DNA from: Lobosporangium transversale
Lineage: Eukaryota
DNA length: 64,000 nt
Direction: 5' to 3'
Assembly: GCF_002105155.1 (NCBI RefSeq)
Contig: NW_019029017.1
Coordinates: 124,001-188,000 of the forward strand
Below the pieces are notes generated by a model, which saw nothing but the letters and a program-made list of their open reading frames with translations, had not been told where the DNA came from and ran no database searches. Shown here in pieces: positions 1 to 64,000 of this stretch; the stretch's first letter is position 1, and every line of letters begins with the position of its first letter. The translations under genes and the position numbers were made by a program.

Positions 1-579
1 TTTAATTTTCTCACCAAGTTGGAACTCATCGCTTAAGCAGATCTCTGGTACCAAAGTGGTATGTACCATGATTGGATTTTTGTCCTTCCATGAGTTCTGA
101 CTAGTGCTGCCCGAAGAAGAATTAGGCACATCCTTGTGGAGGTTGAGTGTAAGGATTGGTGATTGGGGTCGAGGCATAGACAAGGGCAGGCCACTCTTGG
201 CACTGGGATTTAATGCTTGGGTGCTACGGTTTAGGATTGATGTCAATAATGATTGATTTTCCTTGGAAAGGGGCGCAGTAGGACTGGTAGTCGCTACTTG
301 GTCGGGTGCAGGCGCAGCGGTGGCGGTAACTGTACTAATAGCAGCTGTATTATTAACAATATTCCTTTCTGCCAATTGGCGCTTGACCTCCTCGAGTTCA
401 CCCTTAAGACGTATATTTTCTTCTTGAACAAGAGTAACCGCTTCACGCAGGTACCTTGCCTCCGTTTTATGTTGGAGCACTTGTCCCTCGAGAGTGAAGA
501 TGTATTCTATTTGTATCATGGGAAAAATCATAAAAGTCAGCATGCATGAATGTTGTACAGTGTACTCCCTATTATAGCC

Positions 580-610
<31 letters not shown>

Positions 611-2054
611 AGGGGGAAGAGGATTGGCCATTTGGGATGCACGCACGCAAAGACCATCATATGATACAGGGCATGTTCGCACCTTCCCAAAGCTAGATCT
701 GCTAAGAGTAAGACATAATGGAAGCTCTGACCCAGCGACAAAACCACCTTATATTGTCGAGAACTAAGGACTTACCCTTTCTTCTAACTCTGAAATTACG
801 TGCAGAGATCTTATTGCGAAGCTGACGACGTTCTTTGGAAGTCATTTTCTTCAGATCTGTTGAAGAAGGAATATCATCGGTTTTTATTCCAGGCTGTGTC
901 TTGAGACCATGAGTTTGCTCAGCAGAAGCTGTTGTTGTTGTTGTCATTGCTGCTTCATTAGCCTCACCACCTTCGACATTATCATCCGAGTCATCTTCTG
1001 AGGCAGGAGTCTCATCCTTGACTTTGGGAGACTCTTCAGCGGTCGCTATCAGATGCTTTGTGGACTCTAGCAAGCGGGCTAATGTCTCCTCAATCTCCTC
1101 TCTTGTGAGTTTTCCGGTGAATAACTGAGGGATGAGTGGCGTTTCTTCCTGCTGTTGTAGCAAGAACTGGAGTGTTGCTGGGGACAGGGTAGTGTTGACT
1201 GGAGATACGGGGGAATCGGGTGTAGACTCAGACGTAATGCTTGAAGCATTGGATGATGATGACGATTCAGTTGTATTTAATGTGTTAGGTGAAACAGCAG
1301 CTGTAGTAACACCGGCTATTGTTGAGTTTGAAGGAGAAATAGACGATTTTCGAGAGTTCGCGCTATTTGATTTTGACTTTGAGGTAGATTCAGTCTTGGC
1401 ATGTTTACGCAGTCCAGATGGGGGTTCAGGACTGGAACGTTTCGTTCCTATAGATGATGTAGCTTTCATCGGCGTGTTTACGGATGCAACATCTGTAAAA
1501 TAAAAGGTTAAAATATCGTTATTGGAGATTTGTTATTAGTACGATGACAACAGAAAAGAGATAGCTTTGACTACAGATATGATCGGCTATGCCCATAACC
1601 AGTGAATAGCGTGCATACTTTGAGTCAAGCCTGTTGCAGCCGACGATGACGGAACAGACAGGGAAATTATGTCGAGGGAGACGGTTGTAGCCTGGGGCTC
1701 GATCGTCAGCTGATCAGGCCGGACCATTGTCAATGCCTGATCACCAAAGGCAAGTGAAGGTTTTTGAGCCTCAGTGGGAATTTTGAGCGACTGTTGATCA
1801 AATGGAGAAGGGTCAAGAAGAATTTGTGTGTCTGTAGTGTCTTCTTGTTTGATAGCCAAGTCCATTGTCATGATAGAAGGCTCGGATTCATCGTCAGGAG
1901 ATGCAATGAGGGCTGCTGCGGCGGCCTCAAGGTCGGTGGCGCTAACATCGAGACCGGCAGCTGTGTCCAGATAGTAGGAGAACAAATCACCAGTCGTCTC
2001 AGAGTGGTCGAGCAGGTCAAGCTCAATAAAGTCGTCAAACATTGGATTCGACAT
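1..2054 (-). CDS. bZIP transcription factor (3' end runs off the window)
   Basis: Exons ~2054-1619, 1492-776 and 506-<1 with GT-AG introns. The spliced basic region KERRQLRNKISARNFRVRRK|EYIFTLEGQV continues into a leucine zipper (EENIRLKGELEEVKRQL). Acidic N-terminus. Confidence 0.9.
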
Positions 2055-2157
2055 GCCCTGTCTTTATTTTTTCTCGACTATGGCAAAGGTAAATAAGAAA
2101 TGGCGAGGAAAAAAGAAAAAGAAATGGAATGCAAAAACGAAGCACAGAGAGGGAGCC

Positions 2158-2199
<42 letters not shown>

Positions 2200-3644
2200 G
2201 TAAATCAGAACACTGACAAATGAACAATGGAAAAAAATAGAAACAAACCAAAAAAAGAAAAAAAAAAAAAAAAAAAGTTGACAATGTCGCGCAGCACTTC
2301 AGATGGGTTATTAAGCACACACACACCAATGAAATTACTCAAAACCTTGAAGCAGAAGGTAGCAGGGAGAGTGTTTATGACAATGACAAAGGAAAGTAGA
2401 TGAAAAATGTGTTGAATATAAGAAATGAAAAGAAATGAGAATAAAGAAAAAAGAAGAAAGAGAGAAGAAGAATGAGAAGAAGAGAACGGGGAAAAAAAAA
2501 AAAAGAAAGCAGGAGCAAGGGAGTTCATAAAAAGAAATAAAAAGGAAACGAAACAAAAGGGATTTTTGACAAAGGCCAAAGTGTGGTGTGGTTCTGTGTG
2601 ATTAGAGTATTACATCCCATCCAACAAAGCCTTCCCTTTCTGTATCACGCAACTTTCAAGGGGTGCGAAGGAATTCATCGACCCTAGGCCTTCTTCTCTA
2701 CTTGCCCCTGTCCTTTCTTATTACAATGGGAACATTTTTTTACTGAAAGGACCTTGTCTTCATCGACCTTACAGCTGTCCCATGCAGATTCATTGCAGCT
2801 GGAAAGAAACAGCGCAGACCAGTTACGCATTTATTATTATGCCAACTCTACCCTGCTTGTCACATCCTGCCGTCATCTACCTTAACTCAAAAACTTTTGG
2901 TAGGTTTTTATCAAGATTTAGTCGAACCATTCTGCCGAATGGTCTCATTTCCTATCTGTCTTCCCTCCCTTCTGTCCTTTCTTTCACCCCTACTCGCTTC
3001 GCGATTTGTCCTTTTTCTATTTTCTGTGCTTCTCAACGTGGTTCAGCTGAAGTTTGATCGACGTGTTGTCATCAAGTATAATACATTATATATGTACAGA
3101 CAATAATTAGTCTTTTAGTTTCTAAGTATGCTGGGAAGCAAGCTGGATTAATCATGCAAAGAGACGTTGCATCTAAGACTCTATTTTCGGGTTCACTGAT
3201 CAATAAAATAACGTATTCGGTGAGCCCTTCCTCCGTCAATACTTTTCTCCAAGACTCTTGGCAGTTTTCAGATCACAGGGGTCATATTATTCATATTATT
3301 TCGGTTCCCAAATGTTGAAGGGCGTGTTTCAAGTATATCGCAAAAAAAAAAATGGGTTTTCTTCGCGTTTCGACAATATGACATCTTTTTGACATCCAGT
3401 ACGATCGATTAGTCTTCGATCGTCACCTGACATTACCCCAAAACCTTACAAGGGGGCTGTGACTCCCATGCACGTATACACGTATGCGACGCGCACACTA
3501 AGAAGCTCTTTATTGGTTTCTATTGTGGAGTATTGACAATTTTTGCAGGATTCGTAATCAAGTTGCTTTTGGTTTCATACGCTGTGTCCGACGTACCAAT
3601 TTTGTAGTAAGTTACAGTTCTATGGACGAATATTAAATAGATTT

Positions 3645-4049
3645 TTATAAAACCTCACCAACAACTTCCTGCAAAGCAGCAGCAGTTTTGCCTTTGCCTT
3701 TGCTCTGTGCCGAAGTCGCCTCAGAAAGCCACTGATGCTTGTCAACAGGTTGGGGTCCGTCTGTGAAGCCATGTTGTGAATGATCATGGTTCTCGGTGCA
3801 GGAGGCGCCAGCAGGATTCTTGAAAACGGTCACGCCCCTAGTCAACAGGTCCTTGAGCTTCTCCTCGTCTGCTCCCCAGTGCTCTTCAACCTCAGCTGCC
3901 TTGACCCATAGCTGATAGTTAGCGGGATTGGACTGGCGTGCATCCGCAAACAAACGGCGGCGCTTGGCTGCATCAGACTCATTGATAGCTTCTTGGTAAA
4001 ATTGCTCGGCAGAGAGGGGACCGTTGTTGGGAACACCAGCGAAAGACAT
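3645..4049 (-). CDS. Small hypothetical protein (~134 aa) with HAT/TPR-like helical repeat
   Basis: Single-exon ORF from MSFAGVP with gene-like codon usage. RRLFADARQSNPANYQLWVKAAEVE resembles a half-a-TPR repeat. Confidence 0.65.
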   Translation of the reverse strand: MSFAGVPNNGPLSAEQFYQEAINESDAAKRRRLFADARQSNPANYQLWVKAAEVEEHWGADEEKLKDLLTRGVTVFKNPAGASCTENHDHSQHGFTDGPQPVDKHQWLSEATSAQSKGKGKTAAALQEVVGEVL

Positions 4050-6559
4050 TATGGATTGAGTTGACTGACGGGCTTGTGAAAGAAAAAAGAAAAAAAAGGG
4101 AATGCGCTGAAATTTGGAAGAATGGGTTGATGAGAGAAAAAGAGAATGGGAAGTCGCCACTTTTTATGCGGAAGTAAGAGTGAAGAACAACGCGATAGTT
4201 TTTAGTTCTAACTTGATCACGTTTCAAGTGATACCATGTGGATGCTTTCCAAATATAATCCTCATTTTGGCGTCGAATCACACACGCGCTCCCTGACAGA
4301 ACTGGAGAAACGAAGTGCTCTTACCAGTTTTTAATACGTCACTTTCTTCATCTATAATAGTAACAGATTTAGCCGATCCCATGCTGAAAAGTTCGTAATC
4401 ATCGCAGATGCGATACTCTTGCTGAAAGGAAGTGGGCACAATACTGCATTATGCAATGGTGTCTAACGCCTAGAATCTTGTGTCTAAAGGAACATCAGAT
4501 ATTGCCCTTGCTTTCTTGGGGTGAACAAGGGCCATCCAGATATAGATGACTCTGTGTAAGATGAGAAGATGAGCTTTTTTTAAAAAAGGGTCATATGATT
4601 TCCTTCAGGCACCACCTTCCTTTTGCAAAGGTCACGCAATGAATCTTGCAGCATGGTGGAGTAGGCTTTTTAATAGCCGCAAGCTTAGGTAAACAAGTGA
4701 CAAGTGACACTGGTGATTGACATCCCTCGTTAGTGTCCTTGTTGACAACTATTCATAGATGTGATAATTGGATGAAAGCCACGCTGTTAGGTTCAAGTAT
4801 ACACCATACTGAGTGCTCTGTATGGAACTTATTGTTGATCAAGCTTGCATTAATATGAATTGACTGCTAAAATTTCTGTCAAATCCATATTTGGATCCTA
4901 AATCAAAGGCATATATAGAATCCCACATTCGAGATTCCCTCTTTACTTGGAATATCGATATCCAAAAGCAGTCTCAGCCCGCTTGAGAGTATAAATTAAG
5001 CGCCCAAGTCAGCAATTTTTTTGTTCTTTACCCGCTCTAGCTTTTTGGCTAAGATCAAGTGTAGTATCTGTTCTTATTATTCTAATCGAATAATATGGCG
5101 ATTACGATCGCCAATCGATTATTTTTATTTTTGATACTCGCTAGCCCAGCTCTGGCTCGCTATCTGGGCCGGCACTGGTGTCCTCGGTATTGCACTACCT
5201 CCGAGTTGTACGCCGAACCTCTTATATCTCTATATTACTCTCTCTCTTCATCAATAACAAAAAAGAAAAGGAAAGGTGAAAAGTCATGTGCATGATTGCT
5301 GTCGTTCCAGATAGAGGTGCAATGTAATACCATGATGGATTTATTGCATTGATGTCTTTCCTGGTACTTATCCGTATTATGTGCTTGAGGTTGTGGTTGG
5401 GCAAGCTTGAGAAATCTTGAACGGACACTGGTGGAACGAATTGTAATGCGATAGATAGTTCTAACCTTAAGTTAATAAATATAGATGAAAGGTGCAGTCT
5501 TGCTTGGTACTGCTTACACTAACTTTTTTTATATTACTTAGACTTGGAACATGGTAGGAGGTTTCTTTTTTAGGAGGACATGGTGTGTTGTTGTACTATG
5601 CTTCGCTCCGTTGACAGAATGCTTCAGAGAGTTACGGAGCTTCGAAAACACGTATGCCAATGGTTCCAAATATCCAAATGAAGGGAGACCGGATCATGTT
5701 TTCTAACAAGGAGTAGAATATCTATTTGAAGTGTCTACTCTCAGAGAGACAAACTGCGTAGGCAGCAAATAAAAACATGACCAAATTTGTATATTCTCTG
5801 ACTCAAGTGTTGTTTTCTTACTCCCAAGTATATACATCGTACAATAACCCATTGAAATGGTCAGGGTTATGTGTCACATCCATCCTCCGACAGAGACTGT
5901 AGCACCTCGGTTGAAGGCATAAAGAATCAGGAAATAAGCATTGATGGTTACCAACGAAAGTGTTGAGCGTTAAAAAAAAAAAAAAAAAAAAAAAAAAGCC
6001 ATGGTCATGGATCAACGGATCATGTATAAAAAAGCAATCAAGATAAATGCCAAGGGCTAGACTGTTGGAAACAATATTTAAAGCGAAGGTTTATGAACAT
6101 CGGTCGATGTGGTCGAAATAGGAAACGGGGCAGAACTTTCTCCTAGTACTCAGGATCAAAACGTATTTTGTATAGTCCATTGAGCAGCGAGAGCTTCTGG
6201 ATGATGACGAAGACAAATGTTAGAAAGAGGAGCAGAGACAGATGTCGCTTATGACCCAGAGCTTCTTCTTTTTCCAATGCCCAGTGCCCAACTGTATCAG
6301 CACTATTCAGTTTTTTGTAGCCATGACCGGCGATAACCGTCATATAGCAGATTGTCGATCACGCCAAATGTAATTTTTTTTGCGATACAAATTTATTGAA
6401 GGCGCCATGTGCTGTCTCGTTTTATTATCTCCAATCTTGCTTTCATTCTATTAGATCATGGTATCCCTATCTATCCAACTGCAAGAGCTCTGCTTGGTCT
6501 TGCCATCAAAAGGCGTACCACAATCATTCCTCATCTCTCAAGCTTCGTCCGCTCGATCC

Positions 6560-8330
6560 AGCATGATCGCTTCTTCTCTCGCATCAGCAGGTACTGCAAC
6601 ATCTTCCTCGCTTTCCACATGTTTACCCCATCCTCCTCTATCAACCAAGACGCGACCCATCCAGTATACCAACAGCAACAGCAGCCATTGCCCTCATTAT
6701 ATCCTTCAGGAACAACGGCTGTTGAAGGAGTGGTAGCCCTTACACTTTCCAAGCCGATCAGGGTCGGATCATTGTCTATCACTCTTGGCGGATCATCGCA
6801 CCTCGCCCTTACCTCAGATAGTCACCAAAACCCTCGAAACCTCCCAATAGCGAAATTACCTAAGTACATCTCCCATTACTCACGTCAGCATTTCGAGTTC
6901 AACAGTTCCTGATTGAGCCGCCACCCTTGTGACAGCAACGTGTCATTTGTCAATGCATAGTTCTCGCGACGCATTACCCAGTAACTTGGAGCCCAATCAA
7001 ATAGCATATTCGTTTGAAACCCAGGTGCCGAGCCGTGTTCTTGTATCAATAATGACTCCTCAGGGAGGGACGATTTGCCAGTTGACAGCAGAACTCGTGT
7101 TGGCGAAACTCAAGGTTGTGCCGGCTGGGATCATGGCAACTATATTGTCAGCAGCCTCAGCCTCAGTACTGTCTACGTCTCTAGTAAATAACACAATGAT
7201 ACTAAATATCTATCGATCAGGGATTTTGGACCATCCAGCAATGCTTTCTCGAATGCTCGCTACAGGCTATATCAAGATCTCAGTGACCGAATGGTAAGGA
7301 CTAGCCCCACGAGCACTGAAAATGGGGCACATAGAGGCGAAAGAGCTATGATCCCAGACTCTATCTCGCACTTTAGAAGTTAATATCTCGGTACCATTTG
7401 TCCGTCTAGCATTGAGGTCTAGACCCGACATAAAGGATGACATCAAGCTTTTGCATGGAGGTCTGGCCATAAAATCATTCTAAGTAGCATTATAAGAGAG
7501 AACTATCTTCAGAGTTGAAAAGACAACTATAATACAGGAAAGCGATGTGGCCGAGAAACTGACGCAATTGGTAGTCGTTGGGATTCGAGAATGTATTATA
7601 AGTACGCAGCGTATGGATAGTGGCTGGCTGTCAAACCCTTCCATGACAGCACTAATAAGCTCTGGCTTTTCAACTATTGAGAGAATTGCTCAATTCAACA
7701 CACCAAACCTTATCCGGGACCCAAATGAGCTTCATTCTTCCCACAGTTGCAACGTATCTACGTATGATCGGATCCCAAAGATGGAGTGCCAGCAACTAAA
7801 GAAAGACTTTGAAAACTATCCCATGGATTTCTCTGATGTCAAGTTAGGATCCGACATCGAGATACACTTCCTTAGGTGTAGTTTGTTCATAACAGAGCCG
7901 CCACTTAGGTTGGGTAAGAAACTGGCGGTTGAGCGTCAGATTAGCGATTTACCAGTTGTGGTTCGAGAGATTCCTGATAGAGTAGAGTATGACAGAAGTG
8001 GCTTGCCTATATACATGGTTCATTTGCGACATCACCGCTTCATTGAAAGAAGAGTAGACTTACGAAGCCACTGCACGCATAAGCATAAGTGGCAGTAACA
8101 GAGGTAGCGATTATGGGTCACCCAAAGGGTTAGTGAACGAGATGGGCATATCCTACCCACTCTCACAAGCGATCTCATATCAACTTCAACATCTATGGCA
8201 GACTTCATATTACCAAATGAAGACTGCGATGATAATGAAATGTTCACTGCGATTATGAGATCAAGGATACTACCGTCCTATGAAGACAGTATAAGTCAAC
8301 CATCGATCGACTCGGTATTGAATGGCCTGA
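6560..8330 (+). pseudogene. Degraded alpha-arrestin-like gene
   Basis: Fragments in several frames: VEGVVALTLSKPIRVGSLSITLGG and YSFETQVPSRVLVSIMTPQGGTICQLTAEL (arrestin-N-like), plus a C-terminal PY-like LPSYEDS. Broken by stops and frameshifts without convincing splice sites. Boundaries approximate. Confidence 0.6.
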
Positions 8331-8485
8331 TGTGGCTCTTCCCCTACCAAACGACACTTCTAAGCATGAGGTTGGTAGGTCTTTGATCGTGCCGTACCAG
8401 TCTTATACGATATTAATAGGTTATAAATGTATGACTTTAATGTAATATTAGTAAATAGTTTGCTTAGTTCAATAGATTTAATGGT

Positions 8486-9448
8486 TTAATCCTTGCGCTT
8501 TGATTTCCTACGCGAAGGCCTCTTGTTGGTGCTTGATAAAACTTCTTCTAATATTGACAAGCGAATTGCACTATCCGGAATACCATGCGGATTTGCTTTG
8601 GCTGCTGAGATGACGTTGCTTGTCGCAAATTCCTTATCCAGTTCATTTCTCTTCTGGCCGTTACCATCGTTCACACTATCATTATTATTCTTAACGATAT
8701 CATTACCATAATAGTCATCATTGCTATCGTCGTTATCGTCGCCATCATTGCCATCATTGCCTTCATCGTCTGGACGTCCATGGTACTTTTTCGCTGACTT
8801 GCGAGCCATCCGCAATTTCTTCCGACGAATTTTTTGCGCTTTTTGCCCTCGCTTTGACATATCGCCGTTATAATACTCATCCAATCGTTCGAAAAGGATT
8901 TTCCTTGCCAATTTGCGATTCTGAGGTAGCGATCTCGTTGCTTGACATTGAACCACAATTCCTGTCTCAAAGTGTTTCAGCTCAACATTAGAATTTGTTT
9001 TGTTGATCTTTTGACCGCCGTTGCCGCCGCCCTTGATGAATCGCTCCCGGAAATCCGTTTCAAGCAGAGTAATTTCTTTATATTGAAACGGTTCTTTTGA
9101 TGACAATGACGTGAACGATGATGCGAGCTCGTTTATGGTTGTTGATGTGGCAGAGTTTTCCTCAAATGATTCTGACTGATCCGGAGATTCCAGTTCTGTG
9201 TGGCCTATCGTTAGAGCATTGGCTTGTTTGTAGTCTTTCACGGGTATTGATGCATGATCACGACCAGGACCTGCTCGTAAGAAAGCTTCCGGGACCTGTT
9301 GGCATCGTAAGTTTGAGAATGCAGCGAGTGTTGGTGACTGGATACGGAAGAAGTGATAAGTGCCTAGCCAATATTGGCCAGCGGTAACAGCAGCACGATG
9401 CAAAAGCGTTATATAACAGTGGCCACTGCGAGCAAGCATCGTCGCCAT
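8486..9448 (-). CDS. Mitochondrial class I release-factor-family peptidyl-tRNA hydrolase (C12orf65/MTRFR-like ribosome rescue factor)
   Basis: FIKGGGNGGQKINKTNSNVELKHFETGIVVQCQATRSLPQNRKLARKIL is an RF-1 GGQ domain followed by a basic tail. No codon-recognition domain. Presequence-like N-terminus. Confidence 0.9.
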   Translation of the reverse strand: MATMLARSGHCYITLLHRAAVTAGQYWLGTYHFFRIQSPTLAAFSNLRCQQVPEAFLRAGPGRDHASIPVKDYKQANALTIGHTELESPDQSESFEENSATSTTINELASSFTSLSSKEPFQYKEITLLETDFRERFIKGGGNGGQKINKTNSNVELKHFETGIVVQCQATRSLPQNRKLARKILFERLDEYYNGDMSKRGQKAQKIRRKKLRMARKSAKKYHGRPDDEGNDGNDGDDNDDSNDDYYGNDIVKNNNDSVNDGNGQKRNELDKEFATSNVISAAKANPHGIPDSAIRLSILEEVLSSTNKRPSRRKSKRKD

Positions 9449-9632
9449 ACTCGAATCAGGTTGTCAATAGAGTACTGAATGGAGGATTCTCTTTGGAATT
9501 GAACAAATATTAATCCAAATTGTGACTGCATTATGTCCATACACTGATCCTCAGAGTTCGCAAAGCCAGCTCAACATCTACCATCACAAAAGCCTATTAC
9601 CTTAACCGGAAGACTAATTAAAAAGATTATAA

Positions 9633-12470
9633 ATGGATTTCGATGAGGAGGCGCTTATAGCTGAGGCCATTCGTAGGTCCCTTGCAGATTCGCAACCTGA
9701 AGTGCGTGGAGAGTCGTCTTCAGCTAGTTTATCAGCAATGGCAAGGACAACAGCCCTGCAAAGTAAAGCACCACCGCAAGCACCATCGATAATTGACCTC
9801 ACGGACGAGATTGAGCCTGTTAAAATGGAGCAGAATACCATATCAAGCATGAACTTGTCCAGAGATGCTCAGGATGCTGCGACGACGGCTGAACAGGAGG
9901 ATAGAGACCTCAAGTTAGCTCTAGCACTCTCAATGGCTGATGCAGCGTCACCTTATTCAATAGAGTCAGAACCTGTATCAATGGCAACCGCATTGACATC
10001 ATCATCGCAAGGGATTTCTAGACAGAAGGAGTCAATAACATCAAAGACTACCTTCTCCCTTGGGAGTTTAAATCGTGCTGAAATGGAACACGAACGTCAA
10101 GAACGTATTAAACGGAAGGCTATGAATAGCGCTGGAGTAACGGTGCAACCACAATTGCAAACAGAACACAGAGCAAAAAAGTCACGTTCTCAAACTGTTG
10201 TATCAAATATTTTTTCAACGCCTGAATTACCTGAATTATCAGTATCAACGTCATCCTCATCAGTGTCACCATCGACTAAGAGGAAGGTACCATTTCCATC
10301 TACTTCATCATCGTCTAAAGTGTCAGCAGCAGCATTACCATCAGTGAAGTCATCATCACCATTAGTGCCTAAGGTGCCAGTACCTACATCCGGATCGTCT
10401 ACGCCTTATACCACACCATCTATCCTTCCGTCTAGAGCCGAGATGATAGCGTCTATCGACAATGATTGCAACAAAGGCTCTGTACGTGATGACGATGAGG
10501 TAGCAGCCGTATACCCACCGAAATATAACGTCGCGACATTCAGGAATACTTGGATCAAAGGGGCGCGACCTGGGCAGGCAATTCGGTTTCAAGAACTCGT
10601 GGACAAGAATTTTCTTGTCAAAGCTGTCCTAACAACATTTGAACTAGATGAAGAGTGGCTCGAACATTATCTCCCTCGTACTATCCCTCAATGTCTTGTT
10701 CACCATTGGAGCAGAGAGCATGGTGACAAAGTATACAGAAAATATGCCAAAAAAGTTTTTTTTATATTCATAAATTAAAAATGATTTCCGTGATATTCAT
10801 ACGCATTTCTCTTCCTTGCCATCATCATTTTTATAGCCTGGTTTTCTGACCGACGGAAAGGTAACCTATCTACACCCACCGCTCAATGGCTTCGGATCTT
10901 TCCATCCGAAGCTTATGCTGCTATTCTACCCCACCTTCTGCCGCGTTGTGATATCCTCTGCCAATCTGGTAAGTAACCTCTTAGGTAGCTCTATCCGTTA
11001 TGAAGACCAAAAGTCATATTGTTACCAGCTGGCAATGAACGTTGTTAATTTATTATTACTATCATTATTATTTATTTCGACTGAGCAAGGTTGCACACGA
11101 TTGGATTGTGCTTGTCAACACAGTGTACGTACAGGATTTTCTATTGCTACCTAAAGCTGTAGAGAGGCCAGAGGAAATGGGCGACTTTGGATCAACTCTC
11201 TACAATTTCCTAAAAGTTATGACCGTGCCAGAAAAGGTTCTAGCAGTGGTAAGAGCAGTAGATTTCAGTGGAGCCAAAGTAAGGAAATTTCTGCTTTCGA
11301 TTGTTATTCTCCTTATAATACAGATATTTGGCATGGTTGCTCTCAGCTTGCAATATTATGTTGATTCATACCATAATACTGTATTCTGAAAGGTTCTATT
11401 GGTCCCATCAGTTCAAGGCTCCTTTCCTGTTGGCGATGACTATACATATGGCATCGCGCAGTTGGCCAATGTTATGCGGAAGAAGACTTCCCCGAATCAG
11501 GAGATGGAAATGGAATATCAAGTAGGTCAAACAAACACTTACATTATCAGAGAACACAGCGATTATAGCATAACTTATTTCAATCCAAATCCGATAAAAC
11601 ACTATTTATTTTTCCTCTGCAATCAGACGAGTTCCATTGGAAAGCTGTCACACAAGTTTTTGAGTGAATTCTACGATGCATCCAGGGGTCGCCCTGTGAA
11701 ACCCAGATCGAAGGTGTATGTTGAGGAGAGATTGCCGGATATTAAAGTTGTCTTTCCAACAGAAAAGCATGTGCAGAACAGTAGGTATGGAGAGTTGGGT
11801 GCGGGCACTGTATGTTTCCATCCCCAGGCCTGGGATGATCCCACCTTTCCAAGAAGAGTGATGCACGACTTCGAGTGTGTGGGGCCTTATCATGGATCTT
11901 TGATGCATTCTAAGGTAAGTCAGGGTCTAGGCTTATGACTGACCAGAGCTTTCAAATAGAGCGATTGTCTTGATGCTCCGGATCTTTTTTTTTAACGGCA
12001 TATATAGTTTGTTCTGGCAAAGTCAGTTCAATCAACCAGCACAACTGGTCTGTATATCCCCCCACATCGGGCCGCTTTAGAGAAAAAATGTGCGGGATGG
12101 TTTTATGTCGGGTATGTCATCTTTCTCTCCGTCTATCACTTTATCTATTTTCCATATAGCAAAGCTCATTTTTTTTTTTTTTTTTTCTTCTTTCAGGAGT
12201 GCTAATTTTACAGAATCAGCCTGGGGAACAGTTGTTAGTAAAAGGGCTACCGCAAAATTTAAAAGTGGAGTTTATGTTTCGATGCGTAACTGGGAATTGG
12301 GCGTCGTATGTGTAATGGAAACCGAAGAGGAAATGGAGGCTATGGCGGAATTCGCGAATGCACAAGGCTTGAATCCAGGAGGCGAGCAATCCTTCTTTGG
12401 GCCATTGCCTATTCCATACAAGAGGCCCCTGACGCAGTACACTGCCACTGATCGACCATGGATTCGATGA
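9633..12470 (+). CDS. TDP1: Tyrosyl-DNA phosphodiesterase 1 family protein with N-terminal UIMs
   Basis: Multi-exon. Two HxK catalytic motifs (FHPKLMLL...SSANL and MHSK...GSANFTESAWG), plus RNWELGV and PIPY...PW C-terminal motifs typical of TDP1. Confidence 0.9.
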
Positions 12471-14628
12471 TCGTGTCACAGGCCCTATATATAATACTCC
12501 GCGCCTCGAAAAGAAGAAAAATCCCCTTACCAGGCACAGAATAAATGAAAAGGCAGGTGGTGGCCTTTTGTCTAAACCTTTCATAGCTTAGATGCAAAGT
12601 ACATGACTTTGATGGGCGGATGACCAGGTCGATAGACATCAGCTAAGTGGTTAAAACATACAGAGCGTAAACTTGAGTAGATCATGGTCGCTTTCAAAGC
12701 AGAGAGGGTTTTTTTATTTTTATTTTTAGAGTTGATTATACTTTTCTACAGCCTCACTTCCTCCTCCGACTGCTTCGCGCTATACATACGTAGATGACGA
12801 AGTTTTCGGCTTCAGATGGAGTCCTCGCCAGAAAGTCATGAACTGGATATATTTTAAAATACTCAATTTGAATTATTATTTGCAAAAATACAATTTACGT
12901 ACGAAGCTTGAAAAGCACAATAGAAAAAAAAAAAAATTCTCAAAATTCTTGATGTCCAAAAATGGAAGTATTCTATTCAATTTAAATGCCTGAAAAACAT
13001 ATCCAGTTCATGACTTTCTGGCGAGGACTCTATAATCGACTGCAGATGTTCTGGTATAGCCCAAATACAAGCGTGTTTGCAAGTCAGAGCGATTTATTGA
13101 GCTCACTTCAAGCGCTTGCCATGTGCTGCACAACATATAATGTAGCAAAACATACGCAGGCAATCGAGATCATCATGACACTCTTTTCTTTTTTCTTTTT
13201 CTTATGGTGTGCCAAATAAAAATAGAAGGGGATGGGGGAGGGGCTTGAGCCCCTCATGACGATAGTACCCAGCCATTTCAAACTTAGTGATGATAAGTCT
13301 AATTAGAGGCTGGCTTAGACTTCCACTCCAAGCTGTGAACCGGACGCCTTCAATTCAAAAATAAAAATAAAAGTTAAAATGCTTATCCCATTCAAAGTTT
13401 TCTATTTTAAGACCCATTCAATTAGGGGTGCTTTTTCAAATATGTTTGTGACTTTGGCGAGAAATTAAAAAAGGTAATGGACAAGTGCATGTAATTGTTT
13501 CCCAAATCGAAGGCAAGCACAATTCCAACTGCAAGCAGGAAAAAAAGTAAGATGAGAACAGAGTCACCCGATTGTTCCAAAAAGTAAAAGAAGCTGTAAG
13601 AATCTGTCCACTTATTGTACCTTAAATTATGATAAAAGACTTCCAGTTCTAGTCAATCTAAATAACATTAGTACCACACATACAGATGTGGCAGCTGCTG
13701 TTGGCGAAAGCAGGCTAATCGGGAAAGCTTTGTTCATGTCTCCGTCACCAGTAGTAAGGCTACGATAGCTCTAATGTCTTTAGGTGGTCAACACGTATAC
13801 TTTCAATCTTTGGTCAACCTTAACCAAGGATACCAAAGTAACAGGGCAGAAAAGTGGACAGACAAAAAAAAAAAAAGATACAGCCTAGCATCCCATTTTC
13901 CACAGCACTTATAATATCGAATATAAACCTCACGCAAATCGGATTCGAACAACGGTGGGTTACCCATGGAGATACTATCAAGAAAGTTACTCGTCGGGCA
14001 TGATATCCTCCCATGGCTGCTTGTATTGTGAAAAATATGAGTACAATCGTGGACAAGCACGATGCATACGACAGTCCTACTGCTGAGTTGGAGAAAGCAG
14101 CCAATGGTCCCAATAGTCCTATTCTTAACCCAAGGGTTTGGCCCTGATCTTGTCTATGGTAGTTATGCCTGTGCAAATGAAAATGGTTGGCGTGATAGAA
14201 GTGGATACTTAACGTGTTGTGCAATTAGAAGCAGCTATAGCCACTTAGGCAAGGATGGAGTTTTTTTTTTTTTTTTTTTTTTTTTTTAGTTACGCTGGTT
14301 TCTTACTGATTGTGTACAATTATTAGGCAGGGAAGATTCACGATACATGTATATGGTGTATCGTCAGCTTCAAATAGTGGTAGAACCTGGAATAAGCTGT
14401 GAAAAAAGGCATGAAAAGCTAAGCATAATAGGTACAGGGGATGATACATACAGCACTATATCCTTTACTATGGCTATTGGCAGAGTTATTACTCTTGATC
14501 TGTATTTGACCAGGTATGGTATTTATTTTACATTGTCAGATAAGGCATATTACGTGCAGAATCAATAATGAGTATTATAAACTATTTGGAACAGAATCCT
14601 ATTTGATAGCCTAATATATCATGGTGCT

Positions 14629-16822
14629 TCAAGATTGTTCTTCGGATTCAGGAATAAGATATTCCTGATAGTCTGACGTGGGGCGTGGTACACTCAATGA
14701 TTCCTCAAAGTCAGATTCTATATTGTCAGAGGCAAATAAAAGCGAAAATGTTAGTTCACCATAGTCCATCCATTCAGGAATAGACAATGACCTTCCTTTG
14801 ATATGTATTTACCTCCATCGCCATTGGGGACTGTACTTCGCTCGGATGTTGCTGCAAGCTCCTCCGGTGAGAGTTCCTGGCGAACCTCCTCTAAGGTCGA
14901 CAAGATCTCGTCCAGCGAAGGTCTCATCTCGGGGTTGGTGTCCCAGCAACACTCATACAATGCTCGGTAACTCTCTGGCGTGCCCGGTATAGCCTGCTCA
15001 CGCTTCCCATTCAGGATAGATAAAGCAAATTGCACATCTTGTGGTGTTTTTGAGAATGCAGAATGACCGCTGGTGAGTTCCCAAAGTAAAACACCTAGAG
15101 AGTAAATGTCACAGCGTGCATCAAAGTAACGAGGGTTACGGAACCTCTCAGGCGCAATATAGGCCATGACTCCAATCAATGGGTCACTTTTATCTTCTGC
15201 AGGGCCGTGTCCATCAGGGACTCCTGTTGTAGTGGCCTCGTCTTTATCAGGGCTGTCTAGAGCTGGCATTTTCTGACTCACAAACTTGTATTGTCCCTCA
15301 GAATTTGTCGTTGTGGATATTGCGTACTCATCCACGCTCCGAACCACACGCTCTTCCATCGTACTTGCCCCAAAATCCGTTAACATGGCATTCCCAGCTT
15401 CGTCGATGAGAATGTTACCGCCATGCAAGTCTCTATGAAAGACGCCTTCCTTGTGTAGGCGTGCAATGGAAGCTGAGATTTGAGTTGCCAACGTCAGTTT
15501 ATCAGCCCAAGTGAGCTTATGGAAGCCAACCCTGAGGTGCCATGAAAGAGAGCCTTGTTCAGCATACTTTGTCACGATGCAAAGTTTATCAAGTCCTGGG
15601 GGATAGGTAACTCCGTAGAACTGGACCACGCCTTCAAACCCCTTCATGCGATTGTAAATTTCGACCTTGAAACAAGAAGAATAATAAAAAGCTTATTGAT
15701 TAGTACAGAGGCAGCAAGCCAATTAATCGAGGTGGTTTATATCGGATATCTCCTTGAGATATAGCACAATTCACGATCTAGCCGCGTGTTGTTTGCTCAA
15801 CATGATACATGTGCATTATGGCTGTATATAAAGTGGGGTCAATAAATGTGAAATTAAATAAAGTTCACGCTCAGACGCGACTGAGCGACAGGAGAAAATT
15901 CAACTTGTCTTCAGTGAGATGATAGACAAAAAAAAATCAAACCATCCTAGATGAAAATTTGAAGGATACTTTGTGCACATTGTAATGAGGAGGAGAAAGC
16001 AAAGGATGTTCATGCGCACAAAGGCAAGAGCAGAGTGTGAAGTTGGACTAAAAATAAGGAAATTCCAGCATTGATTGTACACAATAGCGATCATGGCGAG
16101 TCCATTACATGTCATTTATTGCCTACCTCTTTGGAGATAACGTGGTCAGAGGCTTCCTTGATAGCAACTTTGATTCCTTTCCACTCTGCAACATGTATAA
16201 TACCCATGCCTCCAGCATCAACTCCGATTGATAGGTTTTCAATCTCAGAGGCAGGGATTTCATTCGCAAGAAGCACCTTGCGCTCCTCAGCCGTCAAGGC
16301 GAATGGAAGACGATCAAGCCCTTGTTCCAGCGAGGAAGACTGCAACTGTTCAGTTTCGGATGCGGATATGTCTTCACCTGGTAGCCGGGCTTTGTTGATC
16401 TCACTATTGCTTAGGTTCTGGAGCGAGGTTGAAAGCCGCTTAATGAAGGAGGTCGCCGACGATTTGCTATTAGAGATGTTTTGGTTCTTGTTGGTTTTGT
16501 TTAACTGGGAGACCGATTTAAGTGAAGAGCTGTTGACGTTGCTTCTATTAACAGGCTGGCCCTCTGTAGAGGAGGTAGTTTTCGGATTATCAATGCTATC
16601 AACAGATGAAGAACGTTGATGGATATCAGCGGCAGCTGTTGGGGCAGCCTGGTGTTGGTTTAAAGGTACAATGGTGTTGAGTTGAATATCACGCTCTTGT
16701 GAAGATGGCAGAGTTTGAATATCCGAAGGGGAAGGAAAAGAAGATGACGTCGTGGTAGAGTTGCTCTTTTTCTTCCGGTGGTCGCCTTTTATACAGCAAC
16801 ACTTTGTCAATACGTTGCCCAT
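14629..16822 (-). CDS. Tyrosine-kinase-like (TKL) protein kinase
   Basis: Exons ~16822-16126, 15666-14812 and 14717-14629. Motifs AGGMGIIH, VAIK, HRDLHGGN, DFG, YIAPE, DIYSLGVLLWEL and CWDTNPEMRP. Confidence 0.92.
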
Positions 16823-17385
16823 TTTGTGAAAAGACTAGTTTTGGTAAAAGACAGATGATTGTAATAATATTTGGTGTGGCGGGCTCTGATATCCTTGGAT
16901 GTGGATAGTGGCAACGAGGAGATATTAGAAGGTTGATGATGGGGACTAAGTGGCGTTTGGATGATCAATTGCCGATTAAAATACGACGGTTTGCGTAGAA
17001 ATAGGAAGTGAGTAAAAGGAGCGAATGAGGTGATTGTAGGCGAAGTCGATTAAATTGCATAAATGTATTTTGAATAGGTTCAGGGTTTAAGTAAGCAAGT
17101 CGTTTTAGCTGATGGATGTAGTGAAAAAAAGGAGAAGAAGGGGCTGGATGCTGGTGTAGTAATCTATATAGTTACTGCCTGGCTGTATGGCCAGTTTTAG
17201 AAAAGCAATATGAGGAGGTCTATTCAGACTCTCTGTTGATGAGGAAGCGATGGTTCCAGATAGGCGACCAGGGACTGTGCCAAAGCGCGCAATCGAGGTA
17301 ACGTAGAATGCAACAAAAGGTGGGAGTAAAACCATAGTTAGTTAAATGAGCATTGTACACTAATTGCACGAGTCTCCGTTGCACT

Positions 17386-17424
<39 letters not shown>

Positions 17425-18064
17425 CCACCAGTTACAAATGCAGTGCAGCAAGAACGATGTCATTTTTGTAAGCCTAAAGTATGACACACGTTGTCGAGGG
17501 TCCTGCTCCAAAATAATGCTCAATTAAAAGTTATCAATCTAAACAACAATAGCGTGTTGGTAGCCGAATAGGTGCACAAGGTCATTTACTAAAATGGGCA
17601 AAGTGTATTTTTTTTACTGTTGACAGTTGAACGACATCGTAGCAAATAGCGTCCACAAGCCAAACAAGGATAGGGGTTTGCAAGAAAGAAAACGAAGAAA
17701 AGTAAGGGGAGAGATGGTAGAAGAGAAAGAGAGATTGAGGGGTAGATAGAATAAGCATAGAGAGGTAGATAAACAGTGTGGGAGAGAAAAAGATCATACG
17801 CTTTGGCCAGGTTTCTAGTCTGATGTTGTAAAGGAGGCCGACATGATCTCAAGGAAAGATGCAATACCTTTTGTTCAAAATATTCGGATCGATTAGGTGA
17901 AGAGAATAAGGGAGGTGTAGGAAAAGGTTTGATGTCTTGTCTTGTTGAAGAGGGATCAGCAAAGTGAAAAAAGAGGTATTCGTATTTATATGTAAAAGCA
18001 ATGCAATGTGGAATAACTCGTTGGTTTATCAACATGAGCCTCCATTCAGAACAGGATCCTGTTC

Positions 18065-18098
<34 letters not shown>

Positions 18099-19681
18099 AC
18101 AGCAATAGCAGTGCCCGGATAGGCCGGGGGTGGGGGGATTGGGTGACCAGATTGACTACATGTATATGCACATGCGTATTGTAGATTGAGCGACTGCTAG
18201 ACACCGGTTGACTGAATGATTATGTGAACTCAAAGTTATCTTTGAACACAATTAAAATAAGACCATGCTCGTTGAAAGAACTAATTTCCTTTGCGCGTTT
18301 GCGCAGAAATCTGTTGCAGCTTAATCGAGATTTGGCTCAGTTGACATTGTTACCCAATCTGTGGGATGACCAGCTACTCCGCTGGTGTAAAATAAGAAAA
18401 TAAGCCGTCTTCATTTAGATCGGATTTGTAGGCCCACGCTCTTACGATCCAATCGTTGATTTTCTGTGTCTATTTTTTTTTGTTTGGACTGAACTTTATC
18501 TTTGTTTGCATATCTCGAAAATATTTGGCGGTTCATGCACGAGAACGGGGCAAAAATTTATTTTGTGCAAATCTCTGTTTGTTTCCTTTTTCATTGCAGC
18601 ACGAACATGCATCAGGTCATTGAGCAAACAGTTGTAGCGTCTCTTTGCTTTTCATAAATGTAGAAGCACAAGGTATCTCTCTATGCTCGTACATTTTGCA
18701 TCGCAGCGTTTCTAGTCAATTCGAATCAAACGGAACCAAGGCACAGGAACCTCCAGAAGACATTAATTCTCGCCTTCACCATGGCTACAACAAATCCCTA
18801 GGAAAGACACTCAAATGCGTCGGTATATATTTATCTCGCTTCTGTTGTAGTTTCGTATATCATGTTGTAATCCGTGTTTCATATACTTTGTCAATTACCC
18901 ATTCCACACACACCAAAAGATTGCCCTCTCTCCCGTTCTCGCTCTCCCATCCGTCCACAAGGCACGCTGAAACGAGATCACCCAACAAGGTACCGCCCAG
19001 CAAGAAGAGAGTGATTAAATAGCTTTCACTCCAAGTAATATACACAACCAACAATGCCGCTCCAATATCCCCCATTGATGCCGAAGCCTGAGAGCTAACG
19101 AATATCTCTAACACAAATGCGCTGAAGTTGTTGGAAAAAAAGAAAAAGAAAAAGGCTTTTTTCTTTCTTGACAAGGATTAATTACTTGCAAAATATACAC
19201 ACCGAGTCAAAACTCTCCATGCATTCACTAATGAAAAGTTTTTGACAAACAAGAAGATGAATAGTGGAGTAAGTGAGAATAAGATGTAGGTCTACATATC
19301 ACACCCATGGGGTATTTATTGAAGTTTTTATCATATTCATCAGAGCTTATTAAAAGCATAACTACAAGTCTATGTACGAGTAACATAATAGAGCGTGTTA
19401 ATCATAAATGTTTCCTAGGAGATGAATGTTCAGAAAAAGTATAAGACGTATATCCATTAATACGTTTGTCCATATGCACAAGAAAAGTGTTTTCTTTAAT
19501 CTTTTATGCAACGGGTGTTCTGTAAAGGATGTAACAACTGTCCCCATCTCTGTGCGAAATTATAGTTTACTACGTATCGGCCTTGCATTGAATTTTCAAC
19601 AAGGCAAGAGCCGTCGACTGTGGCTCGTTTTGAACTCAAACACACATTCTTTCTTGTGCAAGCCAACATTACGATTCCAAC

Positions 19682-20813
19682 ATGCAACGGACAACGCGTC
19701 AAGGCGCAGGAAAAGGCGGTGCCCCATCACGGCATGGATCATCAGAAACAGTACTCGCACCGCCTTCATTTCCATTGCTCAAGATGACACTTATTGCAAT
19801 GGTCAATCTCGCAACAGCATATTCAACGTTGACGTGGATCCCTGCTAAACTGATCCAGACTAACATCAGCGAACACCAAACTTTTGCCAACAATGCCAAT
19901 ATTAGCAGCGACAGTAGTGTTAGCCAAACACTTCCCTCTCTGTCATGGACACTAATTGTGTTATTTGGTTTTCAAACGCTAGTGGGCCTCGCCCAGGCGT
20001 ACCTCCATTCTAAAAATACTGCTGTGAATAAAAAGATTTCTGAAAGGAGTAGTCAGTTGTCGTCATCACCTTTTGCAATCCTTAGTGTCTCGATGACGAT
20101 CGGTGCTGTTGGGGCCTCAGTTTGCCATTTGTTTGCGGTTCTCTTTGGAGCAGGAATTTTTCAGTACGATCTAATCTTTATTACAGTTATGAACGCAACG
20201 GCTATATCTCAGTGCGCTGATTGAAGGTGCCTTTCTGGCATTTTTTTTTTTTTTTTTATAATTATTTTTATTCTACATTTATTCTTTTATTGATGCTACA
20301 CTGTTTATCATCATAGTCAATCAAAGGAGACAGGGCAATTGGCGCTCTATCTCTCATTGTTGACATTCTATCCAGCTTCATTTGTGCTTGGAACAGATTT
20401 CAAGAACTGGATTCGAATCTTTGTTCATAACAGGTACGCATTTTAACATGATTATAAGTAACTGCATAAGTTGAATTTTTTTTTTTTTTTTTTTTTTTTT
20501 CTCTAATACTCTTGCCATTTTTCTTCCTAGTCCACGGACATTCACTGAAGCTGCGCTCTATTGCCAGGGAATGATGGCTATTTTCGGGGCATGGCTTGGC
20601 TCAATTGTGATTCCTTTGGATTGGGATCGACCTTGGCAGGCATGGCCAGTCCCTTGCGTCTTGGGTGCATCGCTCTTCTACTGTATCGGTGTTGTTGTAG
20701 GATTGGTTGTGAGCATCGTCATGCATCAACGAGTTGCACGGAGCGAGTTTGGGGTTAATCTCGCCGAGCAGAAGGATAACATGAAGGAACACAAGAAGGT
20801 CAAGGGTGCATAA
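19682..20813 (+). CDS. GPI11: GPI-anchor biosynthesis protein PIG-F/Gpi11
   Basis: Three hydrophobic exons. HLFAVLFGA and the diagnostic [21 protein letters not shown]. Confidence 0.92.
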
Positions 20814-21529
20814 CCTGCATGGGATCTGTGCACGGGCAGGACGTTGGTGGTCATGATTGGAAAAGCCGGCCATCGTGCTTACACGCGTGGGGAGAACTTT
20901 CATTGCTGTTGATTGTCTCGCTTTCTCCTTGAATGATTATCCTCCATGTACTCCTTTTTTTTTTTAAAAAAAAAAATAAAAAAAAAATAAAAAAAAAAAA
21001 ATGGCAATCTAACAAAATGCACAGAGTGATGAATATGTTGTTTTGTGGCATTTAAGCTTTATCTGACTTGGTTTAATGAATCTGGAGCTTCAGTCTAAAT
21101 TACCTTCGAATAATAAATGCATTTTATTTATTTCAACCTTATCTCTTTCTGGCGATACCTGAGAGAGCGTAGTTGAGTGTTCTATCCAGCTCTGACGATC
21201 CTTTCGAGATGGATTTGAATGGATCTGTGGGTCTAGCCCGTGTTCATTATGGCCTGGGGAGTCCAAGGAACAAATGGGTCTTTAACACTAGAGCTGCTCC
21301 CTTCTTCCACAATTATACATTGGGGATTGGGGACTTGATGCCTTTGTCAAATTCGTCCTCAGAATTGACCAAGTTGATTATCTGAAAATGTTTATGGTAT
21401 TAGTGGGTGGAGACTGTGTAGATGAAAGTAAGGGGGATATTTCAAATTAGCGGATTTGTATCCTCACCATTGAATGCCATTGCTATTATCTTTATTTCGC
21501 GTATAATCAGCGTATTCTCAAAAATAATA

Positions 21530-21564
<35 letters not shown>

Positions 21565-22984
21565 GCGTCAGCGATGGTTCACTGAAGGATCTACGAAGAA
21601 GCCTTATTCACATTGTCATAAAGGCCAGAGAAGGTCTCACTCCCACCAACATTTTCAGGGCAAAGGGATCTTGCATTGCAAATTAGCTATTTTATTTTTA
21701 ATCTACATTATTTCTAGTCGGGCTTCAATGAAGGAAGGTGAAAAGGTGAAACACCTAGACAATTCTTTTTTTTTTATAAAAAGCACGGAAGCCAATGTTA
21801 AATATTGCCTTTGTGGCCAATATCATATGATCAATGAATATTTCGTATTCAGTTGGATAAATGACGGATAAATTTTCAATCCATATTTGCAAACTCGTTT
21901 GGAAACCTGATTCAGTTTGTAAATTGGTTTAAATCCATGTCATATTTATTTGGACTGCTTCCATGCAGAGAGAACCTTTTTTACACCCCTTGAGCCTCGG
22001 ATGGCTATTTTGTGATTTGTGCGTTGAAATCATTTTCACGTGTGAAAGAGTGATCCGTGGAGAGAACTTTGTATGTACAACTTGGTCACACGTTTTTTTT
22101 TTTTTTTTTTTTTTTTTAGAGCTTTTTATGCTTCAAAGTGTCACTCCGTGGAAAAAAAAAAAAAAAAAAAAAAAAAAACGTGTTCAAGTTCAAAAAATCA
22201 ATCTGTATTCTTTATTGATGTGTGTCTCTGTGTGCTTGTTTGCGAATGCCAAAAGTGAGAATGCCACGCACAGACATTACACAACAGAGTAACATTAGGA
22301 AGACAAATCCATCAGATCAGAGAGAGGAGTGTATGATCTATTTACTACACAAAGGAGACAATTCTCGTTCTGTAGGGAAGGAAAAAGAGATGGCTCCATT
22401 ATTTTTATCTTGTCATGTTCACTTCAAGTGACTCTCTTGCGATGTAATATTCAAACTTTGTTCGATCCGTGGGCGTCTTTCTCCACTCGACTCTGTCTCT
22501 TTCTCTGCCGAGACTCATATGCAAATCATAACCTTGTTTTGAGCTATTAAGCTATTCAGATCTCTAAACTATACCAGTATATACATGTGGATGAGTGGAG
22601 GCCTTGCAGGCCCTGGTTTATTTGAGCATTCTCAGCTTCAACTACACATGTCTTGTATCGTTGCATTTATACAGATGGGACAGATCAGATCCAAAAAGTC
22701 TTACAACCTATAAAATAGACCCTCAATTTGATCCGATCTCTCTCTTTTCCTTCTTTTCTTTTCTTTTCCTATTCTCCAAATCCTCTTGACAACTTTTTTT
22801 TTTTTTTTTTTTCTCTCTCTCTCTCTCTCTCACTCTCTCCATCTCTCCATCTCCCCATCTCCATTCTACTTTCATTCGTCTCATTTCTCTTTCTCGCTTC
22901 CGTTCGTTTAGTATTTGTATTTCTTTTAAAAATCCTTTCTTAGTACTTCTATCAGAATTACAATAATTGCATATTTTCTTCATC

Positions 22985-23569
22985 ATGTCCGAGTCTGCTG
23001 CTTCACAACGCCTGGCCTTTGTCCAGAACCACCTTCAGGTCTCTGCCTGCTCGAACAAGGAAGAGGAGCCAAGAAAGAAAAGGTAATTTGTCCTTTTTCT
23101 TTTCCCTTTTCCTTTCTCTTATTCTTGTGCTATATTTTTATTTCGCAAGCCATCAACAAGAATGTTTCATGGTGATCATACCCTGGGATGTAAAGGTTTG
23201 ATCTGACTTTTTTTTTGTGGTATTTGTGATCCATGTAGCCCTGTCGAGTCCATGGCTGAGGAGAGAGCAAAGGCGACCTTCGATGTCAGGGAACTAACTT
23301 ACTTCCTGGACGGTGGCGAAAAATTCACCAAGATCAGAGAAAAATTCATGATGGAGCTGGAGCGTGATCCTACCTTCCGCATGTACGACATGTACGACGT
23401 CACCAAAGATGAAATTCGTGTCCGCACCATGGAAAAGGTACAGAGTCGTTAGTCGTTTTATCTTTTGATTCGGGAACACAATGAATCATTACTGCATTCG
23501 TTATAAGCGTTGTAACAGTAGTGCACACAAACAACCTTTTTGGTGTCACATTCGGCATGATTGACCAAA

Positions 23570-23603
<34 letters not shown>

Positions 23604-25470
23604 ATTTTTCACCAACTAGTTCCGCACTATCGTTCATTACGTCTCTGCAGAGCCCGTTCCTATTTTCACTATGCGTATGCAGACCATCTCTTTGATTGAT
23701 CCCGGATTCTGGACCCGCTTCGGTGTCCATTATGGTCTCTTCTTCGGTGCCCTCCGCGGATCCGCCACCTCAGCTCAGTTCTCCCACTGGGTTTCCAAGG
23801 GTGCTCTCGCACTCAATGGCATGGTCGGATGCTTTGCCATGACTGAGCTGGGCCACGGATCTAATGTCGCTGGTCTTGAGACTACTGCCACTTTTGACGA
23901 GGCAGCCGATCAGTTCATCATTCATACTCCTACTATTACTGCCACCAAGTGGTGGATCGGAGGTGCTGCTCACACCGCTACCCACTGTGTTGTCTTCGCT
24001 CAGCTGATTGTTCGCGGCAAGCGCTATGGAACAAAGTCATTCGTTGTTCAACTCCGTGACACCCGTACCTACACTCTCATGCCCGGCATCAACATTGGAG
24101 ATATCGGCAAGAAGATGGGCCGTGATGGCATTGACAATGGCTGGATCCAATTTACCAATGTCCGTATCCCTCGTACCAACATGCTTATGAAGCACACTAA
24201 GGTCTCGCGCGCTGGAGAAGTCAAGGAGCCACCCATGGCCCAGTTGACGTATGGCGCCTTGATTCAAGGCCGTGTTGCCATGGTCGTCGATTCTGGCAAC
24301 ATTGCCAAGAAGGCTGTCACCATTGCTGGACGCTACGCTGCAGTCCGTCGCCAGTTCCAGTCCAACCCTCATGACGTCCAAGAAACTAAGCTCATCGACT
24401 ATGCCATCCACCAGTACCGCCTTATGCCTATCTTGGCTATGGCCTATGCCTTCCATTTCACTGGTGTTGAGACACAGAAGTTGTACGATACTCTCATGGA
24501 TAAGCTCGAGTCCACGCAACCCGATGATGCCGGTCTTCAAGAGACTCTTGAGACCCTCAAGGAGACACACGCTACCTCGGCTGGTCTCAAGGCTTTCTGC
24601 ACCTGGTCTACTTTGAATGCTATTGAGGCCTGTCGCCAGACCCTTGGTGGTCACGGTTACTCTGCCTACACTGGCCTTGCCACTACTTACAACGATTTTG
24701 CTGTTCACTGTACCTGGGAGGGTGATAACACCATCTTGACCCTTCAATCCGGACGTTACCTCGTTAACTGTTATCGCGAGGCTCTTGCGGGCAAAACCCA
24801 ACCCGAGGGAGTTGACTATCTCAATCATCTCGACACTCTTCTGACTCAGGGCTGTGCTGTTAAGACTAACGAGGAGATTTTGAATTTCGACATCATCCAG
24901 CAGGCATGGGGAGTTGTTACTGCTAACGTTGTCAAGAAGGCCGGCGACGACTTTGCTGACTGCCTCAAGCAGGGTATGAGCCCCGAGGCTGCTTATGAAG
25001 AATGCTCACAGGCTCGTTTGGCTGCTGCCAAGATCCACTCTTTTGGATATGTTTTCCGTCGTTTTGCCCAGGCTGTTAAGGGCGCTCCTGAGAGTTTCCG
25101 CCCTATCCTCACTAAGGTCTGCTTGTTGTACGGTCTGTACTCAATTGAGCAGAATGCTGGATTCTTCTTGCAGTACCGTTATTTCACTCCTTCTCAGATG
25201 GACTATGTCCGTGCCCAGGTCAACGTTCTGTGCCGTGATGTCCGTCAGGAGTACATTCCCTTGATTGACGCCTTTAACTACTCTGATTACATGATCAACT
25301 CGCCCTTGGGTGTCTACGATGGTAACGTCTACGAAAAGTACTTTGACCAGGTTAAGAGACAGAATCCTGTCGGCCAGCCTCACCCATACCTCCCCTTGAT
25401 CCAGTCTCTCCTTCGTCGTGATATTGAGGATGACGAACCTCTGGAGGACGATGAGGAGGATGACGAGTAA
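22985..25470 (+). CDS. POX1: Peroxisomal acyl-CoA oxidase
   Basis: Exons from ATG 22985. Motifs GCFAMTELGHGSNV, ATKWWIGG, DIGKKMGRDGIDNG, CRQTLGGHGY and TWEGDN. Confidence 0.96.
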
Positions 25471-25673
25471 GCGAAAGGCCTCGGTTGAATATGAATCATA
25501 AAAAAAAAAAGAAAAGCACCCATAGAGTTGTAGCTAGAGTGCATAGCTTTTTCGTCTTCCAACTGTCATTAGAGCAGTGGAGTTGTAATATAATATAGAC
25601 ATTTTATTTCAAAAAGTATGGCAATAATTGGTTGTCTGTAATCCATGGCATTGGAAGAAAAAAAAAGTGCTGT

Positions 25674-26377
25674 TCATGGCTGAGGGTCTTGACTGTCCTT
25701 TTCTGCTTTAGTTTCCTCTGTTGTAGCTGTAGACTCGTCATCTTCCATAGCCTTTCCTGGTGTTGGTGTAGATTCATCTTCCGCAGCCTTTTCTGGTTCA
25801 GCGACCTTATTCTCATCTGCTTTCTTGCTGGTCATAGCCTCGATGAGACGTTTGATGAGCTCTTCATTGTTGAGCTTAAGGCCGTCAGTCTCTACGGTTT
25901 GTCTGAGGGCGTCTTTGACATTATTCTGATTAAAAAGGGTATTGTCCTTAATATGGCCAGCCTTCTTTGAGCCTGAGAAACCATACTTGACCGCAAAGAG
26001 GGCAAATACGGCAGCAAGAAATGCAACAAGTCCAGGAATAACATACTTGTAAAATAAGTGAAAAGCGATAAGTTCTCTTTATCTATTCTGGTTCGAACTT
26101 GATTCTAAAAGATATATATATATATATATACCTTCTTTGCCTGCGCTCTAGCAAGGCGGTAGTTCTCAATGCGTCTCATTTTCTCAGCCTTAGCATATCG
26201 AAGTTTAAAAAAAAGTTTTGATACTGTCAGCCAACACATGATACCCGCACCCTATACTTCCTTAGTATTCTGTTTCATATAGCAATCATGACCAAGACAG
26301 TCAGGTTTATACAGTATTCACAATACCTTATTCTCCTTTGGCGCCTTTGAAGCGCTTGAACGAACTGAACGAGCCAT
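25674..26377 (-). CDS. Small single-pass membrane protein (basic N-terminus, TM helix, acidic tail; SMCO4-like architecture)
   Basis: Three exons read by eye: MARSVRSSASKAPKENK|AEKMRRIENYRLARAQAKK|YVIPGLVAFLAAVFALFAVKYG...KDSQDPQP*. Missed by the ORF track because of its short exons. Confidence 0.7.
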
Positions 26378-26537
26378 GGTTTATTTCTTATTGTCTTTTT
26401 TCTCCTTGAGTGTGAGTTTTCCACTGTCGTTAAGTGCTCTGTAGCGTAACGTGTCCTTTTTCTTTTGTCGAATAATTGTAACTATGTCTACTTTTTGTTG
26501 ATTACGAGCGTTAGAATACGATCAAGATAGCAGTAAT

Positions 26538-26568
<31 letters not shown>

Positions 26569-27779
26569 GGGATGATAAGAAGTGGAGAAGGGAGTGAGAA
26601 AAAAATAAATTGTCTTAATTTTATTTGTAATATTTCAAACCACACGACAGTCGTGCCGATCTGTCATTGGCATTCTTCACTTTCTGAAGAGCAAAGATGC
26701 TCAAACTGACACTATGTACTCCTGCTGTCTTTTCGATTACATTCGGGCTCCACATTGCTGTCTTTGGGAATTATCCCTCTCCCTAGCCCTTTAACTCGCT
26801 CTAGACTGTGCCCGTGCTATGACTTGTTTCTGGATCCAGGATTTGTCATGAGGAATATAGGTCGCTGTCCTTGGATCAAATCTATCTTGAAAGGAGTAAT
26901 TTATTAGAAAGGATGTTGACATGACATGCCAGTTATACAGTCAAGAGATATAGCAACCGGGCTTTCAAGCTATTAAACATACACCAATGCTGCACAGTCT
27001 GGTAGGTTATAGACCATCTCTAGGACCTCATTGACATCAAACTCAATTCTTTCTCGATGTGGGAACTTATTCTGAAGCGAGGCACGTTATCGGGTTAATA
27101 TTATCGATCTTACAGAAAGCACTGTCAGAATTTTCCCATTATGCTTTCGTTCTTGCTTGGTTACCTTTAGGTATTCCTCATACATCGAAATCACCTCTAT
27201 TGCAGAAGGATAAAAAAAAGGTTAAAAAGTCCATTCTGCACACTTTCTCATTTTCTTGAGACTTGAAAAAAAAAAAAAAAATCGGTATGAATATTTTTTT
27301 TTTTTTTTTTTTTTTTTTTCCACGTTGATATCGACATATTACCATCCATGGCCTTTGCAACAGAAGGACACTCGATGTATGTTTTGCTTGAGGCTGCAGA
27401 TGTTTTCTGGACAAGAAGAATGGTATGACTCTATGACGGAAGGGAAATTGGTTTCGCCATTGCATCAAGAGTCAGTCCAAATTGATGTATTGTTGATAGT
27501 AAATGATTTCTTTTCATTCATCGGCTTGTGGGCCAAGCTCCTCTCTCTCCTTTTCTCTCTTCCGCTTTCACTCTTTATTCTAATTTTCTGTTTCTGTACC
27601 ATCGTGTGTGCTGTTTTTATTGCTGTAGAATGTAGTTTAATAAATGGGTCAACGAAATGGATGGACCTTGAACATTTGGAAGAGACTGCTTTCTGAGTTT
27701 GTTTACTTGCTTTCATAAAAAAAAAAAAACTCATTCTTTGTTACTTCAACCTCATTACCATTTTTATTGAATATTTATC

Positions 27780-28684
27780 ATGCCTGCAGAGTCAAAACGA
27801 AAGTTTCAGACAGGACAACCGGTGTCAACGAGAAGAAGGGCAAAGAAGGCAAGACATGCGGCTGCTCAAATCCAGAACAATATCGCTACACCCTCTAAAA
27901 AGGATCAGCGGATATTTGCCAAATCTTTGAAGCAAACAAAGTTGTATCAGAGTGATGACGAAGAAGAGGAAAATGATAATAATGACAAAGGACATCAGAT
28001 ATCTGGATCTGAAAGCGTAGGTAATGATGACATGGAAGAAGAAGAAGAAGAGGAGGAGGAGAAAGAGGAAGAGCTGGTTGGCAAGGGTAAGAAGGGATAT
28101 AGGGAAAAGATCAAGAAACCCAGTGGAAAGAAAGGGAAAGTCTTTGCAGATACAGTAAGTTCTTTATGTTAAGTGCTTTGGTAGATTGGCAGTGATGCTT
28201 CTTTTCTTCTTATTTTTTTATTTTCTTAATCTGATTTCGTTTTTGTTGTTTATGACATGGATAGATTACGATGCTAAGTATTATTGATCAAGTAGTAGGA
28301 AAAGAGGAAGAGCGTGCTCAGATTAAGATCGAGAACATGGCAAGTATAAAAGCATATCTTTCAAGGAAAAATAATGATAATAATCGGAATGTGAGATATA
28401 CCACATGTAGTGTCGTTTCATAGTTCGGGTACTGACTACGACAATGTGCAATATCTCATTCTTAATAATAACAACAGGGTAAAATCAAGTCCAAACTAGA
28501 TAAGAAGGAGCAGAGGCATGTTGAGAAGGAGAGGGCTAAGAAGGCATTGATTGAAAAGAAGATCAAGGAGATCAAGCGGAAAAAGGCAGAGAAGCGCAAG
28601 GATAAGCAAAAGGCTGTGGAAATGGAGACCAAGACCGATTCAAGTATAAATGAAAACAGGAGATCAGTTAGCTTTCAACTTTAG
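27780..28684 (+). CDS. LOC1: LOC1-like 60S ribosome biogenesis protein
   Basis: Three exons. KKGKVFADT|ITMLSIIDQVVGKEEERAQIKIENM|GKIKSKLDKKE...IEKKIKEIKRKK resembles the fungal Loc1 core from memory. Ends RRSVSFQL*. Confidence 0.7.
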
Positions 28685-28712
28685 ATATTTTGCTTTACAA
28701 TTATACACAAAT

Positions 28713-28744
<32 letters not shown>

Positions 28745-29025
28745 CCCGCGCCAGCGCTTGGGGATGACAGGACTGTCTTGTTGAGCATGAATACGGACCA
28801 CTGTGTAGACGAAATCCGTGTGATATGTGTGACATGATGATGAGGGTGCACACGTATAGACTAAATGGATCAGCTGGTTGTCCAATAAAAAGTCTTGAAT
28901 GAAGTGGAAGAAGCACTTTTTTTTTCTTTGCTTCGTTTTCCTTAAAGTCATTCACTATTTCTTCTTCCCGTTTCATTTGCGTTACTCGCTTGCTATCGCT
29001 GCTTGTATTGCTTACTGTGCTGTTC

Positions 29026-29732
29026 ATGCTTCCGCTGTCCTCGACCTGTAGAGCAGCCTACCACCGGATCTTCCTTGTATCTTCGTGCTCATCTTCATCC
29101 TCGTCAGCATCGTATTCCCTTATCTCAAGGGTCTTTTCTTATCGCACCTCACAATCGACTGACCCTAGTCGCTTCTTTTCTACTCAATCAAGCTTCAGGT
29201 GAGCTGACGCAGCACCAGAATAGCACAATTTAGCCATTTTCTGCCACTTTTTTTTGACTTGGAAATTGATGCACACATGTTTCCAGTTGAATGCTCCAGT
29301 CCTGTTATTGAAATGGTGTTTTGTTTTTGCTCATTTTCATGCTCAATACTCATTCTCATGCTCTTTGTGTCTATGTCTGTCTGTTTAGATCTGCATCACC
29401 CTTTCAAACCTTCGATACAAAACGTCATTTCACCGTTAGTGCCACACGTTGCTTTTCCATCTCTCTCATGGCTGCTACTTCTAATGTTCTTCCAGAAGGA
29501 TATGTCCTTCATGAAAAGGGAACCCATGCTATTTTCACAAAGCCTATTGAGCAGTCACTCAATGATGATCGTCATTATCGACTGATCCGTCTCAAGAACG
29601 ACCTGGAGGTACTACTCATTCAGGATCCTAATGTTGACAAATCTGCGGCTGCGCTAGATGTTCATGTTGGCCATTTGAGTGATCCCGTAAGTCGTGCGTA
29701 ACATACTCAGCTATATTTTATAGCATGTTGCA

Positions 29733-29766
<34 letters not shown>

Positions 29767-32700
29767 GAGAAGACAGTGAAAAGGCATGCATCGTCGTACA
29801 AAACCAAATATTATTTACATTCCCGTCCTAATTCGCAATCACTTGTTTTTGCAAAATATCTCTTTACATTAGAAAAACTTGCAGGGACTGGCACATTTCC
29901 TGGAGCACTTGCTATTCATGGGCACTGCCAAATATCCTCGTGAGAACGAGTACAGTGAATTTTTAGCCCATCACTCGGGTAGCTCCAACGCGTTCACAGG
30001 ACTTGATAACACTAATTATTATTTTGAAGTTGGACATGCTCACTTGGAAGGTGCTCTAGATCGATTTGCACAGTTTTTCATTTCACCCGCATTTAGCGAG
30101 AACTGTAAGGATCGTGAGCTTAGAGCAGTGGATTCAGAGCATAAGAAGAATTTGCAGAGCGATAGCTGGCGACTCTTTCAACTCGAAAAAAATTTATCAA
30201 GTCCGAATCACCCCTACAGTCAGTTTGGAACAGGAAATCTGGAAACCCTACAGGATGCGCCGGGACGGGAAGGGATCAATGTCAGAGATGAGCTCATTAA
30301 ATTCCATTCAAAGTATTATTCTGCCAACATCATGAAATTGGTCATTCTTGGTCGAGGTAAAGAGATGAAACATTCAAGTTAATGAGACTGATTATTTACT
30401 TTTTTAAAAAATACTTACGCCAAGTCTCTTTTATATTGCAGAGCCACTGGATCAGCTTTCAGACTGGGCGATCGAAAAGTTTTCGGATATTAAGAATCTG
30501 AATATCAACCCGCCTGCCAATTCTAATCCTCCATGGACTGCCAAAGAGCTTTTGAAGACTAGCTATGTCAAGCCTGTTAAAGATTTTCGTACACTGGAAA
30601 TTAAGTTCCCATTCCCAGATCAGTATCCCCAATATAGAATTCATCCAGCGCGTTATATCACCCACACTATCGGTCATGAGGGCAGTGGATCAATTCTCTC
30701 TTTGCTAAAGAAAAAAGGCTGGGCTAATAACTTGTCTGCGGGTACATCGCATGGTGGAATTGGCTTTGAATTTTTCAAGATTTCAGTCGACTTGACCAAA
30801 GAGGGTCTGGATCATTATGAAGATGTAACCGTGGTCGTCTTCCAATATATTGACATGCTTCGCCGTGAGGGCATTAGACCTTATATTTGGGATGAGGTAA
30901 GACAGACTTTCTGGCCCGATTGAATCTGTAGACTAATTGTGAGCTAAACATGACCTTGTAATTATCCTAGATCGCTTCATTGGCTGCAACTTCCTTCAGG
31001 TTCAAAGAGAAAAGCCCGGCTGCCGGATACTCATCTCGTTTGGCGGGCATTATGCAACGTGGTTATGCTCCCGAATGGGTCCTGTCTGGTTCCTACTTGA
31101 TCCGTGGCTCAGATCCTAAGGCAATTATGGATTGCATTGATGCCCTTAAGATCGATTCATGGAAAAGCCATCTTGTCACACAGGATGTATCCGTCGTTCC
31201 CGGTGGAGTATTTGATCAAGTTGAGAAATGGTATGGCACTGAGTATCATGTTGAAGACGTATCTCCTGCTCTGTTAGAGGTAAGTAGTTGTCATTACACT
31301 TGATAGAAGATATCGAACGTCTAATGGCTAAGGGACTGAATGATTAATATTTATAATATGGACATTGCCGATAGAAATTGCAAAATTTAGAACCAAATTC
31401 AGATCTTCATCTCCCCATGCCTAATGACTTTATTCCTGAGAACTTTGAAACCAACAAAATTCCTACCACAACACCTCTTACCACGCCAGTCTTGTTGAAG
31501 CATACTCCATTGACTCGCATCTGGCACAAGAAAGACGATGTCTTTTGGGTACCAAAGGTCAACATGTACTTCCAGCTAAAGTCACCACTGTCGTATTCAT
31601 CGCCCAGCAATAATGTTAAAACGCATCTATATGTTTACCTACTCAAGGATGCGCTGAACGAATATGCTTATGACGCAGATCTGGCAGGCCTTGCCTATTC
31701 CCTCGACACGACTATAGAGGGCATGATCTTGAGTGTGGAGGGCTACAATGATAAAGCCCATGTGTTATTACAGAAGGTGGTTGAAAAAATGAAGAACCTT
31801 GAGGTTGATCCTGAGCGGTTTCGATTGATGCAAGATCAAATGGATAGGATGTATAAAAATTTCAGGCTGGAGGCACCCCACCAACACGCTATGTACTACA
31901 TGTCTTATCTGACACAGGAGAAGCTCTGGACTCATGATGAAAAACTCGCAGAGTTGAAGGAGCTGACTCCAGCAGACATTCAGGCTTTTTATCCAGCGTT
32001 ACTGAGCCGTCTGCATATCGAAGGTCTTATCCACGGAAACATGGGCGCAGCAGAGGCACTTAAGGCTGGGTCGATTATTGAGAATTGTCTAGCACCAAAA
32101 ACTTTGGTACCATCCGAATTGTTGTCCCAGAGGTCTCATATCCTGCCTGATAAGTGTAAAGCAGTTTACCAGCGTGATGTGCCTGATCCCTTTAACGTCA
32201 ACTCGGGCGTCGAATATTACTTGCAAATCGAAGATGCTACGAGCAAGGAGAGTCGTGCGCGTATTCAGATCATGGCACAAATCATCAATGAGCCCTGCTT
32301 TAACCAACTCAGGACCAAAGAGCAACTCGGATACTTGGTTTTTAGTGGGGTCCGCAAACAATCAGGCGTAACAGGCCTGCGTTTCATTTTGCAGTCGGAG
32401 CGGGATCCAGTACACCTGGAGAGCAGAATCGAACACTTTTTGGAGTCAAGGATGAAAACATATTTGGAAGAGATGTCTCACGAGGAGTACGATAAGCAGG
32501 TCAATTCGCTGATCCAAAAGAAACTTGAAAAGGACAAGAATCTGCGACAGGAAACATATAGGTACTGGGGCCAAATTGTGTCGGGTTACTATGACTTTGA
32601 TGAGATACAGGATGAAGTGGAGGAAATGCGCAGGACCACTCTGGAGACGATGAGGGAGTTTTTCAGAGAGTCAATACTGCCATCTGCACGTAATGCCAAG

Positions 32701-32922
32701 AAGCTCTCAGTTCATTTGCGGTCTCAGAAAGTGCCTCCTGTAGTTTCGAAGAAGGATATCAACGATCATGGTGGCGAGGTTGCCAATTCAGAGTCTGAAG
32801 AACCCGCGAAGCTGAGAGAAGGCACCTTGATTATTGATGATGTGGTGGGCTTCAAGGCTGCACTTGAGCTAAGCAGAGCGCCTTATCCAGTTGTAGATTT
32901 ACTGCGATATTCTAAACTCTAG
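29026..32922 (+). CDS. STE23: Insulysin / insulin-degrading enzyme (M16A metallopeptidase, Ste23-like)
   Basis: [18 protein letters not shown] inverted zinc motif HxxEH, and [17 protein letters not shown]. Multi-exon. Ends in SKL. Confidence 0.95.
29733..29765. repeat. (AAT)n microsatellite in intron
   Basis: About 11 tandem AAT units. Confidence 0.9.
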
Positions 32923-33057
32923 AGAATTTTTATTAGACACTCATCAATAAATCCATCCACATTTAACATTAATATGTAATTTTTCTATTGCTTCATGCTA
33001 TGCAAACTAAACTATTACTTTATTACAGTGCCATATAGCTGGTATTTATCGATTGTT

Positions 33058-34879
33058 TCACAAAATCTCGCCAGCCTGTTCGGCGAGCCTGTAGAATAAT
33101 GATTCTTTCTTCTTCAAAAGCGCACTGGGGGCGTCATATTCTTGTACGCGACCTTTCTCGAGGACCAAAATTTTGTCTGAATCCATGACAGTCTTGATTC
33201 TATGAGCAATAGTCAGGATTGTCCGATCCTTAAATTCCTGTCGAATAGTTCTCTGGATTAACTCGTCCGTTTCCACATCTACAGCGGCCGTGGCCTCATC
33301 CAAGATCAAGATTTTTGTCTTGCGCAACAATGCACGCGCCAGGCAGATCAAGGATCGCTGACCTACTGAAAAGTTTTCTCCGTTTTGAGTGACCTCATAG
33401 GAGAGCCCACCAGGCATGGATGAAACATAGTCCTTGAGGTGAGCACGCTCAAGGGCTTCCCATAGCTCCGCGTCCGAGGCCTCTTGGAAAGGATCCAAGT
33501 TCTCCCGAATGGTTCCCACAAAAAGTGTAGGGTCTTGAGGGATAATTGCCAAGTGCCGACGAAGATATTCTAATCCTACTGTGGATATGTCAACACCATC
33601 AATCCAAATCGCTCCACCATCCTCTTCAACTTCAACTTTCTCTAGCTCAATATTGGCCTTGGTCATGTCGGACAGACTAGGGTCTGTGTCCATATCCGTT
33701 CCGTTATGACTTGCCTTGGCCCAATGGCTATTAGCAGCTTCAACAATACGGAACAATGCCAAGGTTAAGGAGGACTTTCCTGCACCTGTGCGGCCGACAA
33801 TTCCAACCTTCTCGCCAGGCTGGACCTCAAAGGATACGTTACGCAGGACCAGATCCATGCCCTGGCGATATCGAGTAGAGTAGTTCTTAAATTCGACATG
33901 ACCATGTGTGGGCCAGGATTTCTCGAGCTGGACATCTGTATAGTTGGGCGCCTCTTGATTCTTTTTACAGTACTCGTCGATTCTCTCGACTGCGACCATC
34001 TCGAATTGAACTTCACACATGCATCTGACCATCCAGCAGATATCCATTGTGACGTTGAGTGCGTACGCGAGCGACATTCCGACCATGCTCGGGTTTAAAG
34101 TTTCGCGACCAAAGACCGCAAACATAGAGGCAGCTAGTACGATAATTGAACCTAGGCCTTCAAGACGGACGTTGAGCCATCTGTTGCCGACAGACCAAAC
34201 AAATCGAGCGTTGGCAGCTTGGTCGGAACGAGAGGCATTTTGTTCAATGAATCGTTCATTGCACTGTAGCGCACGAATGGTCGACACGCCAGACAGAGTC
34301 TCTGCAAAATGTTGATACATAGGCGATTTGGTAACGGATTCGATTCTGCGGAAGTTCCTTGATGAAGCAATGTAGTATCGTTGCAGGAATATAAAGATCA
34401 CAATGATTGGAGGGATGATTACCAGGAAAATTGGTGTGGTCACTGCAATAACGATGATGCTACCCACTGTTGAGACGAAGCAAAAGAACGTATCGTGAAA
34501 GGCCCATGGGATCTGTTCGTCAATGCTGAAGCAATCAGACGAAAATCGGTTTATGATACGGCCTACAGGCGTAGTATCGAAGAAGGACATGGGCAAGCGG
34601 AGGACATTGGTCAAAAGCCTGTTGTGAAGGCGCTCGCCAGCGCGAATACCGGCCGTGACCATAGTCGTGTAGGAGGTCCAAACAATGAGGAGCATGAACG
34701 TGACCACCAGAATTGCATAGATACCCATGTAATAGCCAATAGAGTGGGTTTGGTTGTCCCTGACCCAATACTGAAGCCAGGTATTCGTTCCAATTTGACA
34801 AGCTTGAATAATGATGAACAGGAAGAGGATTTGGCATACATAAAAGTAGGATCTAGATAATTCAATAACATTCATTAGA

Positions 34880-34916
<37 letters not shown>

Positions 34917-37900
34917 AAGGAATAAAAAAAAAAAAAATAGTAATTCACTTACGCGGCCTTGGCATAGGTCCAAAACACGTGCCATTGGATACTTCCAACC
35001 TTCATCCTCTCTTCTTCGACAAGGGCTGCATTATCATCCAGCTTCTCATCCTTGGTCTCTGGGCTCATCTTATGATGATTAGTTGCATTTGAGGCACCTA
35101 TATCCGGCTCTTGGACTGTTTCTACTTCACTCAAATCATCCTTTGCATCTTTGCCAGACTCTTTTATAGAAAATTCCTGGATCAATTGGAAAAATGCTTT
35201 GGCTGAATCCATCAATTCCTGGTACTTTCCAATCTCTGATATTTGACCATCCTTCATCACCACAATCTGGTCCATTTCGCTAAGGTGATGGATACCATGT
35301 GTGATAAGCAGACGAGTTTTGTCTTTAAGCAAGCCATTGGGTCCGATCAAGTTCCTCCATAGGTGATGATCCACGTGTGCATCCACAGCACTTAGGGGAT
35401 CATCCAAAAGATAGATATCTGCGTCCTGGTAGGCCGCTCGCGCTAAGGATACTCTTTGTTTTTGTCCTCCTGACAAATTGATACCGCGCTCTCCAATTTC
35501 TGTTTGATCACCTGCAGGAAGCATCTCAATATCTGGAGTTAACCCTGCAGCATAGATGACCCTATCATACTTCTCCTGGTCAAATTCAGATCCAAACAAA
35601 ATATTGTCTCTCAGAGTTGCGTTGATGATCCAAGCTTGTTGAGGTACGTAAGCAAGCTGGCCATAGATCTTGACGGTCCCTTGGCGTTTGTACATGTTTC
35701 CAATAATGGCATCGATTAATGAGGATTTGCCTTGAGCGACTCTTCCGACAATAGCAGCCAAGTGGCCTTTCTGAACTGCCAGATTAATATGCTTAAGGGT
35801 GGCCTCATAACTAGGTTCCGCAGATTCTTCAAATGTAGGTTTAGGTAAGCCAGCCTTTTTGGCTTCTGCGATAGCCTGCTTTCTATTCCTAGCTCCCTTC
35901 TTCTGCCTTATCTTTATTTGCTTCTCAGTTTCGACCGCAGGCCCCTCTCTAACCCAAGCAAAGGTGCCATTCTTGATTTCGATAGCTGGTTGCGACGGAT
36001 CAGCAGTACTATTGGCTTCGAGTCGCTCAGTCTGATCATTAGGAAGCTCTTCCTCCAGTAAATATGTTTGAATACGGCGGGTAGCGACTATCAAGCTGAT
36101 GGTTTCACTCGTAACATGAGAAAGCATTCCGATAGGTCGGTTAAGAAATCCAAAAAGGGTAATGGAAACAAAGACGTTTTGCGAGTTGATCACGCCAGGG
36201 GTGCCTCCAGGCCCGCCCACAGTAGCATAGATACTGAAAGAGACCAGAGCCATTAGAAGCGTAAGTGAGCTGAACGTAATGGTCATGAATGAGAATGTAA
36301 CCCCCATCTTACGCAGGATACCAAGCTCGCGGTTGCGGTAGTGCGAGACCTTGGATAAGAAGGAGGATTCCCTGAATGAATTATTAAAAAAAAAAAAAAA
36401 AAAAAAAAAAGTGAATATTTTAAGAAAGGAAAAAAGAACACTAAGTAATATCCTATTTTTTTTTCTTACCAGCCGTAGAGCTTAACGATTTTGATACTAG
36501 ACATCAATTCACTGGTAAGACGAATACGATTATCCTGTGGTAACCAATACCAGAAACTGTAAAGTTAAACACATTGAAATGGATTTTCACAATGAAACGT
36601 CTTTTCACAAGTAAAAAAAAAGACTACTTACCATGGCTTCTAATTTCTGGTCCTTGGCAACAGAGAAAAAATTGGCGATCCAGCCTTGTAATGGTGCAAC
36701 AGCAATAATCGTTGCTAAGCTCCCAAGCGCAGCCCAGCCGAGTTGTCGATAGAGTAACCAAAGAGCAATGCAGATCTCCAGGGGAATAGAAAACCACATG
36801 GGTAGGAGTGGTAATGCATCTGACCATCTCTCTGCGTCAACAGACATGTGGTTATTAATCTCTCCTGGCGTCTGCGATTGTTTGGCTGCAGGTGATAGCT
36901 TCAATGCTTTACGATAAACCATTGAGACCAGAGCCGTACGTGTCTCAATGCCCATATTCATGACCAATTGGGTGAATTGTCCCTCCAATATGGCGCTAAG
37001 AATGGTTGAAAAGAACATTCCAAATGCTAGAATTACTCCCAGAGAAGCTGATTTGGGGGTTTCGGTTGAGTAAGATTCAATGAAGCGCAAGAGCTGATCC
37101 ATGAGTTCAGGAGCAATAAACCTTAATCCGGCAGATAGGATGATGTAGATGATAACAGGGATCCATTGAACGCCAAAGGCTTTCACGACTAAGAACAATA
37201 GCCAAGGCTCCTTGCCCTTTGCTCTTTTGCTGGCAACATGCTCTTCCCATTGTTGACTCAAGCGTTTGTATGAGAACTCGGTCCTGATCTGTTGAGGCAT
37301 CATTCCTTGAATATCCCCTTTTTGCAATGGCCGTTTGTATCCCAAGGTGATGAGGCCCTGGAGATAGTGGAACCAAAAGCGGGAGAAGATGCTGGCCTTT
37401 TCATAAGGGCTCTTATCACTCTGTTTCTGCACTTTGGTTGAACCTCGTGGCCAAGACATGACAAAAAGGCCGAAGAGGATAAATCCAAAGTAGGTATAGT
37501 AGAGAGCGTTAGTGGTAGAAGTGCCTGTAGCGGTGCCAGATGTGAAGCCTTCTTCCTGCTCTTTAGACTGTTGTTCTTCAAAGGATCGTGAACCATAAAA
37601 GGTTGTTGGAAGAGCACTCAGGGTACGAGTGGTGATGGCGCCTGCAACAGTCGAGATAACATAGTAGCAGAAGATGAGAGTGGAAGTACGGATCTCGTAC
37701 TTGTGTTCTTGAATATTTAATATTGTGGCGAAAATCTATCACATTCAAGGTTAGTGTAACTTTCTAATTTGTGTTTTCCAAAAACACCATGAACTCAAAA
37801 ACTGCGGAAAAGATAAGCATACCCAGGCAACTCCCATGGACGCACTCGAAAGAACGGTTGCAGGAGAATGATCAGTTTTCTTTCCAAGCAACCCTGCCCG

Positions 37901-38256
37901 GATGAATAACAACAGGGCCGTCGTCAGCATCAATGTTTGCGCAGGCCAGAAAATTAAGTTTGTACGGCCCAATCCATGTGGCTTTCCTTTAAAGTAGAGA
38001 TAAATTATCCTGAATAGAGAGGCAAAGATAACTAGACAGGCAGGTAATGTTGAAAGGATGGTGTCTTCGAAGCAGAGTGTTAGATCCACTCGATATCTAC
38101 TTGTAGGACCCTGGTGAAGGAAGGTCACGAAATATAAAAAATAAAAGGTAATTAGAAGAGATATTGATTTTGAGACATAAAGGAGGAAATTACATGACGA
38201 TGTTGGACATTTGCACATACCCATCCTTCTAAATTGTTGCAATAACTTGTACTCAT
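33058..38256 (-). CDS. ABCC/MRP-type ABC transporter (YCF1-like, TMD0-TMD1-NBD1-TMD2-NBD2)
   Basis: NBD1 GRVAQGKSS, LSGGQKQR, YLLDDPLSAVDAHV. NBD2 GRTGAGKSS, FSVGQR, ILDEATAAVD. SFFDTTPVGRIINRFS. Multiple GT-AG introns. Start ATG at 38256 (MSTSYCNNLEGW). Confidence 0.95.
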
Positions 38257-39202
38257 AGAGTCAAGTTAAAAATAACAATATAAGAAAGAAGCTGTTTATA
38301 AAATAATAAAAATAAAAAATATGCCTATCGTTAAAGACGAATGACGAATGGAACTAACTTTGAAAAAGGAAATGAGTGGAATTTATAAATGTGTAGAAGG
38401 AAGAAAGGATGACGAGAAATCGAGGGACGATGCTACTACAAGACTTTACGACTTCAGATCATAATTATTAGGTTATTGGGGGATGAGAAACATGATAGTG
38501 CAAGAAATTTGGGCGAAATGATCTCTGATACTCTTTCTTTTATAGATTTAAAAGAATATAAAAAATGTGATAATTGTTTTTCCTAATTCCTTCCTATTAC
38601 CCCCCTTTTTCTTTTCTTTTTTTTCGACTAGGGCTGTGGGTGATTGAGGGCGTTATTCCTCTACTGAACCCTGGATTGTTTATTTTTTATTTTTTGAAAA
38701 AGCGTCAATGGGTTTGAGGATAAGAGTGGGCATGGGAAATAAATATGATATATAATAATATATTTATACAAACATGTATTTGTATATTTGTATAAATGTA
38801 TCTCTTGAGCGTGTAACTGTGGACCCACTTGCTGAGTTTATTTTCTTGTTTTAATGCCAAAAATGGTATTTTTTTTTATGCTTCTAAGCGTCCATACTAG
38901 ATTATGATCATGATCATCAACCACAAGTCAAGCCATGGAGGCGACTGTGAGTACAGCCTTATCTTGTTTAGTCTTGCCTTGATGTCTCTGCAATAGCGAT
39001 ACTATCATTCAGTGAGATGGTGAAAATAAATATATATGTCAATTGACTCTTTAATGCCAGATGAACTCTGATCTAGGTTTGTGACACAAACGAATGCGAT
39101 CGTGACTATCTTTGGTCACCTTCATTTGATCATGGCTGGTGATCGCATCCATTTGAAGACACTATCATTTGGATTTGACGTTCATCGATATCGCTGCATC
39201 CT

Positions 39203-39381
39203 TTATATAGTCCGTCCCATTAAAAAACGAGACATTCCATCTATTGTAAAAAGAAGAAATGTATTAGAACACAGAAATAAATAAATAAATAAATTAACCA
39301 AGAAAAAAAAGTACTATCAGGCCAATACTTACAATTTTTTTAAGACGAAGGCCTTTCTGGACCTAGTCATGTTTGTAGTAG
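39203..39381 (-). other. Conserved intron-containing 3' module of Fanzor copy A (candidate omegaRNA and/or micro-ORF)
   Basis: Begins 9 nt after the Fanzor stop. 54/58 nt identical to 45137-45194 (+). GTAAGT...CTAAT...TAG intron at 39332-39241. Similarity resumes after the intron up to GGACTATwTA. Confidence 0.6.
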
Positions 39382-39389
39382 ATTGTGTC

Positions 39390-42300
39390 CTACTGTTGTT
39401 GCCGGCTTGTCTCTCCCCCTCCTCCTGGACCCAGCAAAGGTCCTTTCGGTGGTCTTGATCCCTCTACTCCTCCTCCTCCTTCATCTGAAAATTTCCTTTT
39501 TGTGGATCTGCTACTACCACCACCACTGCCACCACTACCTCCACCGCCGCCACTACCGCTAGAAGCTTGGCCTTGAGTTCCTCCATCCGGCGGCATATAT
39601 TTTGCAGGTCGTTTTTGCTCTCTTATCTGCAACTCACAGACCCTTGCGATGTTCTCAGCACCAACAGCATCTCGATCAAAGTATGCTTTACAATTTCGAC
39701 AGTACTTGGATCGAAAAGGAACATTCTCCAATATACTGTCACAGTGAGGCCGTGGACACTTGGCAGATGTGTAGTATTCATGACAACCTACAATGGGGTA
39801 GTCTAGAGATTTTGCCTGTTCGAGCCAGATTTAATACTCGTTAAAAAAAAGAGTCAAAAATTAAATGTCATTGATCAAAGGATTTTTTTTTTACCTTTTC
39901 AACAAGCTTCTTCATCAATATCCCATGCTTCGATACTTGCCCTCGGTTTGTCTTGAATGATCCTAGTCCAATACAGATCACCGCATTCGTATTGGCATCT
40001 CTTCTTCTTCCATTGCTTCCGCCCGCAAGCTTCAGAATTGCCTTGATCACATAATCAACCCATCCGTTCTGTGCTTTTCTATTATCCCAGCTATTCCGAA
40101 CAAACCACCCGTCATTATAGAAATCGACAAGTGCCCTATATATAGTCTCCCTATTGTCGTCACTGGTCCCAGATCCACTGCTACTACTGGCCTCAACTCC
40201 ACTGCTACTACCGGTCCCTGCTCTACAGCTACTACTGGCCCCAACCCCACTACCAGAGAAACTACCTCCAGTACTTGATGGAGCTTGATTTAGCGGCAAG
40301 CTCATATAAGCGAAATACTGTGTTAAAGTAGGCCTTGAGAATGACGGAATATTGCTTTCAATCTCTGTAATTCCTCTTCTAAGCTTTCGCCTCTCTAGCT
40401 CGCCCTGAAACTTCTTGGATGGTTTGTAAAGGTACGCTCTAGAAATCCGGAGGATCTCACGTTCGTTAGGTTTCCTTGGATCCAACTTTGCAATTGTCAT
40501 CGAGTACCTCTCGCCTGGATCGATCCCAATGATAATGGTACTTTCGGGGGGAGGGCATGCTGCCTGGGTGTCATATTTAACTTCTACATTCTCGAGGAGA
40601 CGGGATCTCTGCTTCCAGTTGATCTCACGCCGGGGACTGGGACTCACCGGGGACAGTGGATTTGTGCTCGATGTACCTTCTTCAGCTGCTTCTTCTCCCT
40701 CGTCGCCATCTAAGAATGGTTCATCAGCTTCCAGCAAGTCAATATCGCTGATACCCAGCAAGATATCGTCATCTTCATTTCCGTCGTCGTCTCCATCATC
40801 ACCACCATCACCTGCACCATGGCCTGAAGACGAGGATCCCTGCTGAGCACTTGAAGAAGCCTGGACTGCTTGAGATCTTTGAGTATCCGAAGGTTGGGCA
40901 GCTTGCGAACCTCTACCTCTTTTTTGCTTCGATGTGTCATAGGCAAGAAGTGTTAGGGTAAGGCCGTTTGTAAAGAACGATGTCCGTAGTTTCCTTCTAG
41001 GACCATCATCAGATTGCAGTCCAACGTCCTTGTATCCTTTCAAGGAAAACAGTTCCTGCAACAATATCCCCTTGTGGTTAAGGATCTTGTCCTCCGCAGC
41101 CCCCTTGGTACTCATGTTTAGTTCCAACAATTGGACTATTTCCTCTCGAACTGTTGGGTTAGACCATAATATATCCAGGAGACAGGCTTCCGTTAGGCAA
41201 AGAGACCGAGGCGAGAAAGCAGACGTAGGGAAATCCAGATATTTTTTGGCAGTTGCATTTTGCTCAAAAAAGAATTGGATGGAACTTCTTCCATCGCCTG
41301 GAATATCTATGTCAAACTAGACATTATATTGAAGAAATGATTAGGAACATTTCTATAAACATATTATAAGATAACCTCAAAATATTATAATATTATATTT
41401 ACCTGCGCATTCCGATAGTGAGACCTTAGCGCTGCTTGAACAGGGACCATGACCATCCGAGACGACCTGCTGATCACCAAATCGGGATAGATCTGGTTTA
41501 AAGGACCAAGCCCTGTCTTTGCATAGAAGTTTTCGTATGCTTTGAGCTGGGACGGCTTGGCTACGTTCCCTTCGCCTTTTTTCTTCACTTCCCTGCTATA
41601 CCTAGATAATGGACTCATCACTCCGTGATACAACAACGCAGCAAGGCCGTAAATAAAGTCCCTGCTATCAAGAACTTCATCTAGGAGTTGTGGTGTTGTA
41701 AATAGTAGGTGTATCTTTGCTTAAGGGGCAAAAAGATAGACACAAAATCAGGAAAGGACAGTACAAAGAGTGTCAACAAGAATAACAAGAGAAAATAAAG
41801 ACAAACAACCTTGACGACAAACAGCGCCATAGGATGTCGAAAGAGAAAGATGGGAGCTTTATAGGTTAGCTCACAAACTGAGTTCCTGGACGGCAAATGC
41901 TTGTTGTGAAAAGGGGAAAAGATAATAGCAAGAACAAGACGTATGGGGAAAACTAAAGACTTTATTGAGGAAGAAGTTCTTTGGCTTTTATAACTTAGCC
42001 TACAGGCCTGACTGTGGTGCTTTCTAGGTGAGGTGGACTCACCGATAGCTTAAGGCTTTGCACAAAGGTTCTTTTAACTGTGGATCGACAGAATGTCCCG
42101 ATTAGTAGATACAAAGTAAAAATAAAATAGTTATAATTAATTTATATAACTATTAATGACCAGCCACAACAGTGGGAGATCAGCTGGATTGGATGGCCCA
42201 GTGGTAAGCAGGTTATCGATCCACAAGGCGCAGGCCCAGAAAGCTTGAATCCGTGCCTCGTTCAACATTTTAATAAACGATTGAATGAGCCCTTGAATTG

Positions 42301-43828
42301 TTGCAGCAAGTTGCTCGGGATTGAGATTGGGATCGGAAGTAGAGTCCAGCTTGGCAACTACACATGTCTTTAACGTGCCCAGAGTTAATGCAACAGTGGG
42401 GTGGGCCCTCTTCAACCGTCGGTCCTCGGCAGTAGCCTCCTTCACTTTCCTGGTCTTATCAGTCTTTCTGATATACTTGGCCTTCCCTTTGTTCTTCTTT
42501 TTTTTCTTCTTTTCCTCCTTAACCTCCTCTTCTTTGTCATCCTCTTTTTTTTCCTTTTCCTTTTTTTGGGGGACTTTCTTTGACGGCTGGAGCTGACGGG
42601 ACGGTCGTGTTGTTTGCAGTTGGTCAGGTCATATTTCTTAGGGGAAAGTTCCTTTTTCTGGGTAGGGAAAAAAGGCCGATAGCGATTCGGCTTTGCGCGT
42701 TTAGGGATATAGAATCTAATTAGGAACAACAATGTCAAGGGTTAGATGACTTTTTTTTTTTTTTTTTTGTATATGCTTTGGAAAATGTTCGTTTGAAGGA
42801 GCTTACCTGGGTTGAGGTTGATTATTTTTATTCTGGTACCTAGCAGATATCGCAGTCCTCATTCTATCATGGTAATGAAGGAATCTTTCAGCGGTTGGTT
42901 GCTGTGAAGCCTGGGTTTGGATCCTACCAAAGAAAACATTAATTGAATGGTCAAACTGGCCTTCTGCAGGAGTTCGACGGCTACGGGCATGGACCTCACG
43001 AACATATGATACCGTCAACTTTTCGGCATCAGTGTCAGTGAGCGCAGAGATAATCTCAGCATTTGTAGCAAGACCAAAGGTTGGGATATTTGGGGTGTAA
43101 TCGTTATCGGATATAATGCCATAGACCAGGAGTTGACTGTCCCTTGAAAACCCAAGGGCTTGCAGGACCTCTTGTTTCTCATAGAGTGCAAACATGTGAT
43201 GGCGACGAGGGATTGGACGAAGAACTCTTTTTATAGAAGGATAGATGAGAAGGTCAGAGTCCCCAGACACAGCGATACTGGTTGGTGTACATTTGGCGGC
43301 AATACACACATCAGCCTCATTTCTACAATGGCAAATCACATAGTTATTGTATCGACCGAATGGCGCCGCGAGCTCCCTCTTCTCGTTATGACTGAATGTG
43401 AAGAGCTGTCGAAGATTCTTTTTAATGGCAATCATATGGCTTCGAGATTCCCATTTGCCTTCATTGGACTTGGTTTCCATGTTGGCTATGAGCGTATCGA
43501 GTTTTGCATCCGCTGCTGTACGCTTAGCATCTCGGTCCCTATAGGCGCGCGTTTTTTCTTCGCAGCGAGGCCCATCAATGTGTATCGTCACTGTGGCAAG
43601 AGGACCAAAGATCTTTCGAATGATACTAGCCATAGCATGGCCGCAGGCAGTGAAAGAACTCTGCCGGCTGAATCTCCTTAGGATGATATTATGTATATCG
43701 CTGTGGAAAGTGCCAAGCAGATCCAGCTCAAAAGATGAATGGGGTTCAGCAGCAAGCTCATGTACATCAATCTCCTTTGGTGGCAGGCCTCTCCTTGAAA
43801 GGTATGAATAGAGTCCTTTAATACCCAT
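39390..43828 (-). CDS. FEN1/XPG-like PIN+H3TH nuclease joined to a Fanzor/TnpB-like RuvC-ZnF nuclease (interrupted by one frameshift and a 485-nt insertion)
   Basis: Coding segments 43828-42807, 42715-42172, 41686-41403, 41316-39895 and 39815-39390. PIN motifs: MGIKGL, ELD, IDG, EADVC, SGDSDLL, NDYTPNIPTFG. RuvC-I IIGIDPG. RuvC-II ICIGLG with downstream HEYYTSAKC. ZnF CPRPHC...CRNC. RuvC-III DRDAVGAENI. Confidence 0.85.
40170..40265 (-). repeat. Imperfect ~24-bp tandem repeat encoding a Gly/Ser linker inside the Fanzor RuvC region
   Basis: Recurrent ccactgctactac(t/c)gg units. Protein SGVGASSSCRAGTGSSSGVEASSSSGSG. Confidence 0.7.
41687..42170. mobile_element. 484-bp non-autonomous insertion (MITE-like), copy 1, inside the Fanzor ORF
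   Basis: Ends GTTGTGG...CCACAAC (7-bp perfect inverted repeat) flanked by a duplicated A (equivalently an AG direct repeat). Removing 485 nt restores in-frame ADLPLLDEVLDSRDF. Second copy at 45321-45788. Confidence 0.75.
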
Positions 43829-44050
43829 CTAGAGAAAGTATAGTGTAAAACAGTGCAAGCAATGTTGGTTTAAGCGGCTAAAGATTGAAGCTGAAGTTGT
43901 TAGAGTAGAGATAGTTTACCTTTAAGAAAGCAAAAAGTTATGATCTGTGAGGGGATGAGGGTGTAAGAGTACGGGTGAGAGCGCGAAAGCAATGTCGTTG
44001 TAAAATGAGAGAGAGAGAGGGAAAAGAGAGGAGGCAGGACGTATTTATAG
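43829..44050 (-). promoter_or_regulatory. Pol II core promoter and 5' UTR intron of the PIN-Fanzor gene
   Basis: TATAAATA at ~44049-44042 (minus) followed by a CT-rich tract. GTAAAC donor at ~43919 and TCTAG acceptor abutting the ATG at 43828. Confidence 0.55.
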
Positions 44051-44214
44051 GTGTATGAAAGAGAACGAAACAAAAGGCTGATGAATTTGGAACAACTCGA
44101 AACAATAAGATTCTCAGCGACAAGTTTTAACTTTTTGGATTTCGAGTATTGTTTACAGTCTTCTCCAATCATCTACATTTACCAAATCAAGCCTTCGCCA
44201 TGACAATCAACAAG

Positions 44215-44922
44215 AAATAAAAAAAACAGACTTCCTTACGTCCCCCCTCGGTATGTGTATCTGTCTGAACACGTCCTAACTGACATCCTCTCGACAATCC
44301 TTCCAAGGCTGCAGTGTTTGAATGTGTACAGGGAACAAAAGAGGTCTAGATACAGGCTCTCTTTGTGACATTGAAGGAGATCGCATGTTTCATGGCTATC
44401 AAGACAAGGTACCCCTACAGGCACAAGACAAAGGTATAACTCGGTTCAAACTCAAAGGAACGATTTTACCAATGGCCTTGTTCTGAATCCACTTGCCTAT
44501 GACACAGTCCAGACGAAGAGACAGCAGCAGTCTGACGTAGATGAAGAAGATCTCAGCCAGGAATTGAAACTTTCTCAAGGATTCCTTAACACGGCGTGTT
44601 TTAAAGGCAGCCGGTGAAGACCTGACAGATGAAGACTACGCAAACATAAACTGGAAGAGGAGCCCCAAACTTCTTGAAAACGTTGGACTCATATTCCATG
44701 AGCTAGGGCGATGCTCATCTGCAAATACCACAACTACCGTCTAATGCGATCCTGGTATTGTAATGCCCTTACGTTTTCTTCGCTAGACCGTCACAACCCT
44801 GACCTGCGTCAAACGGTGAAGGTGAGAAGTAGGCTCGTCAACAGCCTGTGTGTCTTATATGCGTTGCACCAATGCTCACTGATAGGTTGGGAGGAAAGAC
44901 ACCAAGCCGGCAACAACAATAG
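44215..44922 (+). pseudogene. Decayed Fanzor paralog (copy B), divergent from copy A
   Basis: Frameshifted peptides collinear with copy A: PRYVYLSEHVLTDIL vs PRSLCLTEACLLDIL; TNGLVLNPLAYDT vs TNGLTLTLLAYDT; INWKRSPKLLENV vs INWKQRSRLLENV; V*CDPG vs IGIDPG; terminal SRQQQ* in both. Confidence 0.85.
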
Positions 44923-44959
44923 GATATGATCAGTTGCATATTTCACAGTACACGTGTTA

Positions 44960-45134
44960 CATGAAAATTTATAATACAGACATACAGTACTAACAGCTCT
45001 ATGCCCCGAGACAAACTTGCAGTTTTATTTTGATACAAATTTGGATAAATGCCCCATGGATGTGATGTGTGAACCCACATCCTATTCTCACTTCTGCTCC
45101 CTGGTTACTATTTGTCTGTCTAAAATTTTTCATG
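44960..45134. mobile_element. ~175-bp MITE-like insertion with ~30-bp imperfect terminal inverted repeats
   Basis: CATGAAAATTTATAATACAGACA... pairs with ...TGTCTGTCTAAAATTTTTCATG. Absent from the equivalent position of copy A. Confidence 0.55.
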
Positions 45135-45136
45135 AG

Positions 45137-45276
45137 CTACTACAAACATGACTAGGTCGGGAAAGGCCTTCGTCTTGAAAAAGTTGTAAGTATTAGCTCG
45201 ACAGTGCTTTCTTGACTAATCTCTTTATTTCTATGCTTGGTCTAGATGGTGTTTTTTTATGGGGAGGACTATTTAG
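45137..45276 (+). other. Conserved intron-containing 3' module of Fanzor copy B
   Basis: Inverted copy of 39381-39203. Intron 45186-45245 (GTAAGT...GACTAAT...CTAG). Spliced ORF MTRSGKAFVLKKLWCFFMGRTI*. Confidence 0.6.
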
Positions 45277-45320
45277 ACAACATATAGACCCCACATATCT
45301 TAATCATAATAAATTGGTTT

Positions 45321-45788
45321 GGTGGCATTGTTGTAAAAAATATCTTTGCTTAAGGGACAGAAAGATAGACACAATCAGGAAAAGGCAGGACAAAGGGCGT
45401 CAACAAGATTAACAAGAGAAAATAGAGTCAAATAACCTTGACTACAAACAGCACCATAGAATGTCAAAAGATGGGAGCTTTATAGGTGAGCTCACAAACT
45501 GAGTTACCGGAAGACAAATGCTTGTTGTGAAAAGGGGAAAAAGATAAATGGCAAGATGAACTGCAGGTGAAGAATAAGACATATGGGGAAAACTGAAGAC
45601 TTTATTAAGAAGGAAGTTTCTTTGGCTTTTATACTCGGTAGCTTCTTTGGCTTTTATACTCGGTAGCTTCTAGGTGAGGCGGACCCGCCTATGACTACAA
45701 AGGCTTTGCGCAAAGATTCCTTTAAGCTGGTTCGACAGATTAGTGGATACAAAATAAACTGAAATTAACTTTAATGACCAGTCACACC
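45321..45788. mobile_element. Copy 2 of the 484-bp insertion family
   Basis: Collinear direct repeat of 41687-42170 (e.g. aaagatgggagctttataggt.agctcacaaactgagtt and caaatgcttgttgtgaaaaggggaaaa). Contains an internal 25-bp tandem duplication at 45618-45667. Confidence 0.8.
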
Positions 45789-46084
45789 ACTTGCAATAAC
45801 AAGCGAGTCAATTGGCTGCCAATACATTTAAGAGTATTCAAAAAATATAAGGGATCGCGACCAAATGGAACGGGCTATACTGATCATATTAACAAAAATG
45901 TGCTTTATTTTAATTTATTTTTTTTGAATGAAGTAGTAGGATTTCAAAAAAAAATAAAAATAAAAAAAGTTGTCCTGTACATTTCTAATGACGAATGGGA
46001 AAGATGAAAATGGGTACTTCAAGCTGTATTAAGTTCATTCTCAACTAATGTAAATCCTTCATGTAAAATACAGTAGAATAGACC

Positions 46085-49000
46085 TCAGATGAGATGCCCA
46101 TATTCCTCTGTCGATTGCATAGACGAGTCATTGTGAAGAAAGCTTCCTGCAGAATCCATCGAGAATGGCTGAAACATCCAGTCCTCTACTCCATCCCCCG
46201 AATACAGCAGATGTGTCGCAGGAGAGCTCTCTAAGAACGGCGAGGAGTCTAGGGGAAATTCATCTTGTTCATTGCCTTGCTGGTGAATACAATTGTCGTT
46301 GCTATCCTGGCTGCTCTGATCACCATTCTGATAGCGCTTCTCCTGACTGGAGGAGGCAGGGGCGCCAGATGATTTTCGTCCGCTGTGAGACCTTCTACGC
46401 GATTGCACAGATGCTACCGATGAGTCTTCTCCGGAAATTAGCTGCAATGTTGAACGTGATTTATCATTCCCTTGTTCATTATTTTGTCCAGAGCCTCCAT
46501 TCTCAACATGAACATGGCCATTTTCATTCTCGTCCCTATCCGCTGGAGGCAGTGACGGCATCTTGGACTGGTGCGCAAGCTCCTGAGCTAATTTTTGCTG
46601 TTCTTGGTACCATCGAAAGACGCTCGAAGTCGGAGTGGCATTCAAGTCATGCTGCTCGTCATCGTCTCCGCTTGGGAGTTTTCGGTCGTTTATCAGGTCC
46701 TCAACCTCTGCATCATCTAGATCAATGTTGGGGGGGTCGCTTAAAACAAAGTCTAAAAAACTTCCTGTCTTTTCATCTGTGCTCCATTTGTCAAATTGAC
46801 TTAAAAGTGCCTTATTAAGCCCTGTAGAAGACTTGTTCCCTACTCCTGTCGAGCTCATTGAAGGGGTTCTTGTGGACGGTGATATCGGGCTTTTGCGTTT
46901 CCTAGATTTGAAATTTGAGCTTGGCGACGATAACTCCTCCGGCGATATGAGATGTGTCTGTGAACTAGATAGGTCATGGGACTTCAATGAGTACAATGGG
47001 TGCGAGCCTGCGCGACCCGCCGTGTATTCTGAAGCGAGGTGTTGACGCTTCTGTGACGAGGAAGAGTTTGGAGTATGAGGAAGTGGTGAATGAGCAATGG
47101 ATGGGTTCCGTTTGGCATCTTCAACCTCGTCAGGGGCACTTCGCTTTTGGCTTGGAGCCGGTGGACTGAGGAATCTACGGCCGTTGCTGGTCGTACTCTG
47201 TTCTTCAAAGTCGGATAGCTCTATACTTTCATCAAACATATCCTCCTGTCCTTGTTGCTTTCGCATTGCTCGTTTCATCTGTTTCTTCTTCTCGTTGATA
47301 GCAGTTAGTGCTATTGTCATGGTTGACATTGGAAGAGGGTTGATGCTGCTATTGATTCGTGACGCCTTAGGTGTTGATTTTGTCGGGTCAGCAGAGCTTG
47401 TGTTTCTGGTTGGCAAGATATGATCCGACCTGGATCCATGAGCTGTTAGAGATACGTGTGAATCGAGAGAACGAGTTGGCTGTTGCTGAGATGGTGCTGG
47501 AGACGGTGATCGCGAATGATCCGAGGAGTAGTCGCCATTGTGCTGTTGAATACCATTATCGAACTCATATGCCGATGAAGTAGAAATATATGGATCTCTA
47601 CGTCTAGATCGGCCAATAGTGCTCTCGCCTTTGCGAACATGATTTGTTAGGCTGGGTTTGAGCCGTTTTTCCGCTACCACTTCAAGATATTCACGGTATT
47701 GTCTCGCTTTGGTTTCGTCATATTCCTGGAGTTCCATATTCTGCCGTTCCTGCAACTCGCGAAGCTGATCTAGCTGTTTGCGCTGTAATTCTTCTTGATC
47801 CCTGCGTTGTTGCGACTGGAGATCCTCTAATTCTCGGCGTTGCTTGAGTTGGAGTTTCTCACGTAATTGTTTAATATTCTCTACAATGTTGGGTGCTGCG
47901 CCGTCGTATTTCCTTAAGTTTAAAAGATCAAAACTGTCGTTATCTTCCAAATGAGTGATAGGCTTGCTCGGATTTGAGCGACGATGGTTTTGTCCTGAGA
48001 TAGTGGGTGAAGCCATAGCGTTCTCTCTACCGGAGCTAACATCCCACGACTGACCAATAAATTGACTACTGCCCCTGCCTCGACGTATCCTTTTGATACC
48101 AGCAGTATCGTCAGAATCAATTTCATGTTCCAAGCTATGCAGCTGATGCCGCGTATGGTCTCCAACATGATCTTTTGCTATGCTTTCTGTTGTCCTGGAT
48201 GTGTTAGGAATAAGATCCCCCTTCCTTGGCTTATCGGAAGATCGTGTGGGCATATGGCCTAGATTTTGAGTCAATGATTCAGTCTCTTCATCAGAAACAC
48301 TATCCTTTCGATCCCGTAGTGAGCTCTTAAGAAGATTCAGCATTTCTGAGTTATTATCTCTCCCAATATCTTCGAGAACTTCATCATATAGCTCTGAAAA
48401 CAGATCAATGCTCTGATAATGCAGGTCATGCCCTATCTGAATCTGTGCAGTAGCCAGTTTTGATTTGAGGGAACGCAGGTGCTATTGAACATCAAGAAGA
48501 AGGTTAATAAGTCTTGATTTGATCAACATATCTAATCAACAGGTACACCCACAGACCCACAGTATCCAAGTAAGACACCCAAGCATGTACCTTAACGACC
48601 TGTGCACGTTTTAAAATCCTATCAGCAGCCTCTTCCTCTCGACGTCTCTTATCCTCTTCAGCTTCTTCTGCAAGCATCGCCAGTTCTCTCTCCATTTCCA
48701 AGGTCGTTGGACTAGCACGGTCATTGACTTGCTTGCCTGATCCTGCATCAAGGTTTTCGGCCACTGAAGTGCTCGAAGGCTCGTCAGCTTGGGCTTTTCC
48801 TTTGGTTACTGCTGCTGATGATCCTGTTTGGGTTTGGGTTTGGGTTTGGATTTGGGTTTGTCCTCGTGATTTAGTCTTTAGTGGTGGAAATTGAGGTGGC
48901 GGAAGTCCCGCAGCGACGGCTGCTGCTGCTGCCTGAGCCTGCTGTCTGAGGATTGTCTTTCTATATTGGCCTCTTTTTTTCCGAGGTTTAGGTGGATCCT

Positions 49001-49208
49001 TTACAGTATTTATCTCTTGCTTTATGATATCTGACCTTGATCCTTCCCCCGTGGATGAAGTGTAGATGGGTGCGTGTGCTGGTGTGGACGGTGTAATTTT
49101 CATTGGAATTATCCTCGCATCTGTCGTTGTCTGAGAGGAAGATGGTATTGAATAAGTTGGTGGCAAATGAATTTTAGTGAATGAATCTAAGTTGTGTTGG
49201 GTTCCCAT
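46085..49208 (-). CDS. Hypothetical nuclear-type protein with coiled coils and low-complexity regions
   Basis: Two exons (49208-~48591, ~48482-46085). Basic KPRKKRGQYRK motif and a Q/E-rich coiled coil. No family recognised. Confidence 0.75.
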
Positions 49209-49858
49209 GGTTGCGTCCTCGGTTTAATGTTTTCCTTGGAATCCAATGGGAAAAAGCCACAACACATTCGTTAACTCGATGGTGAGAATGAGACCGGAAG
49301 GAAAGGAAAAATGAAAAGATGTAAATTCTCAAACTCGCGATGAAAAATGCATGAATAGACAGGAATGCTCAATGTTGGGTAATGGCAGCAACACAGAGTT
49401 GAACAACTCAACATGAGTGTCAATGTAAAGGAAGGAAAAAAGTAAAAAAGTAGAGGCGCTCTGAGTGAAAGCGATGAAAGGAAAGACTTTTTTTTTTTTT
49501 TTTTTTTTAGTTTGAGCTGAAGAGGCTGATAGTACGCTGCGAACAAAACAACGCGCTGTGACTGGAAACGCGTTCATCTCATTTAAACATTTTTAATGAA
49601 GGTATGCAGCCCATGCATTGAAATGTCCTTCCCGTCATCACCTGAGTGGGGGCTTTCTTTTTTGACGCCCAGCATTCAACTAATCCTGTTCTCTAACTCT
49701 CCACGTCTGTCCCAAAGTCATCTCATCTTTCATTTAACGCATCATCTGTGCGGTTTCTTTCAGTCCTACCTTCGGATCCCATTCGTGCTTGCACTACTCC
49801 TTCGTCAGTCAAATCAGTCAAGCCAACTATCACGCAAGGAATCGCGTAGTCGTGGACC

Positions 49859-51392
49859 ATGGTGTTTTACCGTTTGAAAGGTAGTCAGCCCTCGTTAGAA
49901 TTCCAACCGTTAGCTTTAATGTTCAGTTCGGTGACTGAGCTTATAATGCGCGTCAACATTTGGATGAAAAAGTCCTTATATTTCTGAGCTTTTTCATGCC
50001 TGATTATATTTTACATTAGATCTCATAAAGGCCATCCGTGCCTGTAAAACTCACGCGGATGAGCGTGCAGTCATCCAGAAAGAGTCAGCATTCATTCGTA
50101 CATCATTCAAAGAGGAAAACACAGAACTCCGTCATTCCAACATTTCGAAGCTTTTGTATATCCATATGCTTGGCTATCCTGCTCACTTTGGTCAAATTGA
50201 ATGTCTAAAGTTGGCTGCCAGTCCTTTGTTCTCAGATAAGAGACTTGGCTATCTTGGAACCATGCTACTTCTGGATGAGAATCAGGAAGTTCTTACCCTA
50301 TTAACAAACTCTTTGAAAAAGTATGATATGAATGTTTACTTTCAATAATAATTTTGATTAGTGGCACGGATATTCGCAAAATAGCAGAGATTATTTTAAT
50401 CACCTAATATTGATCAAAAGCACTAAACGAACATCTTCTTCAAACTACTTGCTTTAGTGACTTGAACCATTCCAATATGTACATTGTTGGATTGGCGCTT
50501 TGCACGCTGGGCAATATTGGGTCTGCAGAGATGTCACGAGATCTTTGTTCAGAAGTCGAGAAACTTCTTGGAAGCTCCAATATGTATATCAGGAAGAAGG
50601 TACATTCTATTGTCGTGGACCATCAGCAAGAAAAACTCAATTGTGCATGGAAGAGTCGTCGCTTTTCTTCTCACGGAACATGGTCTTTTATCGATATCAA
50701 ATGATATAACTTTTAGGCGGCTTTATGTGCTATCAGGATTATCCGTAAAGTTCCTGACCTGCAGGAGAACTTCATCCAGCGGGCCTCGTCACTTCTGAAC
50801 GACCGTAATCATGGAGTCCTTCTTTCAGGCATCACTTTGATTACCGAAATGTGTTTAGCCTCCCAAGAGACACTTTTGCATTTTCGCAAAGCGGTTCCTG
50901 TGCTCGTCCGTCACTTGAAGAGTTTAGTCAGTGCCGGCTTCTCCGCAGAGCATGATGTAACTGGAGTAACGGATCCCTTCCTGCAGATCAAAATTTTACG
51001 TCTGCTTCGCATTCTTGGAAAGGACGACGTAGAAAGTAGCGAGGCTATGAACGACATCTTGGCGCAGGTCAGTGCGGGATCATTACCTATACGAAATACT
51101 CCTCGATCCGAACCACTAATATTCAATCGAGTGATTGTCTATCTATATATAATAGGTAGCCACTAATACAGAAGCGTCTAAGAATGTCGGCAATTCCATT
51201 CTCTACGAAACCGTGTTGACGATCATGGAGACACCATCGGACAATGCTCTCAGAGTCCTTGCGATCAACATCCTTGGAAAGTTTTTAAGCAATAGAGATA
51301 ACAACATCAGGTAACAATGCAGTGATATAATACATCCTTTTACATTTAGGCTTAAATTCGTAGTTCTGATGCTAGAGCATCTATGTTGATGA

Positions 51393-51426
<34 letters not shown>

Positions 51427-53568
51427 CCTGCTTGTTTGTTTGTGACAGATATGTCGCGTTGACCACTCTCAACAAGTCAATCTCACTGGATGTCAACGCT
51501 GTTCAACGCCATCGCAATATTATTTTGGACTGCCTTCGCGATGCTGATATCTCCATTAGGAGACGCGCTCTTGAGTTGTCTTTCTCACTTATCAATGAGT
51601 CTAATGTTCGAGTGCTAACTCGAGAACTTCTGGCTTTCTTGGAGGTTGCTGATAATGAGTTCAAGCCTAGTATGACAACGAAGATTTGTCTCGCTGCAGA
51701 AAGGTAATGGTTACGGTGGTTGAATTTCATTTTATCTCATGTCAATACTTCGCCTAGTACATGATATGCTGTACTGATATCAGGACCGAATAACAATCAA
51801 TAGATTTGCACCCAATAAACGCTGGCACCTTGATACTGTTATGCGTGTGTTGAAGCTGGCAGGAAACTATGTCCGCGAGGAGATGTTAGCAGCATTTATT
51901 CGTTTGGTGACTCAGACCTCTGAACTTCAAGGATACACCGTCCAAAAGCTGTATACATCTCTCAAGGAGGACATCTCTCAAGAATCACTTACCTTGGCAG
52001 GTGTCTGGGTCATTGGTGAATATGGAGATATTTTGGTCAGTGGTGGCAGTTATGAGGAGGAGGAACTTGCTAAGGAGGTAAGCTGAAATATCAAGTCAAT
52101 ATGCAGTCAAACTTACTGGACTATATCAGTGAACTCCAGTAACCGTTCGCTCTTCTATACTCACTTTACCAGGTTTCTGAGTCTGACGTAATTGATTTAT
52201 TGGAGTCCATTTTGGCTGGACCATTCGCCAACCAAGTTCTCCGTGAGTATGTCATCACGGCCCTTATGAAGCTGACGTCCCGGTTCACTTCCCCCACATC
52301 CTCAGAAAGAGTCAAGCAACTGCTTGTAGGTTTTTCCACCTCTATTGAGGTTGAAATCCAACAACGTGCTGTTGAGTTTACCAATCTCTTCCAATATGAC
52401 GAGATCCGCCCGGCTGTACTTGAACGAATGCCTGTTATGCAGATCAAGGAAACCATCATCGCAGGCGAAAACCTCAATAGTGCAGGTAAGAGCTCTTCTG
52501 TTCCTTGGAACCTATTCCATTGACCAACTCTCATCATTTTAATAACTCCTCCTTGGATTTTATTTCACAGCTTCAGGCAGCTCAGGAACACAGGCAAGCA
52601 GTTCAGCGGGACCAAGTGACCAGGATGTAAGTAACCTTCATCTTCATCTCCACCTACAAGCTAGTGGCAAAGGAACAATATAGCGCTAATATTCACTCGT
52701 GCTTTGTCTCTTATTATATTATCATGAATTAGCTTCTTCTCGATTTGATGGGTATCGGAACTAGTGGAGGCACCACTAATGCACAAATTTCAACAGGAAC
52801 ACCGGCGTCGTCCGGAAATGGTGCTGGTAACAATATTGACCTTCTAGCTGATCTCTTTGGCGGATCAAGTGTATCCAGTCCACCAGCGGCCACCAACCAA
52901 TCTGCAGCTGCTGTTAGTAACCTCTTCTCAGGCATGGGTGATGTCGCTGCTGCATCGCCTTCGCCTTCGGCCGCCGGTAACAATATTTTGGATCTTCTTG
53001 GAGGGGGTATGGCTGCGCCATCTGCATCGCCCACGTCTACTCCAGCAAATGCCAGGAACGCATCAAGTAATAGCAACGGATCCACGTCGAACCAGTCAAC
53101 GCCCTCTCAAAAGACTCACCCTGTCTACTCAAAGAATGGTCTTAATATTGTATTTAACCCACAGCGCGATAGTACCAATCCTAATGTGGTCAACATTCAG
53201 GCAACATTTACAAACGATAGCAATCTCTCTGGAGGCACTATCAGTGGTCTTCAGTTCCATGCGGCCGTTCCCAAGACACAGCAATTGCAGATGCGCCCAG
53301 CGTCATCTAATGAGATTGCTCCTGGAGGTTCTGCAACTCAGTTACTCAAGATCGCCAACCCTCAAAAAGTAATGTTCTACTCTTGCATCTTTAATCGGCT
53401 AATTTTAAAGTGATTACATGAGAGTTAACGATTCGTTTAAATATATTGAAAATCATTTGCTTATAGACACCTGTTCGACTTCGTCTCAAGATCGTATATA
53501 CCACAGCGAACCATGGTGCCGTGACTGATCTCTCAGAATTTGCAGGATTTCCAGAGGGTGCTTATTAA
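49859..53568 (+). CDS. APL4: AP-1 complex gamma adaptin
   Basis: [60 protein letters not shown], hinge with DLL motifs, GAE ear [13 protein letters not shown]. Many introns. Confidence 0.96.
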
Positions 53569-54064
53569 GTCTAGAAGTACAGAAAGCATAGGCATGATAC
53601 AAGCAGGAGAAAACTTTGAGTTAATAGATGAATAGGCAATAATTCTTTTTATAAAAAAAAAAAAAAAAAAAAAAATAGTTTCCTGTTGAACCAATTGATG
53701 ATCGACCGGACCCTTGAACTTGTTCTTCAAAATGTGTGATGCTTCAGGGCGAATAGCAGCGCGAACCGAGAGGCTCAATTTCCCCACATCTTGTATATCA
53801 CACCCTTAATACCAGAGATGATGTCTTACAAAATACAGTTCTAGTAAATCACAAATGAAAATGGTCCATTTTTTTTTTAAAAACTCTCTCTCCCATGACA
53901 TGGCAAATGAAGAAGGATATTGATAATTGGGTTGTTATCTCTCTTCCCCCTCAGATCAAGTTTCATCTGAAAAATTTTCGTGACTAGATGAACGGCACTG
54001 TATAAAAAGACATCGTTGTTCCCACATCCTTTATTATATTTCTTCTCTTTATATCGTCGACATC

Positions 54065-54693
54065 ATGGCTTCTCGATCAACCATCACCTGCTTTTATGAT
54101 ATCGTTTCGCCTTATAGTTACTTTGGTGTCAAGTTGCTCAACCGGTACCGACAACAACCTCAGTGGCAAAACGTTGCTGTCGAATTCCGACCTGTGTTCC
54201 TGGGTGGGATCATGAATGTAAAGAAACATTAGAAAGAATGAACAGAAGATGCGAGATGCTGAATTGGATGGGAGGAACAAGAATGCCATTGGTATTCCGC
54301 TTTTTTTTTTTTTTTTTTTTTTTTTTCCCTTTTTTCTCAGACTTCTTTTCTTGACTTTTAAAAACAAATAGGGTGCTAAAAACCAGCCTCCTGCTACGAT
54401 CCCTGCAAAGGGCAAATACATGGTAGATACAATAAGAAAAAAAAAAAGTTGGCTTTTGTGCTGTTGTTATCAGGTGGTGTCATCAATTCGGCTAACTGAC
54501 ACACAAAAAAACCAGATTAAAGATCTTCATACGATTAGCAAAATTACTGGGATCCCCTTCCAGTTCTCCTCCAACTTCCCTTTGTTGACTATTCCTACTA
54601 TGCGCTTACTCATTGCTATTCAGAAGCATGAGTCAGCCAAGTATGAGCAATGTATCGAAAAGGTAAAGAAAAAAGCTCTTCGTTATTTGAGGG

Positions 54694-54726
<33 letters not shown>

Positions 54727-55248
54727 ACAAAGACTTGATGATACTAAGAGCTCTCTTATTGTCTCAATTGCTTGTTATATCCATTTATTCCATAGCTCTA
54801 TGTAAGTTGAGAACAAAGTCATTTTATTATCTATTTTTTTTTTTTTTTTTTTTTCATCTTTATATTGCTTTTTATTTATTCACTTTCTTTGCCTGTTTTT
54901 TGTTCAATCGATGGGTAGGATGAGTACTGGGTCCAGGACAATGATGTGACCGATGCTGCTATCCTTGTGAAGGCACTCTCCCCAATTTTGGGCTCGGCCA
55001 ATGCTGTTGAAAAATACCTTCAAATGACATCTGATAAAGGCATCAAACAAACATTGATGGACAACACACAGCAAGCAGTTGACATTGGTGCCTTTGGTGC
55101 CCCTACTTTCATCGTTAAGAAGGCTGGTACAGAAGCAGGAGAGGAAGTCATGTTCTTTGGTTCAGACCGTTTTGAAATGATGGCTTCGTTCTTGGACTTG
55201 CCATATCCCGGCATTACCTTCCATAAAACGTCTTCACCAAAGCTATAA
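54065..55248 (+). CDS. Glutathione S-transferase kappa / DsbA-like thioredoxin-fold protein
   Basis: FYDIVSPYSY, FRPVFLGGIM, GAKNQPPATIPAKGKY and GAFGAPTF...FFGSDRFE. Four exons. Ends in PKL. Confidence 0.92.
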
Positions 55249-55317
55249 TTTTTTATGAAAATTAAAAAGGGAGACACGTGTTTCTAGATCAAATACATGT
55301 ATACAACTTATTGCAAA

Positions 55318-55348
<31 letters not shown>

Positions 55349-57332
55349 GAGAGAGAGATAAATAACATTAAGGCTATTAGCAGCTAAAAACACCGCTGAG
55401 AACTTTTTAAGCGGTTACACTTTTCTGGATCTGTATAATATTCTCCTAGTCCTAGTTAAAATGAAAATAAAAGGCCGGTCGTTCTAGGCGAAGATATTGC
55501 CGAAAATGATAAGTATACAAAAAAAAGTACAAGTTGAGGAATCTGAAGGGTAAGAAATGTGATCGTGATCATGGCTACTGTGTTAATTAGACGTTAATAA
55601 AGCGGCTCCCCCATTGAGAATGTGAGAGAGGGTGCACGCTTTACACAAGAGAGCGTACAAAGAATTTTTTATTTTTTATCTACTACGGAAAGAGCCCAAA
55701 CTGGCACTAAAACGCGTCAATGTGACAAGGAAATGTAACCAGTCCGAAGCCCACACGTTGTCTCTCGAGCCAATAATATTAAGCGCTTGGAGCATTCGCC
55801 CTCCAAAATAGCTACACTTGGCGTCTATGATTGTGAAAATAGTTCTGTGACAGTAATATAGGTTTTACATCCTCAGCCAATCTTTGGCTGACGTGCAAGC
55901 GTGTGTGTACATGTACCAAGGCCCGAATATAAGATTTTTCTGTCAGCGATGGTAATGTCTACAAGAAGCGCAGACACATGGTCTCTTTGTTTTGTGGTGG
56001 CCCCAATTCAAATTTAGTAATCAAACACACACTACAAATGCTTCGCTGCGGAAAATGAAGAAATAAAAAAAAGGCCTCTGTGATTAGTGTTGGTCACAAC
56101 TTCCAGGGCGGGTAGGATAAGTGGATTTATGGCCTTGAATAGGCTCTATTAGCTTTCTATCCGATATGATTACCTCAATATCATCTTTATATAAACATGA
56201 GAATGCGGCTAATTACCTTTTGATCCACTAAGGACCTTTACCCATTTATCAATTCTCTTTCAGGAAGATTACTATTCAGAACTAAGAACTAGGGGTGACC
56301 AGGTTACTGATGGTCACTTAATTGGGCAGGGTCCGCCCAGATCTATAATCAGGATACTCCAGTGGATTTTAGAGAGCTCTCCTTCATGTACCCATTTTTC
56401 TGATGTGCAGACAAAAGACCGAGGTTCAGGTAAAATAGGGATTATTAAAAAAAAAAATTCCCATGGTCCTCTCTCTCCCTCCTGAGCAACATGTTTATGT
56501 TAAAATCCTGGCCCAATATATCGAGGACATAATATAGTAAATACAAAAAAAAAAAAAAAAAAAAAACGCGCTCGGAATGATGGTGAATGAGTGCAAACAA
56601 GGCGATGTCGTTTTAAACTTCTCTTTCTTACCTCTCTTTCCTTTTAAAGATAACGTGCAAATGAGGTATTACTTTGACAGTGAAATCCACGATCTGATTA
56701 TAAAAAGAGAGGTAAGAAAAAACAAAGTAGGCTGCATTCTTCATTCTTTTTTTTTTTTTTCTTCTTCCTCTTCTTTCTATTTCTACAAATTTCCTCTTGT
56801 TTTTTTTTTTACTTCACGCCTTGTACTTACTACCTGCTTTTTCTTTGTATGTAAATCGCGTCGCACTCGTATCTCAATTTCTTTTTGTTTTTGCTTTAGC
56901 ATTTCGGTATAGCACTCTTGACCATTAACTTCATACATCTCTATCCCCCGCATCAGTAGGTTAGCAAAAAAAGAAAAGAAAGAATGATGAGACAGATGAG
57001 ACAGATGAGAAATACAAGTAAAAAGAAGGCAAAAAAAAAAAGTCAACAGCCATAAAAGTTCGTCCGAGGATTGTGAGCGTTCCTTGAATGGAGGGGCCAA
57101 CACCTTTACCTGTTTTGATCTAAGAGAAATGAAGTGACAAAGGGAAGGAACAACATAATATATGAATACACCAACAATGTGCAAATGAGGGGAGATGGCT
57201 GGTTTTCAGGGGAGTGGGAGGTTGAAGAAGCGACAAGATTCGCTCCTTACTGTTGTGCAAACAACCATTACCTTTCCATTTCCTCCTTTTAGTATTTTAT
57301 ACACAGGTGTTTTAATATGAACAAGTCATCCA

Positions 57333-58775
57333 ATGTCTAATGGCTTTTTGCTATCTCTGCCTATCCGGAAATGGTGCTCCTTAGGCTGGAATATCGAGCA
57401 GATGAACAACTACTTCCCTATTAGCAAGTTCGAACACGTCCACCCTGTGGATCTTTGTCCACCGCCATGCCGTTTTATTCGCGAACGTTCCCAAAAGATT
57501 GGCTGGACTAATGTTACTGTCATCTACGAAGGTGCTCTTAGTTCCAACCTCCCAGGCTTGGATGATCTCAAGGGTAAGTTTAATCTTGTGACGATGTCCT
57601 ATCTTTCCATGATAGGCAATATTTATGCTCTAGTCGATCACATCCAAACCTTGCTCGAGTTCAAGACTGGTGTCACCGGTGTCTCTGACTTTTACACTTC
57701 CAGAAATGTGACTAAACCCAGCGTTTATGGGGTTGAGGATTACCAATCCAACTGGCTCACCCACAACTTTTAGCAAATTTGATTCTCGTTTGATCATGTC
57801 CACCATGCTTCGCATCGCGAGTATCTGGAGCACCGTTTTGGTGTCAAGAAAGTGATCAATGGCTGAAACCACTTTGTCATTCCCTTTATTGTCTAGATCC
57901 CTTATTATATCTGGCTGGAGTAAAAGAAGCGCTCAGATGTCCGGAGAGATCGATCAACTCTCACCATTGCTCTCACCAGCAGCGTTGCAATTCTGGTACA
58001 AGAACAAGGATTCCTTTGACAGTAGTTTCTATGAAGCGAGATACACTGGATTAGCCTTCTGGGCCTTCAAATGCCTCGCACATGTGATGGGTGTGGAGAA
58101 GGCCGTGGAGTAGGCCGTTGCCACCGACGATATTGAGGCTCAGTATCGGGTATGGGAGAGGGTGGTCAAGTCAGCAGTGTTTCTAGCATGGTTGCTCGAG
58201 CGGGCGATGTCACATCCGGCGTTCTTGTGGAATACATTGGGTGTGCCTGTGAATCAGTGGAAAATGATCTTAGATGAAGGTACTACAGCGAGGTACTTTT
58301 ATGATACACTTGATCTGGTCATGGAGCGTTCGCTGTTCAGGAATGATCAGTACTTTTACTACATGATTATTGTCCGCAAGTACACCCGAGAGCCTTGTCC
58401 ATCCAACCTCACTGAGGCTGTATGCCAGGTGCTTAAAGAAGACAAAGCAACGGATGCGATGCTTCTACATACAAAATCAATTACACAAGTGCTAAAATCG
58501 TTTGTTAACGGAGAGCTGGCCAAGGCCGTGAGATAGATCACATGGACTGGTTTCCGTTTGAGAATGCAGAAGAAGAGACCAGGGAGGTTTGTAGAACAGT
58601 GCGCAAGGGAGGTATGGTTCTGTGGAGGAGTGCTGGACCTATGCCTTGGTGTAATGCCATGTTTGAGAAGCATGAATTCACAGTTGAGACAGTTGATGTC
58701 CGTATCCCTGGCAGTGACGCCTCAGTTGGTCGAACCAATAGATATGCTTCCTGGTACAAGGCCATCAAACAGTGA
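57333..58775 (+). pseudogene. Betaine lipid (DGTS) synthase BTA1-like pseudogene
   Basis: BtaB-like methyltransferase remnants (VDLCP...GWTNVTVI, MSYLSMIG, GVSDFY) then BtaA/DUF3419-like remnants (LWNTLGVPVNQW, DQYFY, MDWF, GGMVLWRSA, NRYASW). In-frame stops (57771, 58111), frameshifts and an internal deletion. Confidence 0.8.
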
Positions 58776-60037
58776 AAGAAAGAAAGGAAAGAAAAAAAAA
58801 AAAAAAAAAAAAAAAAAACTCATTGACATGGAAAGCCAAATAGGAATGTTCGCGGTTTTTGCTGTTAATATCACTATTATTATCATTATTACAATTATCG
58901 TTATTGTTATTATGACTACTATTGTTACTATCACTTCTTCCCTCATCCTTTTACTGCACTCTATATAAAAAGATGCGTTAAATGTGACAGGAAAGTCCTG
59001 ATCAAAATTTTACAGAAGTCTGTGCTCTCAAATTCAGAGATTGAAAATGATGATGGAGGAGAAAATTTGTTTATGTACATGTACATGTACGCGACATACG
59101 CGCTCTTGGGAGATGAAGGTTAGTTAGTATATGTAATAAAGATTGCATGGGCATCTTAATATTTTTCCACAATGTAGTTGCTTTGCGCTACTCTGTTGGC
59201 AATGAAGCAAGCTCTCAGAACTTTAAATTAATTCGTTCACATCCAACCATGTTCTCGTTTTCTGATTGTCGGTTTTTCATTATTATTAATATTATTATTA
59301 TTTTCATAAATCATGTCATCTCATTTAAAATATTCATCACCATGGCATTTGGCTTTCTCATTAAAGGTCTTGTTGTTTTTTGCTGTTGTTTGTGGGGATG
59401 GAATTGCGTACCTTTTTTTTTTTATCATTTATTTATTTAACAAAGGATTTTTTATAGTGTGGGGGATAGTGATGGGCAGTGTGACAAGAGTCGACGGAGG
59501 GTGTGCTCACTTTTCTGGGGTGTGTGTTAGTCTACTTTAATACATGGAGCATCGACAAACAAACAGTTACATCGCCCTAGCACAACCAAACTAAAATTAG
59601 GCAACCTTCAAAGGATAATTCGTCGACTGCAAGGAACAAAAGGAACAAGGGTGCTTACAACATGTGCTTAACAACCATGCAAACCTATTCTACATGTACA
59701 ATGTGTATTATAACTGACTGAGCAATACCATCTGGACAAGCAATTTTTTTTTTTTCCTTCTTCATCTCCACCTTCTTCTTCTTCTTATTTCTCCTCTCCT
59801 CTTCTCCTTCATTAACCATCATCATCATCATCTTTTCCTTGTCTTTTTTTTTTTATTTTTTTTTATTTAAAAAAAATCCTCCGTGCCTAAACGTCTCATT
59901 CATTCATTCAATTCTCATTTGACCTTCCATTCTCCTGAACAAGCCTTTTTCATTATTACTTCTTACACAGTTAAAAAAAAAAATAAAAAAAAAAAGGAGA
60001 AGGAAAAGGAGCGGAAGAAAATAAAAAATAAAAAAAA

Positions 60038-62839
60038 ATGTCAGCGGCGGATGTCTCTTTGACCATATCAAAGTCGTCTGCTAGATCTGGATCTGAATCT
60101 GATTCCACAATAACAGTACAAAATGCATGTAAACCCGTACACAGCTTAGACACACATGCAATAGCAACATCCTCGCACCAGCAAATTCTCGACCATGACA
60201 AAGCAATAGAAGCAATTGAAGCAACAGGCGCAACAAAAGCACATCATTCTAATTATCATCAGCCTTCTCTCCCTCCTCTTTCTCCTTTTGAACCCATTTC
60301 CTCCACTTCAACGAGTCCCACTGCGAGTACCACAGCCCCTTCTCCACCTCCTTCTCCTTCTCCATTCCCATCTCCATCTTTATCATTATCTCCTCTTCCC
60401 TCTCATTCTTGCTATTACTCCCCTGTGACCACGCCCTATCCCATCGTATACTCTTCTCCCTCTCTTATTGACTCTGCCCGTTCTGCTTCCTCTTCTGCAT
60501 CAGCCCTTCATTCACTCTCTTCTTCCCCATTCACTTCTCACCCACCACTTCGATCTTCCATCCCTCCCCCTCCATTATATTCCCTTCCACTTTCACTTTC
60601 GCTCTCACTTGACCCATCGCAACCACAGTCACAACAACACATCTCCAACAATACCACTACCAGACCTTTGTCATTGTCTCTTTCTCTTTCCTCTCCTTCT
60701 TCTCCTTCTGTTCATGCATCTGGTTCTTATCCTCAACTAGAGTCACATTCAAACTCATATTTTCCACCTCTGTATCAAGATTGGAGAAACATTCCCAGTA
60801 TCATGTCAACTTATCCGCCACCGCCCTTGTCCCCGGTCATTCCTTCAATCCCACAATTATCCACACACTCGCCACAAAGTGTTTACAACCTTGGAGATGG
60901 TCAAGAACAAGCCAACAACAGCCCTACACCCAGCTTAACTAATACATCCATAACTACAACCAACAACACCCGTCCTCGTTCCGTCCTTGACCTGGCCATC
61001 GACACCGCAAGTACAAATCCTGCTGGTCGTCGTGTGCGAAGGAACGTTGTGACTCGATGGCGAAATATTCCTCGCAACGCACGTATCTTTCTGACGTTTA
61101 ATGTTGTCATGACAATAGCCAAGGTATGTGACAACGAAACTTTTTTAATTTATCATTCGGTATATTCTTCCATGCAGAAATACATCTCCCATCTCGTAAT
61201 CATGGAGTGCGTCATTTAGTCTGTTTGAACCTTGGGAATTTTTAAAAAGTTTATTCAATATCGACCCGTTACTTCTTGCAGCCGTTTTGTGTTCTCCAGA
61301 AAGCCTTCATTCTATTCTTACCATTATCAGCAGCACTCTCACCATCATTCCTAAAGCGGGTCACCACAGCACACCAAAAAATGATGGAGATTGACCTCTC
61401 AGAAACAATAATGTCGGGGTTAGAAGAAAGAGACAATAAACTCGTTCATCATCTGGACAGTAAGGGTTCGATCAATCATGGCAAAAAAGTACAGGCATCA
61501 CTTCATAGAACACAAAACACATACACACACGCATACAGTATAAAAGAATCCATGGTGAAGCTTTTCAGTTCCTTCATCTCCATTATTCAGTACATTTTAA
61601 GACGCATACAGGCTCCTTGATCTCTGGAGCTTTTATATATACATATATATATATAAATGTATGTGTGTGTGTTTATGCATACAAGTATTTTTCGTTAGAT
61701 GACACCAACTGAAATACCGATATATTTGGCTTTTTTTTTTTTTTATTATTTTGCTACTATTGTGCATATAGATTGTGTCAACAATCGTAGTTTTGATCTT
61801 AGATAAAGATGCATACTGCCCGTATCTAAAGGTTTTGCTTCTGCTCTATGCTATCCGATCGGCTATTGGCCTACCCTTCTCAGCTTATGCTCACTTACAC
61901 CCACGTATCCAGGGAGCACCACTCACGACTCGTGACATTATTCTGGAACGACAAAGGACTTTAATGGAGATTGCAGGAACCTGTCTGTTCTTTCTTTCCA
62001 ACTACTTTTTGTTCACTCAGGTCGACTGTCGAGTGAGAGCACCTGCGGTTTTTTACATGACAGTTGTTCATGTGATTCTGGGCTATATTGTCATTCTCAT
62101 CCCCATCATTTTATGCTTGGCTGTCATCCTATGTTTGCCATTGGTGCTCCATATCATGCGTGCTCTGGATCTAGGCCCTGTTGTAGGGGTCAAAGGAGCA
62201 ACCGACGAAATGATTGATGCTATCCCAATTGTCAAATATCGCAGACCTGTTGAAGTAGCAACGAATGAGAGCACTCGAAGCACAGTGGTGGATTTAAGTT
62301 CGACGGATGATAGGATTGAAGCAGGAACGCCTTTGTCAATCATAGCTCCTACAACTAGCGCTCCATCAGCTGTATTGGGTGCACCCAATTCATCTTCAGT
62401 ACCACAGTCTGCACCCCAAACACCAAAGAGAGGTCTATTTGGGTTTTATAAGAGAGGCAAAAAGTTGTCTGGAACGAACAAGAATAGTGATGGGTCTCTA
62501 CCCTCACAGGATAGCAATTCGGTCGAATATTTGACGTTGTCAGACCCGCAGGATGCGATTTGTGCGATCTGTCTTTGTGACTATGAGAATGAGGAAGTTT
62601 TGCGAAAGATGAACTGTAACCATTACTTTCACAAGGATTGTGTGGATGAATGGCTGCGGTTGAATAGATGCTGTCCACTATGTAAACGCGATATTGAGGA
62701 GCTTGCAGGAGTGCGGGAGCCAACAGATACGAACACAGGAACAGGAACACAAGCAACGACCTCTTCACCATTGTCTTCATCACCTTCTCCAACTCTGCCA
62801 TCTGTGTCGCAACCTACTATGACTGGATCTCGTTCATGA
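60038..62839 (+). CDS. Membrane-anchored RING-H2 E3 ubiquitin ligase
   Basis: Ser/Pro-rich exon 1 (to ~61122). Exon 2 from ~61772 has several TM helices, GATDEMIDAIP and CAICLCDY...CNHYFHKDCVDEWL...CPLCK. Confidence 0.92.
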
Positions 62840-62869
62840 TTATCCAGGTGAACATAATCAATTTACGAC

Positions 62870-62904
<35 letters not shown>

Positions 62905-64000
62905 TTACAAAGCCTGTGCCTGTAATTGTAAAAATGTATTCTAGAAGAAAATAAATAAATAAATAAATAAAAGACAATGTACGTCATGATCATCGGGGGA
63001 GGTTAAAAAATAAGGGGGCGTAGTGTTCTTTAAAAGTTGTTTGTTAAAAAGTCGAAAGAATGACCGGAGCTTACGACTGTCGAAACTTCACCATTGTACT
63101 TTCTTGGTCCAAAAATGGACTGGATTGTCAAGAAGTTTGTTCATTACGTGAGGCACTTGAGCAGCTACATGTACTTGCAATACTTTAAAGGGCATGGTTC
63201 AAAAACAAAAACAAAAGATCCCCTATTTTTTTTTTTTCTTTTCTTTTTTACTTCTCACAATAAGTATATATCCGTATATGGTATGTGGCAGGCCATTAGT
63301 TAACGCCATGATGTTGTCTGTTCTTTCCCTTTGTACTCCAAGGGACGAGGTACTTAAAGAAAGAGAGAGAGGAGAGATGATGTTCATGCATTTTGAGAGA
63401 TTATAGGCAATGACGGACAAACATCAACTCAACCGAGAAGGACGCAGATGTTGTTGATATGCTGATAGAGCATAAATATAAACAAAGAGTTTGTTCGATT
63501 ATTATTATTATTATTATTATTATTTTGTCTATCACCGAGTAATGACTTGCCTAGCAATAATCATGCACAATGTGGAAGGAGAGAGAGTCTGTTGTGAAAA
63601 GATAAATAATAAGAAGGTACAATAGTCCGCAAAATAAATAAGAAAACGATGCCAAAGAGTAAATAGAAAACAAAGGTGCTCTATGTTCATGTATGATGTA
63701 TAATATAATATATTCATGATGAGTTTAGTTAGTGAGGGTTCCAACAGAGCTTTAAACTGCTCATGGAGATTCCTCATGACAATTAACTCCAGATCCGTTA
63801 TTCAGAACAAATTTCTTTCATCTTTGAAAAGTAACGCCTACACACATTATATTTACAAAACTTGTACACAACAGGAAAAGGCTACAAAAAAAAAAGCGCA
63901 ACTTTGCTAGCCTAGAGATCACAAAGATTGTCAATATGATATAAACATATTTGTGTAGTTCTACTGAACAATGTCGCTGAACCATGCATAAAACAATGTT

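Follow-up and report, generated by a model that had tools for sequence, protein, structure and literature searches.

The window, the whole stretch of 64,000 nucleotides of Lobosporangium transversale DNA analysed here, carries a multi-copy transposable element. Within it, a spliced gene joins an XPG/FEN1-like exon to a Fanzor1 protein and is followed by a short, structured element end that an intron divides in two (Table 1). Proteins of the gene match L. transversale proteins at 97-100%, and the protein relatives looked up (10 and 4) are all from Mortierellaceae. The copy of the gene in the window is broken, having a frameshift near 42.6 kb as well as a 482-bp insert.

Table 1. Features of the element, its Fanzor gene, and the two intron-split blocks (window positions)
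Feature	Position	Strand	Evidence
Multi-copy element with imperfect terminal inverted repeats, TA-flanked	39206..45879	.	contig ends, loose ends, depth
Spliced gene, XPG/FEN1-like N-terminal exon and Fanzor1	39390..43828	-	PF07282, profile, fold, X5 intron joints
Exon 1 of predicted omegaRNA (3' UTR)	39333..39389	-	fold, covariation, covariance model
Stem-loop 1	39368-39344	-	fold; covariation
A-rich linker	39343-39334	-	fold
U2-type intron, 92 nt, GTAAGT, CTAAT 27 nt from end, TAG	39241..39332	-	X5 skip; signals
Exon 2, predicted stem-loop 2; 3' arm is terminal inverted repeat and TA duplication	39206..39240	-	fold z -2.5 alone; basal pairs 0.96 in spliced ensemble
Predicted guide, host flank, copy-variable	39191..39205	-	differing flanks past 39205-39207 in X5, X1, X8; SpuFz1 analogy
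482-bp insert private to window copy, TG..CA ends, 4-bp duplication	41690..42171	.	skipped by majority contigs in X1, X3, X5
Broken, deleted Fanzor remnant of another subfamily, copy-1-like C-terminus (copy 2)	44200..44922	+	best matches P0078, P0132, P0142, P0155
Relic second scaffold, 60-nt intron (45186-45245), shortened stem 2, fixed downstream sequence	45137..45274	+	54/58 match
Other terminal inverted repeat (element 5' end relative to Fanzor gene)	45864..45879	+	14/16 vs 39206-39221; loose ends 45880-45881

Judged by its nearest solved relatives, the protein is of Fanzor1 type and a putative RNA-guided nuclease. A profile of 94 relatives has SpuFz1 as its first match (E 2e-16). The fold comparison rests on a predicted model (pLDDT 78.7) of the relative P0017, which is 33% identical to the window exon; its top seven Foldseek matches are SpuFz1, PpFz1, and GtFz1 (E 1e-13), and SpuFz1 is the best match of the Lobosporangium family in both profile and fold. 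The RuvC D-E-D triad is complete, with GIDPG in the exon at 39868-41316, and with the E (of HEYYTSAKC) and the RuvC-III D (of RDAVG) both encoded by the last exon; the catalytic E, which directly precedes the zinc finger, is invariant in 19 of 19 alignment rows. The zinc finger is TnpB-type (TNB) and scores 29.8 bits for PF07282, above the cut-off of 26.3. No relative of the Fanzor protein was found in prokaryote and viral collections; four viral matches to a DNA pattern lie away from any Fanzor and are due to chance, and a PDB search with P0009 alone returned only glycine-rich noise.

Spliced contigs of run X5 skip the coding introns at the joints 39814/39894 and 42715/42807, and the XPG/FEN1-like exon (42803-43828, minus strand) is joined to exon 2 by such a contig. 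An XPG-like exon also lies upstream of Fanzor in the relatives L008 (192-1037) and L009 (288-1088). The predicted proteins of the XPG-fused family have 1,050-1,190 amino acids, outside the 600-700 amino acids without an extra nuclease domain that are a described tendency, not a defining rule. The literature passages searched do not mention an XPG front domain on Fanzor, and a weak search for longer homologues found none. By its features the XPG/FEN1-like domain is nearest to giant-virus XPG proteins. L008 has a second, more distant Fanzor-like zinc-finger exon (8424-8570), 4 kb downstream of the first.

Contigs from four of the eight listed sequencing runs (X1, X3, X5, X8) were aligned to the window. 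None of the listed runs is recorded as RNA. X1, X3, and X8 are DNA; X5, apparently from another strain with its own variants, is taken for probable RNA on the ground that three GT..AG introns are skipped in it and in no other run. The contigs show neither strand nor RNA ends. Unique DNA contigs stop at 39233 and restart at 45853, loose contig ends cluster at 39205-39207 and 45880-45881, and single contigs inside the element are about 10-25 times deeper than the flank (186.8 against 9.9 in X1), giving a copy number of about 20; no single contig spans the whole element. The summed depth at the element end (about 90-fold) counts overlapping contigs together and gives no usable copy number. The two ends are inverted repeats with 14 of 16 bases matching and TA outermost. 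The element thereby shows the TA duplication and the inverted ends of Tc1/mariner-type TIR transposons, but the DDE transposase typical of these was found neither in the element nor in the 28 other window ORFs scanned. From the deep contigs, the loose ends, and the matching inverted ends it follows that the two Fanzor copies named in the initial annotation, here copy 1 (the gene) and copy 2 (the remnant), lie within one element.

Several further observations concern the element as a whole. All five X5 contigs with listed loose ends at 45880-45881 share one more base past the TA, which suggests a target motif longer than TA. The same 9-mer is present at 39257-39265 and 45821-45829, in each case 51-52 nt in from the end of the element; 168 of 20,000 matched control windows do equally well. 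The 3' copy of the 9-mer overlaps the branch point of the intron and is possibly a subterminal transposase signal hidden there. The 482-bp insert is 77% like 45341-45758. The pieces 41690-42171 and 45329-45790, which are 77% alike and which we take to be solo-LTR-like, have separate standing: the first breaks the gene in the window copy only and the second is a fixed part of the element. X8 copies over 39323-39420 differ at 19 of 98 letters, and the changes listed are all G to A, a one-sided decay that presumably resembles methylation- or RIP-driven mutation.

Behind the gene, the 58-nt block (39381-39324, minus strand) matches 45137-45194 at 54 of 58 positions, as first described, and the intron signals reported for both copies are present: GTAAGT donors at 39332 and 45186, CTAAT, and TAG, with intron lengths of 92 nt in copy 1 and 60 nt in copy 2. 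The first hairpin folds as had been drawn, and two of the four block differences fall in its loop. By itself this hairpin is within chance (z -1.2 and -0.9), since 28 and 44 of 200 shuffles fold equally well.

The 92-nt intron of copy 1 is spliced in X5. A single contig of 519 nt (depth 241.5), in this one run, covers 39817-39333, continues at 39240-39207, and skips exactly the 92 nt from GT to AG (39241-39332), which is the junction 39333/39240 that the initial annotation proposed to look for. The contig has 34 letters on the short side of the joint and reaches from the final coding exon as far as the end of the element. None of the three X5 joints is present in the DNA runs X1, X3, and X8, and an intron-less strain is an unlikely source of this one because X5 has three exact skips. 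The intron signals resemble those of the gene's coding introns; a search of Rfam gave no match at E<=1 save one chance hit elsewhere, hence no match to a group I intron. The X5 contig of the main family is spliced, with the retained form almost absent among those listed, and other family members in X5 are unspliced or have the donor deleted (depths 8.9, 16.8, 25.6, 54.1, 102.8, and 433). The deepest end contig of X5 (433) belongs to a single-copy variant over 39205-39265 with a 2-nt deletion (DNA depth 8.9), which keeps the 3' part of the intron, and another member without the donor reaches a depth of 102.8. Such deep unspliced variants are possibly highly expressed ghost loci.

Once spliced, the RNA measures 92 nt from the stop to the final TA, or 72 nt when counted from stem 1. 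In its predicted fold, stems of 8 and 14 pairs are separated by an A-rich linker of 10 nt, and the second stem closes on the last A. The spliced end of copy 1 is beyond shuffled sequences (z -3.2 for the 72 nt and -2.6 for the 92 nt). In the predicted folds, a two-stem plan with a short linker in about 60-75 nt is reached solely after splicing, the exon-1 base 39333 pairs with the final A, and the two exons meet at the base of stem 2. Basal pairing of stem 2 in copy 1 is predicted at 0.96 in the spliced form versus 0.04 in the retained form, in which the linker becomes about 100 nt, and is higher after splicing in six of six loci (0.07 versus 0.00 in L012). The loss on retention is a generic effect, because shuffled introns with the same ends reduce the pairing about equally; a history in which blocking of stem 2 shaped the intron is not supported, the real intron being no stronger than shuffled ones.

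The predicted scaffold (39389-39206) occupies the stretch from the stop codon to the element's 3' end, taking in the terminal repeat together with the target duplication. In copy 1 a conserved scaffold is followed by a variable flank, with the expected sharp boundary at 39205-39207. The guide would start near the place first proposed, at 39205 rather than 39203 to judge from the TA-closed stem. A search with the putative guides of seven loci against the window and 12 related loci, a tiny search space, found no convincing target. For copy 1, the proposal of an omegaRNA-like scaffold at the 3' end of the element, split by a spliceosomal intron, is thus supported, with the intron seen spliced in X5.

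The proposal that copy 2 is an independent Fanzor copy, and a second system with its own variable guide, does not survive. It sits inside the same multi-copy element, and its coding remnant has stops and frameshifts relative to P0078, P0132, P0142, and P0155, the members of its nearest subfamily, which is also from L. transversale and whose ends differ. The RuvC-II and zinc-finger part is missing, and the likeness to copy 1 is confined to the last codons and the block. Only in copy 1 does the block directly follow the stop, as had been stated for both; in copy 2 there are 214 nt between the stop (44920-44922) and the block, and 45031-45136 within this gap is a dispersed repeat 77% like window 19228-19333. 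In X1, a contig (44889-45340, depth 181) crosses the block of copy 2 and continues into a fixed flank, in place of the variable flank expected behind a scaffold. An X5 contig (44687-45349) retains the intron, and the junction 45185/45246, also sought, is not among the joints listed. The spliced fold of copy 2 is within shuffles (z -0.6). The best reading of copy 2 is a chimeric relic that travels inside the element, at most a fixed-guide cassette. As the copies are not independent, their comparison does not demonstrate conservation; conservation of the intron position is instead borne out by relatives.

A metagenome scan yielded 12 such loci from 301 pattern matches, with 44-81% identity in the zinc-finger exon; eight of the 12 come from one data set, L002 and L003 are one family, and taxonomy was assigned from the protein alone. 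Six of the 12 (L002, L003, L004, L006, L009, and L012) have, behind the gene, a hairpin differing in sequence from that of the window, an A-rich linker ending TT, and, at a distance of 26-66 nt from the stop, a GTAAGT donor; the gene end that precedes it in L012 is frameshifted. Going by sequence signals, as for copy 2, five of these hold a whole intron of 78-106 nt with unalignable interiors, and L006 is cut off. The linker-plus-donor pattern has six matches among 137 donor words, and in the window four, two of them off target; it was written after the loci had been inspected and is descriptive only. In L001, the closest relative, the spliced junction is present as genomic DNA and a donor lies 14 nt further on; L005 has the hairpin and linker without an intron, the layout is absent from L007, L008, and L010, and L011 is truncated. 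L002-L004 have another donor 6-12 nt into stem 2, with a branch point and a first AG 81-96 nt on, pointing to a second intron whose AAG acceptor would leave a last exon of 7 nt. L002 and L003 are 94% alike, and their match ends at the same end motif. Two relatives lacking the usual layout share a 31-nt stretch 360-530 nt behind the stop (L007:945-975 and L010:1902-1931).

Pairing of stem 1 is kept in 91.7% of cells, with three of the eight pairs changed on both sides (six rows, five distinct); only two of 500 shuffles are as high, and slid controls give 28-56%. Stem 1 therefore covaries, as the covariation check had been meant to establish, in a small set of related rows from which the structure was also drawn. 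A covariance model found three further matches in 49,286 bases (L012, E 0.004; L009; L005), all untrained and in the expected place; the scores of L009 and L005 are at background level, so that only their position counts, and L006 was missed. The exon-1 U is predicted to pair with the terminal A after splicing in copy 1, L004, and L009, and weakly in L002/L003, and the spliced folds of L002, L003, and L012 are not beyond shuffles.

The closest known system is SpuFz1 with its element Spu-1 from Spizellomyces punctatus (PMC10432273, PMC3627910; PDB 8GKH, 9CEU-9CEZ). As described there, Spu-1 is likewise a TA-flanked inverted-repeat element without its own transposase, and has a conserved region from the stop to the 3' repeat, two stems with a short linker, a TA-closed scaffold, and a variable flank. 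A single ORF makes up the 2.1-kb Spu-1, whose 75-nt scaffold is colinear with the DNA, whereas the Lobosporangium element has 6.2-6.7 kb, a gene with introns and an XPG-like front, imperfect 16-bp repeats, and an intron-split scaffold. The 3' duplication has been reported to belong to Fanzor1 scaffolds (PMC10711439, PMC13565253). PpFz1 from Parasitella parasitica (PMC11423790; PDB 9CF0-9CF3), also a Fanzor1 of an early-diverging fungus, is described with the same plan: a 7-bp stem 1, a short linker, and a minimal stem 2 of four pairs like that of L002-L004 after removal of both introns. However, the PpFz1 RNA was defined by yeast expression and is described as continuous, and the passages found do not mention splicing (PMC11423790). 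The published PpFz1 omegaRNA (PMC11423790 Table S3) has a 5' splice-site-like word in its second stem, as does L001; in Parasitella itself this RNA may be joined by splicing to an exon further downstream.

Two other systems combine introns with such nucleases. In IStrons, which are IS605/IS607 elements with a group I intron, one transposon end is both intron and guide RNA, but there the self-splicing of a ribozyme cuts the scaffold away from the guide, which makes splicing and guide mutually exclusive (PMC10690162). In Lobosporangium the intron is spliceosomal and lies inside the scaffold, to which both exons belong, and splicing would build it; the element is not an IStron. Intron-containing Fanzor genes such as CrFNuc (PMC10530073) have acquired host-like introns and a guide from the 3' UTR, but the passages found deal with the intron density of loci and genes and describe none inside the guide RNA. 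A term search does not find 'intron' in the accessible text of PMC10432273, PMC11423790, PMC10711439, PMC3627910, or PMC13434818. The full-text literature searched has no spliced Fanzor guide and no paper on Fanzor together with Mortierell-.

The spliced element end is quite probably a Fanzor guide (omega) RNA. Since its intron is cut out in the RNA-like run and recurs in relatives, the guide is likely finished by the host splicing machinery. RNA polymerase II would read the Fanzor gene through the element end into the flank; splicing would set stems 1 and 2 within 10 nt of each other and provide the first pair of stem 2; the Fanzor protein would bind the two-stem scaffold, and trimming would leave an RNA of about 85-90 nt in which the ~15 nt of flank nearest the scaffold would direct cleavage of the empty TA site. 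Such cleavage may help the element to persist or spread, a role that has been proposed for other OMEGA systems. Where present, the intron would need removal; the intron itself is dispensable, because relatives without it at that position exist.

The intron could also be a passenger tolerated in the 3' UTR, with spliced and unspliced ends both working as omegaRNA and the intron serving as a long flexible linker. L001 and L005, which have no intron at that position, the unspliced X5 contigs of other members, and intron interiors that are not specially anti-folding all agree with this, as does the dispensability of the far part of stem 2 in the 75-nt SpuFz1 scaffold (PMC10432273). However, SpuFz1 has a linker of only 6 nt in contact with RuvC, and its protein reads the base of stem 2 (same source); retention is predicted to stretch the linker and to abolish nearly all basal pairing, and the main family is almost wholly spliced among the contigs listed. 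A passenger intron is accordingly unlikely. Slightly less likely again is an ordinary 3' UTR intron flanked by UTR or terminal hairpins with roles in mRNA control, decay, or as transposase signals, the true guide being elsewhere or lost. Hairpins beside transposon ends are common, stop and junction are 57 nt apart in copy 1, L002, and L003, which is near the distance at which 3' UTR junctions trigger mRNA decay, and the 9-mer common to both element ends overlaps the branch point. The distance from stop to donor nevertheless varies from 26 to 66 nt, hairpin pairing is kept while its sequence changes, and the position, length, two-stem layout, and TA-closed end match published Fanzor1 omegaRNAs.

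That the block is a short coding exon, with MTRS.KAFVLKK in both copies and a normal coding intron behind it, is very improbable. Three of the four block differences are synonymous in that frame, but a variant at 39358 is a stop in three X5 and four X1 contigs, copy 2 shifts frame after the intron, the frame runs into the variable flank, and the ATG is missing in L001-L004; the peptide reading is largely refuted by the stop variant, the frame change, and the loss of the ATG in relatives.

A broader reading has about an even chance of being right: in Mortierellaceae, Fanzor1 guides would be assembled by the spliceosome from two or even three exons, the last sometimes down to 7 nt, splicing would gate the passage from mRNA tail to guide, and introns would have been gained repeatedly in a 70-nt scaffold. 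Some guides taken from genomic DNA or heterologous hosts would then be incomplete, possibly that of PpFz1. A guide inferred from genomic DNA would then be open to error, a possible explanation for inactive reconstitutions. An inactive Chlamydomonas Fanzor reconstitution is mentioned in PMC10530073, and guide biogenesis of Fanzors in eukaryotes is called undetermined in PMC10690162. A guide built by splicing would be the reverse of the IStron conflict and would give a handle on this biogenesis, and the window adds to Fanzor1 a new family fused to XPG, whose predicted minimal scaffold is ready for use. A scaffold that exists solely after splicing would tie a bacterial-derived RNA-guided nuclease to RNA polymerase II and the spliceosome.
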